This document shows, in pieces, positions 1 through 64,000 of a DNA stretch of 64,000 bases; positions within the stretch are counted from its first letter, which is position 1, and every line of letters starts with the position of its first letter. A program made the position numbers and the translations under genes. The DNA comes from Candidatus Thorarchaeota archaeon (lineage in GTDB: Archaea; Asgardarchaeota; Thorarchaeia; Thorarchaeales; Thorarchaeaceae): the NCBI GenBank assembly GCA_046482545.1, contig JAWOEX010000035.1, forward strand, positions 1 through 64,000, read 5' to 3'. Under the pieces are notes generated by a model. It was given only the letters and a program-made list of their open reading frames with translations. It did not search any database and was not told the DNA's origin.

Positions 1-224
1 TTGTACGCGCAGTCCCCTGGATGACATCCGACAATAAGCACACCGTCAGCCCCTTCCTGCAAGGCCTTCAAAATAAAATTGAGATCAAGCCGCGCTGTGC
101 ACGGCATCCGGATGATCCTCGCGCTCACATCGTACTGCAACTTCATGGTTCCTGCTAGGTCTGCTGCTGCGTAACAGCACTGCATACAGCCCATCGCGAT
201 GATTTTCATGTCTTTCGGGGGCAT
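1..224 (-). CDS. mvhD: MvhD/FlpD-type hydrogenase iron-sulfur subunit (runs off the window edge; not in the ORF track)
   Basis: Manual translation of the minus strand from ATG at 224: MPPKDMKIIAMGCMQCCYAAADLAGTMKLQYDVSARIIRMPCTARLDLNFILKALQEGADGVLIVGCHPGDCAY. This matches MvhD motifs (CxxCxYxxAD, RxxCxxR, GADGV..GC..GDC). Confidence 0.9.
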   Translation of the reverse strand, partial: MPPKDMKIIAMGCMQCCYAAADLAGTMKLQYDVSARIIRMPCTARLDLNFILKALQEGADGVLIVGCHPGDCAY

Positions 225-289
225 TAATCGAAACCTTCCGCAGGACTAGGAGAGGCGCTATCATTCCTGCCATATAATCTTTCAGATAG

Positions 290-870
290 GATTCAGTATA
301 CTTGGCTATTTTCATCTAACCATTTCGCAATGAGATCTACACACTCTTCTCCTAGTTTGTACTCACTGTTGTGCTTCTCAAAATCTCGACTGGAATTTCC
401 AACCATCCTCGTTTAGGTATTGACTAACAGTTGGATGACTCTTTCCTATTTCAGAAGTAATCAGAGCCCTTCTTGCATTCAGGGTAATAATCAAGGAGAG
501 GAAGAATAATACCAATTGGGTTTTCCAGATCATCTCTAGTAGTTCAACCTTCTTCAGGGTCTATTCAATACTCAGACGATGCTTCTATCAAATCGGTAAC
601 CAATAAAAGGATTCGATGTTTCTGCCGTACCATTTTCAATTCTGTTTGTAAACTTAGTAGATCAAGATATGCGTGTTTCAAATCCTGGATTCCATCAGCT
701 TATATCTCAGGTTCTAACTCGTCAGATCTAAGTCTCAGAGTAATTTCACGTTCATCATTATCCCTAGTCTACCATCCGACTTCGAGTCCGCCTTCACTTC
801 TTATCAATGGTTCTGGTTTACAAAATCGATTCATATTCGATTCTTCAATGGGATGTCTCGGATGCATGCA
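290..870 (-). pseudogene. Possible decayed gene with an HTH-like remnant
   Basis: Protein-like minus-strand translation broken by several stops; contains EIGKSHPTVSQYLNE, which resembles an HTH recognition helix. Confidence 0.25.
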
Positions 871-873
871 CCA

Positions 874-1300
874 ACCTGTTTCAGGTCTGAGTAGAGGGTG
901 AGTGAACCTCCCCAGAAACCTTCAACTCCCGTGTTCCACCCTTCTCATGACGGCTGTCACCAGCGGACTCCGGGACCCCTCCCGAAGCCTGTACACGAGC
1001 TTTATCCGGGTCAGACCCGGATGGAGCTTCACTCCGCTGCGCTAAATTGCCACGACTATCAGCAGCCTTGTGGGCGTCGGTGGCGGCAGACGGTTGTTCC
1101 ACGGTTCTTACCACGGCGGGGTCGGTAGCGCTCACAAACTCCATGATGGATGTCTGATCATAGCACTCAGCCGCGGACCGCCCCCCTGAAGCTGATATCT
1201 CCGAGAGCGGTAAGGATTTCTCGTTAGAGGCAGAGCTCCTTCGAGCCTTCAAGCTTGACTGCTCCCTCTCATGAGGTAACAGCCAACGCTCTAATCCTGT
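874..1300 (-). ncRNA. Putative omega-RNA scaffold overlapping the tnpB 3' tail; guide would follow at ~854-873
   Basis: Collinear nucleotide motifs shared with the protein-less copy at 23546-23977 (TCCGCGGCTG, CGCCGTGGTAAG, GGATAAAGC, GAAGGGTGGAA, terminal GAAACAGGT). Similarity stops abruptly after GAAACAGGT. Confidence 0.65.
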
Positions 1301-2752
1301 CTCATCCCCAAGTGAAGGAATGAGCTTGATTACTCGGCGCGCGATATTGATGGCGCCGTTCTTGTCGGCATTACACCGGTATCCACAAGTTGGGCATATG
1401 AAAAGCGACTGTTTGGGACGGACACCCTTGTGCCCACACTTATGACAAGTAATGGAAGTCCAAGACTCTGACACGGGGATGAAATGAGAGTCTTCTCCGT
1501 CGACGTTCCATCCTTCTTGAGCAAGTGAGCGTTTAAGATTCTCACTCACTCGCGCAAAGGTCCAACGCGCTATTTTCTTTCTGAAACTCTTACTTTTGCC
1601 GCTGCTTCTTCTTGCGCTCCTGCGAATATGTGTCAGGCGCCCAATAGCTACATAGAGATTGTACTTCGTTGATAGTTCCAGAATGTGATTGGTAAGATTC
1701 CGTACTAGCACACCGTCGTGGTCAATACTGATATTCAATCGTCGGCCGCTAAGTTCCTTGAGACGTTCAGCGACACCTTCATAGTCGCGTCCGGTATTCT
1801 TTCGCCTGTTCATCTCTTGTTGAAGGCTATCAACCATTTCGTCATATCGCTTGATTTGTTTGATCTTTTCTGGCTGGGTGAAGTAGCGGACGTATCTCAC
1901 ACGTTCCTCTGTGAGTACTGCAGAGCAAACAGCTTTGTCGATTCCAAGATCAATGCCCATGACTGCAGACGGCAACCCAGTCATATCAACTGCTGACACT
2001 TCTACTCTAACCGCAAAAACAGCCCACCATTTTCGGGATGAATCCTTGAATAGCCTCAGGGATGTCGCTTGCCCTCCATCCAACCTGTTGAGATGGTAGG
2101 AGGACGGATTGAGAGGGATTATCAATCTATCATGAGTCCAGCTGTCTGTCTTTGCTGAATCCAGAGAGTCAATCAAATCCAGCCAGTATTTTGTCTCTTG
2201 GTTCGGTCGATAATGGAGTTTGAACCGTCTTGTGTGGATGTATCGTGGTAGCTTTCTGGCCCTATAACTTCGAGAGTGAAGTGGGGGCATTCCATCAAGC
2301 TCAAGATAGCTGTTCCACATCGCAACAGCAACTCGCCTACACTCCTGCAGTTCGTTCACTGAGATATTCGGAAATCTTTTCTTGAAATCGTGAGGGACGG
2401 ATAGCCTTCTCTTTGAGGGTTCCTTAAACCTCTCTGCTGTTAGGGTCAATTTCTCAAGTTTTGATCCATTGATGCTCTTCTTCCTCTTACCAATAATCAA
2501 TTCCTTTTCGTGACGCGCAATGATGCCCAAGAAAGCGGTGATAACTCGTGTGTCCCTTCCGGTTATTCTTTCGAGCCGTTTCTGTTCAGCATCAGTCATG
2601 GCATTCCACTTGATGGGGACTTTGACGCTTATTGTTGTAGTTTCTGTGGGAGCCATGTGTATCACGTTTGAAACTAATAAACCTCCGACCTGTTTTGGGT
2701 CAGAAGAGAGTTCACTCATCTCCTTATTCCGAAGAGGAGTGATAACCTCCAC
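881..2752 (-). CDS. tnpB: TnpB/Cas12f-like RNA-guided endonuclease with rearranged RuvC site (probable start at 2656)
   Basis: RuvC-I GIDLG (D268), RuvC-II position is G (VAIG371RL), alternative Glu in VSE429SWTS, zinc ribbon CHKC...CPTC, RuvC-III NAD463KNGAINIA. A TATA-like TTTATTAG lies just upstream of the ATG at 2656. No tnpA nearby. Confidence 0.9.
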   Translation of the reverse strand: MEVITPLRNKEMSELSSDPKQVGGLLVSNVIHMAPTETTTISVKVPIKWNAMTDAEQKRLERITGRDTRVITAFLGIIARHEKELIIGKRKKSINGSKLEKLTLTAERFKEPSKRRLSVPHDFKKRFPNISVNELQECRRVAVAMWNSYLELDGMPPLHSRSYRARKLPRYIHTRRFKLHYRPNQETKYWLDLIDSLDSAKTDSWTHDRLIIPLNPSSYHLNRLDGGQATSLRLFKDSSRKWWAVFAVRVEVSAVDMTGLPSAVMGIDLGIDKAVCSAVLTEERVRYVRYFTQPEKIKQIKRYDEMVDSLQQEMNRRKNTGRDYEGVAERLKELSGRRLNISIDHDGVLVRNLTNHILELSTKYNLYVAIGRLTHIRRSARRSSGKSKSFRKKIARWTFARVSENLKRSLAQEGWNVDGEDSHFIPVSESWTSITCHKCGHKGVRPKQSLFICPTCGYRCNADKNGAINIARRVIKLIPSLGDETGLERWLLPHEREQSSLKARRSSASNEKSLPLSEISASGGRSAAECYDQTSIMEFVSATDPAVVRTVEQPSAATDAHKAADSRGNLAQRSEAPSGSDPDKARVQASGGVPESAGDSRHEKGGTRELKVSGEVHSPSTQT

Positions 2753-2910
2753 ACATTCTATGGTATTTCAACTAATAAACCTATGAAGATTGCAGACCTA
2801 ACAGACACTTAAAATTGGTTTAGAGGCCTCACAGAGCCTCAATATTGAAATAAAGCAATAGTCGTATCACCCGAAGAATCACATATAAGTTATTAATAGA
2901 TTGTATTTTC

Positions 2911-5900
2911 ATGGCTCGCCTAACTTCGCCCCGCAACCCGAACAAGGTCCTCATTACGGCCTTCAAGCGAGGGATGGCATCCACACTGGCCCTTGCCAGA
3001 GACAGAGCTACGGGCGAAGCAAGATCACTCTACTATGGCGAGGGGGAACGCATCAAGGGTATGGCGAGAATCTGGGAAGAAGCTACTGCAGATTACAGTA
3101 GAGCCATCGAGGAGGGTGAGCGTGCGTACAATGAAGCCCTTGTAGAAGCAAAACGAGCCCACAGGGAGACTGCAGGGCAGGAAGGGCATGCTACGGCAGT
3201 TGAAGCAGCTGAAGAACGGCTACGAAAAATCCTGGCGAACAAACCTCGGCCGGATGTCAGGCATCTGCTTGAAGCCGAGAACAACATCAGGCGCAACTAC
3301 TACAAGATTATGCTCAAGACCTCGGTGAAGTACGGCAACACGGAGACCAAACGAATCAGGAAGGGAGAGGGGAATCAGGGGTACCTGAACCTCCTGTGGG
3401 ATTATGTTGGAAGTAGGATTCGTAATATATGCAAGGTGCGCTATCCATTTCCGCGGGCGACCAAGCTGGTTCTTGAGGATGGCAGGGAAGAAACTGGTTA
3501 TCCTGCGCTTGGGGGGCATCCCGCCTATCCACTGATCCACAGCGGTCTTCCCGAGCTTGATTTTGGGGACATGATGCGCAGCCACCTCATCGAGCTTGGT
3601 AGACAGTGTCTGAAGTATCACGTTTCCCTCAAGAAGGCCAAGCGGTATGTTGACGAACTGGTTCACAGACTCGTGCCATTCCTTGACTACGTTTTCACCA
3701 ATGGACGGACGGGGCGGCCAAACTTCATCAAGGAAGGAACAGCGGAACTGCGAACTGTCGTTGACAGAATAAGTGTCAGATTCGGGATGAGAAACGGGCG
3801 ACCGCCTTCCATCACTGCCAGCATCGCAGAGGAAGTGAAGAAAGAAAGGGAGTTTGTGTCGGAGGACTATCGTCATGATCCATCGGAGGCCCGAGTCCAT
3901 CCTGAGGAGTTTGATGTTGATGCGAACGGGTTTCTGGAAGAGCAGGACATTGCTTTTGATGATAAGGTAAAGGAAGCTGATGTAAAACGGCTCCTCCACA
4001 CACTGCAGAGACGTGCAGAACGTGAAGGAATTGCTACCGATAGCGAGTCTTTTGGGGAATTTGAACGCTTGTTGAAAGAGGGACTTCTGGGAATCGACGA
4101 TGCCGAAGAGATTCTGAGCAGAGCTGCGGAAGAAAGCAGGCGAGTGGGTTCATCATTTCACAGATTCGTATCTCACGCATTCCCTAGCCCGTTCAAGTTC
4201 ACTTCTGTTGTCTATCATGGGGATGAGATGATATATGACAAGTCAGGGATGCTACTGACATCCGAACTGAGCATAGCCAATGGAAGGGGGCGTGCTGATC
4301 TTGTTCTCTTCAGAAGAAAGACGCTGCATCGTGCAGATGATGCGCGATCTCAAACCATCTACGAACCATGCATGGTTGTTGACCTTAAAACCAAGAGCGC
4401 CTATGACCTCGGCATCTGTGGGGTTGAATCTGAATCAGAAGAGAAGGAGAATGTAGTCAGTGAATTTCTCTTGAACCGCCGGTTGATGATTGATGATGAG
4501 TGGTCCGCGGTTTTGAAGGCAATGCCAGACAAGCATGTCAAAAAGCAAGTTGATGCCTATGCCAAGGGCATTCTTGCCGAGTATGAGCAGGTTGCACAAA
4601 CTGACCTACGACGACCTAGTGAAATTATCAAGGCTGTAGTGGTAGTTGATTCCAAAGAGAATTGGGAGAGAGTTCGGGATGCCTTACTGCCGCTCATTCT
4701 TGATGCATGCAAGAGGTCCGTGGAGGGTGAATTAGAAGAAGAGGATATTCTTCAACCCCGTGAGAACGATGCGTATCTAAGAATGGCAATGCTCATTCTA
4801 TCTGAGCAGTGTCAGACTACCGATATCAATCCAGTAGACTGGATAAGAAGATTGGATCCCTTTAGATATAGGATAGATGATGGAAAGCAGTTCATTCTAT
4901 ATCTGTCAGTCTCCGGCAGAGCAACACCACTAGAATCTGCAGCAGCAGTAGCAGCGAAATTTCACGGACTCAAGTATCTGTATGAGTTGGCGTACTACAA
5001 GCATAGAGATATCGTCTGGGTCGACTTGGATGGAGAATATGCAGATTCGGTGCTAAGAGAACATCGACTGAAACTAAGGTATCACAACGACTCTGTGAAG
5101 CGTTTCTTCAGAAAGCGAGTAGAAATGGTAGACTTGTCATCAACAGTGATGAAAATAGTGTATAGAGGCGGCACGATTCAAGATCTGCAGCAAAAATGTA
5201 GGGATGTAATCAGTAACAAGAGGCGCCCTATTATTGTCGTGAGCGGATGGGATTCACTCTGGTCTGCTACGCCTTATTCTTCCCAGGGATTGCTTGATAA
5301 CTTGGTTTTCTCTGTTATATCAGAAGTTCCAGAAGAGAGCATCATACTCTGGTTCGGAAGCCCAGTTCCATTGTCACAAAGCAGTCCGCTCTATGAAACA
5401 AGATGTGTTGCACCATTCTATGAAAAGACGCACTGGCAGCACTTTGTTGATAGAATCGTGTGGAACTTGCCGTTGCCCCCGTATAGAACAGGTGCTACTG
5501 CCCCTGCAGATGACCACATCAGAGTTCTAGTGGTAGAAAGAGACAATGGCAACCAACCTGAAACCGAGCTTGTACGTATCGAGCCCCTAAAAGGATGGGG
5601 AGAGGCATTCAGGTCAGGAGGGGGGCAATATTGGGACATTCAATTGTATCAGAAAGGGCATCCGTCATCTGTTACTTCTGTCAGCAAATACTCTGAAGAA
5701 GATATCACAGAAGCGATGAATTTGTTGCCCCATCTCAGCTTTCAGCCACCAGAAGTTTGGAGCTGTCCAATTGCGGACTTGGAAATCGATAGTATGGAAG
5801 AGACAGGGGATCCGGTCAACCCAGCCCGCTTGCCGGATCGAATTAGATTTTCTCCGCGAGAATATACAGATCGACTCCACTCTGATGGCCGGATTAAACG

Positions 5901-8802
5901 GTTGTTACCGATTCAGGATATCAAACGGAAACGAGAGTATCGGGAGACCAGCTTAGGGGTTAAGGAACCAGACCGAGTCACAAGGCCACCTCCCGAAGGG
6001 CTGCTGTCATATAAGACCATTGAGGGGCAAAGAATAGATCCAATGGAAATAAGGGCACTGCGAGATACGATACGCTTTCTTCGAAGTAGATATCCTGGTT
6101 CCAGTTCGTTTTCAAATATGCTTGGTACAATCGAGAAGATACTAAAGACTGGCAATGGAATTTCCTCCATCAATCAACTCAGAATGGTACGTAGAGTACT
6201 TGAAGATGATAAGCTATGTAGCAAGGCATGGAAACGACTGAAATCCATTCGATTGGGTTCGTTCCACTCACTTACTTATTTCCAGCGAGAGCATGTCAAA
6301 CAACTCGTTTCACAATATCCAGATTTGATGTTAATCACGGGCAATCATCTTTTTCTCCTGATTCTTGCAGCGGTGCATGATAGAGTCGGAGATTTGTACA
6401 GAAGAACTTGGGAGCTCCTATGGGATTATGTTTTCCCTTGGCATCTTACAGGATTGGGAATGTGTCCCACTTACCCTGACGATAATCCGTATGGGCGGTC
6501 TGTACTGGATAGAAGGACTGTATTGAGAAGGCTCAGGTCTAGGGCCATTGCCATCAATAGGCTGTTGGATAATGAGGAGAGTCCTAGAAAAATACGGATG
6601 GGGCATCTAATCATACAACCAATTTCAGGGCAACGTATGCCACTTTGGTTGATCTTTCAACATGCAACAGGTAGCCGCGAAATGAATGCTGCTTTGCTCA
6701 CACCTGTGAGAATAGATCCTACAACAAATCCGCAGAAAGTGCTTACAAGCTTGGCATCGGGAGACACGCATTGGAGTGAAAGCAAAATTGATAGACTATC
6801 TCAATTTGCTAGACCAGGAGAGGGGGACACAGCAACTCCAATCATGGTGGCTGAGTATCGTGAGTCAGACGTGCTATGGATTCTGAATCAGAAAGAGACC
6901 TCTTGGTTGCCAGTTGGATACATTCAGTATACTACTCGCAAAATCGAGGATGTAACTCTTGTTAGAACGATAACACTACGGTCGGGATATAATCTTGAGC
7001 CCATTCCCTTGGAAAGAGTAGCTGAACAGACCTCGAAGGTGGAGAGCATTGTTGCGATAGCGAGGCTGATAGTAAACAAGGCGTTCCTAGAATGCAGAAA
7101 TGTCACGTGTCATGTTTCATTAGACCGCGAAAACGGGAAATATCATCTAGGATTCTCTGATTCACGAGCTGATGTACAAGATGATGAGTTAGGGACACTA
7201 TCTGCCAAAAGAACATCAGATGTAATTGAACTGCTTAGAAGGCCGGATGCTGATTGTGAACCAGTAGTCATCAATGGGGAGAAATTGATTTGGAGTAGGT
7301 TCACGGGTATTGTCTATCATGGTGATGCAAGGATAATCAGGCCGTGGGTGGAACGCAAATCTCCCCTAAAGGGGAGTTCATTTGAACTGCCAGATTCAGC
7401 TGAGCAGATAATACATACAAAGCGAGTAGAAGTTAATCTAGAGGTGTATCACGATGCTGATGTCTGTCCACTTGCAGGCCTATCAAAGAAGCAGATTAAC
7501 GATTTCTTGATTGATATCGAGGAGAATCCAAATCAATATGCAGCTTGGGCTGATGAGATGATTGGGCAGCCAGATGTATTCCTAAGCGAATCGGTTCACC
7601 GACATGGAATCTGTTGGGGAGTCACAATAAGAAGCAATGAGGATTTGCCAGTCATATTCGATTCGCTTCATTTCACCAGATTGGGTGGGCCTGAATTGGG
7701 AACCCTCATCAAGACGGGGATGCTTGCGCACAAGACAGATTCTACATGGGTTATTTACGAGTTCGTAGTTCCAGAAGTTAGTAGTTTGCCAACAGAAATC
7801 AAAGAAAGTATTTTTCTCTTGAATGCATACAGAGACACCGTTCCGAAAATCATGGAGACTATTCAGGTTCCAAGAACCTACAGGCTCCCGCGTGAGGAAA
7901 TGTGGAAAGTCCACCTCTCTTGGCGAGAAGATGAAATCAATTGGGGGGCAACATCACAAGAAACAGATACATCATACAGCAACACATCCTTCACGATTCG
8001 GTTGTATCCGAAGAAGAGCCTTGGTGTAATGTTGAATGAAATCCTAGGACAAATCACATCCAATATTCCCCGAAAGAATATCCTAGGGTTTAATGATCTT
8101 AGAAAAGACATCATCTCTAGGCTATCGAAGAGAGGATACGAACCCGAGAATCATTTCGAAATTTATCTTCGAAAATGTGATGAGGGTTTTGAATATTCCA
8201 TTGAGAAAGTCCCGAAAAGCTGGCCAAGCAGAACCCGATGGTATACCTTCGTCATAGAAGAAGAATGGGAATTAGAGGAGATACAAGATTCACTCATGCG
8301 GGAACTGGAAGGACATGGAGCCTCTGATTACGAAATTGTCAACCAATCTGATTTTATTGAGAATCTCCGGAGGATACTTGAAGGACTCCAGGGTCACAGC
8401 AAACAAGAATCAACTGATACAATTCAGGCAAAAGCAGTCGGCCCAATGACTCTTGCTATGAAGTACACCAATATGCGTAATAGAGCAAGGACGTTCATTC
8501 AAGATGGGAAGCATGATGAAGCACTAGAAACGATTGACAATATTGTTATGCTACTTGATGGAGCAAAAAGTCATACTGAAATTATGAGAGGTTATTTGTT
8601 AGATATTTTCATTTTGAAAGCGGAGATTCTCGTGAATAGAGTTGAAGAGGCCAAGCCCAGCCCCGGTAGGATATTGTCAATTCTTGATAGGATTCATGAA
8701 GTAGCAATGGAGATGCCAGGACGACTTCAGAGTGCAAGAAGTGAACTGGGAAAGCGTTTGAGATGGGCATTGGCAATTCGAGATAGGCTGATGGAAAAAT
8801 AG
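2911..8802 (+). CDS. Giant uncharacterised protein (1963 aa) with a PD-(D/E)XK/RecB-like nuclease motif and a degenerate P-loop-NTPase-like region
   Basis: Long uninterrupted ORF. Motifs SEL...GRADLV...VVDLKTK...KQVDAY, then IVWVDLDGEY and PIIVVSGWDSL without an intact Walker A. C-terminus is helical and TPR-like. Confidence 0.85.
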   Translation: MARLTSPRNPNKVLITAFKRGMASTLALARDRATGEARSLYYGEGERIKGMARIWEEATADYSRAIEEGERAYNEALVEAKRAHRETAGQEGHATAVEAAEERLRKILANKPRPDVRHLLEAENNIRRNYYKIMLKTSVKYGNTETKRIRKGEGNQGYLNLLWDYVGSRIRNICKVRYPFPRATKLVLEDGREETGYPALGGHPAYPLIHSGLPELDFGDMMRSHLIELGRQCLKYHVSLKKAKRYVDELVHRLVPFLDYVFTNGRTGRPNFIKEGTAELRTVVDRISVRFGMRNGRPPSITASIAEEVKKEREFVSEDYRHDPSEARVHPEEFDVDANGFLEEQDIAFDDKVKEADVKRLLHTLQRRAEREGIATDSESFGEFERLLKEGLLGIDDAEEILSRAAEESRRVGSSFHRFVSHAFPSPFKFTSVVYHGDEMIYDKSGMLLTSELSIANGRGRADLVLFRRKTLHRADDARSQTIYEPCMVVDLKTKSAYDLGICGVESESEEKENVVSEFLLNRRLMIDDEWSAVLKAMPDKHVKKQVDAYAKGILAEYEQVAQTDLRRPSEIIKAVVVVDSKENWERVRDALLPLILDACKRSVEGELEEEDILQPRENDAYLRMAMLILSEQCQTTDINPVDWIRRLDPFRYRIDDGKQFILYLSVSGRATPLESAAAVAAKFHGLKYLYELAYYKHRDIVWVDLDGEYADSVLREHRLKLRYHNDSVKRFFRKRVEMVDLSSTVMKIVYRGGTIQDLQQKCRDVISNKRRPIIVVSGWDSLWSATPYSSQGLLDNLVFSVISEVPEESIILWFGSPVPLSQSSPLYETRCVAPFYEKTHWQHFVDRIVWNLPLPPYRTGATAPADDHIRVLVVERDNGNQPETELVRIEPLKGWGEAFRSGGGQYWDIQLYQKGHPSSVTSVSKYSEEDITEAMNLLPHLSFQPPEVWSCPIADLEIDSMEETGDPVNPARLPDRIRFSPREYTDRLHSDGRIKRLLPIQDIKRKREYRETSLGVKEPDRVTRPPPEGLLSYKTIEGQRIDPMEIRALRDTIRFLRSRYPGSSSFSNMLGTIEKILKTGNGISSINQLRMVRRVLEDDKLCSKAWKRLKSIRLGSFHSLTYFQREHVKQLVSQYPDLMLITGNHLFLLILAAVHDRVGDLYRRTWELLWDYVFPWHLTGLGMCPTYPDDNPYGRSVLDRRTVLRRLRSRAIAINRLLDNEESPRKIRMGHLIIQPISGQRMPLWLIFQHATGSREMNAALLTPVRIDPTTNPQKVLTSLASGDTHWSESKIDRLSQFARPGEGDTATPIMVAEYRESDVLWILNQKETSWLPVGYIQYTTRKIEDVTLVRTITLRSGYNLEPIPLERVAEQTSKVESIVAIARLIVNKAFLECRNVTCHVSLDRENGKYHLGFSDSRADVQDDELGTLSAKRTSDVIELLRRPDADCEPVVINGEKLIWSRFTGIVYHGDARIIRPWVERKSPLKGSSFELPDSAEQIIHTKRVEVNLEVYHDADVCPLAGLSKKQINDFLIDIEENPNQYAAWADEMIGQPDVFLSESVHRHGICWGVTIRSNEDLPVIFDSLHFTRLGGPELGTLIKTGMLAHKTDSTWVIYEFVVPEVSSLPTEIKESIFLLNAYRDTVPKIMETIQVPRTYRLPREEMWKVHLSWREDEINWGATSQETDTSYSNTSFTIRLYPKKSLGVMLNEILGQITSNIPRKNILGFNDLRKDIISRLSKRGYEPENHFEIYLRKCDEGFEYSIEKVPKSWPSRTRWYTFVIEEEWELEEIQDSLMRELEGHGASDYEIVNQSDFIENLRRILEGLQGHSKQESTDTIQAKAVGPMTLAMKYTNMRNRARTFIQDGKHDEALETIDNIVMLLDGAKSHTEIMRGYLLDIFILKAEILVNRVEEAKPSPGRILSILDRIHEVAMEMPGRLQSARSELGKRLRWALAIRDRLMEK

Positions 8803-8949
8803 CACGAATTGATAGTAGATAACCAGCTATACTGCTTTTGTCCGGCATCATTGGAGCCCAGCTCTTCTTCCGGTCGTAGCATCCTTCTGCTGTTGTTGTA
8901 TACTAAGGGTGCCACACCTTGGGCCGTCACGGTACTAAGCCAAGAATGC

Positions 8950-8972
8950 AGGAAAAAGAAGGTCTATAAGGT
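8950..8972 (+). promoter_or_regulatory. BRE/TATA promoter of ncRNA copy 1
   Basis: Purine run GAAAAAGAAGG followed by TCTATAAG about 21 nt before the stem start; conserved in copy 2. Confidence 0.6.
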
Positions 8973-8990
8973 TTCTTAACTATAATAAAT

Positions 8991-9220
8991 TGGCCGCCTG
9001 AGTAAGGCACCAACGACTGACAAGCTAAGTCGGTTCATGTTGGGTTTGATTCCCAATCCGGTCAAAAGGGGATTAAGCATGAAAAACGGCATGGATGGCT
9101 GATCGACACATAGCGTGACTGAGTGACAATCGTCAATTCGGTAGACGGTTGTCACAGCGATGTTATGCAAAATGTGAGGTAAAAGCCGATAGTTGGTTGA
9201 GGTCTAAGCTCAGGCGGCTA
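8991..9220 (+). ncRNA. Unrecognised ~230-nt structured ncRNA, copy 1
   Basis: 13-bp terminal stem (8991-9003 with 9208-9220) and several internal helices whose pairing is kept in copy 2. Flanked by a promoter and a pyrimidine tract. Confidence 0.75.
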
Positions 9221-9591
9221 TCTTCTCTTCCGGCTGATGTCATTCCCTTCATGTTAACGTTCATATTTTTGAAAAATAGAAATTCGTGCACTAGTTTCCT
9301 GCCAGTTTTAAGCAGCTAGAAAGGATGCACCATATGGTGTGTCAGATACGTCAGGATAATTGAGAACGCTTTGGATGCCTGCATCGAACTACCTCAGATT
9401 TGACGGGAATATGACCAAATCTCCTTGTGAACGTCCAACTCAATCGCCCCCAATCTACTCGGGTTAGCTGCTATCAATAACAAACCGTCACTGAAGATTA
9501 CCGGCTGACTGGAGGAATTATGTCGGAGTTCTATTTGAGGAATACTTTATCTTTGCAGCCGCACAAAATACGGTAAAGGTGATAGTGAAAC

Positions 9592-9864
9592 ATGGCTTAT
9601 GCAGGTAGCGCAGCAGGTGCTGGTGCAGCAGCAGCAAATCGTAGCAGCTCATATCGAGTGAAATTTGAAAGAAAGGAGTTTCTTCAGCTAGTAGCCCGTG
9701 CCGAGCCTGAGCGAATATATCAGACTGGGCGGATGCATTTCTTTGCATTTGATGGGTTCGTGATGTACACCTTCGAATGTGAGGACGATGACTTCAGACA
9801 GAGGGTATTTCATGCCGAGGAATTTTCAAATAGGCCGTGGGCAGAAAGAGGGGGGATATGGTAA
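9592..9864 (+). CDS. Small hypothetical protein
   Basis: 90-aa ORF with protein-like composition and a GGTGA RBS-like site upstream. Confidence 0.6.
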   Translation: MAYAGSAAGAGAAAANRSSSYRVKFERKEFLQLVARAEPERIYQTGRMHFFAFDGFVMYTFECEDDDFRQRVFHAEEFSNRPWAERGGIW

Positions 9865-10015
9865 TATCAGTCTATTCAGTGAAACTATTCAAGTTGTGAA
9901 CTCGCCCCTTTAGGAAGGTGTGTTCTTTTCGGCGGCATAATCACAAGAGTGTGGGCAGTCCTGAAACCGGGTATTATATTCTAATCGGCTCTATTTCACC
10001 ACAGGTGGGCATCCA

Positions 10016-10519
10016 ATGACTAGCGGAGATGAGAAATTACCCATTGATGAGGAGAGTCTGACCGAAGCTGATCTATTCGAAGCTATCTCCCACGAGACCA
10101 GAATACATGCCTTGTTTGCCTTGGAAGAAGGTCCTGTTGGTTTTGCAGATTTTAAGAGGGAATTAGGCATTTCCAGTAGTGGGAATTTACAACATCACAT
10201 TAGGAAGCTCGGAGAGCTCATTCATACTAATGCGGCAGGTGAGTACAAGCTTACAGAGCAAGGTAAAGAGGCGCTGATTGCAATAAGTATGATTCGAAAC
10301 ATGGAAAGGCACATGAAGTCCACAATTGGTGTGGTTACGATTATCGGGGCTTTTGCATACTATGTTGTACAAATGAATCTGCCATTTATCATGGGAACGG
10401 TCAACCCGATGACGCCAGTATTCGCGCTTTTAAGCACAGGAATCTTTGGAGTTATATTCTATGGGTTGTGGACAATAGTCTCCAAAGTGACATCCAAGAA
10501 GGGATTCGCAAATTCATAG
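10016..10519 (+). CDS. ArsR-type winged-helix regulator with two C-terminal TM helices
   Basis: LFEAISHETRIHAL...ELGISSSGNLQHHIRKL...YKLTEQG followed by two hydrophobic segments. Confidence 0.8.
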   Translation: MTSGDEKLPIDEESLTEADLFEAISHETRIHALFALEEGPVGFADFKRELGISSSGNLQHHIRKLGELIHTNAAGEYKLTEQGKEALIAISMIRNMERHMKSTIGVVTIIGAFAYYVVQMNLPFIMGTVNPMTPVFALLSTGIFGVIFYGLWTIVSKVTSKKGFANS

Positions 10520-10559
10520 TTCAGGCCACTTAATAAAAATAGTAATGGGACAAAATGCA

Positions 10560-10582
10560 GAAAAAAGAAAGTCTATAAGGTT
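10560..10582 (+). promoter_or_regulatory. BRE/TATA promoter of ncRNA copy 2
   Basis: GAAAAAAGAAAGTCTATAAGG, near-identical to the copy 1 promoter. Confidence 0.6.
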
Positions 10583-10600
10583 TCTTAACAATAGTACACT

Positions 10601-10829
10601 TAGTCGCCTGGGTAAGGCGCCACCGACTAACAAGCTAAGTCGATTCATGTTGGGCTTGATGCCAAATCCGATCAAAAAGGGATCAAGCAGAAAGACGGCA
10701 TGGATGGCTGATCGGCACATAGCGTGACCAAGTGATGGTCGTCAAATCGGTAGATGTTCATCACAACGAGGTCATGCCTATAGTGAGATGAACGCCGATA
10801 GTTAGTTGAGGTCTAAACTCAGGCGGCTA
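10601..10829 (+). ncRNA. Unrecognised ~230-nt structured ncRNA, copy 2
   Basis: Diverged direct repeat of 8991-9220; terminal stem TAGTCGCCTGGGT/ACTCAGGCGGCTA; followed by TTTTGTTTT. Confidence 0.75.
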
Positions 10830-10838
10830 TTTTGTTTT
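10830..10838 (+). terminator. Oligo-T terminator of ncRNA copy 2
   Basis: TTTTGTTTT directly after the closing stem. Confidence 0.5.
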
Positions 10839-11004
10839 CACCTCTTTACCAGGTTTCATCACTGCGATGGTAGGAGATTCTATTTTTCGAAACTAATCAT
10901 TATCCAGCCCTTGGAGGGATGTATCAAATTCATCAGGTCCTTATCGCATCATTTAATTGTGTAATTATGATAGTATTACATTGAAGGAGAACTGAATCAA
11001 CATT

Positions 11005-11337
11005 ATGGAGCTAAATCAAGTCGAGCTAGAGATCATCCGTTCTTTTGGGTGGGCCCTAGTTGAACTTGAGTCAACTCTCTATGAGAGGTACTGCGTAAGC
11101 TCTCCAAACCGTTCACTTACAACGCTCCAAGAATTCCAAAATCAATTGAGTAAAATGGAAAGCAAGGGTTATCTATCTTCACTGACCCTTCACGGAAAGC
11201 GGGCCTACAGAAAGCGGTTGATTGAAGGATTCGATAATGCAACTCTGCCCAAGAACCCACTAGATGAGATGCACTTGGTGATTGGCAGCCTGAAGGCGAA
11301 ATTGAAAGAAAAAGAAGCAAACACACACAAATCCTGA
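11005..11337 (+). CDS. Hypothetical protein, possibly winged-helix
   Basis: 110-aa ORF; FQNQLSKMESKGYL resembles a wHTH recognition helix and wing. Confidence 0.6.
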   Translation: MELNQVELEIIRSFGWALVELESTLYERYCVSSPNRSLTTLQEFQNQLSKMESKGYLSSLTLHGKRAYRKRLIEGFDNATLPKNPLDEMHLVIGSLKAKLKEKEANTHKS

Positions 11338-11346
11338 GAATGGATA

Positions 11347-11541
11347 TCAAGCATTTATGCGAACGTCACCGTTGACCGCATTAATACAGAGTTCTATCTT
11401 TTTTCTGCCATCCTTTGTAGTGACATAATATGTGGGCATGTAGAATCCGAACATCTTCTTAAAGTCGAGACTATTTTCGATGGTTCTTTTCGCACCATGT
11501 GGTTTCTTCTTAGCTTCACGAGCTAATCTCTTCACCAACAT
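11347..11541 (-). CDS. Small hypothetical protein or gene fragment
   Basis: 64-aa ORF ending in INAVNG, a PepSY-like motif. Confidence 0.4.
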   Translation of the reverse strand: MLVKRLAREAKKKPHGAKRTIENSLDFKKMFGFYMPTYYVTTKDGRKKIELCINAVNGDVRINA

Positions 11542-11790
11542 CCCAATGCTATTATACTTTCCCGGTGAGACCGTAATCTTTCTCTTCCAGGTGGAAACAA
11601 CTCGATATTTATCGCGGCCGGTTAAGAGTCTCTCAAGAGTGGCGGCTGATGGTGTGGGGGCACAACTAGCAAATACAAAGAGTCATAGAACGTTCATCAG
11701 CCGGTTTTGCACGTAGCGAGGAACTCAGCAACATACCAGAATCAGGAAGGATTTATTACCGAAATATAGATGAAAATCAGAGGGCTGTAT

Positions 11791-12015
11791 ATGACCGAGA
11801 TCCCACTGGTCGAGGATGAAGAAGGCAAGCAGAAGAAATTATACCGCTCAAGAGATGACAAGGTAATCGGCGGCGTCTGTGGAGGGATTGCCGAGTATAC
11901 AGGCATTGATGCGACAATAATCCGAGTGTTGTGGATCCTTCTCACGCTAGGCTATGGTGCAGGCCTGATAATCTATATCATTCTCATGATAGTGATTCCT
12001 ATGGAGCCAGAATAG
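11791..12015 (+). CDS. pspC: PspC-domain membrane protein
   Basis: KKLYRSRDDKVIGGVCGGIAEY...IIRVLW...YIILMIVIP. Confidence 0.9.
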   Translation: MTEIPLVEDEEGKQKKLYRSRDDKVIGGVCGGIAEYTGIDATIIRVLWILLTLGYGAGLIIYIILMIVIPMEPE

Positions 12016-12047
12016 GGCTCAGTTCTGGTTGATTTGATTACAGTCTT

Positions 12048-12404
12048 TCAATTGGTTAGCTCGTGCCAAACCTGGAGAGCTTTTCGGAGATGGGGTATTG
12101 TTATAGATCCTCCAACAACCAGCCCGACATTAAGGGCTTCCACAATTTCCTCGTCAGTAACACCTTCCTCATGACAGCGACCAAGATGATAGCGGATACA
12201 ATCATTGCATTTAAGAACCAGTGAAGAGACCAACCCGAGCAATTCCTTGACTTTGGAAGGTAATGCTCCATCTACATACGCTTTATCATCCAGCGTGTAA
12301 AAGCGTTTAATCTGAAGGTTAGCATATTCTAGGACGATCTTATCTTGCTCAGCACGTCTTTCTTGGAAATACTGTTCAGTTTCAAAATCCATTCTCAAAG
12401 TCAC
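12048..12404 (-). CDS. Carboxymuconolactone decarboxylase/AhpD family protein
   Basis: GALPSKVKELLGL...CNDCIRYH...GVTDEEIVEAL. Confidence 0.85.
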   Translation of the reverse strand: MTLRMDFETEQYFQERRAEQDKIVLEYANLQIKRFYTLDDKAYVDGALPSKVKELLGLVSSLVLKCNDCIRYHLGRCHEEGVTDEEIVEALNVGLVVGGSITIPHLRKALQVWHELTN

Positions 12405-12492
12405 CTTTGTGCCTATTCCTACCTATATGGGCACAACTAAAGAAGACTACGTTCGTTTGAAATTGAGTCTCAGAGTAGCCAATGTTGTTTCT

Positions 12493-13431
12493 CTACGAGC
12501 GCAGAATTAACACACCTAGGTACAGCATACTTAGAAGCACCCCTAGAAGATAAGCTACATTGAAGTAGAAGGAGTAGGTCTCGGGTACAAAGTAGATTAG
12601 TATGACGGTTTCTACGATTACTACTGCCACTGAGACCAATACCAATAATGCTCGCTCTCCAGTCTTCAATGGCTCTTCATCAAGAGTGAATGTTCGGAAC
12701 CACAGCACCACCAGGATGGCCATCAAGAAGGGAAAAGGGAGCAGGACAACTGCCATGGGAAGAAGGAGTATGCCGCTCAATTGACTGCGAGTTTCTGCTA
12801 TCGATTCTTGGTATGATCTGAACTCATCAGCATAGACCTTGCCGTATTCTTTCCAAATGTAAGATTGATAGCCCTTCCAAAGTGAATGTTGGACACCCCC
12901 CACTCGTTCTTTGAATCCGTCAATAAGTCCTTTCTCAAACTCAGGCCGGTAACGTGCCCTAAGTGCAGGAATGATGTAGACAGAAACCATCAATGACCAG
13001 ACGCCAAGTATTGACCCTAAATCCTCGAACAGACCAAAGGCACCACCCAACACGGAGCTGCTGGTCAGTTTGTAAATCGGATAAGCTCCAACTAAGACCA
13101 TTAGAATCCCGATAAATATTCTCATCCCTTTGGCACGGTGCTTACTACCCTTAACAAAAGGTGATGCAAAGGAAAAAAGAAACGAGCAGATGGTTGCAAA
13201 TGTAAGCATGATTCCAACTCCACTCAAGAAGTTCATAACAACTCCGGAAACCAGACTCGGCAATAGCATAATTGGAGCCATTACGAGAGCTGAGAAATTC
13301 CAATTGTTTGACCACAGTATATAGAGAGAGGGAATTAGACCTAGTATCGAAGCTGTAAGATAGATAACTGATGCATGGTGAGAAACACGTTTGCTGGCTT
13401 GGCGGAGTTGTTTGGACATAGTCAGTTCCAT
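12493..13431 (-). CDS. Multi-pass membrane protein of unknown function
   Basis: 312-aa ORF with about 7 hydrophobic segments. Confidence 0.75.
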   Translation of the reverse strand: MELTMSKQLRQASKRVSHHASVIYLTASILGLIPSLYILWSNNWNFSALVMAPIMLLPSLVSGVVMNFLSGVGIMLTFATICSFLFSFASPFVKGSKHRAKGMRIFIGILMVLVGAYPIYKLTSSSVLGGAFGLFEDLGSILGVWSLMVSVYIIPALRARYRPEFEKGLIDGFKERVGGVQHSLWKGYQSYIWKEYGKVYADEFRSYQESIAETRSQLSGILLLPMAVVLLPFPFLMAILVVLWFRTFTLDEEPLKTGERALLVLVSVAVVIVETVILIYFVPETYSFYFNVAYLLGVLLSMLYLGVLILRS

Positions 13432-13496
13432 CCTGTTCCACTATAGGTGATTACATTGAAGGGCAAAAATGCTTGCACACATTGAATTCATTGAGG

Positions 13497-13871
13497 CTAT
13501 ATAAGCTCTTCAGCGTTTGGCGTCCAAGCGGGAGACACGATGCATAGAAACTGCAGTTTCTTGGAGCCAGTGTTTTCAATATACTGAACCCCCTCGGGGG
13601 GAATGTAGATGGCATCACCTTCTTCGACTTCAGCCTGCTCGTCATCAATATGCATCACCCCATTACCCGAAAGAATATAGTAAACCTCGGATGCTTCGAA
13701 GAACTTGTGTGGTTTTGATGCTTTGCCAGACTCCAGAACGGCATGGGCAAGACTATACCCCAACTTCAAGCCGCTATCATCGTGGTGGGGATTCAGTAGC
13801 TCTCGAATGATAGTCCCATCAAGCCCTTCTATCTTCTCACAGTCTCTTAGGCGTTTTATCAGCAATGTCAA
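13497..13871 (-). CDS. Cupin-domain protein
   Basis: PHK...EVYYILSGNG...GDAIYIPP...IENTG. Confidence 0.9.
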   Translation of the reverse strand: MTLLIKRLRDCEKIEGLDGTIIRELLNPHHDDSGLKLGYSLAHAVLESGKASKPHKFFEASEVYYILSGNGVMHIDDEQAEVEEGDAIYIPPEGVQYIENTGSKKLQFLCIVSPAWTPNAEELI

Positions 13872-13964
13872 TCACATCATGCTATTTGTTCTTATACACC
13901 AAGGGTCATAAAGATAGTGCGATTTGTGAAGAGTATTTAGGAAGATAAATATAGTTAAGACTAA

Positions 13965-14780
13965 GTGTGGATGATGGAGATGTTACAAACAGAGATACCA
14001 AGAATTGGATTGGGCACTTGGCAAAACACGAATCAGAAAGAGTGTGTATCGAGTGTTATCAATGCACTCGACATTGGATACAGACACATTGATACTGCGC
14101 AATTCTATGGCAACGAAGACCTTGTAGGCAGAGGGATAGCAAAATCTGAGGTGCCTCGTGAGGAGGTTTTTCTTGGAACGAAAGTGTGGATTAACTCATT
14201 GAGTCCAGCAAAGGTGAAGCAAAGCACTCAGAAAAGCCTAGAAAGGCTACAGGTAGACTATATTGATGTGCTGTACGTACACTGGCCGGCTGGTGACTAC
14301 AACGCAGAAACAACACTGGGAGCATTTCAGGATTTATTGGATGAAGGCCTGATTCGAAACATCGGGGTAAGCAACTTCATCCCTGACTTGTTAGATGAAG
14401 CATTGAAGTATACGGACGAAGAAATCATAGCTAATCAAGTCGAAATGCATCCCTGGCTACAGCAGAATGAGGTGCGAGACTACCTAAAGGAACACAACAT
14501 GGAACTCGTCGCGTATTCTCCCCTCGCACGAGGCAGTGTTATGAAGAGTGGGACTATCCATCAGATTGCTAACAAACATGGTATCAATCCAGCACAAGTT
14601 AGTCTGGCCTGGCTTCTTAGCTATGATATTGTCCACCCGATTCCGAAGGCCAGCAGCGAAGAACACATCAGGGATAACTATGATGCTCTGAAGATTGAGC
14701 TAGATTCGGAAGACATAGACGCAATAGAATCGATACAGAAGGAAAAAAGGTTAATCTCACCATCATTTGCACCTTTTTAG
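13965..14780 (+). CDS. Aldo/keto reductase
   Basis: IGLGTW, GYRHIDTAQFYGNE, YVHWP, IGVSNF, AYSPL, IPKAS. Confidence 0.95.
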   Translation: MWMMEMLQTEIPRIGLGTWQNTNQKECVSSVINALDIGYRHIDTAQFYGNEDLVGRGIAKSEVPREEVFLGTKVWINSLSPAKVKQSTQKSLERLQVDYIDVLYVHWPAGDYNAETTLGAFQDLLDEGLIRNIGVSNFIPDLLDEALKYTDEEIIANQVEMHPWLQQNEVRDYLKEHNMELVAYSPLARGSVMKSGTIHQIANKHGINPAQVSLAWLLSYDIVHPIPKASSEEHIRDNYDALKIELDSEDIDAIESIQKEKRLISPSFAPF

Positions 14781-14824
14781 AGAAGAGGGTGAGAAGCCCG
14801 TCCATTGTTGTGGATGATTCCACT

Positions 14825-16027
14825 CTACTCAAAATCCGGGGCGCCTTTTGTGCCCCATGAAGGGATTTCTTCCATCGCGGGATCATAGCCATCTAGCACA
14901 TGCCTTCCAAGAATCAAACGCTGGATTTCAGAAGTGCCTTCGTAGATTTGGTATAGCTTCGCGTCCCGGAATAGCTTCTCAAGTGGATAGGTGTCTATGT
15001 ATCCGTAGCCTCCATGTATCTGCAAGGCTTCACTGGTAATTTCCATTGCAGCATCGGTAGCATACGCCTTCGCAACACTAGCAGGCACGGTAGAATCACC
15101 AGTGGTATCTGCAGCCCAAGCCGCTTTCAGGTATAGATTTCGTGATGCCTCTATTTTCATGTACATTTCAGCAAGCTTGAACTTGATGGATTGGAATTTT
15201 CTGAGTTTCTTCGTGAACGCCTCTCGTTTGTTAGTATAATCACGAGCATATTCCATGGACGCTCGGGCTAGGCCGGTTGCAAAAGCAGCAATCGCCGGGC
15301 GCGTCTTAGCGAAGGTTTGCATTGCAATCAAAAAGCCCATGCCCTCTTTGCCCAAGAGATTTTCTGCAGGGATTTGTGCGTCTCTAAGTATTACAGATGA
15401 GGTTACCGATGCCCGATGGCCCATTTTCTCAACTGGACGGCCGGTTGACACACCGGGAGTGTCGGCATCAACGATGAATGCGCAGAGCGCCTTGTGGCGT
15501 TTCTCTGGGTCTAAGCTTGCAAACACGGTAAAGTAATCAGCGTGCGGAGCATTTGTAATCCAAAACTTGGAACCATTCAGTACATATGTATCTCCATTCT
15601 TTTCTACCCGCGTCTGAATTCCTGCCACATCACTGCCCATATAGGGTTCACTGCAGGCAAACGAGATGAACTTCAAGTCTTCGGTTAGAGGCCTCAGATA
15701 TTTCTCCTTCTGTTCTTCAGTTCCAGCAACCAGAATTGGCTCTAAACCTAAATTGTTAACATAAATGCTCGTTGTCATGCCCGGACAACCAGCAGCCATC
15801 TCTTCAACGACAATGCACTGATTAACTGCTCCCATCCCAGCCCCGCCATACTCCTTGGGCACGTTTAAGTTCATCAGACCTGCGTCCCAGCATTTTCGAA
15901 TGATGGGCAAGGGAAATTCGCCGGTTTCATCATAATGGTGAGCATATGGTAACATGTAATTCTGTGCAAAATCCCTTGCTTTATCTCGTAATTTTATCTG
16001 GTCTTGTGTGAGGCTAAAATCAATCAA
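14825..16027 (-). CDS. Acyl-CoA dehydrogenase
   Basis: SEPYMGSDV, LNGSKFWITNA, QIHGGYGY, IYEGTSEIQR. Confidence 0.95.
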   Translation of the reverse strand: MIDFSLTQDQIKLRDKARDFAQNYMLPYAHHYDETGEFPLPIIRKCWDAGLMNLNVPKEYGGAGMGAVNQCIVVEEMAAGCPGMTTSIYVNNLGLEPILVAGTEEQKEKYLRPLTEDLKFISFACSEPYMGSDVAGIQTRVEKNGDTYVLNGSKFWITNAPHADYFTVFASLDPEKRHKALCAFIVDADTPGVSTGRPVEKMGHRASVTSSVILRDAQIPAENLLGKEGMGFLIAMQTFAKTRPAIAAFATGLARASMEYARDYTNKREAFTKKLRKFQSIKFKLAEMYMKIEASRNLYLKAAWAADTTGDSTVPASVAKAYATDAAMEITSEALQIHGGYGYIDTYPLEKLFRDAKLYQIYEGTSEIQRLILGRHVLDGYDPAMEEIPSWGTKGAPDFE

Positions 16028-16190
16028 ATCAAAGGCACTCCGGTTTTAGTAAGCACATAAGGAATGTGAGTATAAGTGTATTATTACGTTTATACTGGCA
16101 AGCGCTACTGGCCAAAGGGGATTTTTCTTCCTAGCCTATACATCCAAAGAGTATAATCATACAAGGGATTTCGACCTTGTTCAATTGGTA

Positions 16191-18452
16191 TTAAGCCTTG
16201 GATTTGATTTGCTGTACTACATCAGGAAGATTCCAGCGTAGTTCTAAATCAAGTGCTCCATCTTCCGGCCCTGGACATCGTCGTACACAAGTTCGACATG
16301 CTACGCATAGCCATAAATCAACTTCCACCTTGCCGAAACCAGGTGTTTTTCTCTTCAAATTTATATCTGTAGCTGGTTTCTGCTTCGCAAGATTTCGAAC
16401 CGTTCGATAGAACCGCGCCTTGTTCGAAGGGAGGGTATCCAGTTCCTCATCCGAAAATTCGAATATCTTTGGAGTCTCTATCACAGGAAGTAGCTCAATC
16501 GCGTCTTCAGGACATGAAATCTCGCAGGATCTGCAGCCAACGCATCGCGCCATATTCCAATGGATATTACCGAAACCCAACAAAGGTGCATAACCCATTT
16601 GGTCTCTGTAATCGTCCATGACAGAGGGAACGTCGACATCCATCAGGTCCTCAATCGTTACCTTGGGTCGGGTACTGGGGATTTTGGCTCGTGTACGATA
16701 GGCCAAAGAAACAGCAGACTTAATCTTGTCTTCTACTCCGTCCAACATTTCTTGAGCAACAACTGATCCACCCACTTCGATGGTCGACATTTTGTCGCGG
16801 GCTTTTGAGAAAGCGTCCAAAGAGTTTGTTAGTCGCCCGATATCCCTTGCAGTTAGGTCCTCCATAATCTCCTGAATTTGCTCTCGAGCGGAGGCCAGTT
16901 CGGATGCTAAGATTGTGACAGTGCGCATTGTTGTCTCTGCTTCTGTGGGAGTTCTTGGTACATCGTAGAGTACATAATCATCTCTCTCTCCAGATAATGT
17001 CAGTAGTTCGTCTCTCTTCATGCGCAATAAGTGACTGAATACTCTTTCTTGGGGGATTCCTGTTCTTTCCGCCAATTCCTCGGCGTTCATGGCCCCTAGC
17101 TCGCGAATCAGTATGAGAAGCGTACCTCGTTCTAGTTCATTATCCAGATAATTCGACATCATGCGTTTGTATACTTCTTCATCCAGTTTTTCACCGTATA
17201 CATTCAGTCCAGAAACCAGATTAGGACCTTTCTCCAGTGTAATTTTCAATCTGAACCGAGCAAAGGCTTCAAGTCCGGCAGAAATAAGCAAACGTAAATC
17301 TTCAGATTCATCAGACGAACCAGAAGTTAGTAATGATTCAGTGGTTTCATCGAGCGTTTCTCTCAGTCTATTTGCTGGCCCTGATAGTGTTTCTTCGTCA
17401 TAGTGGCCTAGGACTTGGAGTGTCTCCAAGAGAGATTCTAATTTCTTAACAGCTTCGTTCACCTTCTCTTTGTGGACACCTTCAACAGAACGAGAAAGAG
17501 AACGCAATTGTTGCACAAGCCGTTTCATGACCAGAGTTGTATCTGGTATCTTTTCTAAGACTAGTGAGAAAACAGGTGCATTCTCCTCGAGTCCTACCAT
17601 TTCTGCTTCTCCACGCTGGACTACTGCAACCATTGCTTGTTGAACAATATGCGGTGAGGTTTCAATAGTATCAGACAATTCGAGTACCGTCTTGGAGCCA
17701 GTATTCTTCAGCACGAATACTAGAATACCTCGAATCAGTTCATTGTAGATATTGCTTCTAACCAGTTGTTCCAATCTCGCCTCGTCGATTCTTTCATCGG
17801 TAAAAGCCCGCTTCACCTGAGCAGTTGTTCGCATCAGGGGACTATAGCGGATTTGTCTCGCAATACTCTGGACTCGTTCCAGCGCTTGCTCAGGGTTAGA
17901 ATCCATGTCACTCTGAAGACCATCCATCGATTCAACTATTGCTGCAATATCTTTCTGGGATTCTTCAGCGGCTTTTTCAGATTCTACTACAAGTTGGTCT
18001 ACAATGGGTTCCATTCCTTCGATAATCCTAAAAATCGATTCGAGTCTCGCCTCAATATCGATTTCGACTGATTCGAATGTTTCTTGATTTGAACCTTCTT
18101 CAGGGGCTTTCTTCTCTTCGAGTAATTGGAGTAGTTCACTTAGAGGATTAGACTCGTGGATTTCTAGAGCAGTCTTGACGTCATCGATGGATTCTTCAAG
18201 TATACCCTTGTCTTCTATTTTGTCTACGAGAGCATTCTTCTGAACCCTTTCTAGGAATTTATGATAGTATGTTTCAGGAAAACTCAGTATATCCTCAGTT
18301 AGAGGTTCTATCCTAGATTGGAGTTCCTTAATCTCTTCGTTCACTTTACTTATTGGAATCGCTGATTCTTCTTTGAGTCCTCCGAGGACCATTACCATAT
18401 CCATCATGCGACGGCGCTTGGGCGCCATCTCCTCAAGTTCGACCTTGCTCAT
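16191..18452 (-). CDS. Hdr-operon protein with coiled-coil, two wHTH repeats and a C-terminal 2x[4Fe-4S] ferredoxin
   Basis: CVGCRSCEISCP and CVACRTCVRRCP motifs; internal repeat NELIRG.../NELERG...; 4-bp overlap with the upstream hdrA. Confidence 0.8.
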   Translation of the reverse strand: MSKVELEEMAPKRRRMMDMVMVLGGLKEESAIPISKVNEEIKELQSRIEPLTEDILSFPETYYHKFLERVQKNALVDKIEDKGILEESIDDVKTALEIHESNPLSELLQLLEEKKAPEEGSNQETFESVEIDIEARLESIFRIIEGMEPIVDQLVVESEKAAEESQKDIAAIVESMDGLQSDMDSNPEQALERVQSIARQIRYSPLMRTTAQVKRAFTDERIDEARLEQLVRSNIYNELIRGILVFVLKNTGSKTVLELSDTIETSPHIVQQAMVAVVQRGEAEMVGLEENAPVFSLVLEKIPDTTLVMKRLVQQLRSLSRSVEGVHKEKVNEAVKKLESLLETLQVLGHYDEETLSGPANRLRETLDETTESLLTSGSSDESEDLRLLISAGLEAFARFRLKITLEKGPNLVSGLNVYGEKLDEEVYKRMMSNYLDNELERGTLLILIRELGAMNAEELAERTGIPQERVFSHLLRMKRDELLTLSGERDDYVLYDVPRTPTEAETTMRTVTILASELASAREQIQEIMEDLTARDIGRLTNSLDAFSKARDKMSTIEVGGSVVAQEMLDGVEDKIKSAVSLAYRTRAKIPSTRPKVTIEDLMDVDVPSVMDDYRDQMGYAPLLGFGNIHWNMARCVGCRSCEISCPEDAIELLPVIETPKIFEFSDEELDTLPSNKARFYRTVRNLAKQKPATDINLKRKTPGFGKVEVDLWLCVACRTCVRRCPGPEDGALDLELRWNLPDVVQQIKSKA

Positions 18453-20614
18453 TTGCTAACCTCCAACCACTGGCCTGCTTCTTCTTTGTGAACAGGTGTA
18501 GGTCCCAGTTCTACAGCTCTTCCCACCATTTCTCCTACGGCTTCAGTAAACCGATTTGGTTCAGCACTGAACATTCTAAACATTTCAACCCGTTCAGGAT
18601 GCCAACCTATTGCTGCTAGAATCTCTTTAGCCACATCAACTTGGAGTTGGGCAATCTCGTTCGCTGTACCACCCATATGGCATCTATCGGTTTCACAAGC
18701 CGCAATCATTACTGTACTTGCACCATACTCCAGCGCCTTAAACAGGTCGATAATAGAAATTCGGCCTGCACAGGGAACAGATACAAGACGAGTCTGGGGA
18801 GAGTATTCCATCCTGTTAGTTCCAACAATATCTATCGTCGATACGGCGCATTCCTCACAGTGAAAACATAGCGTAAGTTCATTGTCTGGTCCTGCATCTC
18901 TCAGAATCTCTTCTATCTGTGACCATAATTGTTGGTTACTCAGAAAATTTAGTTGAGTAGCTTCAGAGGGGCAAAGACTCTGACAGACGCCGCATGCATG
19001 GCAATTCAATGTATCAATAGCAGCTTTAAACAGAATCTTCTCACCCTCCGCATCCACCTCGGCCTCCTCTGGATCCTGTTCAATCATCAGTGGTACACCG
19101 CGAGGGCACTCTTGAGCACACAAACTACAGCCGATACACTCATCAACATCAAGAACTGCACCACGCGACAGTTTCTCTATATGACCACCTCTGAGCTCAT
19201 TGTGAATAACCTTCGAGGCTGCTTGAGCATCGGTTATTGTCTCGAAAACAAAATGGGGCCCTGTTACACCTCCTACGGCTACGACGCCTCTTCTATGAGT
19301 CTCAGTTTTACGTAGTTTGTCATATAACTCTTTGATATATCCATTATCCTCAACATCGTAACTGAGAGTCTCGGAGAATTTTTCTAAATCCTCAGAAGGA
19401 AGAATAGCTGATGATAACACAATCAAATCAGGGTTCAATTGGAAATACTTGTCGAGTAGTGAATCGTATATTCTCATATGGGTAGTACCTTCTTCTTCCC
19501 AGACCATGCTTACTCGGCCACGAATGTAATCTACACCATTTTCTCGTGATTCCTTGTATATCATCTCATGTTCGAAAGGCACGCGTATATCCATGTATAC
19601 GATGTGCACTTTGATGTCCGGGGATGCTTTCAGAAGCTGGAGAGCATTATCGATTGCGAATGTACAACAAAGCTTGCTGCAATCAGGCCTATAGTTTTCA
19701 TCTCTGCTACCAACACATTGAACCATTACTACTTCTTTGACTTTGCCACCATCCGATAGTCGTTGGAGCTCGCCTTCAGATAACATACAGGACAACTCAT
19801 ATTGTGTGATGACATCTGGGTTTTTTCCATATCTATATTCATCCATCATTGAAGGCTTGAACTCTCGAAATCCTGTGGCAAGAACAATAGCTGATGTCTT
19901 GATCGAGTTTTCTTCTCCATCAGTAGTATAGCTGACCTCAAAATTGCCTATTTCACCTTCAAAGAAGAGAACGCGGGTGTTGGTCATAATTTCTATTTGA
20001 TCATGCTTCTTGATATCTTGGAGACGGCCCGCTATGACTTCTTGCCCGGATTTTTGTGTCGGCGCTACCACGGGAAGGTTTCTAACGTGTCCACCTAGTT
20101 TCTCCTCTATCTCGATAATCGTTATGTCGTATCCTAGATTAGCCAGACTCAGAGCAGATTCTATACCTGCAATACCACCACCAATTACAGTGATATGAGT
20201 GGATACATCCTTTGTTTCATTATCCAATGGTGTAGATAGAGCGGCTAATGATGCACCTCCACGAATCATATCAATAGATTTCTTGGTCGCTTCATCGCAA
20301 TCAGAATGGACCCATGCAGAATGTTCGCGTATATTTACGTAGGTTATCAGTGATGGGTCCTTGCCTTCCGAACGAAGGTAATTATCTATATGGGGCTTTA
20401 GTTTTTGATTTGTACAAGCTGCAATTACCAATCGCTTATCAGCGGTATCCAGCAGTTCGTCTATAGTACTCAAACCATCTTCTTGGCAAAGGGAATCATG
20501 AATTGCAACGGATGAAACAACATCAGACTGCTCTACTTCGCTGACCATTTTTTCGTAATCTAAATCAAGCTGTTTGCCACAGGTACAGAGAACAACGTTC
20601 ACTTCATTAGTCAT
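18449..20614 (-). CDS. hdrA: Heterodisulfide reductase subunit A fused to MvhD
   Basis: N-terminal Cys cluster with NIREHSAWVH, VIGGGIAG, QCVGSRD...CSKLCC, two ferredoxin motifs, and a C-terminal MvhD domain (VPCAGRI, ACETDRCH). Confidence 0.9.
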   Translation of the reverse strand: MTNEVNVVLCTCGKQLDLDYEKMVSEVEQSDVVSSVAIHDSLCQEDGLSTIDELLDTADKRLVIAACTNQKLKPHIDNYLRSEGKDPSLITYVNIREHSAWVHSDCDEATKKSIDMIRGGASLAALSTPLDNETKDVSTHITVIGGGIAGIESALSLANLGYDITIIEIEEKLGGHVRNLPVVAPTQKSGQEVIAGRLQDIKKHDQIEIMTNTRVLFFEGEIGNFEVSYTTDGEENSIKTSAIVLATGFREFKPSMMDEYRYGKNPDVITQYELSCMLSEGELQRLSDGGKVKEVVMVQCVGSRDENYRPDCSKLCCTFAIDNALQLLKASPDIKVHIVYMDIRVPFEHEMIYKESRENGVDYIRGRVSMVWEEEGTTHMRIYDSLLDKYFQLNPDLIVLSSAILPSEDLEKFSETLSYDVEDNGYIKELYDKLRKTETHRRGVVAVGGVTGPHFVFETITDAQAASKVIHNELRGGHIEKLSRGAVLDVDECIGCSLCAQECPRGVPLMIEQDPEEAEVDAEGEKILFKAAIDTLNCHACGVCQSLCPSEATQLNFLSNQQLWSQIEEILRDAGPDNELTLCFHCEECAVSTIDIVGTNRMEYSPQTRLVSVPCAGRISIIDLFKALEYGASTVMIAACETDRCHMGGTANEIAQLQVDVAKEILAAIGWHPERVEMFRMFSAEPNRFTEAVGEMVGRAVELGPTPVHKEEAGQWLEVSK

Positions 20615-20621
20615 TGTTTGT

Positions 20622-21896
20622 TCACATCCTCTCTTGGAGTATTTTACTTGCTACAGCTCGCGCTTGGGTAACACTTTCAGGTACTTCCGCAGGCCCAATT
20701 GCACCCCCACAAGCATATACATGGTCACCAGCCAGGACCTCAGTATCAAGAAGATTAGCTGGGCTTACGTAGCCGCTAGCCGATTTAAGACCTAAATCCT
20801 CAATCATTTTGCTCATACCATTAGAGGGTTCTAGTGCAGACGAGAGTACGAGCAAGTCTACATTTGTTTTGAAATACGTGTCCAGAAGGGAATCGTATAA
20901 GGTGATGTCAAGTGTGTCATCTTCAAGAGGCCTGACTTCAGCCACTCTTCCGCGCGTGAACTCTACACCCGCTTCTCTCGCCTCACGGTAATAACGCTCA
21001 TGCTTGTCATAAGTTCGGATATCCATATAGACTACAGAGACATCCGTTCCATTTCTCTCTCGTCGTATGATATTTGCATGTTTTAGAGCAAATACACAAC
21101 AAATCTTGGAACAGAATGGATGATAGTTCTCATCTCTGCTCCCTACGCACTGCACCATGAGCAGTCTTTTGACTTGGGCACCATCAGAGGGGCGAACCAC
21201 TGCTCCATGAGAGGGGCCATTCGGATCTAAGATTTTGGCCAATTCGAGCTGAGTGATGACATTGGTATAATGACCATATCCATATTCATCAACCTCGTTT
21301 GGTTTCATCTCTTGATAGCCTGTTGCGATGACAATATCAGATACGGTAAGTGTGCTCACTGTTGGTTCAGCTTTCAAATCAATGGCTCCTGTTGGACACT
21401 CCTCTTCGGCTTTGAGGCTGCCTTCGTCCTGCTTTTCAGGATCGAAGACAACTGACTGAGGCTGACATTGAGGAGATAGGAGCGAAAACGCCTCCGAAAG
21501 TTCCATGCATGCTCCACACATGGTGCATTTCGCTGGATTCACATATTGTGCACCCTGCTTGAAGCGAATCTCAAATAATCCTGGTTCGCCACCGATTTCT
21601 TCTATTTCTGTATTAACTCGTAGGTCGATGTTTGGTTGATCTAGTAACGCGCTACGATAGAAGCATTTTCTTATTCCTGGTCGCGACCGATTGCTTTCAA
21701 AACAATAGAAACAATCGTCGGTTGGAAATGCTTTGTAAAGATTTAACGCGTTGCCACCTACACTAGTCTCCCGGTCAACGAGTATAGTTTCAACGCCGGA
21801 ATCAGCTAGCTCGACAGCTACAGTCAGACCTGCAACACCAGCCCCTATTACCAACACCGGTTTAGACATCTCAGATTTCACCCTATTTGGAGACAT
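20622..21896 (-). CDS. hdrA: Short HdrA-like flavoprotein (alternative start 21869)
   Basis: VIGAGVAG, KAFPTDDC, QCVGSRD...CSKICC. Confidence 0.9.
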   Translation of the reverse strand: MSPNRVKSEMSKPVLVIGAGVAGLTVAVELADSGVETILVDRETSVGGNALNLYKAFPTDDCFYCFESNRSRPGIRKCFYRSALLDQPNIDLRVNTEIEEIGGEPGLFEIRFKQGAQYVNPAKCTMCGACMELSEAFSLLSPQCQPQSVVFDPEKQDEGSLKAEEECPTGAIDLKAEPTVSTLTVSDIVIATGYQEMKPNEVDEYGYGHYTNVITQLELAKILDPNGPSHGAVVRPSDGAQVKRLLMVQCVGSRDENYHPFCSKICCVFALKHANIIRRERNGTDVSVVYMDIRTYDKHERYYREAREAGVEFTRGRVAEVRPLEDDTLDITLYDSLLDTYFKTNVDLLVLSSALEPSNGMSKMIEDLGLKSASGYVSPANLLDTEVLAGDHVYACGGAIGPAEVPESVTQARAVASKILQERM

Positions 21897-22758
21897 GTTC
21901 TAGTATTGGTTCTGCGGGGACCCGGTTCAGATAGAGTCCGATTTCATCCTCACTCAGGCCCATCGCAAGCCCGAGAATTTGTGGATAATGCAGAATGGGG
22001 ATATTATACTCCTCACCATAGGTGTTCTTCAAATCTAGTTGCTGAAGGTCCAATTGATTCCCACAGGCAGGACACACAACAATAGCAAACTGAGCGCCTG
22101 CTTCCTTCATCGATTTCAATTTATCACGAGCGAGCCGTATTGCAAGTGCTTCATCTACAGGAAGGACTGTGGCCCCGCAACATTGTTTCCAAAGAGGGTA
22201 CTCGATTACCTCGGCCCCGGTTACTGCAACGAGTTCCCTGAGCATGTCAGGATCGAACTCGGTTACATCCTTAGGTCTGAGCAAATGGCAACCGTAGTGA
22301 ATTGCGATTTCCACACCATCCAGTGGATTTGTTATACTATCTTTGATACGGTCAATACCTATGTCAGTATACAGGGCTTCCACAAAATGACGAGGTTTTG
22401 CATCGCCTGTGAATTTCAACCCTTTAGATGCTAACTCAGAATTCACCATCTCAACGTATTCTTCGTTATGCTGTAGATGGTAATAGACATCCTTCAAAGA
22501 GCCAAAACAGCCATTGCAAGGGGTCACGATATCGTTTCCGTTCTTGTCTGCAATTGCCAAAGTACGGGCATTGACCTTCATCCATCCCTCATAGTCGATT
22601 GCTCTCAGGTTAGGACTCCCACAGCAGGCTACTCCCTCCATGTATTTCAATTCCATATCAAAGATATCTGCTACCTTTAGCATGGAAGCTTCGTAATTGG
22701 GGTAATTAGCGGGCACGCTACATCCAGCATAAAGATTGTATTCTACCAATTCAGTCAT
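21883..22758 (-). CDS. hdrB: Heterodisulfide reductase subunit B
   Basis: Two CCG domains (ACCG, PCNGC, HYGCH, QCCG, CPAC). Confidence 0.95.
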   Translation of the reverse strand: MTELVEYNLYAGCSVPANYPNYEASMLKVADIFDMELKYMEGVACCGSPNLRAIDYEGWMKVNARTLAIADKNGNDIVTPCNGCFGSLKDVYYHLQHNEEYVEMVNSELASKGLKFTGDAKPRHFVEALYTDIGIDRIKDSITNPLDGVEIAIHYGCHLLRPKDVTEFDPDMLRELVAVTGAEVIEYPLWKQCCGATVLPVDEALAIRLARDKLKSMKEAGAQFAIVVCPACGNQLDLQQLDLKNTYGEEYNIPILHYPQILGLAMGLSEDEIGLYLNRVPAEPILEHVSK

Positions 22759-23293
22759 CCTCCTCTGCAATTCTCCCAGTTCGAGACTTCTTCAGCATGC
22801 TTTGAACTTCTTCTGTCTGGAGACCTGGTAGACTTGGCTCAAGACCAAGATCTTCACGCTCCCAATCTGCAGTGATAACATATAGCTGGCCTTGTTGGAT
22901 AATTTCCTTTCCCAACTCAGCCACATTGGGAGGTATTCGACCTTTCTCAGATGCTAAATTCTTGCAGTCAAAAAGGATGTCCGTAACACGAACATTTTGT
23001 GGACACCGCTCTTGACACTCAAAACATGTAAGGCACAACCATATTTCATCCGATGTTAGTACTTCCTCTCTCATGCCAAGTAGAATCATGCGTATCAACT
23101 GATGGGGTTTGTACTCCCATGAGTTGGCAATGGGGCATGCTGCGGTACATGTTGAGCATGCAAAGCAAGCACCAAGTTCTTCACCATTTGGCATGCTGTG
23201 AATTTCTTCACGGAATTCTCGATCTAATTGTGAGAGTTCTATGGGATCAACGAGCGTGACTGGGGGAACAGCCTTTTCTTCTGTCTTCGCCAT
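22751..23293 (-). CDS. hdrC: Heterodisulfide reductase subunit C
   Basis: CFACSTCTAACP and WLCLTCFECQERCP. Confidence 0.95.
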   Translation of the reverse strand: MAKTEEKAVPPVTLVDPIELSQLDREFREEIHSMPNGEELGACFACSTCTAACPIANSWEYKPHQLIRMILLGMREEVLTSDEIWLCLTCFECQERCPQNVRVTDILFDCKNLASEKGRIPPNVAELGKEIIQQGQLYVITADWEREDLGLEPSLPGLQTEEVQSMLKKSRTGRIAEEDD

Positions 23294-23545
23294 TTGGGAT
23301 ACACCTAGTAAGACACTAGACGAAGAAGCAACCTTAGAGGAGTATTAAAAGCTTACAGAGGCGACAATCTTTTTCCCTCACTTCTGGAGTAATCACAATC
23401 TTACAGAGCCCTAAACAACTCGGTATGTCAAAGCGTAAGATTTCTGTAAGATTTGACGTGAACCGATGGACCTGTCCAGAACTGTTTGTTTACCTTCTCT
23501 CTTCTCGAGGACTAGGGGGTTTTATTACCCAGTACGAAACAACTC

Positions 23546-23977
23546 CACAGCAGGACTAGGGCGGTGGGCCACTCCTCAAAGGGAGAAGAGCTCAGCCCCG
23601 AAGGCTGTGAGGAAGACCCCGTCTTCTAGCAGAAGTCCTCACTCTCCAAACAAAGAGCTCCATCAAGTCCTGGAGAATCCGCGGCTGTTCACCATGTCCG
23701 TAATGGACCTTCTCAGTTATGGCTACAAGGCTGAGGTGAGTGATCATGACCACGCCGTGGTAAGGACTGTGGAAGACCTCGCTGTCGCCGGGAGTGATGA
23801 CCCGGGATGACGACAGGAGATGGAAACCAGAACCGCGGGAAGAATCCCATTCCGATGAACGTGGATAAAGCCCCTGCTGACTCAAGGGCCTATGGGTACC
23901 TTGGGGGCGGCGACGCTGGCAGGGGAAGGGTGGAATACAGAAGTTTCATGCAGTGTACGCAACTGTAAGAAACAGGT
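23546..23977 (+). ncRNA. Orphan omega-RNA-like locus (tnpB 3' remnant lacking the nuclease)
   Basis: Collinear with the 874-1300 tail both as nucleotide motifs and as translation (AGLGRW vs TGLERW; AVVRTVE in both). Ends in GAAACAGGT; TATA-like TTTTATTA at ~23520. Confidence 0.65.
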
Positions 23978-24048
23978 CATCTGGAGACCATTCCCGGCCA
24001 AACCTACAAGCTAAGAGTGCAAGACAAAATGACACAATGGTTGAGTGA

Positions 24049-24270
24049 CTAGCCCTCTTCTGGCAACCCTACAGTCCATATGATAGCAAAAATCAAGATA
24101 ATACCCCCGATAACTGCCAGCTCGTATGCGATAATATCCAGAAGGGGCCAGACAACAATGGGAGGAAGAAATGGAGCTGATATAGCTAGGGCCATAGAAA
24201 CCACAAATGCCAAAATCAATAGCCAGTGCACTTTGGAGGGTACATTCATTCTGAGTTTATTCACAATCAT
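24049..24270 (-). CDS. Small two-TM membrane protein
   Basis: 73-aa hydrophobic ORF overlapping the upstream gene. Confidence 0.65.
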   Translation of the reverse strand: MIVNKLRMNVPSKVHWLLILAFVVSMALAISAPFLPPIVVWPLLDIIAYELAVIGGIILIFAIIWTVGLPEEG

Positions 24271-24592
24271 TCCACCCTATATTCTTTGTTCCGTAGTCAC
24301 TACCTTCAACAGTGGACAGCAAATCCTGTATTTCGGACCGTACTGCCTCTAGGTCATTAAGACTCTCTTCTTCGAGATTATCTGCCAGCTCGATAACGTA
24401 TTTCCTGAGGTCTTTAGGTTTTCCACTGACCCGGGTTAAGATGGATTTCTCACCTGAAAGCAGCCGGAGGATTCCAGATAGAGCAATACGTAGTTTCTCA
24501 TGCCGCTTCTTTGCGGATTTTTTCTGAGTATCAATGGTTTTCATCAATTGCTCAATTTGGTGAATCAGATTGTTTTTGCACATTTTTATCAC
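24257..24592 (-). CDS. Hypothetical helical protein
   Basis: 111-aa ORF in the operon after gins. Confidence 0.6.
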   Translation of the reverse strand: MIKMCKNNLIHQIEQLMKTIDTQKKSAKKRHEKLRIALSGILRLLSGEKSILTRVSGKPKDLRKYVIELADNLEEESLNDLEAVRSEIQDLLSTVEGSDYGTKNIGWNDCE

Positions 24593-25211
24593 TAGAATCC
24601 AAATCCTCAGGTACTACTCTGGCGACAATTCCATCTCTTAGCCACGTTCTGGCGTTAGCAATGGGGATAGTTGCCAAATCCTCCTTGCGGTATGGGCCAT
24701 ACTCAACCTCATCCAGCCCAATGAATTTGTCCTCAATTGGTTCTAAGAATCGTACTAGGACATATCCCTCTGCATCCGGTGATATCTCTTCTGGGGATCG
24801 TGTGTCTTCTTCCGGAGGTGAAGTTTTTCTTTCGGTTTTTCCCGCAATCGTCATATCCACAAAATTCTGATGACCTTTGAAAGCTCGTCTCAGACGATTG
24901 TAGAATTCTTCTTCCTGTAATGTCATATCGGACTGTAAATCCTCATCTGATACAACTGCTGAAAGTATTTTCTGTTTTCGAAGTAATAACAAGTCTTTAA
25001 TCATGAATTCCAGATTCATCACTTCTTGAGTCAAAAGGCTCGCTTTCAGTTCCTGCTCAGCTTTGGTCTTAGCTAGCTCTATTCTAACATTAGATAGGTA
25101 GCTAATCATATTGCTGAGCTTTAAATCCTGTAAATCCAAGAGCGTATTATTTTCCAATTCACGTTCCCATGCAAGTCTTACCGAATCGTAGTCTACTTCA
25201 TCTTGACTCAA
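24552..25211 (-). CDS. GINS subunit (Gins51/Gins15)
   Basis: Helical A-domain (LLRKQKI, MTLQEEEFY) plus C-terminal B-domain VLVRFL...YGPY..EDLATIP..NA; located after priS. Confidence 0.85.
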   Translation of the reverse strand: MSQDEVDYDSVRLAWERELENNTLLDLQDLKLSNMISYLSNVRIELAKTKAEQELKASLLTQEVMNLEFMIKDLLLLRKQKILSAVVSDEDLQSDMTLQEEEFYNRLRRAFKGHQNFVDMTIAGKTERKTSPPEEDTRSPEEISPDAEGYVLVRFLEPIEDKFIGLDEVEYGPYRKEDLATIPIANARTWLRDGIVARVVPEDLDSSDKNVQKQSDSPN

Positions 25212-26640
25212 TCGTTGCTACCCCCTTGCATAATGCGAAAATTGCTGCAGGCATCGGCAAATCTACTATCTCTTCATTATATGGTCCATAGGTCGTATCT
25301 CCTATTCTAAACTCGGGTACATCAATGCTCTCACCCATAAACCGTACAGTCAAGCTACCATCATGAAATGCGAGTGCGTCTGTGAAAGGATCAAAATCAT
25401 CGATGTCATCACGTTCTAGTGCACACACCTGAAATCCTGTCTTTCCATTCAAGCTACCAATAAGGCGAATCACGCGGTGTATATCATGGGTGACGGGTAT
25501 ATCTGTTTCTCCACCATAGTTCTCAACAGCTTTCATCGCAATATCCCCCCAGAACTTCTCTCCTACGCCCTTCACTTTCGGACTGAGTATAGGTGGCGTT
25601 CTCATCAATCCCTCAATCGCTGCTGCTCTATGAGCCTTCAGACGTTTAACCCATTGTTCGTCCCCTTCATAGGAGTCAATTTTCCTGATGAATGCAATCA
25701 TTGCCTTCGATAGCCGGTTCCCCCAGCCAGGGACATCATACTGACGAAGCTCGGCCGTAGGCAAAGGATATTCTCGGGAAACCACTGTCAGACTATGTCT
25801 TCCGCGAGAAGCAGTTGTAGCCGCAGCCGTCTTGAAACCCACGCCCATGATGTAATGAACTATCTCGATTCGAGCATTTGAATCGAGTTTAAAGACGCGA
25901 GGATCTTGCACCCGAATATGGTAACCACGATGACCGCTATAGTTCATCTGAATGTTGCTTGGGTCTATGCCGAAATCATTCACTAAGAATTCATCGTATA
26001 TCTTTAAGGTATTCTGTTTAGCATCCTCAAGACAGTGCTCACATATCCACTTTCGTGTACTGAAGCTCTGTCCTCTGCACTCAGGACAGCCGTTATCTGG
26101 AGGGTTCCCGGTTCCTGTCGTACCGCATTCAGGGTTGTTGCATCTCCAAGCATCATGTTCCCGCGTACATGAACAATCAAGATGGTCAGCATCAATATCG
26201 AAAATGAGTTCTGCCCCTTGCCAATCTTTCTCATTCATATGACGGGCAACAGGAACATCATAGAATGCTGCCGAGTGGTAAACACTATGGGGAGCATCAG
26301 CGATTAGCTCATTCAAGAGGGCTGAAGAAGACCGGAACCCTTGATGTCGAACCCAGTTGTTAACTTTGATAGCAGTGGAATCACAATACGGGCATTTCTG
26401 AATCTTCGTGAAGGATCGTCCCGATTTCCCGCACCCGACTGTCTTCTTTCCGTCCTCGTCATTCGGAAGATATCGCTCTGGGCAATGCCATGTGTATTCC
26501 CATTTTTCCATGCCGAATTCGCGCCGTTCGATTCTATCGGGAATTACCACGCAGTCTGCATTGTTGCGATAGTAATCTTGGAAATTAAGTTGTAAAAAAC
26601 GCCGTGTTTTCTTCTTGGACTGGGCACGTTTTGATTTCAT
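25198..26640 (-). CDS. priS: DNA primase catalytic subunit with zinc-ribbon insertions
   Basis: RREFG, ELIFDIDAD, YSGHRGYH, DIPVTHDIHRVIRL. Confidence 0.95.
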   Translation of the reverse strand: MKSKRAQSKKKTRRFLQLNFQDYYRNNADCVVIPDRIERREFGMEKWEYTWHCPERYLPNDEDGKKTVGCGKSGRSFTKIQKCPYCDSTAIKVNNWVRHQGFRSSSALLNELIADAPHSVYHSAAFYDVPVARHMNEKDWQGAELIFDIDADHLDCSCTREHDAWRCNNPECGTTGTGNPPDNGCPECRGQSFSTRKWICEHCLEDAKQNTLKIYDEFLVNDFGIDPSNIQMNYSGHRGYHIRVQDPRVFKLDSNARIEIVHYIMGVGFKTAAATTASRGRHSLTVVSREYPLPTAELRQYDVPGWGNRLSKAMIAFIRKIDSYEGDEQWVKRLKAHRAAAIEGLMRTPPILSPKVKGVGEKFWGDIAMKAVENYGGETDIPVTHDIHRVIRLIGSLNGKTGFQVCALERDDIDDFDPFTDALAFHDGSLTVRFMGESIDVPEFRIGDTTYGPYNEEIVDLPMPAAIFALCKGVATIESR

Positions 26641-26763
26641 TTGTTTCTTTCACGCCTTTAGTCCATTGATTACTACGGCCACTACCAACTTATATAGAGA
26701 TTACAGACCTAGAGGGGGGTAGGATGCGCTCTTCAGGCAGCTTGTTTGTGAATCTTCTGTTCT

Positions 26764-27516
26764 TTATCTTCGTTCAACCCGCGGTGCCAATACGAAATTG
26801 ATTCGGCCACCTTCAGCAATCATGAATTCAAGTTGTATAGGTTTATTTTTGCTGTACTGCAACTTCATACTATCGCTTGACATGGCTTTGGCAATTTCTG
26901 AGAGGTAATTGAGAGCATACATTGATGTAGAGCCCTCTTTCACTTCCAAGTCATAAAGCGAGGAATCTTCACCTGCTGTGAGCTCAACTTCTGCTTCTCC
27001 TGTATCTCCTTCTCCAGTAAAGGTCAGGCTCTTTTTATCAGCAATTATCTTGACATGGTTTGAAATTACGCCAATATCCTTGACTGATTGTTTGAAGGAA
27101 TCAGTAAACATCTCAGCCTTTACGTCAAAGCTGAGGTCAGGCTTCTTGGCTGTATCTTCAGGAGGGGTAAGAAGCTGTAGCTTGAACTCACGTTCAGCTC
27201 TGCCAATCATTCGAATTTCAAATCGCCCACCATCTTTGTCCAGATTAAATTCGAGTCTGTCATCCCCTGCCATACGCTTGCTTACTTTTGACAATTCATC
27301 GACACCAAGACAAACGTTGTGTTCATCATCACAAGCGTACTCTTGAAAAACGGCTGCCGGTAGATTGAGGTCAATCATTGCCGCTTTAGATGAATCTAGT
27401 TGTCTCAGTTGTATACCAGATTTATCGATTTGAAAGTTGACTTCCGTTAGCAGCGTGGCTAAGGCATCAACGATTTGTTTCCATGTTTTAGTGCTATCTA
27501 ACGTTGCGTGAAACAT
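26764..27516 (-). CDS. pcna: PCNA sliding clamp
   Basis: 250 aa; LDSSKAAMIDL, YALNYL, FVLAPRVE. Confidence 0.95.
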   Translation of the reverse strand: MFHATLDSTKTWKQIVDALATLLTEVNFQIDKSGIQLRQLDSSKAAMIDLNLPAAVFQEYACDDEHNVCLGVDELSKVSKRMAGDDRLEFNLDKDGGRFEIRMIGRAEREFKLQLLTPPEDTAKKPDLSFDVKAEMFTDSFKQSVKDIGVISNHVKIIADKKSLTFTGEGDTGEAEVELTAGEDSSLYDLEVKEGSTSMYALNYLSEIAKAMSSDSMKLQYSKNKPIQLEFMIAEGGRINFVLAPRVERR

Positions 27517-27530
27517 TTCAGCTCCTCCGA

Positions 27531-27908
27531 TTATTGGCTAAGTGCACGAGCCACCTTTTCCTCCAGCTGCAGCGCTTCCTTATACTCTTTGATGTCAAGA
27601 TCCTGGATGTTGCGGGCAATAGAGACAATCAAATGAAGCTCTTTGCCGTCATCAGTGGCTTTCTCTGTGACATCACCAATCAGTAGGTACCGTTCTTGTT
27701 CATTTAGCTTCCCTTTTACAATCGCCTTTATTGTCTCGGCTTCATCCACATCATCAAAGATGTCTTGTACCAAGGCCATTCCGGACTCAGATTCAATAAC
27801 AATACCCATTATTCTTACGGGGCCATCAGTATCCGATGCGAGTTCACGGATAGTTGTGAGCTTAGCCGGTTTTGTGCGCGGAAAGCTATCTTGAGACATT
27901 GATTTCAT
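27531..27908 (-). CDS. RPA3/RPA14-like single OB-fold protein
   Basis: VRIMGIV...LIGDV OB-fold pattern with C-terminal LDIKEYKEAL helix. Confidence 0.65.
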   Translation of the reverse strand: MKSMSQDSFPRTKPAKLTTIRELASDTDGPVRIMGIVIESESGMALVQDIFDDVDEAETIKAIVKGKLNEQERYLLIGDVTEKATDDGKELHLIVSIARNIQDLDIKEYKEALQLEEKVARALSQ

Positions 27909-28022
27909 ATCACCAATTGGTATCGCTGGTTCAGTCAGTAGCTTGAAGGACAGAATCAACTTGAGTACGTCGGAATATAATAGTTTACTATTCTATTAAA
28001 GGTCAGAGTCAAGCTATGGATT

Positions 28023-28352
28023 CTATCCACCATAGTTTCGCCAAGTGTGTTTGCATTTAGTACATCTGTAGAATTCTGTAGCGCCTTCATCTGCACGTCT
28101 TGTTTGAGATGTCCAGAAGTATGCCTCATTATGCCCACAACGTGGACATTCTGCAGTAGTCTTGGGTAATGGTACTGATTCTTCTTCAACGATGATGATT
28201 TTATCGCGCGGAGTCTTCTCTATGCTCTGTGAAACTTTGAGTTCCCCTTCGATTGCCTTCTCATGGCTACAGCTCCTGCATTTCAATACTCGATTACCAT
28301 CTTCATCTTCTGATGGAACCATCATTGCACCACATTCATCACAGAACTCCAA
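28023..28352 (-). CDS. tfs: Transcription factor S
   Basis: Two zinc ribbons and QTRRADEG. Confidence 0.95.
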   Translation of the reverse strand: MEFCDECGAMMVPSEDEDGNRVLKCRSCSHEKAIEGELKVSQSIEKTPRDKIIIVEEESVPLPKTTAECPRCGHNEAYFWTSQTRRADEGATEFYRCTKCKHTWRNYGG

Positions 28353-28424
28353 TTCTAAAATACCTCGCGCGCTCTTCGGTGGCAGGTAGTATAGCTCAAT
28401 TAAGGGTTACTGAAACGCACTACG

Positions 28425-28859
28425 CTAGTCTAATTCATGTAGAAGGGATGGCGGTAGTAAATCAATAAGATGAGTCATCACGTATTTGAACGCTGTAGCC
28501 GCAATCCTGCCTTCGGCTCGACGACTTGTGTGGGAATCCAAGGGCAAGTTGTTTACTAACATATCAACAATAGAATCAATCTGTAACTCTTTGGTCAACC
28601 ATAAATAGGCAACAATCGCTTCATAGGCGTCCCCAGCAGTACCTGCATCAGTTCGATGACCAATTTGTTCATAGACAGAAGTCGATCGAATCGCACGGGC
28701 TAGCACACTATCCCGGACCTTCTCGCCCGTTGAAGAGCCCAAGACAATGGATTTGGCTAGAGAATACATGAAATTTACTAAATTATCACCAATTTTCGCA
28801 AGTCCTTTGTCATTCAAGATTTGTGCAATTGAATCATGGTCAATCAAAGGCTGGTACAT
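28425..28859 (-). CDS. Archaeal RNase III-like protein
   Basis: DKGLAKIGDNLVN...GDAYEAIVAY; conserved position between rpo11 and tfs. Confidence 0.8.
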   Translation of the reverse strand: MYQPLIDHDSIAQILNDKGLAKIGDNLVNFMYSLAKSIVLGSSTGEKVRDSVLARAIRSTSVYEQIGHRTDAGTAGDAYEAIVAYLWLTKELQIDSIVDMLVNNLPLDSHTSRRAEGRIAATAFKYVMTHLIDLLPPSLLHELD

Positions 28860-28892
28860 TGCTAAGGACCTGCTGCAGTAACTTCACAAAAT

Positions 28893-29189
28893 CTAGCTCA
28901 CATCGTAATCTTCGACAGCCTGAAGGAATTCTTCCCTGAATTCCTCCGTACGTGCAAGCATGATTTCAAGGGCTTCTCGGAGTACGGTATTCGTATGTCG
29001 GCGTTCTGTTTTCAATGAAAATACAGGATCGGATAGTAGGGGGTGTTCTATATTGTAACCTGTGAATACAACGGATTCTTCTTCAAGAAGCGTCCTGCGA
29101 AGAAGATTACAGAATGCGTGTCCACCATCGGCTATTGTAAATTCTAGCTCATGTTGTTCATATACATCTGTTTTCAGTTCCATAATCAC
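28893..29189 (-). CDS. rpoL: RNA polymerase subunit Rpo11/RpoL
   Basis: GHAFCNLLR...GYNIEHPL. Confidence 0.92.
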   Translation of the reverse strand: MIMELKTDVYEQHELEFTIADGGHAFCNLLRRTLLEEESVVFTGYNIEHPLLSDPVFSLKTERRHTNTVLREALEIMLARTEEFREEFLQAVEDYDVS

Positions 29190-29830
29190 CGTCTCCTTCT
29201 ATTTCTCCCCGATCGTCTACTTGGGGCTAAATCGGGCCTTGATTCAACACCAAAACGCTCACCGTAATCTGAAGCAACTGTTCTAGTAGCTCGATTCTCA
29301 CAACGGAGACAAATCATATTGTCGTATTTAGTGTGAGTAAGTGCATTACCGCACTTCTTGCATTTTGCGAGAATCACACCATATTCTGAACCGACTATGC
29401 TGAGCTCAATAGGCATCTCATGAGTACTTAGGGATTCTGCTCGGATTAAGTCTCCAGCGACCATAACGTCATTTAGTGACTTGACATATCGTCGGGTGAT
29501 ATTGCTGATGTGGATTTCGGCCGGATAAGGGTTATAGAGATACTCTTCATTTCGCTTTACCACTCTAACCTCTGCCCGTTGATCATATACCCTATCGACT
29601 TCACCAATCAAGGTGTCGCCTTCTACTGGCAAAGATAGTCTCTTCCTGCCCTCCTTTGAAAGGACCTCAATCTTCCGCTCCTTAAGATTCATTGCTACCT
29701 TCCCCATGGTAGCAGCATACACAACGCCTTCATCTTCATAGGTACCGTGGCTCGGAATCAACTCCTCGATTACACAAAGCCGGTCTCCAGGAGCTACTAT
29801 ATCACCAGACTCAACATCAGCCGTTTTCAT
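29186..29830 (-). CDS. csl4: Exosome subunit Csl4
   Basis: VAPGDRL...GTY, S1 domain (EIHISNI, GDLIRA) and C-terminal zinc ribbon. Confidence 0.92.
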   Translation of the reverse strand: MKTADVESGDIVAPGDRLCVIEELIPSHGTYEDEGVVYAATMGKVAMNLKERKIEVLSKEGRKRLSLPVEGDTLIGEVDRVYDQRAEVRVVKRNEEYLYNPYPAEIHISNITRRYVKSLNDVMVAGDLIRAESLSTHEMPIELSIVGSEYGVILAKCKKCGNALTHTKYDNMICLRCENRATRTVASDYGERFGVESRPDLAPSRRSGRNRRRR

Positions 29831-30082
29831 CACGTTCCCGTAAAGGTTTGATAGTCTCCCAACTGATTGCGAAATATACCTTCCCATTCACTGGGTGTGA
29901 ATTGATATAGATAGGTAATCAGTAATATCACTAGTTGAGAGTCTGTCCTATATCGTCCTTGACAAGGGCGAGCTCCGTTGATATACCTTTAAGGCTTTGC
30001 TTTGCATGCCTAACGGCCAGGTACGATTATCTCAGCCAAGAAAGGCCAAGTCATAATATCTACTTGGTAATACGAAGGTATA

Positions 30083-30116
30083 AGTTCCACTGGAAATATT
30101 GGTTTCCATAGGAACT
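30083..30116. promoter_or_regulatory. Pair of inverted ORB-like boxes upstream of orc1/cdc6
   Basis: AGTTCCACTGGAAAT (30083-30097) and, on the minus strand, AGTTCCTATGGAAAC (30102-30116) match the TTCCAnTGGAAA core. Confidence 0.7.
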
Positions 30117-30130
30117 ATCCTTAGTTTCGT

Positions 30131-31396
30131 ATGGAGCTGAAAATTCGGATGGAGAGACCTCTTGACGCCCTATTTGACAAATTCCTGCAAGGCCAAGCAA
30201 TATTCAAGGACAGAGATGCGCTACGGCCTACATATGTGCCAAAAGAACTTCCGTACAGAGATGACCAGATGGGAAGGATTGGTTCCATTCTCGGTCCTTC
30301 GTTACGAGGGGCTCCACCATCGAATATTCTATGTTATGGAAAGACAGGAACCGGAAAAACTGTAGTAGCCAGATATGTCCTTTCTCTTTTAGTAGAGAAA
30401 GCAGAACAAAGTGGAATCAAAGCACCACTTACGGCATTTGTCAACTGTCGAATCGTAGGAACGAACTACCGGGTTATCAGAAGTCTTTGCAATCAAATTG
30501 ATGCAACTATGCCTGATGGCTCTGAAGTGCCATTTACCGGATTGCCCACGGACGAGATACGCGATCTTCTCAAAGAGAAACTAGATTCCGAAGTGAATAT
30601 TCTTACAGTTGTTCTAGATGAAGTAGATAGTCTCCTAAAGAGAGATGTTAATCAAGGAAATGATATACTATACGGACTTACCCGTATGAATGGAGAATTA
30701 GAGCGCAGTAGAATATCAATTATAGGTATAAGCAATGATTTGAAATTCAAAGAGATGCTTGATCCAAGAGTTCTGTCCACGCTAGGGGAGGAGGAGGTAA
30801 TATTCCCACCATATAATGCAGTAGAACTACGGGGTATTCTTCGACAGCGAGTTGATATTTCATTCAACGAAGGGGCAATACAGGACGAGGGGGTCATTAA
30901 TCTCGTTGGAGCTCTAGCAGCACAAGAACACGGAGACGCACGCAGAGCACTTGATCTGCTTAGAACTGCTGGCGAATTGGCTGAAAGGAAGGGAGATGAA
31001 GAAGTCACACAAGAGCATGTACGAGAAGCTCAGAAAGTACTTGAACGAGATAGTGTTTCTGAAGCGATTAAGACACTACCAATGCAGTCGAAGGCAGTCT
31101 TATTTGCCGTTTATGCACTAGCTAAGAGCGGCCATCGTAAGATTTTCACAGGTGAGTGTTACAATGCCTATGAAGATATTGCAAAAGCGCTTTCACTCGA
31201 TACCTTGACACAGAGAAGGATAAGCGATTTGATTAGTGAGCTGGACATGCTTGGACTAATCAATACCACAGTCATATCGAAGGGAAGATACGGTAGGACG
31301 AAAAAGATTCGTCTTGCAGTGAGCAAGAAACAGATTGGCTCAATTCTCAATGAGGATGTAAGATTAAGCAAAATCTCAGAGGATTTGTTAGAGTAA
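30131..31396 (+). CDS. cdc6: Orc1/Cdc6 replication initiator
   Basis: YGKTGTGKT, VLDEVD, GDARRALDLLR and C-terminal wHTH (GRYGRT). Confidence 0.97.
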   Translation: MELKIRMERPLDALFDKFLQGQAIFKDRDALRPTYVPKELPYRDDQMGRIGSILGPSLRGAPPSNILCYGKTGTGKTVVARYVLSLLVEKAEQSGIKAPLTAFVNCRIVGTNYRVIRSLCNQIDATMPDGSEVPFTGLPTDEIRDLLKEKLDSEVNILTVVLDEVDSLLKRDVNQGNDILYGLTRMNGELERSRISIIGISNDLKFKEMLDPRVLSTLGEEEVIFPPYNAVELRGILRQRVDISFNEGAIQDEGVINLVGALAAQEHGDARRALDLLRTAGELAERKGDEEVTQEHVREAQKVLERDSVSEAIKTLPMQSKAVLFAVYALAKSGHRKIFTGECYNAYEDIAKALSLDTLTQRRISDLISELDMLGLINTTVISKGRYGRTKKIRLAVSKKQIGSILNEDVRLSKISEDLLE

Positions 31397-31400
31397 CGGT

Positions 31401-33011
31401 CTACTCGTACACATGAAACACTTTCACATCAGGTGCGAGATTACGGAGATTGACAACACTCACGATTCCAGGTGTCGGTTCAATTCCTTGCTTTCTCATG
31501 AATTCAGTCTGAGCTTGAAAAGTCCCTGAGTTGATTATTTGAACACCTCTATAGGTATCCATTGCATTGTGGTGCGCGTGTCCGAAGTGAACTATATCAG
31601 GGGGAGTATCAATTACCATCCAATCTCGACTGAGGGGCGCGAGTTGTGTCTTGCCACCATATAAGGGAGTAAGATGGCGCTTTTTCAATAGGTACTTCAT
31701 GGGCTCCGCGGGCGCCTTATATGACATGCCAGGGATGGCGGTCACCAAATCATCTAGACTGTCTCCATGGGTAATGAGGATGTTTACTCCTTCAACCACT
31801 ACCTGACATGGGTCCCCCAAAATCATTATCTGATTTCCAAGGTCATAAAGTGGCGCCGCAAACTCGCGAGGGAGAGGGGGTTTTGGTAGAGCCCTTCTAC
31901 ATGCATCATGGTTGCCAGGTATACAAACAATTTTCATGCTTTCAGGAACTCTTCGAAGCTTGGCTGTAAGCTGCGCATATTGCTCGTATATATCAGGTAT
32001 GAGCAAATCGTCACGCTGATTCGGATAAACGCCGATGCCATCAACAAGGTCTCCTGCCACAAATAGATAACGGATATTCTGAACAATCTTCTTTTCGGAG
32101 TCCTCTACATCAATGCCTCTAAGCCAGTCAATGAAACGGTCAAAATCATCTTCTAGAAACTCTTTGCTTCCGAAATGGAGGTCTGATATGAATGCAGCAT
32201 AGACGGTTCGGTCTGCACGACCTGTTGTTGCGGCAGTAGGAATGTCGGGAAAGATAACATCCTTAGCAATCATTCTTCCATCTTGGTCTATATGGCCAGA
32301 TAGACATGTGACTTCATCAAGCAACAATGCGTTACCTTTCTCAAGAAGCTCCTTGCCGTTCAACCCCTTTCGATTGCTAGGAATCACGCAAAGTATATCG
32401 CCTTTAGGGTCTTCAATTTCAACAATCACGTTTCTTGAACGAGAAATTCGTTTGTTTTTGACCATCCCAATGACCTTGTGCACAGTTCTCCTGCTATGTC
32501 GACCTCCATTTCGCAAGGACTTTCGATGACGGTTTTCCTTCCGTTCCCGGGCCTCAAGTGGTGAAATCGAATTTTTCGTGTCAATTCTACTCATGTAAAT
32601 TTGCTTAATGCGGTTGAATCTATCGTTGAATAGATCAAGAAAGTCCTCAACGCTGCCTCCGGAGCCAACTGAGTCTCTATCCGGGTTCGTTATCACATTG
32701 ATATTCCAAAGGGAATATCCTGCTTGCGAGTGATCTAGTTCTGCCCCAAGGTCATCAGAAGCAGGCTGGTTCGTATCAGAATCAGTCTTGGATGGGTCTT
32801 CCTCCATTTCTGGTGTTGATTGTAGAACTTCTCTCAGGTGCTCTTGTGACAATACAGGGGGAGAGTTCTCGGGGGTATGGCTCACAATAATGGATTCAAC
32901 AGCTGCTATTGGCTTTTTTAGCTCTAGGATGTACTCAAGGGCGTCCGGTGTTATCTGTATACCGGAACCAATAAGCCGTTTGAGCAGTGTGCGCCGAATC
33001 GTAGACGTCAA
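31401..33011 (-). CDS. polB: DNA polymerase D small (exonuclease) subunit DP1
   Basis: ISDLHFGS, GDLVDGIGVYP, PGNHD, HLTPLYGG, GHAH. Confidence 0.95.
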   Translation of the reverse strand: MTSTIRRTLLKRLIGSGIQITPDALEYILELKKPIAAVESIIVSHTPENSPPVLSQEHLREVLQSTPEMEEDPSKTDSDTNQPASDDLGAELDHSQAGYSLWNINVITNPDRDSVGSGGSVEDFLDLFNDRFNRIKQIYMSRIDTKNSISPLEARERKENRHRKSLRNGGRHSRRTVHKVIGMVKNKRISRSRNVIVEIEDPKGDILCVIPSNRKGLNGKELLEKGNALLLDEVTCLSGHIDQDGRMIAKDVIFPDIPTAATTGRADRTVYAAFISDLHFGSKEFLEDDFDRFIDWLRGIDVEDSEKKIVQNIRYLFVAGDLVDGIGVYPNQRDDLLIPDIYEQYAQLTAKLRRVPESMKIVCIPGNHDACRRALPKPPLPREFAAPLYDLGNQIMILGDPCQVVVEGVNILITHGDSLDDLVTAIPGMSYKAPAEPMKYLLKKRHLTPLYGGKTQLAPLSRDWMVIDTPPDIVHFGHAHHNAMDTYRGVQIINSGTFQAQTEFMRKQGIEPTPGIVSVVNLRNLAPDVKVFHVYE

Positions 33012-33189
33012 TGGTAAGCCACCTTCAATAACGAACCTAGTCTTTAAACATCTTTTCTGCTCTTCGGAACCATGGATTGATAACGATGTGGGTGTCTTCG
33101 AGGTGCAATTGATTCAGTATGCAAGTAAGGTAATAAACCACATCTCATAGAGTTAGTTTGGCGCCACCTATTCGAAAGGCTGATGGAAT

Positions 33190-34167
33190 ATGCATATTAG
33201 AAAACTGCAAAGAACGGGAGGGACGAGCGGTAGTTCATTCCTTGTGACTTTACCCAAGGAGTGGGTGTTAGCGAGAAACTTGAAGAAAGGCGACCCGGTA
33301 GTAATTGCAGAACGCGAAGATGGTTGTCTTATTGTTGACCCTCGTCTACCGATGGGGGTCGGGAAGCGCTCGACAGAAGTAGAGATAAAATCAAACCTAG
33401 CAAGGCAAGTAACTAGTAAGTATCTGCTAGGATTTGATAAAATCAAAGTTGTCAGCAGCAAGAAAATCACCAAACAGCAGAGAAATGAACTGAAGGATAT
33501 TATCAAGAGATTTGTTTCACTTGAAATAACGGAAGAAAATGACCATAGTATCATGATTCAGTGCTTAATTGATCCTTCACGCCTAGGAGTAGATAAAGCC
33601 ATCCGGCGAATGTATCTTATAGCATCTAGAATGCTTGACGATGCTTTGTTAGCATACATCGACGGGGATAGCGAGCTGTCTCAATCAGTTGTAGAACGAG
33701 ATGAAGAAGTCGATCGATTGTTCTTCCTGATTGTTCGAGAACTTCGTTCAACCATTCAGTATCCTCGTATGTCAGAGTCAATGGGTATTAGACCCGTTGA
33801 AGCACTGGACTTCCGACTCGCAGCCCAGTATATTGAGAGAATAGCTGATCTGGCTGAAGACATAGCAGTCCGTGTTGAGAAACCAATAAACAAAGAGATA
33901 GCAGAGAAAATACAGCAAGTATGCAAAGATGTCAAGGATATGTTAGACAAGTCGGTTTCGAATTTGTTCGATTTTGAAACTGAGAAAGTCAACAGGGTAA
34001 TTCAAGCGGAAAAGGAACTGGACGGAACTACAGCAAGAGTAAGAAAGGAACTAATGGCCGAATTAGAAGAACAGTCACAGCGGCATCTTTACATTGTAGA
34101 TATATTACAGCGGATAGGAGAGGCAGCAAAGGATATTGCTGATCTAGCATTACCAAATCATCAGTGA
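33190..34167 (+). CDS. phoU: Phosphate-uptake regulator (AbrB-type N-terminus plus PhoU domains)
   Basis: RKLQRTGG..SFLVTLPKEW; RDEEVDRL; IERIADLA. Confidence 0.9.
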   Translation: MHIRKLQRTGGTSGSSFLVTLPKEWVLARNLKKGDPVVIAEREDGCLIVDPRLPMGVGKRSTEVEIKSNLARQVTSKYLLGFDKIKVVSSKKITKQQRNELKDIIKRFVSLEITEENDHSIMIQCLIDPSRLGVDKAIRRMYLIASRMLDDALLAYIDGDSELSQSVVERDEEVDRLFFLIVRELRSTIQYPRMSESMGIRPVEALDFRLAAQYIERIADLAEDIAVRVEKPINKEIAEKIQQVCKDVKDMLDKSVSNLFDFETEKVNRVIQAEKELDGTTARVRKELMAELEEQSQRHLYIVDILQRIGEAAKDIADLALPNHQ

Positions 34168-35555
34168 GCGTTGATATATTGCTATTCGGAACAAGCGGGA
34201 TTAGAGGCGGAATAAAGGACAGAGTAACCACTGACCTTTCAATGAATTTGGGTCGTTCACTGGGAACATATCTAAGGGGTAATGGGAAAATAGGAGTCGG
34301 AGTAGATGCAAGAACATCGAATCAGATGCTAAAAAGCAGCTTTAAGGCGGGGATAGTATCGACCGGTGTAGACGTTGTGAACCTGGGTCTCGTTCCAATG
34401 CCCACAGCGGCCTATTGCAGTACAAAGCATGGAATCTCGGCCTCAGTAGTTATCACAGCAAGCCATAACCCACCGACTGATAACGGCTTCAAATTTTTTG
34501 TGAATGGGCGAGAAATGATTAAATCTGAAGAGGAACAAATCACAAATTTTCTGGAAAACAGGGAATTCCTGATAGCCCCATGGTCTGAAATAGGTCAATT
34601 TTCTACAATTAGTATCAGAAACGAATACTTGCAATATCTTAAGCAGTTCCTCATGAAGAGGGGGAAACGAGGAGACAGTATGCGAGTCTTGATAGATGCA
34701 GCAAATGGTGCAGCATCGATGTATACTCCGTATCTACTAACTAGACTAGGGTTTGATGTTACAACCTTAAATTCAAATCTTGATGGTCATTTTCCGGGTA
34801 GACCGGCAGAACCGTCCCCAGAAAATCTTAAGGATACTATGGCACTAGCAGAAGCCGCTCAATTTCCGGTAACACTCTGCCACGATGGCGATGGAGACCG
34901 AGTAGCAGTCATCGACGAAGATGGTAACTTCATTGATCAGAACAGAGTAATAGCTCTTTTTGCAAGGGAAGAAATCAAGCGGAAGGGAGAAGGGACTGTT
35001 CTCGTTTCTATCGATACCTCTAGTGTTATTGACGAAGTAGTCAAGAATGAGGGGGGACATATAGAAAGAGCACCACTGGGTTCCTTGCAGGAGAAATTTG
35101 CTGAGGGAGGTCACAACATTGTTTTAGCTTCTGAGCCTTGGAAGCCGATTTTCACCAGTCTTGGGCAATGGATGGATGGAATTGCTGCAGCTGCAAGAAT
35201 CGCCCAGATGGTAAAGGAGCAAGGAAAAGGAAGCTGCAAGGAATTGATGATGTCGATACCAGAATATCCGATGCTTCGAGAACATATACGATGCCCAGAT
35301 AGAATGAAGAAATGTTTCATGAAGAAGGTGAAGGGGTTTGTTCAGGAGTTTACAAACGTTGAGAGAATAATTGAGGTAGATGGCGTACGTCTGGAATTTA
35401 CAGACAACTCGTATCTTCTTATCAGAGTTTCAGGAACTGAGCCCAAAGCTAGATTGTACATTGGAGCAAGAAGTGAAAATCGATTGCATGATTTGAGTGA
35501 CGAAGCTAGGAAAATGATGAAGCGTGCCTTAGGTGAGTGTAAGGACGAAGAGTAA
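34164..35555 (+). CDS. Phosphohexomutase (PGM/PMM/GlmM family)
   Basis: FGTSGIRG, TASHNP, DGDGDR, RVSGTEP. Confidence 0.93.
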   Translation: MSVDILLFGTSGIRGGIKDRVTTDLSMNLGRSLGTYLRGNGKIGVGVDARTSNQMLKSSFKAGIVSTGVDVVNLGLVPMPTAAYCSTKHGISASVVITASHNPPTDNGFKFFVNGREMIKSEEEQITNFLENREFLIAPWSEIGQFSTISIRNEYLQYLKQFLMKRGKRGDSMRVLIDAANGAASMYTPYLLTRLGFDVTTLNSNLDGHFPGRPAEPSPENLKDTMALAEAAQFPVTLCHDGDGDRVAVIDEDGNFIDQNRVIALFAREEIKRKGEGTVLVSIDTSSVIDEVVKNEGGHIERAPLGSLQEKFAEGGHNIVLASEPWKPIFTSLGQWMDGIAAAARIAQMVKEQGKGSCKELMMSIPEYPMLREHIRCPDRMKKCFMKKVKGFVQEFTNVERIIEVDGVRLEFTDNSYLLIRVSGTEPKARLYIGARSENRLHDLSDEARKMMKRALGECKDEE

Positions 35556-35583
35556 TGACACTAGGGCGTCAGTTCATATAGAG

Positions 35584-35693
35584 CGCCGGGGATGGGAAAT
35601 CCGGAACCCATCCAGAGATAGGCTCTTTCGAACCCACGAGCCCAAAGGGCAACGGTTTTCGAGACCGTCTCCGTACCGCTAGGATACCCCGGC
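35584..35693 (-). tRNA. tRNA-Ser(CGA) with a 29-nt intron in the T-loop (59/60)
   Basis: Cloverleaf GCCGGGG/CCCCGGC, anticodon arm ACGGT-CTCGAAA-ACCGT, long variable arm; BHB TTCG-AAA...CGGA-TTT. Confidence 0.9.
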
Positions 35694-35726
35694 TTTGCTG
35701 AGTTCCTGCATTCACCTATTATAATA

Positions 35727-36145
35727 ACCTGTTTCTTGCAATTGAGTGAACCCAGCTGAGGAAACTTCTGTGCTCCACCCTTCCTCTGCCGGCGACACCG
35801 CTACGAAGGTACCCGTAGGCCCTTGAGTCAGCAGGGACTTCGTCCGTATTCTTGTAGCTCGTTCTGGAATATCCGGGGAAATCATTCTTTCAAATCGTGG
35901 GGAACGGGTAACCTCTGCGCATACCCCTCTTTTACTTTGATTGCGGTCATAGCGAGTTTGTCCAAGTTACTTGCATTAATCCTCGTTCCACGCTTTCCCT
36001 TTAGTAATTCATCCTCGTGTTCCTCGATGACACCAAGAAAAGCAAGGATGGCGCAAGTATCACGGCCAACAATCTGCCTCAATTGCTGTTGCGTACGGTC
36101 TGTCATTGTCGAGTACTTGATTGGTACCTTGACACTGATATTCAT
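35727..36145 (-). mobile_element. tnpB: Internally deleted tnpB element (N-terminal pseudogene joined to the omega-RNA 3' end)
   Basis: MNISVKVPIKY...PHDLKE*FPRIFQNELQE aligns with the N-terminus of 881-2752. It is then joined directly to GGACGAAGTCCCTGCTGACTCAAGGGCC...GAAACAGGT. Confidence 0.85.
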
Positions 36146-36319
36146 TCCCTGATGACCGTTTTCGATAAAATGAAGAGTATTCAGCAATAAGTGCATAGAC
36201 TGCATTTTGTTATCATTTGCTGCTAGGAACAAATACTTCGTTGGTTGTATGAGTGAGTCATATCACTCATCTCTATGGCTTCCCAAGAACTAGCATATGT
36301 TCCGCGGTGAGTCAATTAG

Positions 36320-36440
36320 TGCGGAGGGCGAGATTTGAACTCGCGGACTCCTACGAGATTATCCTCAGTTGAGGGAATTTGTACCTCAGCCAATTTGGAT
36401 CCTAAGTCCAACGCCTTTGGCCTGGCTTGGCAACCTCCGC
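36320..36440 (-). tRNA. tRNA-Leu(TAG) with a 36-nt intron at 43/44
   Basis: GCGGAGG/CCTCCGC acceptor, TTGGA-CTTAGGA-TCCAA anticodon arm; BHB ATCC-AAA...GGAT-AAT. Confidence 0.9.
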
Positions 36441-36523
36441 TTGTTATGTGCGGACTGCACACTCCAAAATATAACCGTTTTGAAAGGGAGGGGGGGACAG
36501 GACGAATCAGTTCCTCCAGATGG

Positions 36524-36610
36524 ACCTTCGTGGCGGTGTCGCCGGCAGAGGAAGGGTGGAGCACAGAAGTTTCCTCAGCTGGGTTCACTCAATTGCAAGA
36601 AACAGGTTAT
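36524..36610 (+). repeat. 87-bp tnpB right-end/omega-RNA 3' fragment; inverted copy of 35724-35810
   Basis: 86 of 87 positions identical to the reverse complement of 35724-35810. Confidence 0.9.
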
Positions 36611-36737
36611 AAGGACATGTCATAACGTTTTTATGAGGACCGCAGGATGTCGGCAAGATTGTTAGTTGAGAATCAGTACGTAGTATTGAGATTCTCCAAC
36701 TACTCAAACATCCTATCACTGAGGGTGCGATATCAAG

Positions 36738-37376
36738 ATGTCATCTAAGGGTAAAAAGTCGGCCGGAAGAACAAGGGACAAGTGGCGACAAAAGGATTGG
36801 TATGAACTCACTGCGCCAGATTATTTCGACAATAAGAATGTCGGAAGCACACCGGCAAGCAATCCTGATTTGGTAATAGGTCGCACCGTTACTCCGACTC
36901 TTTATGACTTGACTGGAGATTTCGATCAGATTCATGTCAAGCTGCGATTCAAGGTTTTTGAAGTAAAAGGCAAAGAAGCCCGTACCACCTTCCGCGGGCA
37001 TCAATGGAGCTCTGATTATCTCAGAGGTTTGGTCAAGAGGGGAACGTCAAGGATAGATTGGATTGGGCCCATTCTTACAAAGGACGATTATTTGATGCGA
37101 ATATCAGTGATTGTCTTCACAATGACTCGCGCGAAAAGTAGTCATAAGCATGCAATACGGAAAACAATTGAGAGAATAATTCGCGCACATGCTAAGAAGC
37201 ACAGCTTCGAAGAGCTTGTACAGAAAGTGGTAATGGGCGAGTTGGCGGCTGAGGTTTATGATGCTGTCAAGACAATAATACCAATCAGGCAGTGCAATAT
37301 TCGCAAGAGCAAGGTGCTTAAGGGACCAAAGGAAGTCAAAGAAAGAAGAGAAAGACTTCGCAGGAAAGAGGAGTAG
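36738..37376 (+). CDS. rps3ae: 30S ribosomal protein eS1 (S3Ae)
   Basis: RDKWRQKDWY..AP..F, TLYDLTGDF, DYLRGLVKRGTSRID. Confidence 0.95.
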   Translation: MSSKGKKSAGRTRDKWRQKDWYELTAPDYFDNKNVGSTPASNPDLVIGRTVTPTLYDLTGDFDQIHVKLRFKVFEVKGKEARTTFRGHQWSSDYLRGLVKRGTSRIDWIGPILTKDDYLMRISVIVFTMTRAKSSHKHAIRKTIERIIRAHAKKHSFEELVQKVVMGELAAEVYDAVKTIIPIRQCNIRKSKVLKGPKEVKERRERLRRKEE

Positions 37377-37460
37377 TCAAGCTATATCACCCCATCAGTA
37401 TCTCAATCTGAATGGCACCCCGAGGTTGCGCCAGAACAATGGATTCGTGATGAAAGACTG

Positions 37461-37835
37461 TTATTTCCGTTGCATGGCTGTTTCAATTATTTCTAGTGCT
37501 TCCAATATGCGGAGGAGAAGGGTCACCAGTTGCGTAAGGGATTCTACTGTTTGATGCTGTTCAATACTCTCTCCAACAAGTTTCATCTTTCCAACGAGTG
37601 TGCTATGCAAGGTGGTTAGTATATTAGGAGATTCAGAGAAATCATTGGACTGAGATAGGGTAGGTTGCCCACCACTCTGTTCAGCGAATTGCTGGTCACA
37701 GTTGGCACAGTAGATTTTGTCGCCTACCTTCAGCAATGGGGAACCGCATTTGGGACAAGGCTGTGCAAGCATGCTTGCTCCTTTCCTAAGCAATTCGGCC
37801 ATTTTTCGTACAGCGGGGGCATCTCGATCAGACAT
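37461..37835 (-). CDS. Sjogren/scleroderma autoantigen 1 (UPF0148) family zinc-ribbon protein
   Basis: KMAELLRKGASMLAQPCPKCGSPL...YCANC. Confidence 0.85.
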   Translation of the reverse strand: MSDRDAPAVRKMAELLRKGASMLAQPCPKCGSPLLKVGDKIYCANCDQQFAEQSGGQPTLSQSNDFSESPNILTTLHSTLVGKMKLVGESIEQHQTVESLTQLVTLLLRILEALEIIETAMQRK

Positions 37836-38006
37836 GTGATTTCTCGTCTCACAAGAGAAGGATTAGCTTGATATAGATATAAGGAAATCCCAATAGGAAG
37901 TGTATTGCCAGAGGTACAGTATTCATACAGAAATGTTGATATGCTGACGGCCAGTGACATGATTTTGTTGTTTGCACTCGGTACGTGCACCATGATAAGT
38001 TGAGAG

Positions 38007-38279
38007 GTGAGTCCATTGGACCCCGAAACAAAGAAAAGCATTGATCATTCTATTCACCTGCTTAAGCAGATTTCAGAAGATTCCTCGGTTCCACGTAATA
38101 TAAGACGTGCAGCCAATGAAGCGATTGCTATACTCGAAGGCGAGACAGATTCTCCTGCCGCAAAGGCACAGAATGCAATTTCAGTTCTCGATGAACCGAG
38201 TCAAGACCCTAATTGTCCTAATCATGCCCGCACGAAGATATGGCAAGTCTCAAGTCTGCTCGAACCCATTCGAGACTAG
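38007..38279 (+). CDS. UPF0147 family protein
   Basis: DSSVPRNIRRAA...DPNCPNHARTKIWQ. Confidence 0.9.
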   Translation: MSPLDPETKKSIDHSIHLLKQISEDSSVPRNIRRAANEAIAILEGETDSPAAKAQNAISVLDEPSQDPNCPNHARTKIWQVSSLLEPIRD

Positions 38280-38365
38280 TCCCAATATCATCTACAGGAA
38301 TCTGTGTTGTAGGCTGCCTGCAACATCATAGTGCTCCCGGCGCCTCGTTAGGTAAGTGTTCAAAT

Positions 38366-39817
38366 ATGGCTGAAAAAGTGAGAATCAGAGGAATCTACTC
38401 ACAATCATTAGCTCAAATCCTTCTACAGAATCACTTTGAAATAGTACAGCCTTCCCCTGATGTCGCTAGGCGTTTTGGACTTCCGTTTAGAGATGATATA
38501 CCTGATATCGATATCTGGGACAGAAGTGACCTCCAAGGTATTGTTGCTATAGCATACGAGTCCCTACTCAACAAGCTTGCACATGTACTTCGGAGAAGAC
38601 TTGGCTGGATAATCACACGTACTCCTAGAGTGGCCAAGAGCTCGATATACAAAGGTAAGGTGGTAGGAAAGGACAGACGAACAGGACAAATGAAAGTGGA
38701 CTTGGGTAAAATGTGCGGATTGTTACCAGAAAAGGGAATCAAGCCAGATTCATTCAAGATGGTCCAAGTTAGGGCGCACGATTATGGCCGAAAATCGCCG
38801 GTGCTATCAACCAATATTACTGTACCAGGTAAGGTTGCGGTCCTACTCCCTGAACCAGTTGTGCGGATTAGTACCAAAATCAAGGACGAGAAGAAACGTC
38901 GTTATTTGACAGCGCTTGGTAAGCAGCTGCGACAACATACGGAAGGATGGGGCATCCTCTGGAGGACAGCAGCAGCAAAACTAACTGAAAAGGAGCTTAG
39001 AGATGGCGTTGATGACCTTTTGGATGTCACACAAAGGATATATGCAGATTTCGAAGAGGTAGATGGTCCTGGACGTTTGTTTGAGGGAACAAGTAATGCC
39101 GATATAGAGTTCCCAGCTGAAGTAAAGAAGGCTCTTGACGAGACCCGGGGCAAAATTAGACCCACCATGAAACATCACCATTTCTACAAGAGCGCGAGTT
39201 ACGGTCCCCTAGTAGACTTCGGTGAATTAATCATCGAGGAGAGACCTGAAGAGCAAGACTACATGACATCAAAGCTGGAAAGAGTGGTATCAAGAGATAT
39301 GCCCAAGGTGAATGATTCCATAAATATTGAGCATGTCAAACTCGACGGGAGAAATATTGTTCTATCTCGGGGGATAGTAACAGAAGTCAATACTGGAAGT
39401 TTAACAGTACGCCGGAAGTTTAGATACACTAATCGGAAGTTAAAACTAAATCGGAATCATTCAGAAGACGTAGATGTGTCGTGTACAGAAGGCGATTATG
39501 CTGTTACCAAAGTAGTCCCCGGAGCACAGACTCTAGTTACGAAGTATTATTCGCGTAATGGCAGATTGAAGGGAGCCTATGTAAATCTCAACACCGCTGT
39601 CGAGGTATATCCGAGCAGCAGTGACGATCCAAGTCGGGTTCGTTACATAGATTTAGAGATTGATATTGTGAATCCGATTCAAAGCAAGGCAAGGATAATA
39701 GACCAACATCTCCTCAAGCGGGCTGTTGAAAGGGGGTTCATTACGCAGAAGATGGCTGCAAAGGTAGAAAGAAAGGCTAGAATAATATTTGAAGGTATGA
39801 AGAAGAGCAAAGAATAA
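38366..39817 (+). CDS. aubA: FAU-1/AubA RNA-binding ribonuclease (RNase E/G-like plus DUF402)
   Basis: VRIRGIYS..L, WGILWRTAA, HHFYKS, YVNLNT.VE, YIDLEIDIV. Confidence 0.88.
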   Translation: MAEKVRIRGIYSQSLAQILLQNHFEIVQPSPDVARRFGLPFRDDIPDIDIWDRSDLQGIVAIAYESLLNKLAHVLRRRLGWIITRTPRVAKSSIYKGKVVGKDRRTGQMKVDLGKMCGLLPEKGIKPDSFKMVQVRAHDYGRKSPVLSTNITVPGKVAVLLPEPVVRISTKIKDEKKRRYLTALGKQLRQHTEGWGILWRTAAAKLTEKELRDGVDDLLDVTQRIYADFEEVDGPGRLFEGTSNADIEFPAEVKKALDETRGKIRPTMKHHHFYKSASYGPLVDFGELIIEERPEEQDYMTSKLERVVSRDMPKVNDSINIEHVKLDGRNIVLSRGIVTEVNTGSLTVRRKFRYTNRKLKLNRNHSEDVDVSCTEGDYAVTKVVPGAQTLVTKYYSRNGRLKGAYVNLNTAVEVYPSSSDDPSRVRYIDLEIDIVNPIQSKARIIDQHLLKRAVERGFITQKMAAKVERKARIIFEGMKKSKE

Positions 39818-39836
39818 CGGAATTGTACAGATATTA

Positions 39837-40076
39837 TCATTCTATCTGTTCGGTCGTCCTTAAAGAAAGATCAACAGCACCCATCAAATCCTCAAACGTG
39901 TATCGTAAGCTGTCAATACCTCTGCTGCAATCAATCGAAAAATGAACTGAAGTCTCCTTATATATTGATTCAATACTCAAGCCTGAAGGAAGAGGTTCAT
40001 TATCGGGGCGAACAGCATTGAGAGTCCTCTGAGCTGCTTCAGTATTCGCAAACTCAAGATGTATTTCCAATTTCAT
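39837..40076 (-). CDS. pcc1: KEOPS subunit Pcc1
   Basis: AVRPDN...SLRYTFEDL; conserved context after the DHH gene and rps15. Confidence 0.85.
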   Translation of the reverse strand: MKLEIHLEFANTEAAQRTLNAVRPDNEPLPSGLSIESIYKETSVHFSIDCSRGIDSLRYTFEDLMGAVDLSLRTTEQIE

Positions 40077-41379
40077 TATGTAACAACTCGGCGATTTGTG
40101 AGGGGTCCACTCCGCCAAATAGTCGGAGTGAATATGGAGAGGTAGACTTGATTCTAAATTTCACATCTCTTAATGTCGCAAGGATTGCGTTTAACGTGTA
40201 TACCTCCCTATCCCATACCAATTCTGTATGGCAATCAGAGACTAATAGCAAAAAATGGTTCGGTTCGAATAGACCAGCATCAAAGGCAATGCGTCCAATG
40301 TCAGCCAACACGGTCGGCTCTACGCCCAAGTCTCGGACAATCACACAATTATCTTTGGATTCCAGCTTCCCTTCATCCGCTTTTTTTGTGAGCAAATGAA
40401 AACCACTAGTCGTGGTCTTGCAAATTTCGATATGAGACTCTATGAGAGAATGAAGAAGACGCGAGCGATCCCCGATACAAACGGATGCAGCAATGCCAAG
40501 CTCAAGAATCTTCCAGCAGGTCTTCAGTAGTGGAAGAAGTGAAGATATGAACCGAACAGGTGTATCTTCATCCTCGTGTAGAAAGATATAGTCTTTACCA
40601 AATGCCTCTTTGATGAATTTCAAGGGCAAATTACGAATAAGAATCTCGTTTATTCTCTCTTTCTCATCATTAGAAAGGGATATTATGGGTTCGCCACGTT
40701 TGGAGAGTGGAATATTGGCATCTGCTATAAGCTTCTCACAGGATTCTGCAACACCAGTTAAACCTGGCAAATAGGGATAGATACTGTATTGTAGAATATC
40801 TCTTGCTGAAAGATGATTAATGCCAAAAAGCCTCAGACCCTTTCTTTGTTCTAAAATGCCCTCATCGAGAGCAATCTGAAGAATCTTATTACTCTTAGTG
40901 GAAGGAGTCAAGTCCCTCCATTTCTGTACCAAGGCTACGGCAGCTGCAAGCTGTATATGCCAACGGTTGAGAGATACAATCTTATCTGCAAAAGCGCAAG
41001 AAACAGACGCGAGAGACTCAATGGAGCCCAAGCATTTGGATGAGAAGTCTGATGATGTATCACATCCTAGGAAAATATATCGGCAATCAGAATCCCCTAG
41101 TGAACCATGGATTTCAGTCCCCATAACAACTGTGAGTGATGCCCCTAGTTCTTGAGATATATCTGCAATAGAAGTAACATCTGAAATGGGCTCAGCATAA
41201 GTCAATGTAAAAGGCGTATGATTCTTCAAGTATGACCTACAAATTAGAGATGATGCGATGATGGACTCTGGGCGCGGAGAGGTAATGATTAAAGTTGTTT
41301 CATTACCACTAAGGTCTAAATCCGCCCATAAATCATCTAATTGTTCCGTGCTGAAATAGCCATCAGAGTAGTCAATCAT
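40054..41379 (-). CDS. Degenerate DHH/RecJ-like protein
   Basis: Located between rps15 and pcc1; family-typical YS.YPYLPGLTG and S.CIGDR motifs, but no DxD or DHH catalytic motifs. Confidence 0.75.
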   Translation of the reverse strand: MIDYSDGYFSTEQLDDLWADLDLSGNETTLIITSPRPESIIASSLICRSYLKNHTPFTLTYAEPISDVTSIADISQELGASLTVVMGTEIHGSLGDSDCRYIFLGCDTSSDFSSKCLGSIESLASVSCAFADKIVSLNRWHIQLAAAVALVQKWRDLTPSTKSNKILQIALDEGILEQRKGLRLFGINHLSARDILQYSIYPYLPGLTGVAESCEKLIADANIPLSKRGEPIISLSNDEKERINEILIRNLPLKFIKEAFGKDYIFLHEDEDTPVRFISSLLPLLKTCWKILELGIAASVCIGDRSRLLHSLIESHIEICKTTTSGFHLLTKKADEGKLESKDNCVIVRDLGVEPTVLADIGRIAFDAGLFEPNHFLLLVSDCHTELVWDREVYTLNAILATLRDVKFRIKSTSPYSLRLFGGVDPSQIAELLHNEIGNTS

Positions 41380-41413
41380 TTCAGACGAATTGATGATACG
41401 TGGTGTGATAAGG

Positions 41414-41875
41414 CTAGCGCAACAGAACGGCCGCCTTTTCAGGGGAGTATTTCCAGTCTGAAGGTAACACACTCTTCTTTTTATAATATTTCGAGAGCCG
41501 ATGAATCTTACTCTCTGTCAGCTGTAGATTGCGTTTCGCTACATTGTCCCGTTTGTTATCTTCAAGATGCCTGTGGATTGAAGCTGCCTTTGCTATCAGA
41601 TTGCGAAGATCCTCTGGAACATCGTGTGTCAAGTCGTTCTCTTCTAATATCGCGGTGATTTTATTTCCGGTTATGACCTTCACCAAGGGGATACCATACT
41701 GATCTCTGAGAATTACCCCTATCATAGATGGGGAGTTGCCAGCTTTAGCCAATTCGACAATCTTGTCTTCGACCCATTCTGCGTCTTTATTTTCATTCAA
41801 CCATTCAGGAACACGCAGAGTGGATGGGCGCTTGCTCGCAGATTGCCCTTTTCGCCTTGTGTGCATCCTTGCCAT
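41414..41875 (-). CDS. rps15: 30S ribosomal protein uS15
   Basis: MARMHTRRKGQS, SMIGVILRDQYGIP, ESKIHRLSKYYK. Confidence 0.97.
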   Translation of the reverse strand: MARMHTRRKGQSASKRPSTLRVPEWLNENKDAEWVEDKIVELAKAGNSPSMIGVILRDQYGIPLVKVITGNKITAILEENDLTHDVPEDLRNLIAKAASIHRHLEDNKRDNVAKRNLQLTESKIHRLSKYYKKKSVLPSDWKYSPEKAAVLLR

Positions 41876-42006
41876 AGTAGTTTCCTCTGAGTCAGTCAAT
41901 TCCCAAAAACGGGTCTGGTAATTCCTCTTGGAGACAGATATAAACCTTCTCTTGTACACGGGAGTTTTTGTAGGATAGGTGGTTAGATGGATGAAAATTT
42001 GAGGGT

Positions 42007-42636
42007 TTAGTGGTATCTTCCACGTTCCCTAATACTCCTCGCCCTAGAGAAGACTTTGCTAGACTGGGCGCCTACAGCCTGACTGTAGCCATCCATTGTG
42101 GCCTTGAACATAAAATCTTGGCAATTCCAATGTGTTGTTTCAAGTGCACGCCTGATAAGATGGAGATCCACCCCCTTCATTTCAATAGTGGCATTCTTTT
42201 CTGCAAGCCCAAAATCAACAAACCATATTTTGAACGTAGAATCTACAATAATATTGCTAGTTGTTGGGTCTCCATGAACCACATTTGCTCTATGCATCAT
42301 CCCCATGAAGTATCCAAATGTTCCGCATAAAGATGCTAGTTTCTTGCTGGATAGATTTCCTACGAGCTCTTTGAGCTGTTGCCCTTCAATATAGTCCATT
42401 ATTATACTATGATTTGCTATGTCTATGGAATATACAGCAGGTGTGGGTACACCTAATTGGCGAACGTAGGTCAACATCTTACATTCTCTAGAGGTTCGCC
42501 TAGAGCGAAGGGTTCTATCAATCTCGGGCAGAAGATACCCTTTCTCTGGTCGAGATTTCATTACAAGTGTCTTACCCCATTTTCTGATTTTATAGACGCA
42601 CGATTCTGCTCCCCGGGCTATAATTTCCTTTGTCAT
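42007..42636 (-). CDS. bud32: KEOPS kinase Bud32
   Basis: GAES, HGDPTTSN, VDFGL, RERGRY. Confidence 0.95.
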   Translation of the reverse strand: MTKEIIARGAESCVYKIRKWGKTLVMKSRPEKGYLLPEIDRTLRSRRTSRECKMLTYVRQLGVPTPAVYSIDIANHSIIMDYIEGQQLKELVGNLSSKKLASLCGTFGYFMGMMHRANVVHGDPTTSNIIVDSTFKIWFVDFGLAEKNATIEMKGVDLHLIRRALETTHWNCQDFMFKATMDGYSQAVGAQSSKVFSRARSIRERGRYH

Positions 42637-43632
42637 TTAATCCTCCCTCCGCCACATTATATCCTGTTCGTCAGTTCGCCATCGGGGAAGAACTTGAGAT
42701 TCTCTTACCCTGAGCCTATCTCCAGCAAGATGTTGCAGTATACCCGTCCAAGCAATCATGGCCCCTTGGTCCCCGGCAAGTGATTTGGATACTCTATAGA
42801 AATCTATGTCATGCCGTTCTGAAACACCTCTAAGAATTGATGTTAGCCGTTCATTCCTAGCAACACCACCTGTGAGCAGAAGCTCCTGTTTCTTGGTGTG
42901 TGCTATAGCTCGCTCAGCAATTTCTGCAATCATTCCGAAGGATGTTTCTTGTACACTGAAGCAGATATCATTCATAGCGACATTTTCGGTGTGCAATCTT
43001 GTTGCAGCTGTCAGCATACCGGAATAACTCACATCCATGCCCTTTACTGAATAAGGGAGTTCGTAGTATGATAATCCATCTCTCGCGTAAGTCTCAATAG
43101 TTGGGCCGGCTGGAAATTTCATGCCCATCTCGCGGCCAAGAGTATCAAGCATATTACCCAAGGCTATGTCTAGGGTCTCGCCAAAGGTTCTATACCTACC
43201 ACCAGCATAGGCAATGACCTGTGTGTTCCCTCCGGAAACATACACTGTTACGGGATCTTCGAAACCAGATTCCAGACATCCAATCTCAATATGAGCAACA
43301 CAATGATTCACTCCAACTAGAGGAACATCAAGGCTAAGAGCTAGCGTTCTGGCCATAGTTGCTGTTGTCCTCAAGCAAGGACCCAATCCAGGGCCTCTTG
43401 AGAAAGCAACCATATCAATATCAGCGGGTCGTTTCGCAGCTCTCTTTAAGGCTTTAGCAATCAATCCGGGGCCTACGCGAGAGTGATGCCTACTGGCTTT
43501 TCGAGGGTGTATGCCGCCTTTTTCGGGAGTAAGCATATCCCATTCATTCGATAAGACTTGTCCGTCATCAGAGACAACTCCTGCACCGAATGAATGTGCA
43601 GTGCCCTCTAAACCAAGACACACTATAGGCAT
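42637..43632 (-). CDS. kae1: t6A synthesis protein Kae1
   Basis: EGTAH, GPGLGPCLR, NHCVAHIE, YVSGGNTQ, DQGAMIA. Confidence 0.97.
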   Translation of the reverse strand: MPIVCLGLEGTAHSFGAGVVSDDGQVLSNEWDMLTPEKGGIHPRKASRHHSRVGPGLIAKALKRAAKRPADIDMVAFSRGPGLGPCLRTTATMARTLALSLDVPLVGVNHCVAHIEIGCLESGFEDPVTVYVSGGNTQVIAYAGGRYRTFGETLDIALGNMLDTLGREMGMKFPAGPTIETYARDGLSYYELPYSVKGMDVSYSGMLTAATRLHTENVAMNDICFSVQETSFGMIAEIAERAIAHTKKQELLLTGGVARNERLTSILRGVSERHDIDFYRVSKSLAGDQGAMIAWTGILQHLAGDRLRVRESQVLPRWRTDEQDIMWRRED

Positions 43633-43926
43633 CGAATCATCTCTCGAATATCAGCACAATTTTTCAATCTTAAAGATTGAGTAGTGTTGAAATAGGCAGG
43701 CGTCATTATCCAAACATGTAGTTATAGCTATGCGGAATAAGTCATACCAAGATATCGGAATGATTCATGTTTTTTGTTTCTGATTTTCAGAATCTGTGCC
43801 ATTGAACAGCAAATTGATAACTCATGTGAGTTTCTCACAACAATTTTGCCAACTTTTTCCACAGAGACTGTAGTTACAAAGAGTTTATATCATCCTCATT
43901 GAGCCACTGCAACGAGGAGAAAATCG

Positions 43927-44157
43927 GTGCCCCAAGAGCAGAAGCCAATACGGATTCTACAACAGTCAATGAATACGATTATCTCTGTAAAGCTAAAGGA
44001 TGAAAGAATTTTCAGAGGGCGCCTTAATACATGCGATCCATACATGAATATGACGCTTACATCAGCCGAAGAACTTGAGGGGAAAGAAGTCAAAGCAAAA
44101 TACGGGCAAGTATTGATACGTGGTAATAATATTCTATGGATTCAGCTTGATGAATGA
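43927..44157 (+). CDS. Sm-like archaeal protein (Lsm/SmAP)
   Basis: GRL...DPYMNMTL (Sm1) and IRGNNI (Sm2). Confidence 0.93.
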   Translation: MPQEQKPIRILQQSMNTIISVKLKDERIFRGRLNTCDPYMNMTLTSAEELEGKEVKAKYGQVLIRGNNILWIQLDE

Positions 44158-44165
44158 AAGTTAGC

Positions 44166-46193
44166 TTAGTGGGAGGATTCTCTGCGATACCGTTCTACCA
44201 ATTCAACTAGCCGGTCTTCACGTTTCTGTCTGGCTTTCTCGTGAACATCTTTCTTGAAGTTTGCCATGTTCCTTTCAAATCTGCTACGATCAATAAACGC
44301 AAACTCATCTACACGTCTCAGCTTAACTTCGTCAGCTCTAATGACTGGAATTTCAGCTTCAATTAGTTCATTCTCAGCCAAATGTGATAGCGGTGTATCT
44401 ATAATAACAGCACGAATACCTTTTTCAGCCAATATATGAGCTGTTTGGGGGCCTGCACCAGAGGCATCATCAAAGAGAAGTACATCACCACTTTTGAGAG
44501 GGGCTACCTCCTTGACATAGTTTTGAATGCTCTCCTGCGTGAATTTCTCAATTCTCTTGACAGCGAGCATATCCCCGCGCATTTCAAGCCGCTTAACCCC
44601 TCTAAGCTTAGAGAGCAGGTCCTCGAGGTCCTGAATCTTCTCCTCTAGTTTGTGAGTTCGCTGTCTTGACCGCTTAATTTCGGAGCTCTTTTTGGCAATC
44701 TTTCTATCCCGCCTGACCTTCCAGTAGTTTTGTTTGCTGATGATGTCAAGGCTGTGAGATAGCTCATTCTCCTTGAATCGAAGAAAATCTACTAAGCTCT
44801 TCAAATCTTCGACCCTTTGTTCAAGACTTTCGTTTTCGTCTTTGAGTTCCTTATAGCGTTCCCTGAGAGAGTCAAGGGTTTCTTCAGGCATCTGTTCGAT
44901 TTCTTGAGACTCTGGGGGGGCTTCTTCTTCAGCTTTTTCTTTTGTAAGCCTTGCAATTGCCTCATTCATAGGAGTTCCGCGAATGACCATTGCTTTCAGA
45001 TGGTCTCGGTCTACCTCTAGACGCTCATCTCTTACCTTGCGATCAATCTGCCGCAACTTCGGAATTATGCTTCGATATGCAAATACAGCCGCCGTTAGAG
45101 CATCTCTTTCGTGAGCATTACTGATGTTCACGCCGTCACCAAATTCCCGGGCTATTTCGTTCTTTTCAGCGACGGGGATATTGCTGTTTGGAGTGAACAA
45201 GTCTGCGTTCACTGTGCTGGATATTTTCTTCACCATGTTTGGTACAGGCGTAACATCACTTGCAACCATTACCGGCGTTCCTTTGGAGTAGACCATTCTG
45301 ATAATATCAGCCCGCGTTAGGGCCTTTTTACTATCAAGAAAATGAACCTTTCCTCGCAAGGTCAATAAGCAGATTGCGGCAGTTGTGCCTGGATCAACCC
45401 CCAATATGAAATACTGAGTTTTTGCTTCTTTGGGAGCTGGCTGTGGTTCAAGCGGCACGAATTCAGTCTGTTTGCGGATTGGGGCTACGAGTACTTTGAA
45501 ATCACCACTATGTTTTGAATCAACGATGCCGCGAACAACGTGCAACGGTGCGTATGCGACTATTCTTGAACTCGCATATCCGAAATCAGCCTCTCTTATG
45601 CTAATGTCATATTCGATTTCAGATTTCGTGAGGTTGGACTCGATTTCCCGCGTCATTTGCTGAATCATCGACTGTACTCTTCGCCTGAATCGGTTGGCAC
45701 TCTGTCCACCCCTTCCGGGTCTGCGTCCCCTCACAACTTGGATTTCTGTCTGCGCACTAAAACACTCTAAGCTGTACCCAACTCCCTGTGTTGCTAGTTG
45801 AGCAGAAATCCTAGCTGCCTCTAATGGAGACGGCTTCCCAGAAAGGGGTATGTCGTGCTGCCTTGCTAATCGTTGCAGTGTCACTTGACGAGGTGGTACT
45901 CCCGTAACTTGAATCAATTTGGTCGAAGGAGGAAGATCTTCTATCAGATATATGACGGATTTGCTGTCAGGTATAATTTCAAATATATTGTCAGTGCAAA
46001 GCCATTTAGGACGGATTTCATTAACCAGATTCAGCATTGAACGGCGTGATATCTCCTCATACTCATTCAGTACTGTGCCCTCTCTCATGATGACACATGC
46101 ATATTTGGCTGGAGTTCGGGAACGAGGGCTGTGAAATGGAAGGATATCAAAGCCCATAACGAACTCGCTCTCAGTATCCATGTACTTTCGCAC
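44166..46193 (-). CDS. DUF460 family protein (RNase H-like fold plus coiled-coil)
   Basis: MGFDI, TDNIFE, GRGGQSANRFRR, LGVDPGTT, HERDALTAA. Confidence 0.85.
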   Translation of the reverse strand: MRKYMDTESEFVMGFDILPFHSPRSRTPAKYACVIMREGTVLNEYEEISRRSMLNLVNEIRPKWLCTDNIFEIIPDSKSVIYLIEDLPPSTKLIQVTGVPPRQVTLQRLARQHDIPLSGKPSPLEAARISAQLATQGVGYSLECFSAQTEIQVVRGRRPGRGGQSANRFRRRVQSMIQQMTREIESNLTKSEIEYDISIREADFGYASSRIVAYAPLHVVRGIVDSKHSGDFKVLVAPIRKQTEFVPLEPQPAPKEAKTQYFILGVDPGTTAAICLLTLRGKVHFLDSKKALTRADIIRMVYSKGTPVMVASDVTPVPNMVKKISSTVNADLFTPNSNIPVAEKNEIAREFGDGVNISNAHERDALTAAVFAYRSIIPKLRQIDRKVRDERLEVDRDHLKAMVIRGTPMNEAIARLTKEKAEEEAPPESQEIEQMPEETLDSLRERYKELKDENESLEQRVEDLKSLVDFLRFKENELSHSLDIISKQNYWKVRRDRKIAKKSSEIKRSRQRTHKLEEKIQDLEDLLSKLRGVKRLEMRGDMLAVKRIEKFTQESIQNYVKEVAPLKSGDVLLFDDASGAGPQTAHILAEKGIRAVIIDTPLSHLAENELIEAEIPVIRADEVKLRRVDEFAFIDRSRFERNMANFKKDVHEKARQKREDRLVELVERYRRESSH

Positions 46194-46330
46194 TCAGTAT
46201 ATTCCTTGATTGTTTGCTATAAAGGCTTAACATGACTTCATAGGTGTACTCAAAGATGTTGCCTTCACAAACAACAACTATAATAAAGTGAGGTTTAAAC
46301 AACTTGCCAGATTCACATGAGGTGCGATAA

Positions 46331-46615
46331 GTGCCAGAAACACTAGAAATAACCGACGACGATGATATCCTAAGAATAGCGAGCGCACTTTCTTCAGGCA
46401 CACGCCTAGAAATACTGCAGTTTCTGTTGCAAAAAGAACAAGATGTTACAAGGGTTGCAAAACATCTCAGCGGTACGGAAGCCAATGCAAGCGCACAGAT
46501 AAAAATCCTGCAAGAAGCCGGTCTTCTAGATTACCGTCATGAACCTGGACAACATGGCCTAAAGAAAATCTCTTGGACATCTGTTGATGAAATCGTGATT
46601 GATTTGACTCCCTGA
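46331..46615 (+). CDS. ArsR-family HTH regulator
   Basis: SALSSGTRLEIL...EANASAQIKILQEAGL. Confidence 0.85.
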   Translation: MPETLEITDDDDILRIASALSSGTRLEILQFLLQKEQDVTRVAKHLSGTEANASAQIKILQEAGLLDYRHEPGQHGLKKISWTSVDEIVIDLTP

Positions 46616-46644
46616 ATGCGGCGATTGCTCAACGTGATTCATTG

Positions 46645-48171
46645 TTACCGATCTGCTTCTCGGACAGCATCTATAAGATTGGTGATTTTTCCCGTCGGGT
46701 CGAAATGGCGTTGTCTTATCTTTACAAAAGTTGGGACACTAACAACCTCGCCAACCATTAGAGACTCTCCAACTTCCAAGGAGGTTATTGCATCAAGAGA
46801 AGCTCGGTCAATGCCTTCGCTAGTGCGCCCAATATGATCGAGGTCATACGGATTGCTGCATCTGAAAATCGCCTGATTGGTACATTGACTGAGAACGGTC
46901 GTTGACAGTTTAACAGGCCGCTGAGAGATGAGACAGAGAAGTGCGAAGAATTTGCGTCCTTCCCGTGCGATTGTCTCTATTCGATCTTTTGGAATCGCTA
47001 TTTCTTTGCGGCTTTCAGGACAAAACTGATGAGCTTCTTCCAAGACCAGCAAGAAGGGAGGTATCCTGCCGGAACGTCTAAGATAGAGCAGCTGATTGGC
47101 TAGGTAGGATACAAGGATTTGCTTCTTCTTCAGACTTACAAAATCACTGAGGTCAATCAGGAGAAGTTTGCCGGGGCGAATGACCGTCTCGATTTTGGGA
47201 GTGGGTTCTTTGCCGAAGAGAGCGGTCTCATCCAGATTAAGTAGCCAGCCAATAAGTGCCTCTTTTGTGTTCGTATTGATATTATTGTCTTCCCGCACTG
47301 TGGTAATGACATCGCTGAGTGTGTACCCTGTCCGTGAATGACTACGCATTTTGGAAATCACTTTGCGGAGTTCACGACGTTGAACAGAACTCATTCCAGC
47401 GATGAGAGCCGCAATAGCATCAGCACTCAGAGATACTACCGGAATTTGGAAGTGAGATGCTCTGATGTGTTCTACGTCAGGATCTAAATTTGGTTTGCCA
47501 AGGTCCGCCCCGTTCATTTCCTTCAGGTACGAATACTCACCATGTACATCAACGACCACGACGGCAAGCCTTCCCTCCTCTTTGGTTCGAGAAAGTAGCT
47601 CCTCTAGTAGTACCGAAACAAAGTATGATTTACCTGCTCCACTCATTGCCAAGATTGCCAGATGTTTTGATAAGAGACGGTTCATTGAAGGCGCGAACTT
47701 TAGATTATGATGCCCAAGGGTACCAAGATTGAGACCATTCTTTCTATCCAGTTTGAGAAAATCGTTTAGAATTTCTTCGTCAACCCTTGTCACACTGGCT
47801 CCTGGGGCGACCGCTGAATAGGGGCGAATTGTCCGGTTGTTAGACCAGAATCCAATCACCTGCGTTTCAGCGATTGTATATTGCCAACGATTGGTTGGAA
47901 ACATTGAGCGAAGCGATTGACCGCGTGATTGATACTCGCGTACAGCCTCTGCATGTTCAAAATAACGATTTGTTCGTACGAGGTCATGTACCCGAGCGAT
48001 TACAGTTACGCCTTCTTGTACAACAGAGGAGACAAATTCTCCCCGCCGGACAGAAGGTGTTTCATCCTCGAGAACGAAATCAAATGCATTAACACTAGGT
48101 CCATTGCTTGTGCAGACGACTGTTCCAAGTTTTGTGTTTATGGGAGTGTACTCCATTTCATGAACCACCAA
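46645..48171 (-). CDS. herA: HerA helicase/ATPase
   Basis: HAS barrel, HLAILAMSGAGKS, DVHGEY, LEEAHQF, REGRKF, SQRP. Confidence 0.92.
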   Translation of the reverse strand: MVVHEMEYTPINTKLGTVVCTSNGPSVNAFDFVLEDETPSVRRGEFVSSVVQEGVTVIARVHDLVRTNRYFEHAEAVREYQSRGQSLRSMFPTNRWQYTIAETQVIGFWSNNRTIRPYSAVAPGASVTRVDEEILNDFLKLDRKNGLNLGTLGHHNLKFAPSMNRLLSKHLAILAMSGAGKSYFVSVLLEELLSRTKEEGRLAVVVVDVHGEYSYLKEMNGADLGKPNLDPDVEHIRASHFQIPVVSLSADAIAALIAGMSSVQRRELRKVISKMRSHSRTGYTLSDVITTVREDNNINTNTKEALIGWLLNLDETALFGKEPTPKIETVIRPGKLLLIDLSDFVSLKKKQILVSYLANQLLYLRRSGRIPPFLLVLEEAHQFCPESRKEIAIPKDRIETIAREGRKFFALLCLISQRPVKLSTTVLSQCTNQAIFRCSNPYDLDHIGRTSEGIDRASLDAITSLEVGESLMVGEVVSVPTFVKIRQRHFDPTGKITNLIDAVREADR

Positions 48172-49318
48172 AAGGATTTCGAGATCGTCTTTTGTTTAGC
48201 GTTGAATAGGTAAGCCCTGATAGTGCAATGAGACGGTCAACTATCAAATCAGTTTCCGATTTACTTATTTTTGCCCGGGCATCGGCTTCTAGAATCGGCG
48301 TGGGAACACCATATTCAGGATGTTGCCATGAAAGCGGAAGAATAGCAGAGAGTGCTTTCTCCATCTTCTTCAAATCACCCTCTTCATCTAGGAGAATCTC
48401 AACCCGAATAGGGAGATCGTCTTTCGCTGTTTTTAGATATGTAATCCAAATCGAGGAAATCCAAGATGATAAGCCATCAGTCGCGCCTCGGGTATCATTT
48501 GCTAGTTCTGTGGAGAAGGGGAAGGCAAAGGTGCGTTCACCTTCCTCCAGAAAGGTATCAAGGATGTCACAATCTCTGGAGATTTTTAGCAACCATCTGT
48601 AGTCTACACCCTCCATAAGCTCGAAAAGAGTAGAATCCTTGAGAAGGTGAGGAAGAATTTCTCCGAGTATTCTGACAATCCGTATTGATCTACTATCTTT
48701 GATGATACCCAATAGAATTGTCCGTTTTTTGGTAACGTTATGAAATAACTGGCGATATAATGCAATAACTTCTTGAAATTTGGCATAAGCCATTGATTTC
48801 CGGTTTGGACGGTCCCGGGGATGAAAAACAAGAGAGCCGTCCATAAGCACAAGATCTGCATGATATTCCTCAATTAGGCCGATAGCAACCCTTAGTTCGC
48901 TCGCTATACGCTCAAGCGATGCAATTTGGTCAAGTTCCGATGTAGATATTTTCTGTGTGAGAGGTCTAACTTCTGGATTTGGGAATGGCTGAGGAAAATA
49001 TTCTACATTTGGTCCTTCTTCGAATCCAAATCCAAATACTACTCCAATACCTCGAGTGAATAGGAGATCCATTGAACGGAATCGTTTTCGTACTAACCCA
49101 CCATCAACCCCTGCAACTTTCAGACCTGAAAGGCGAGTTGGTTTTACTTTCTTGATTAGACTTGTTTCAGGTAGTCCGGCAGAAACTGAAGGAAATCTAG
49201 CTAAGTCAATGTCTTCTTTCATTCGACTCATAGCTGCCCCGAATCCCCTGCGAGTCGTCTCAACCCGCTCTATTTCCTCAACTAAATCGGCTAAAGCACG
49301 ATCAAGAGATTGATCCAT
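48158..49318 (-). CDS. nurA: NurA nuclease
   Basis: AGVDGG, LMDGSL, GIIKDS, YGVPTPILEAD; coupled to herA. Confidence 0.9.
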   Translation of the reverse strand: MDQSLDRALADLVEEIERVETTRRGFGAAMSRMKEDIDLARFPSVSAGLPETSLIKKVKPTRLSGLKVAGVDGGLVRKRFRSMDLLFTRGIGVVFGFGFEEGPNVEYFPQPFPNPEVRPLTQKISTSELDQIASLERIASELRVAIGLIEEYHADLVLMDGSLVFHPRDRPNRKSMAYAKFQEVIALYRQLFHNVTKKRTILLGIIKDSRSIRIVRILGEILPHLLKDSTLFELMEGVDYRWLLKISRDCDILDTFLEEGERTFAFPFSTELANDTRGATDGLSSWISSIWITYLKTAKDDLPIRVEILLDEEGDLKKMEKALSAILPLSWQHPEYGVPTPILEADARAKISKSETDLIVDRLIALSGLTYSTLNKRRSRNPFGGS

Positions 49319-49320
49319 AA

Positions 49321-50997
49321 CTACTTGCCTCTCCTTTTTCTTTGTTGTAGCGCAGCCTTAATGAAGTGAACGTAGAGTGGATGGGGTTCGTCGGGGCGAG
49401 ATTTGAATTCAGGATGGTATTGAACACCAATCCAGAAAGGGTGGTCATCTATTTCTACAGCGTTTATTATGCGCTTGGTCTTATCATAGGCAGAAACAAC
49501 CAGCCCTTCACGCCCCATCTTGTTCACATATCGATTTATGAGATGGAATCTGTGTCTGAAACGTTCTCGTGTTCTGGACGCATTGTATACGTTGTGAAGA
49601 TGAGTTCCCTCTACAATCAGGACTTCTTGGCCTCCAAGACGCATTGTTCCGCCTTTGCTTTCAATTGTCTTCTGTTCATCCAAGAGGTCCACAACTGGAT
49701 AGAGACTTTCTTCGTCTACTTCGGTAGTATGAGCACCCTGCCAACCCATAACCTCACGTGCAAAGGCAACTATACCTAATTGAGCTCCATAACATATGCC
49801 CAAAAAAGGAATTTTTGATTCAAATGTGGCTGCTGCTGCATTTATCATGCCCTCAACACCACGTTCACCAAATCCAGGAGTCAACAGAACACCATCTACC
49901 GAATCCAGGTCATCCTCAATGGATTCCTTGTCGTAGCAATCTTCTGTTTCAATCCACTTCCGTTCAACCTTGGCACCAAGTGTAGCAGCTGCATGCGACA
50001 GAGCTACATTTATGCTCTTGTAGGAGTCACTTAATGTGGTATATTTTCCAGGCATTCCTATTACGACTTTCTTAGTTGGTGTTTCGAATGACCGCACTAT
50101 CTCTCTCCACATATCTGTATGAGGTTCTCTCGGTTCCATGCCCAGATGATTCATCAAAATATCGCCAAGGTTTTGGTCCTCAAAGAATAGTGGTAACCGA
50201 TAGATAATAGGGATATCAGGATTCGAGATCACTCGCTCTTGAGACACATTGCAGAATAATGCAATTTTGTTCTTCTCGGAATCTCCTAGTTCGCTTTCGG
50301 CCCTACAGACTATCATATCCGCTTGCAGACCCAACCCCTGCAGTGTCCGTATACTATGTTGAGTAGGTTTTGTTTTGAACTCCCCCGTTGATTGAAGAAA
50401 TGGAACGAGTGTGACATGGACAAAGGCAACTCGATCTCTACCAACGTCAATGGCCAGTTGCCTAACTGCTTCGAGAAATGGCATTGCTTCAATGTCACCT
50501 ACAGTTCCTCCTATTTCCACAAGAAGAACGTCGGGGATGGGTTCGTTTCTAACTACATCCCATATTCTTGATTGAATCTCATCAGTAACATGGGGAATGA
50601 TTTGAACAGTTCGACCCAAGAAGCTTCCTTTTCGCTCACCCAAAATTACAGACGTATAGATTTGTCCTGAAGTTATATTCTGGGAAGGATGAACTTCCAT
50701 ACCAGTAAAGCGCTCATATGTCCCAAAATCTAAGTCAATCTCGGAAATCTTGAACTCAAAATCACCTGCTGGACTGAATATCCATGGCTTATCAGTAACA
50801 AAGACTTCGCCGTGCTCAATTGGATTAAGAGTTCCAGGATCAATGTTAAGATATGGATCGATTTTTATTATTCGAATATCGTAGTCCCTAAACTGAAACA
50901 GTTTTGCCAGCGATGCCGTTGTAACGCCTTTACCAATTCCTGATAGTACTCCACCTGTCACGAATACAAAACGTGTTTCAGAATCTTGGTCGCTCAA
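49321..50997 (-). CDS. pyrG: CTP synthase
   Basis: [52 protein letters not shown]. Confidence 0.97.
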
Positions 50998-51117
50998 ATG
51001 AATATCCTCACATTCAGGAAATAAGGGAATATGTATTCCCTGATTTTGTACTCGCTAACCCCTGGGGGGGTTTAAGTTATTCGTTGATTATAGACACTGC
51101 GGCCTAGAGTGAACTCT

Positions 51118-51696
51118 CTAACTGGGAGAAACAAGCAATTTCGAACGCATAGCGTTATCGAAAATCATTTGGAAAGCCTGCATAATATTTGTTCCATCAA
51201 GTGCAATACTATGCAATACCTCAACTGAGTTTGGTATCCCAATTTCTCTTCGAAATTCCGTTTCGTGTACTGTATTCGGTAAATCCTGTTTGTTCAGACA
51301 AATTACAATAGGGAGGGGGGTGTCTTGTAAATCAAGCATTGTATTTAGTTCGTCCCAGCTTGCTATATTGTCATCTAGTAGATGCCTCTGTGAATCTGCA
51401 ATGAAGATGAGACCATCTGTCCCTACAAGCACAATCTCTCTTGTTGATTTATAGAAGTCCTGTCCCGTTGCAGACCATATATGGGCGTCTATTGTCCAGT
51501 TATTGTCCAAAAGGAAGGAGATTGAACCGTAATCACAAAACATAGTTCGGCCGACAGTATTCTCTATTGATGTCAACTCCTCAAGATAATCAAATGCCGA
51601 GAAGAGCCAACGGATTGCAGTTGTCTTACCACTCATGGCGGGACCATAGAAGACAATCTTTAATGAAATCGTTTTGGAGCCATAGTCGACTATCAA
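51118..51696 (-). CDS. MglA-like small GTPase
   Basis: KIVFYGPAMSGKTT, GRTMFCD, ATGQ, GTDGLIFIADS, NKQDL. Confidence 0.9.
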   Translation of the reverse strand: MIVDYGSKTISLKIVFYGPAMSGKTTAIRWLFSAFDYLEELTSIENTVGRTMFCDYGSISFLLDNNWTIDAHIWSATGQDFYKSTREIVLVGTDGLIFIADSQRHLLDDNIASWDELNTMLDLQDTPLPIVICLNKQDLPNTVHETEFRREIGIPNSVEVLHSIALDGTNIMQAFQMIFDNAMRSKLLVSPS

Positions 51697-51721
51697 ATGT
51701 AAATCACCTTGCTCATCATTA

Positions 51722-52645
51722 TCATGTTCCTCCCCCCCACATACTATCTACCCAAGCTCCAAGACCAGAGAATCTACCATTTCTCACACAATCAGAGAAA
51801 TCCTCATGCCACTCTGCATGTATGAGCCTTAGAATAGAATCTATATCTCCATACTTCCAGCCAATTGCCTCACAGAGACTTCTATCAGTTAGAGTTATGG
51901 AAGCGCCCATCTCTCTAGCGAGTCTAACTCTGGAGAGTATTGTAGCTGCTCGTCGCGCAGCATGAATGTATTTGTTTACCTCTTCCTTAAATACATCGCT
52001 TGTCAGTTTCTTTGCCTCGTCTTCCAATTGCAGGACAATTTGCATTATCTGAGGTGATACATTCAAGTCACGAAGCGATTTGCTGAGGAGTCTGCGAATT
52101 CGTTCAAGTGATTGTTTTCTCTTGATGGATATTTTCTTCACAATACTCCTTTCGAGTTCCAAGTTTCCTTCTGGATGCTTGGCGAGCGAGAATGTCATAA
52201 CCGAGGGGGATTCAACTAGTATCGTCCCAACATTGCCACAATGTTCCAAGGCTTTCTCTCTGATAACTGAGTGAGGGTTCGTGCTTGCGGAAGCCGGCAA
52301 AGAACCTGCAGTAGGAAGGGCAATCATCCAACTTGAGAAATTAGATATCCGTTCAACTAGCAGTTCGACATTAGAAGAGAAACAACAAAAAACACTTCTA
52401 TCTACTTCGGTATTGTGCTTTTCTTCGTCCCATATCGCCCGGAATTCGTCTTTGGCAGTGAAATCTCGCCAGAAGACCATCTGGTGTCGTTGCGGACAGA
52501 GAAGTGCTAGGCTCGATACCAAATCGTCAAGCAATTCGGAATCGTAGCCTCTGACCAAAAGAGGAATCCGGTTAAAAATGCAATTCAAAGCGTATGGGAA
52601 TTGACCATCAAAAATTTCGATTAGTTCCATCACAGAATAGGTCAT
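51722..52645 (-). CDS. Hypothetical protein, possibly DENN/folliculin-like
   Basis: N-terminal ALNCIFNRIPLLVRGYDSELLDDLVSSLALLCP resembles the cDENN helix-strand-helix signature. Confidence 0.55.
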   Translation of the reverse strand: MTYSVMELIEIFDGQFPYALNCIFNRIPLLVRGYDSELLDDLVSSLALLCPQRHQMVFWRDFTAKDEFRAIWDEEKHNTEVDRSVFCCFSSNVELLVERISNFSSWMIALPTAGSLPASASTNPHSVIREKALEHCGNVGTILVESPSVMTFSLAKHPEGNLELERSIVKKISIKRKQSLERIRRLLSKSLRDLNVSPQIMQIVLQLEDEAKKLTSDVFKEEVNKYIHAARRAATILSRVRLAREMGASITLTDRSLCEAIGWKYGDIDSILRLIHAEWHEDFSDCVRNGRFSGLGAWVDSMWGGGT

Positions 52646-53589
52646 TAATCTCGCCTCGCTACAGTCAATTGGCTATCAGATTTCTTGGAGAAAAGCAAGT
52701 CTCGCAAGTCGTCAGGTAGCGTAGGCCTATTAACGGATGCAGATTCTAAAGCTTGTCTGAGTTCCGAGATATAATGCTTCAGAAGGAGCCGCATAAGGCC
52801 TAGTTTCTGTCTTTCCTTTGAAACCCAGAGACTAAAGACGCCATGTGGAACATCGTAAATGAAATGATGCCGTTCGTTGGTTTCACAGAGCACGGTATGG
52901 AGCTTGCTGTTTCGCAAGGTACGAATGACCTGCTCTGAGGCATCATGAAGTGCAAAAGACATTGCAGCAAGTCGATTGCTCGTGAAACCGTCTAGTGATA
53001 TCCGAACTCCGCCACTCAGTGCCAAGAAAGTCGAATCAACGTGAGATATATTATCATGAACTTGTCGAAGGATGCCTTTTAGCTCAGAAGTCTGTTTCCG
53101 GGTTAGTGATATGACTTCCCGGTCAATTCGTTGGCCGTCTTCTTTGCGTTCAGCAACTGCAAAACCCCGAAGTACATGACGGGTTTCATCTACACTAAAG
53201 GATCGCAAGGGAGGAAGAGAACCATCCATTTGTTCCTTTAGGAGATATGATATTCGAGAGAGAGTACTGCGCATCTCAATGAATAGGGCAGCTAAATTGA
53301 CTCTGGGGGCCGTTGTTATTGTTAAGAAGTAATCAGGATTATGGGGCAGAGAAGCCAAGAATACCTTCGACGTATCTGATTCCATCAACAGATATTTGAA
53401 ATCTCTGTGCACTAGTCTAACAACACCAAATATCCCACACGCCGCAGAAGCTACTGCAAATACCTCATCTTTGCTAAACCAAATACCGGCACTGGCTACT
53501 GGCAATCCATCTTTCTGTATGAGGACGACATTTTCCACTCCAGTAATCAACCGGATATTCTGTAGCGAATCATTGAGTTCGTCAGTCAA
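52645..53589 (-). CDS. Tandem roadblock/LC7 (MglB/LAMTOR-like) domain protein
   Basis: ITGVENVVLIQKDGLPVAS...VNLAALFIEMR and a second unit HVDSTFLALSGG...KLGLMRLLLK. Confidence 0.85.
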   Translation of the reverse strand: MTDELNDSLQNIRLITGVENVVLIQKDGLPVASAGIWFSKDEVFAVASAACGIFGVVRLVHRDFKYLLMESDTSKVFLASLPHNPDYFLTITTAPRVNLAALFIEMRSTLSRISYLLKEQMDGSLPPLRSFSVDETRHVLRGFAVAERKEDGQRIDREVISLTRKQTSELKGILRQVHDNISHVDSTFLALSGGVRISLDGFTSNRLAAMSFALHDASEQVIRTLRNSKLHTVLCETNERHHFIYDVPHGVFSLWVSKERQKLGLMRLLLKHYISELRQALESASVNRPTLPDDLRDLLFSKKSDSQLTVARRD

Positions 53590-53764
53590 GATTTTGGCTC
53601 CGAACTGGTGTGTAGTTCAAAGTAGACTTTTCGACAATGGTATTTAATCACCACACAGTAGATGGAAAGAGAAATCACGCGGGAATCGTCTATGGGAACC
53701 TTAAACGAATATGAGAGAATGGATTACCAACAATATGAAATATCGTCAATTCGCTAAGAAATAA

Positions 53765-55090
53765 CTACATGTGAATCAGAGCAGCATCGGGAACCTCTTG
53801 GAAAATCTCTCTGGCAGCATGGCCGACTTCTGTTCTATGTTCATCAGTTGTATATACACGTATTACATCAAGATAGACCTTCATCATTTCTGCAATATTG
53901 GAGTAATCGGATAAATTATGGGAGTGTCGCTTCCCGTCAATCAATTCAAAGATATTTACTTCCATTGGATTTAGTTGATGAGGGTTATAGGGTACAGATG
54001 GTAGTGTAGGGACATCAACGATTACTTGAGAGGGAAGGACATCAGCAATTGAAGCGATATCTTCCTCTATGCTTCCTCGAACTTTCGGTTTTGTCAGAAT
54101 CTTTGAAACAAAATGATCTTTCGTGTGTAAGACTTTCTCAAATGCAGATTTATACAGAATCCGGTCATCTAGGAGGTTGATAAGTTCTGTAGCCTCTTGA
54201 GCAGCAGGCGAATTCGTTTTATCAATACGGCGTATTTGAGACAGCACGGAATCGTCATGGAGTACCAAGAATTCCTGAGGTGTGGAAAAACTGGTCAATC
54301 CGAGAATCCGGTCAGCAGCCTTCATCATCTGGATAAGCATGATCTCAACGCTTCGAACAGTCTTGTGATAGTATACATTTAGAAACATCTCATATCTTGC
54401 AACTAGGAATGATTCCAAGGCACCTCTAGCGGCCAAATCAAATTCAATCATGCCGTTATCAGAAACAAATATACTGGTAACTAGACGATATATATCTACA
54501 AGTCCGTAATTCACTCCACAATAGAAAGAGTCGCGTATGAGATAATCCATCTTATCCGAATCTACTTGTCCTGCAACAATCCCGCTCAGAACTGCGTCTA
54601 TCTCATTATTTGCTCTTCCTCGTACTAAATCACAGATTCGTTCCTTAGAAGCAGTGCTATCATCCAAGATATCCCCAATTTCACTCTCCCTTATTAGCCA
54701 TTCTGTCACATCTTCATGATTTAATCCACGTTTTTCACCGAGCACCTCTTCGAATACATGACTAAATGGACCATGGCCCAAGTCATGAAGAAGTGCAGCT
54801 ATCCTGACCTCTTGAAGTGTGTCCTCAGACAAATCCATCTGGTTAATGATTCTTCTACCGATTAGACCTGCTACATACATTACACCTAATGAATGACTGA
54901 AACGAGTATGCTCTGCAGTAGGATAAACAAAATGGCCTCCCGAGAGCTGTTTCACATATCTGAGCCGTTGAAAAGCGACTGTATCAATAATTTCCGTTTC
55001 AGTATCTGTGAGACTAATGAAACCATGAACTGGGTCGTTGATGTCAATAGCAAACTCCAAGATAGAACGCTTCCTACGGTTTAGGTTCAA
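53765..55090 (-). CDS. HD-domain dNTP triphosphohydrolase (SAMHD1-like)
   Basis: DPVHG, FQRLRYVKQL, HTRFSHSLG, LLHDLGHGPFSH, DKMDYL.RD. Confidence 0.93.
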   Translation of the reverse strand: MNLNRRKRSILEFAIDINDPVHGFISLTDTETEIIDTVAFQRLRYVKQLSGGHFVYPTAEHTRFSHSLGVMYVAGLIGRRIINQMDLSEDTLQEVRIAALLHDLGHGPFSHVFEEVLGEKRGLNHEDVTEWLIRESEIGDILDDSTASKERICDLVRGRANNEIDAVLSGIVAGQVDSDKMDYLIRDSFYCGVNYGLVDIYRLVTSIFVSDNGMIEFDLAARGALESFLVARYEMFLNVYYHKTVRSVEIMLIQMMKAADRILGLTSFSTPQEFLVLHDDSVLSQIRRIDKTNSPAAQEATELINLLDDRILYKSAFEKVLHTKDHFVSKILTKPKVRGSIEEDIASIADVLPSQVIVDVPTLPSVPYNPHQLNPMEVNIFELIDGKRHSHNLSDYSNIAEMMKVYLDVIRVYTTDEHRTEVGHAAREIFQEVPDAALIHM

Positions 55091-55817
55091 ATGACCTGAT
55101 TTTTCTTATGAGAGTCTCGGTCGTTTCTAGTTCAGATATACATAGAGGAACATGGATACTATCAGCAATTTTGACTGCTAAAGGATCCAGCTCTTCTACT
55201 CCTTGAATCACAACAACTGCAGGTTTGACTGCAACTGATGTACCAATTTGACTTGCTTTTATAGCTACCATGGGAGACCTCCCAGTAGATACATTGGTGA
55301 GAATAGCTGCTCTTTGTGTGGTTCCCCCATACAAACGAAGCAGTTGTTTGGGAGTGAGATTGACAATCGCCTTTACGCTATCCAAAGCCGTGTAACCATA
55401 TATTTCACGGTCAAGTAGGTTACTGTGCGTTAGAATCTTACAATCTAGTTGATCCACTAATAACCTAGCAGGAATTGGAAATCCAAAATCACAACTGTCC
55501 AGAAGTGCGTCCGAAGCAATCTCTGGAGCTAGAAGCTTTTCAAAAGCCATTGCAATCCGGCTACCGTTTTTTGCATCTATGTCGATGAGACCCTCAACGA
55601 ATCGGCGTATAGTACCAACACGTGGCGATTTTCGTCTGCCACTTTCATAGTCACTGATAACGGAGGGGGATACATCCAGATGCTCTGCAAGGTTCTTCTG
55701 CGAAATCTGAAATTTTTCCCGCCAACGTTTCATCACTGCTCCAGGATTATTTTTAGCTAGACATATTTCTCCGGCCATTGCTTCAGCTAAGCGATGGAGC
55801 GTGTCTCCTGGTTCCAT
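55074..55817 (-). CDS. Conserved archaeal XRE-HTH transcriptional regulator
   Basis: AGEI, SPSVISDYESGRRKSP, NVSTGRSPMVAIK. Confidence 0.9.
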   Translation of the reverse strand: MEPGDTLHRLAEAMAGEICLAKNNPGAVMKRWREKFQISQKNLAEHLDVSPSVISDYESGRRKSPRVGTIRRFVEGLIDIDAKNGSRIAMAFEKLLAPEIASDALLDSCDFGFPIPARLLVDQLDCKILTHSNLLDREIYGYTALDSVKAIVNLTPKQLLRLYGGTTQRAAILTNVSTGRSPMVAIKASQIGTSVAVKPAVVVIQGVEELDPLAVKIADSIHVPLCISELETTETLIRKIRSFEPKP

Positions 55818-55937
55818 GTTATCTAACAGTCAGGGTATTCAGATAAGACTTTTGTAGTGTGGAAGAAGGGTTGTTTTGTAGGTCTCAAGGGAGTATGACA
55901 ACCAAAGGACTCAAAGAGGTATCAGAGATTCATCATC

Positions 55938-56720
55938 TTGGTTTTGTTGATGTTCTGGACATTCATTGTCGGTACAGCTGGTTCAGGAAAGTCTATGTTA
56001 GCAGCATCGATGGAAAAATGGCTAACATCTTCTGAGATGAGTGTGACCATTGTAAATTTGGATCCCGGCGTTGAATCTACACCATATACAAGTGATGTTG
56101 ACATACGCGAGTATGTAGATTATTGGCAGTTAATGGAGAAATTCAATCTGGGACCAAACGGAGGGTTAGTAGCGTCAATCGATATGGCGGTGAACCAAAT
56201 TGAAAATCTCAGACAAGAAATATTGGACATGGGAAGAGACTATGTTATTGTAGATTGCCCAGGCCAGATGGAACTTTTTGCGTATCGTAATTCGGGACCA
56301 TTGATGGTTTCAAGCTTGAAAGGTCAAGATGTTGGCCTTTCGCTCTATCTGTTAGACTCAAATATTGCTCGGACTCCCAAAGGGTACCTGTCTTCTATGT
56401 TACTTGGTGTGTCTATCAATATCCGTTTTGGGCTCCCTCAATTGAGCATACTCAGCAAGCCAGATATTCTCACACAAGACGAAGTTGACCGAGTAGTGGA
56501 ATGGTCAAGTAATCAGTTCATGCTAGAAGAGGCTGTTGACGCTTCCACGCAAGGATTAGTCCGGCAATATTCTAGGTCAATACTAAGGCTTCTTGATGAT
56601 ACACAGAGAGGAACAAGAGTCCTTCCGGTATCCGGGAAAATGATGACCGGTATGGAGCAGCTATACGGGGAGATGCAGCGGATATTCGCTGGAGGAGAAG
56701 ATTACAGCCCAGGATGGTAG
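55938..56720 (+). CDS. GPN-loop GTPase
   Basis: GTAGSGKS, NLDPG, LGPNGG, DCPGQMELF. Confidence 0.93.
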   Translation: MVLLMFWTFIVGTAGSGKSMLAASMEKWLTSSEMSVTIVNLDPGVESTPYTSDVDIREYVDYWQLMEKFNLGPNGGLVASIDMAVNQIENLRQEILDMGRDYVIVDCPGQMELFAYRNSGPLMVSSLKGQDVGLSLYLLDSNIARTPKGYLSSMLLGVSINIRFGLPQLSILSKPDILTQDEVDRVVEWSSNQFMLEEAVDASTQGLVRQYSRSILRLLDDTQRGTRVLPVSGKMMTGMEQLYGEMQRIFAGGEDYSPGW

Positions 56721-56729
56721 GATGAGCAA

Positions 56730-57755
56730 TTGCAAGAGTCGTTTGTATTTCTAAGTGGAGAGAACCAATCTCTTGGAAGAAATGAAGTAGAAGCACTATT
56801 AGAAATGCGAGGGGGAACACCAGATATTTCGTGGTTTGGCAGACTAGGAATTTTTGAGGGCGAGGAAAGTCAAACCAAGTTTCTCCGAAATCGAGCTGCG
56901 ATGATCAAGCATAATGGGGTAGTCATCGCCAAAGTCAAAGAGTTTGCTGAAGGAATCGAGCAGATTCCAAAATCGGTAATAGAATCCGTGATTGGGGCTG
57001 ATGAATCATTCCGCATAAGAACACACTCGCTGGATTGGAAAAGCAACATGAAGGTAAGAAAGGAGCTTACTACTCTTCTTGGTGATAGGATACAAGACGT
57101 GACAGGAGCAAATGTGTCCTTGGACAACCCAGACGTGGAATTTCGACTGTTTTTGGTGAAGGGCATGACCATTGTCTGCAAATCTATGAAGTCCATTTTG
57201 CGGCGGCATCTTGTTAAGAAACAGCCTCAAAGACTAGTCTCATTTCATCCTTCAGTTATGAACGCGTTAGTAGCAAGGGCGATGTGCAATCTGGCCCAGC
57301 TCAAGAAGAATGAGATGATGGTTGATCCGTATTGTGGTATAGGAGGAATACTTTTTGAAGCATCACAAATAGGGGCCAATGTCGTGGGGATGGACATCGA
57401 ATGGCTACGTTTACGAGGAGCCGTGAAGAACCTCTCTAGTTTGAAAAATGCAAAATTCAACATCATCCAAGGGGATGCTCAATTCATCCCTGTCAGAGGA
57501 TGTGACAAAATTATTACTGATCCACCATATGGTCGAGCCAGCTCGACATATGGAGCTGAAGCTGAAAATCTTGTCTCTTCGCTATTCGAACAGATACCTA
57601 AGATTCTTGCCGAGGACGGTAAAGCCTGTGTTTGTAGTAGTAGCGAAATGCAGCTAGGTGAGCTAGCCGAGAAAAGAGGTTTGTCTATTGAAAGAAAGGT
57701 CAGTATCAGGGTTCACCGTAGCTTGACTAGAGAAATAGTTGTACTAAAGAGCTAA
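56730..57755 (+). CDS. THUMP-domain tRNA G10 methyltransferase (Trm11/TrmG10)
   Basis: THUMP region, DPYCGIGG, TDPPYGR, VHRSLTR. Confidence 0.88.
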   Translation: MQESFVFLSGENQSLGRNEVEALLEMRGGTPDISWFGRLGIFEGEESQTKFLRNRAAMIKHNGVVIAKVKEFAEGIEQIPKSVIESVIGADESFRIRTHSLDWKSNMKVRKELTTLLGDRIQDVTGANVSLDNPDVEFRLFLVKGMTIVCKSMKSILRRHLVKKQPQRLVSFHPSVMNALVARAMCNLAQLKKNEMMVDPYCGIGGILFEASQIGANVVGMDIEWLRLRGAVKNLSSLKNAKFNIIQGDAQFIPVRGCDKIITDPPYGRASSTYGAEAENLVSSLFEQIPKILAEDGKACVCSSSEMQLGELAEKRGLSIERKVSIRVHRSLTREIVVLKS

Positions 57756-58186
57756 GCACGGACTACATCCCCTTTTTCGGTCCGTGGAGAAAACCATCGC
57801 AGGAAGTCATCGAATTCGCTCCGGCTCACAAACGACAGATGAAGCCTTATGGAACCTAATGAGGGCTTATGCTGTGTTTCATCAATTATTCTTAGTCTGC
57901 CTGAGTACGCAGCCTGTTTATCTAGAAGGATATCACTCTCAAGAGATTCGAGATTGCGAATCAGTCTCGTTCGCACAACATCAAGAATCTGCAAGTCATA
58001 GATTAAATCCCGGATTAAGTCAACCGTGCTACGTTTCTCTGAAACAAAAAGCAATGTCCTCAGATGATCTTCCGAAGTAGTTTCGAAAGAGTGATTTCCA
58101 AACAAATTTGTTACTGCAGCTTTTACTCGCTCAATTTCTTCGGTTGGAAAGACCGGACAGTCAATTCTGAGTTTCAATCGATCCAA
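57752..58186 (-). CDS. UPF0201/DUF54 putative RNA-binding protein
   Basis: VFPTEE.ERV..AV.NLF, KQAA, LGSI, PRT..G. Confidence 0.85.
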   Translation of the reverse strand: MDRLKLRIDCPVFPTEEIERVKAAVTNLFGNHSFETTSEDHLRTLLFVSEKRSTVDLIRDLIYDLQILDVVRTRLIRNLESLESDILLDKQAAYSGRLRIIDETQHKPSLGSIRLHLSFVSRSEFDDFLRWFSPRTEKGDVVRA

Positions 58187-58719
58187 AGCTCCTCTATCCT
58201 CTTTCTGGCTAAACTGCGGATTTCTTCAACTGTTCCTTCGTTGACCAGCATTATGTCACTTAGCGCAATTACCCCACCAAGACCAACTGATATCTCTCTA
58301 AAATCTCTCTCTCTGAAAGACTCTTGGTCTATAGGTGCATCCTTTCGGCCGCGATTCTGTAGCCTCTCGAACCTTGTAGAAGGAGATGCATGAACACAGA
58401 GAATTTTTACGCTCTCGGCGAATTCCTCAAAGACTTCAACTTCCGAAAGGCTTCTACAACCTTCAATTGCAACCAGATTGGATTCTATTCCTTCCAGTTT
58501 GGAAACACACCTTTTTGCTACTGCTCCAGGACCATCTTGTTGACGCATATCAAGCATTACGCTTTTCGTGTTGATGGAATCTGGTTTCAACCCCCGCCGT
58601 TTGGTCTCTGTTCTGATGACATCACCCATCACAATAACAGGAACCCCAACTTCACTGAATTCGTTAGCCACTTCGGTCTTTCCAGAGCCAGGCATCCCGG
58701 TAATCAATATTAAGTCCAT
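58174..58719 (-). CDS. UPF0200 P-loop kinase (dephospho-CoA kinase-like)
   Basis: TGMPGSGK, MGDVIR, RGRKD, RDFRE..GLG. Confidence 0.88.
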   Translation of the reverse strand: MDLILITGMPGSGKTEVANEFSEVGVPVIVMGDVIRTETKRRGLKPDSINTKSVMLDMRQQDGPGAVAKRCVSKLEGIESNLVAIEGCRSLSEVEVFEEFAESVKILCVHASPSTRFERLQNRGRKDAPIDQESFRERDFREISVGLGGVIALSDIMLVNEGTVEEIRSLARKRIEELWID

Positions 58720-58970
58720 TGCATTTTGTCTCCACTAGGATAGTCATCGTCTAGAGGGTAGTTCAAGAGAGTAAATACCATTCCTATTTTGTGTTGTATT
58801 CCTAATGGGTTTTAAGAATCAGGTATATCGGCAGCATGTTAAGTTGTTAGATATATCGGATCAAACATCCCTCTCAAGGAGAAGACATAGAGTAGTAACA
58901 GAATAGGATGGGCTCAAGGTTCACAAACACTATTACCCCCAAGATTCGTTCTTGGAAATGGTGATATGAT

Positions 58971-59549
58971 TTGAGTGATTCAGTACGAGCCTTCCTTAGC
59001 ATAGATATTGAGAATGCAGACCTACTTTCGAAAATAAGTAGGATTCAATCAAAGCTCGACCAAGATGCTGCAAAATTGAAACTTGTATCGCGTGAGAATA
59101 TTCACTTTACAATCAAGTTTTTTGGTGATACATCTCTAGCAAGGCTTAAGCAGATAGAGGACAACCTTGAAGGTACATCCTTTGAGAGTTTTACAATTAG
59201 ATTAGAGGAGGTGGGTGTGTTTCCGAATCTTCGACATCCGAAAATCATATGGATTGGTGTCACAAAGAATTCCAAGAGACTTCAGAGATTGAAGAAGAAA
59301 ATAGATGATAGCATTAGAAATCTCGGATACAGACCGGAGCATAGAGAGTATACACCACACGCAACAATAGCCAGGGTGCGTCACGTAAGAAATAAGCGCG
59401 ATATTGTGAGTTCCATTGATAGTCTATCAGATGTGACAATTGGGGAGATGGTTGTTAGTTCTGTTAGGATGAAGAAGAGTACGTTAACCTCTTCTGGTCC
59501 AATATATGATACTTTGTGGGAAATTAGGGCAAGCAGCAAGAAAGCTTGA
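58971..59549 (+). CDS. thpR: RNA 2',3'-cyclic phosphodiesterase (2H family)
   Basis: Two HxT motifs: HFTIKF and PHATIAR. Confidence 0.92.
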   Translation: MSDSVRAFLSIDIENADLLSKISRIQSKLDQDAAKLKLVSRENIHFTIKFFGDTSLARLKQIEDNLEGTSFESFTIRLEEVGVFPNLRHPKIIWIGVTKNSKRLQRLKKKIDDSIRNLGYRPEHREYTPHATIARVRHVRNKRDIVSSIDSLSDVTIGEMVVSSVRMKKSTLTSSGPIYDTLWEIRASSKKA

Positions 59550-59556
59550 GAAAGGA

Positions 59557-59661
59557 TGGTGGGCCGGGCGTGACTTGAACACGCGGTCTCATGCACCCCA
59601 AGCATGAATCAGTTTGGCCACCTGATAATATCAGGTAGATACCAAGCTAGACTACCGACCC
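59557..59661 (-). tRNA. tRNA-Pro(GGG) with a 28-nt intron in the D-arm (~21/22) and encoded CCA
   Basis: GGGTCGG/CCGGCCC acceptor, CATGC-TTGGGGT-GCATG anticodon arm; BHB TTGG-TAT...CCAA-ACT. Confidence 0.88.
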
Positions 59662-59866
59662 AAGAGTATGATTCATGCGGTAACTAGAGGGCAAGATAAA
59701 GATTGCCTCTTCATCAAGGTGTCACTTGTCTTTAATTCCTGGTAGGAAGGGAGATTTCCGAGTTGTAGAACACGTGTTCTAAATTCACGTACTTTTGTGT
59801 TTTGCAATATGAAATATATGTAATTCATAAGACAAGAATGGAAAGGCATATTGGCGGAAACTGATC

Positions 59867-60922
59867 ATGTCTACAGGCATCTTCTACCATCCAGTATATG
59901 AGAAACATGTTCTAAGCCCGGGTCACCCAGAAAGACCTGAACGTGTAAAGGCCGCAATTGACCGCTTAGAAAGCGAATCCCTATTGGGCAAGGACAAAGC
60001 AAATCTTGTCAAACCGTCCAGAATAGATTTGGATTCTGTTTACAATATACACGATAAAGAGTACATTATGAATCTCAAGCGGAAATCCGGTCATGGTAGA
60101 GGGTGGTTCACACTTGACACTTCAGTCAATGAATATACATATCAAGCGGCTTTACTAGCCGCTGGGGGAGGAATTGATGCAGTAAAGGGAGTACTTGATG
60201 AATCGTACAAAAATGCATACGTAGTCTGTAGACCCCCGGGACATCATGCAGAACATGCGCGCGCGATGGGCTTCTGTTACATAAACAATATCGCTGTAGC
60301 TGCAAGCTATCTAGTTACTGAAAGGGGAATTAACAGGGTGTTAATATTGGATTATGACGCTCATCATGGTAATGGCACACAGAACGCTTTCTATTCTGAT
60401 GACAGGATTCTATACATCGGCATTCATCAAGATGGGAGAACTCTCTTCCCTGGCTCGGGTTTCCCAGAAGAACTTGGGCGGGGTAAGGGAGAAGGCTATA
60501 ATGTCAATCTCCCCGTGTATCCTGGGAGTGGAGACCAATCCTATTCGGTTGCCTTTGAGGGTGTGATTAATGACCTATTCGAAGTATACCGCCCAGAATT
60601 CCTTCTAGTTTCAGCAGGATTCGACTGCCATTACAAAGACAGATTGACTAACCTTGGCCTTACCCTGTCAGGAATTGCTGATATCAACTCAAGACTAGTG
60701 ACACTCGCCCGAAAATATACCGGGGGGCGCATTGTCTACTTTCTGGAAGGTGGTTATGAGCTAGATGTTATTGGAAGCGTGTCTTGCAATTTGGTGAGAG
60801 AACTGCTCAGATTTGAGGTAACACCAATGGAAGAAAGACACCAAGAAAAGGAAAAAACTATCAATTATACAAAAACACTAGTCAAAAATGTCAGAGATAG
60901 TCTAAAGGGATTACTATTCTAA
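59867..60922 (+). CDS. Histone deacetylase family protein
   Basis: HPERPER, RPPGHHA, GFC, DYDAHHGNGTQ, SAGFD, LEGGY. Confidence 0.95.
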   Translation: MSTGIFYHPVYEKHVLSPGHPERPERVKAAIDRLESESLLGKDKANLVKPSRIDLDSVYNIHDKEYIMNLKRKSGHGRGWFTLDTSVNEYTYQAALLAAGGGIDAVKGVLDESYKNAYVVCRPPGHHAEHARAMGFCYINNIAVAASYLVTERGINRVLILDYDAHHGNGTQNAFYSDDRILYIGIHQDGRTLFPGSGFPEELGRGKGEGYNVNLPVYPGSGDQSYSVAFEGVINDLFEVYRPEFLLVSAGFDCHYKDRLTNLGLTLSGIADINSRLVTLARKYTGGRIVYFLEGGYELDVIGSVSCNLVRELLRFEVTPMEERHQEKEKTINYTKTLVKNVRDSLKGLLF

Positions 60923-60972
60923 TAGTAGATCCTTCACTGAACATTGTGATTATTCAGTATGAATGATGTGGT

Positions 60973-63900
60973 TCAACTCTGTGCTCTCTTAACCTTTCCT
61001 TCGCGAGGATTAAAGAGGATTCCTTCAGCTATGAGTTTCTCCATTACTTCCATAGCGCGCTCCCTTGAAAGGCCCATTTCTGAGACTCTTTGAAGTAACG
61101 CTTCTTCGCTAATAGTTGATGAGCCCTCTGACTCCAAATCTTTCATAGCCTTGAGGATTATGTCTGAAGAACTCCGCTGGGCCGCACTCATCGTTGATAC
61201 AAGCCGGTCGATGTCGATTTTTCCAGTAATGCTGTCTAGAGCTACCATACGAAGTGATTCTTCCATTAGGCGAACTGCAGCTTGAGCATCTTCTTTTGTC
61301 ACCTTAGATCTTAAACCCATCTTTGCTCTGGCCTCAGCCAGCCGGACAAGCGATTCAAGCTGACGTGCCGTAATTGGAACCGGGGCGTCGCCGCCTTGTG
61401 CACTTTTTCGAAGGTCAACATAAAAATTCTCAATAACTTCAGCAGCCTCTGCGGTTAGTCTTGGAATTACATATCTATTTGCGTAGCCAATGTATTTCCG
61501 TAGAAATTCGGGATCGATGGGTGGAACACCTTCTTGACTTTTCGTCTTCTTGAGTTGGTGCATTCCCAATATGAACTGTGCAAGTTCGCGATCCTGCTCT
61601 GCTTCTACTGTGTCTACAAGAATCCATAACAAGTCAAATCTCGATAGAATTGTGAAAGGTAACTTGATGTTGTCCTGAACTGAAAGTGAAGGTTCATACC
61701 TACCAAGTGATGGATTTGCGGCTGCAAGTATCGAGGTTCGAGCATTCAATGTGGCTACAATACCGGCTTTTGCGATGCTAACAGTATTGTGAAGAACTAA
61801 ACCTTGTGATATGAAACTCCTTGTTGGCTCCACGGTTATATCGTATACCCAATCCGTTTTGTACTTTCCACTATTCGGAACCTTTTCGATTGATTTTACT
61901 TGCAACCATCTAAAGGAACATAATTTTTCCAAATAATCGATTTTATTCTTAATTTGACGTAAATGGAAAGTATATCCGTGTTCCAATTTTGATAAGGCTT
62001 GTAATCGTCGTTCATCAGAGTAGCCCCCTCGTTCGTAGTAGTCAATGGTTCCTCTTGTTGTTCCTGCAATTTGTGCAATTCGGCTCTGGGTGTAACCTGC
62101 TAGTTTTCTTAGCCGCCTAACATCTGAACCAACTTGAAGACCCAGCAGCTCTTTGTAATTCTCTTTCAAGATTTTGAGATAGTCTTCAACGACTTCAATG
62201 TTAATACTATAATCATACTCAATATGCTGATACAAATAGCCATCACAATTAAGCCCCATTGCTCTAAGACAGTCTTTGATAGTATTTGCTACTTGACCTG
62301 GCAAATTGTCTCGCTTACGATTGGTTCGTTTACTTCTCAAAATCAGCTTGTTGAGTTTGAACCTATATTTTTTCAATTTGTCATTTTTGTTCCCAGAGAT
62401 TATCACCGAGGCGAAGTTTTCGAGACTATCCCCCCTAATATACACTTTATAGCGGGAACGAGATTTTTTTCCATTGCTGTACTCATACTCTTCATTGTGT
62501 ATTCGAGTGTGTATTCCAAGAGTTAGTAGTAGATTTTGATAGTCATGGGCAAGACCCTTAGAATTCGTAGAATATGCACAGGTTTCCGTTTCTATTGAGC
62601 CATTTCCACTGAATGCAGCATTAAGGAAAGCTATTCGAATCTCTTCTGGACAAGCAAATAGTAGCCTCGGTATTCGTTTCTCATAACTGTTTCTCATCAA
62701 GTTGGTAAAATTAGATTCTAAGTAGTCAAACAAGCTGCGAGAAATAATTCGTATAGTTCTGTTTTCTTCAGTACAGTCCAAGGGTTCTATATGAAAAGCA
62801 GATTCTATAACATCAATCATATGAGAAATAATGGTTGGTTCACCATTACTCAATCCAATCTCAGCAGCAGACCCGTCATAGGAACATCCCTCTGTAGCTA
62901 GGTATCCCAAGAAATATGCTAAAGAGGGCGTAATAGTATCTGGAAGATGAACAGGTTTGTGACCAGAATCAAAATCCACATCAAGAGAGATTTCATCAGC
63001 CTCATAGAATACTTCTCTAGGAGATGGTACAAACTCACCCACACTTAGTTGTGAGGCATTAACAGTAGTAATTCCAAAATCATAGACGAACATGGGATGT
63101 TCTGGTGTTACAAGTACAGATCGCCCATTGGAAAACCGGATTTTGTAGAAATAATCTGGTGCTTTATGACGGCTCAATCGATTGATATTAATGGGTTTGA
63201 GTACCTCGAAATCAGTTGATAATATAGGAATACTCTCAGAAAGGGGTAGGATCTCACAGTTAACTCCATCCACTATTCTTTCATGATTTTGTTCAAATCT
63301 CTTATCTACAAATTCACCTATATTGACCAGAGTACCATTTGCAAGAGTAATTTCAGTAGAGGGATGGTAAGAATGCTGTTCCATCGCCTCATGAATTGCT
63401 GTTCTATCATTTGGATCCATTTTGTCAAACTCGTCAATACATGCAATTCCTTGATCAGCCAAGACCAAGGCTCCTGCTTCCAAGGTCATAGCGCCAGTAT
63501 CAGTATCATGAACAACGGCAGCCGTTAGTCCAGCTGCACTCGTACCTTTTCCGGATGTGTAGAGGCTTCGTGATGCCAAGCTTGAAACAAATTTCAATAT
63601 TTGGCTCTTGCCAGTGCCTGGGTCACCAATCATAAGAATATTCGATTTCCCTCTTAGTCGTGTTCCGTCAGGAAGAGTCTTGCCAACACCACCAAACAGG
63701 AGGAGCGCAATTGATTCTTTGATACGTTCATGCCCGTGGATAGACGGAGCAATTGAAGCATAAATCCTCTCATGGACGTATGGGTCTTCCGCCAAATCCC
63801 TAATTCTGTTTTCATCTTCTTCGGTGATATCCACTTGCTCATATTCTTTCTCTGCTATTTCGATACCAACAGCATCAATATGGACATTGAATGTCGCTAG

Positions 63901-64000
63901 ACGGCCTCGGCGCCTTGAAAAATCGGGGGAAGTCTGAAGGATGCCAGTTATCCTGACCAAATCTCCAGGCCTCGATAAGTCGACAATATCACCCTCCAAT
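60973..64000 (-). CDS. mcm: MCM replicative helicase (5' end outside the window), contains an intein
   Basis: GDPGTGKS, IDEFDKM, AAANP, SRFDL, TARQLESLVRL. Confidence 0.97.
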   Translation of the reverse strand, partial: LEGDIVDLSRPGDLVRITGILQTSPDFSRRRGRLATFNVHIDAVGIEIAEKEYEQVDITEEDENRIRDLAEDPYVHERIYASIAPSIHGHERIKESIALLLFGGVGKTLPDGTRLRGKSNILMIGDPGTGKSQILKFVSSLASRSLYTSGKGTSAAGLTAAVVHDTDTGAMTLEAGALVLADQGIACIDEFDKMDPNDRTAIHEAMEQHSYHPSTEITLANGTLVNIGEFVDKRFEQNHERIVDGVNCEILPLSESIPILSTDFEVLKPININRLSRHKAPDYFYKIRFSNGRSVLVTPEHPMFVYDFGITTVNASQLSVGEFVPSPREVFYEADEISLDVDFDSGHKPVHLPDTITPSLAYFLGYLATEGCSYDGSAAEIGLSNGEPTIISHMIDVIESAFHIEPLDCTEENRTIRIISRSLFDYLESNFTNLMRNSYEKRIPRLLFACPEEIRIAFLNAAFSGNGSIETETCAYSTNSKGLAHDYQNLLLTLGIHTRIHNEEYEYSNGKKSRSRYKVYIRGDSLENFASVIISGNKNDKLKKYRFKLNKLILRSKRTNRKRDNLPGQVANTIKDCLRAMGLNCDGYLYQHIEYDYSINIEVVEDYLKILKENYKELLGLQVGSDVRRLRKLAGYTQSRIAQIAGTTRGTIDYYERGGYSDERRLQALSKLEHGYTFHLRQIKNKIDYLEKLCSFRWLQVKSIEKVPNSGKYKTDWVYDITVEPTRSFISQGLVLHNTVSIAKAGIVATLNARTSILAAANPSLGRYEPSLSVQDNIKLPFTILSRFDLLWILVDTVEAEQDRELAQFILGMHQLKKTKSQEGVPPIDPEFLRKYIGYANRYVIPRLTAEAAEVIENFYVDLRKSAQGGDAPVPITARQLESLVRLAEARAKMGLRSKVTKEDAQAAVRLMEESLRMVALDSITGKIDIDRLVSTMSAAQRSSSDIILKAMKDLESEGSSTISEEALLQRVSEMGLSRERAMEVMEKLIAEGILFNPREGKVKRAQS
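61786..63372 (-). mobile_element. 529-aa intein in MCM with LAGLIDADG domain and an XRE-type HTH
   Basis: AMEQH|SYHP...; block B VTPEHP; ends VYDITV...LVLHN|TVSIAKAG. Confidence 0.93.

Follow-up and report, generated by a model that had tools for sequence, protein, structure and literature searches.

The window analysed here is a 64,000-nucleotide stretch of a Thorarchaeota contig. Self-comparison of the window revealed a repeat pair, 8945–9230 and 10554–10839, with 84% identity across 287 nt, and an nhmmer search of the 3.05-Mb genome returned these two copies and no third. The diverged direct repeats described in a first-pass annotation of this DNA (8991–9220 and 10601–10829) lie within the pair. 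The features of the locus are as follows.

8945–8987, + strand: promoter block of copy 1, with a purine-rich BRE-like run; 91% identity to the block of copy 2
8963–8971, + strand: TATA-like box of copy 1, at an equal offset in 46 of 51 homologous loci
8991–9220, + strand: ncRNA copy 1; 13-bp terminal stem formed by 8991–9003 with 9208–9220
9004–9013, + strand: 5′ strand of the handle loop of copy 1 (partner 9199–9208), a degenerate bulge-helix-bulge remnant
9029–9105, + strand: arm A of copy 1, with a stem, an asymmetric A-rich loop (9079–9086) and a hairpin
9059–9064 with 9100–9105, + strand: predicted pseudoknot 1 of copy 1, involving the arm A hairpin loop
9107–9191, + strand: arm B of copy 1, a hairpin with loop 9138–9142
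9138–9142 with 9185–9189, + strand: predicted pseudoknot 2 of copy 1, involving the arm B loop
9221–9230, + strand: pyrimidine tract of copy 1, probable terminator
9592–9864, + strand: intervening 90-aa ORF of no family, outside the RNA system and not found beside other homologues
10016–10519, + strand: intervening gene for a 167-aa ArsR-like winged-helix protein (DUF7347), outside the RNA system
10554–10596, + strand: promoter block of copy 2, with a TATA-like box at 10572–10580
10601–10829, + strand: ncRNA copy 2; terminal stem formed by 10601–10613 with 10817–10829; degenerate handle
10668–10674 with 10709–10715, + strand: predicted pseudoknot 1 of copy 2
10746–10751 with 10794–10799, + strand: predicted pseudoknot 2 of copy 2
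10830–10845, + strand: pyrimidine tract of copy 2, probable terminator

Immediately upstream of copy 1 is a 1963-aa ORF (2911–8802, + strand) that has no Pfam or PADLOC match and contains a nuclease-like D...D-x-K stretch at residues ~455–485; no similarity was found between it and the partner protein family described below. Elsewhere in the window, a 121-nt tRNA match (36320–36440, − strand), which Rfam finds and ARAGORN misses, probably contains an intron. A 50-nt segment beside it (36524–36573) recurs at 23898–23947, and a separate 101-nt direct repeat occupies 19656–19756 and 21088–21188 (71% identity).

The two elements are almost certainly real RNA genes. Their fold z-scores are −8.1 (copy 1) and −6.4 (copy 2), and none of 200 shuffled sequences was equally stable. 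All of the helices listed in the first-pass annotation, namely the terminal stems (13 of 13 bp), a second stem, an invariant 9-bp stem and two hairpins, pair where it placed them, and the pairing between a hairpin loop and a downstream segment is present in both copies. Its observation that pairing survives substitution was also borne out: 12 altered pairs still pair between the copies, two of them through changes on both sides, and the four pairs scored as broken are column-register slips of the pair list. Contigs from four salt-lake metatranscriptome runs, at low depth, touch parts of both copies; they show neither a discrete transcript nor a junction read and speak neither for nor against a discrete or circular RNA. 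The promoter block and pyrimidine tract common to the two copies recur at homologous loci, where a TATA-like hexamer is located at −36 to −23 in 46 of 51 cases (2 in the control window) and the 12 nt 3′ of the terminal stem are 83% pyrimidine, compared with 55% in the control. Genes downstream of the homologues differ in identity and strand. The fixed-distance TATA-like box, the pyrimidine tract following the stem and the varying downstream genes indicate a stand-alone gene rather than a leader, and the two window copies are paralogous stand-alone ncRNA genes whose promoter was duplicated along with the RNA.

No known RNA family accounts for these genes. Rfam searches of the window and of the relatives of both RNA classes described below gave no match for these RNAs at the gathering threshold (best E-value for the window copies, 2.9). 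The first-pass annotation had noted no SRP, RNase P, tRNA or riboswitch signature. No archaeal SRP model matched, and the canonical SRP RNA is encoded elsewhere in the genome, as is the RNase P RNA, whose model RF00373 likewise gave no match. The best match to the raiA motif RNA (RF03072, E 1.3, scored without circular permutation) lies elsewhere. A riboswitch or cis-leader is inconsistent with the downstream genes and with a pyrimidine tract following the stem. A resemblance of the terminal stem to that of Y RNA was set aside: the stem has no bulged C, and no recurring neighbor was recognized as Ro60, as judged without a profile.

Among 86 genomes of the Thorarchaeota family, a covariance model identified homologues in 44, a number that rose to 48 when the model was refined, with one or two copies each. 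The RNA also occurs in Thermoproteota and, within the Asgard archaea, in three genomes of a second family. A further model, R3, misses the window copies, consistent with their degenerate handle. In an alignment of 52 sequences with a mean pairwise identity of 60%, pairing held in 86% of the cells and 61 of 73 pairs changed two-sidedly; the covariation score of 0.44, in a type of test that kinship among the sequences inflates, exceeded every shuffled control (0.26) and every slid control (about 0.10). The top-scoring covarying pair of the whole alignment falls in the loop pairing recognized in the first-pass annotation (pseudoknot 1), and five core pairs of arm A are 98–100% kept, with AU/UA/GC swaps. 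A second loop pairing, symmetric to the first, had been overlooked: pseudoknot 2 is paired in 84% of cells, and all six of its pairs show two-sided changes. A candidate third pairing, between the 5′ linker and the segment after arm B, is paired in 72%. Beyond its terminal stem, the RNA has a handle loop that is conserved and two arms that resemble each other. In each arm, a stem is combined with an asymmetric A-rich loop and with a hairpin, the loop of which pairs with a segment immediately 3′ of that arm. As read from the alignment, the RNA has two pseudo-symmetric arms, each with one loop pairing. The geometry suggests that the A-rich loop may be a hinge for the fold-back of the arm. Bathyarchaeia have versions sharing the handle with one arm (~150 nt), two arms (~245 nt) or a rod (~175 nt), which identifies the arm as a module. 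One Bathyarchaeia genome (G210) has a rod-type and a two-arm copy (L161 and L163), neither of which adjoins the gene described below.

Thus, the earlier proposal of a stand-alone undescribed class is supported by the absence of an Rfam match, the covariation, the conserved promoter and terminator, the one or two copies per genome and the absence of a target-site duplication, and was incomplete in that the two-arm layout with its second loop pairing, the predicted splicing into circles and the tie to a partner gene were missing from it. The RNAs raiA, OLE and ROOL are large structured RNAs whose function is not known. The RNA described here is like them in standing alone, in having several helices and pseudoknots and in measuring a few hundred nucleotides, and differs in being archaeal, in matching no Rfam family and in its modular one-arm, two-arm and rod forms.

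A gene for a protein of ~220–240 aa recurs beside the RNA, at 20 of the first 52 loci, lying either 5′ of it on the same strand or in divergent or convergent orientation. Among the 86 Thorarchaeota family genomes, which are related and therefore not independent observations, the RNA is present in 48, the gene in 27 and both in 25; the gene lies within 230 nt of the RNA in 21 genomes, in all three orientations. The two gene-only genomes belong to the genus of the window and hold only fragments. In a sample of 151 Thermoproteota genomes, to which the same caution applies, the gene is present in 59 and the RNA of the window type (class A) in 22; all 22 RNA-positive genomes carry the gene, 21 of them within about 330 nt. 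RNA beside the gene was not detected at Nitrosopumilus-like, Methanomassiliicoccales and many Bathyarchaeia loci; few genomes of the lineages with the gene and no adjacent RNA were searched whole for the second RNA class described below. The Nitrosopumilus-like genomes (L061:3698-3820, L196-L205), with no RNA detected beside the gene, have a conserved ~40-aa Cys/His-rich ORF after it. At L211 and L213, a conserved box C/D sRNA-like sequence with no Rfam match at the gathering threshold is located ~60 nt upstream of distant gene homologues.

Sequence searches with the partner protein against Pfam, NCBIfam and the PDB gave no match. The core of its structure model (pLDDT 90) is restriction-endonuclease-like, with the PD-(D/E)xK fold, and E70, D81, E114, E116 and K139 are invariant in 86 partner sequences, with E-x-E in place of E-x-K. 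The modeled core fold and the acidic catalytic motif place the protein in the PD-(D/E)xK superfamily. The model superposes on 3dnx with a Z score of 10.1 and an rmsd of 2.5 over 105 residues. Compared with the PD-(D/E)xK proteins 3dnx, XisH (2okf), AF1548 and NucS/EndoMS, the partner shares the core fold and an acidic D...E-x-E motif and is distinguished by an extra N-terminal helical hairpin. Profile comparison detected no similarity to EndA. The protein tree broadly tracks taxa, and neither the RNA nor the protein was present in the viral contigs searched.

A structured RNA adjoining a nuclease-fold gene is reminiscent of OMEGA-like systems, in which the RNA would guide the nuclease. This is very unlikely, because a hypervariable unpaired spacer is missing from the RNA, each of the two apical loops covaries with an internal partner, both RNA ends are closed and the partner fold is neither RuvC nor HNH. 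We also considered a non-autonomous mobile element (MITE) or a mobile intron moved by the nuclease, since the flanking genes vary by lineage and the duplicated unit is exactly the promoter plus the RNA. However, no genome contains more than two copies, the flanks carry no target-site duplication (dispersed copies with such duplications were named in the first-pass annotation as evidence for a MITE), and the protein tree broadly follows taxonomy. The G-U-rich covariation and the pseudoknots indicate selection on the RNA, as that annotation had surmised from the many G-U pairs. Mobility of this kind is highly improbable and largely refuted.

Archaeal bulge-helix-bulge motifs are cut by the splicing endonuclease EndA, and the excised part is circularized by a ligase (PMC7714728; PMC4731332). 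The handle loop forms a strict motif of this type (two 3-nt bulges, a 4-bp helix and flanking helices) in all 23 gene-adjacent Asgard copies and in 43 of 49 TACK class A copies. The bulge bases are variable, and the four central pairs vary pair-compatibly only. The handle loop was also considered as a kink-turn or a sarcin-ricin motif, and both readings were dropped once the bulge-helix-bulge register proved to use every base. When cleavage was simulated 3′ of the second base in both bulges and the ends were joined, a tetraloop hairpin formed in 76 of 81 gene-linked or TACK copies; shifted cuts gave 25 at most. The junction loops are C(UUAG)G, C(UUCG)G and C(UUUG)G in class A and C(GAAA)G and C(GAGA)G in the second class; these tetraloop types are known to be stable. 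The handle thus has two mutually exclusive pairings that are both conserved, which cutting and joining into a tetraloop hairpin would explain, and the junction tetraloop is the strongest, if indirect, sequence evidence for circles. The family is very probably matured by EndA and RtcB into circles with a predicted size of ~200 nt (inner ~195–205 nt). The window genome encodes EndA (two genes) and RtcB. A search of metagenome contigs, a collection that may hold no RNA assemblies, for junction patterns gave 0 matches and subsequently only chance hexamer repeats. The predicted class A junction resembles two TTAGGC hexamer units, probably by coincidence, and this resemblance swamped the metagenome search with chance matches.

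The gene-adjacent relatives share the 3-4-3 motif of archaeal bulge-helix-bulge introns in tRNA, pre-rRNA and 5′ UTRs (PMC7714728). Unlike those introns, they are not embedded in a host RNA. Only a short stem flanks the part to be excised, which carries the conserved structure and would gain the tetraloop on ligation. The closest precedent is the permuted SRP RNA of Thermoproteus, which is made circular by EndA (PMC4731332). The present family differs from it in having no SRP signature and a PD-(D/E)xK-fold partner, and in that the window copies have no motif.

A sequence-blind bulge-helix-bulge scan beside gene copies without class A RNA uncovered a second RNA, class B. This three-armed RNA of 180–226 nt is unrelated to class A and was found beside the same gene at 12 loci (L127, L142, L160, L187, L189-L192, L194, L203, L204 and L207). 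The motif is strict in 11 of them, and the remaining one has a single mismatch. The central helix shows compensatory changes, a TATA-like box lies upstream in the loci inspected, and none of the class B loci scanned against Rfam gave a match. Individual scan scores overlap the shuffled control, and the evidence for class B is instead that its members occupy the same position, have a promoter, fold strongly and resemble one another. Classes A and B share the splice handle only, which counts against the proposed complex in that they offer the protein no obvious common element beyond the handle to recognize.

The RNA and the protein are likely to be physical partners. Alternatively, the RNA may act alone or with another partner, the protein being a processing, turnover or co-regulated factor or simply an old neighbor. 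The orphan RNAs, including those of the window, keep both arms and both pseudoknots. The window copies sit at a conserved locus: cupin, aldo-keto reductase and acyl-CoA dehydrogenase genes lie in the vicinity, as they do around homologues. The persistence and duplication of the RNA in the 23 family genomes in which the gene was not detected suggest that its function does not strictly depend on the protein. Nevertheless, adjacency is kept in three orientations, two phyla and two unrelated RNA interiors. Simple synteny would not outlast such rearrangements, and we regard an RNA independent of this protein as somewhat unlikely.

If the partnership is real, it might be that of a toxin and its antitoxin. 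Type III toxin-antitoxin systems (ToxIN and its relatives) encode a pseudoknotted RNA beside a nuclease gene. By analogy, the nuclease would be toxic and held inactive by the RNA. The likeness extends to the nested presence of the two genes in Thorarchaeota, where an intact gene is always accompanied by the RNA but not vice versa, and to the pairing expected after ligation, which is intact in 20 of 20 gene-adjacent copies compared with 5 of 12 motif-keeping orphan copies (mostly from one clade). In contrast to type III systems, there is no tandem repeat array, the protein fold is unrelated, the RNA has its own promoter and a predicted circular form, and the gene pair occurs in three orientations. 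Roughly vertical, single-copy inheritance, housekeeping neighbors, a single weak N-terminal match in PADLOC, absence from viral contigs, the many gene copies without nearby RNA and the continued conservation of orphan RNAs also argue against an antitoxin, which we consider unlikely.

The window copies probably represent linear orphans of this family. The partner gene was not found in the window genome, which is 98.9% complete, and neither copy has the strict bulge-helix-bulge motif, while both arms are kept. The nearest relatives (L009 and L010, 68% identity) both carry the motif and lie beside the gene. In a further, distinct group of orphan paralogues, the splice motif is likewise absent. 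The linear-orphan reading follows from the absence of the partner gene together with the loss of the motif while the fold was kept. The cupin, aldo-keto reductase and acyl-CoA dehydrogenase genes lie 3–5 kb downstream of the window copies and resemble, by eye, genes near homologues in other genera, so that the RNA probably stayed at its old locus, lost the partner gene and was duplicated with its promoter. In another genome of the genus of the window (G001, L004:1502-1545), the RNA is reduced to its 3′ end and the partner gene to a fragment without the N-terminal part. These remnants suggest that the genus is losing the system.

Residual circularization of the window copies is conceivable because the genome encodes EndA and RtcB, and Asgard EndA, an (αβ)2 enzyme, is reported to carry an L1 insert tied to broad specificity (PMC5829648). 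A 4-bp helix can still form in a shifted register, and both copies keep the post-ligation pairing, as an ordinary helix that in one copy is preserved through a two-sided change. On the other hand, a clean 3-nt bulge flanked by helices is missing on both sides, and joining would yield the loop U(CUAA)A or U(CUAA)G, which is not of the stable tetraloop type. Cutting through relaxed specificity of EndA is therefore rather doubtful.

We propose, with a probability of roughly 0.6, that the RNA belongs to a circle-forming family with a nuclease-fold partner and that the window copies are linear orphans of it. Sequence comparison shows that the RNA is a gene with the described fold and both pseudoknots, that relatives carry the motif and are genomically linked to the protein, and that the window genome has lost the motif and the protein gene. 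For cleavage, ligation, binding and function, we infer the following pathway. The RNA genes would be transcribed from their own TATA promoters, and in the ancestral form the closed ends would fold into a bulge-helix-bulge. EndA would cut this motif and RtcB would join the inner ~195–205 nt, the junction becoming a stable tetraloop hairpin. Each arm would bend at its A-rich asymmetric loop, allowing the apical loop to reach the segment at the base of the arm. The circle would most likely form a complex with the PD-(D/E)xK-fold protein, as a scaffold or regulator. In the window genome, the loss of the protein gene and of the motif, with the arms kept, would have left linear, end-paired RNAs selected for their fold. 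More broadly, the chances seem evenly balanced that this is an old Asgard/TACK ribonucleoprotein in which a dedicated circular RNA, produced by the enzymes of tRNA splicing, binds and controls a conserved nuclease, with interchangeable interiors (one arm, two arms, a rod or a three-arm junction) and linear orphan descendants that have a function of their own.

The literature searched, which left out most subscription papers, holds no description of the RNA or of the RNA-protein pair. The new elements are the RNA class and its pairing with the protein; the splicing route is already known. Among archaeal RNA circles in the literature found, the purpose-made functional ones amount to one permuted SRP RNA, in addition to intron and pre-rRNA products. 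The predicted cut sites, junction sequence and binding partner are directly testable, and the window copies provide natural loss-of-motif controls. If the proposal is correct, a widespread protein of no assigned role would gain a partner, and a circular RNA family tied to one conserved Asgard/TACK protein would represent a novel type of ribonucleoprotein among the closest archaeal relatives of eukaryotes.
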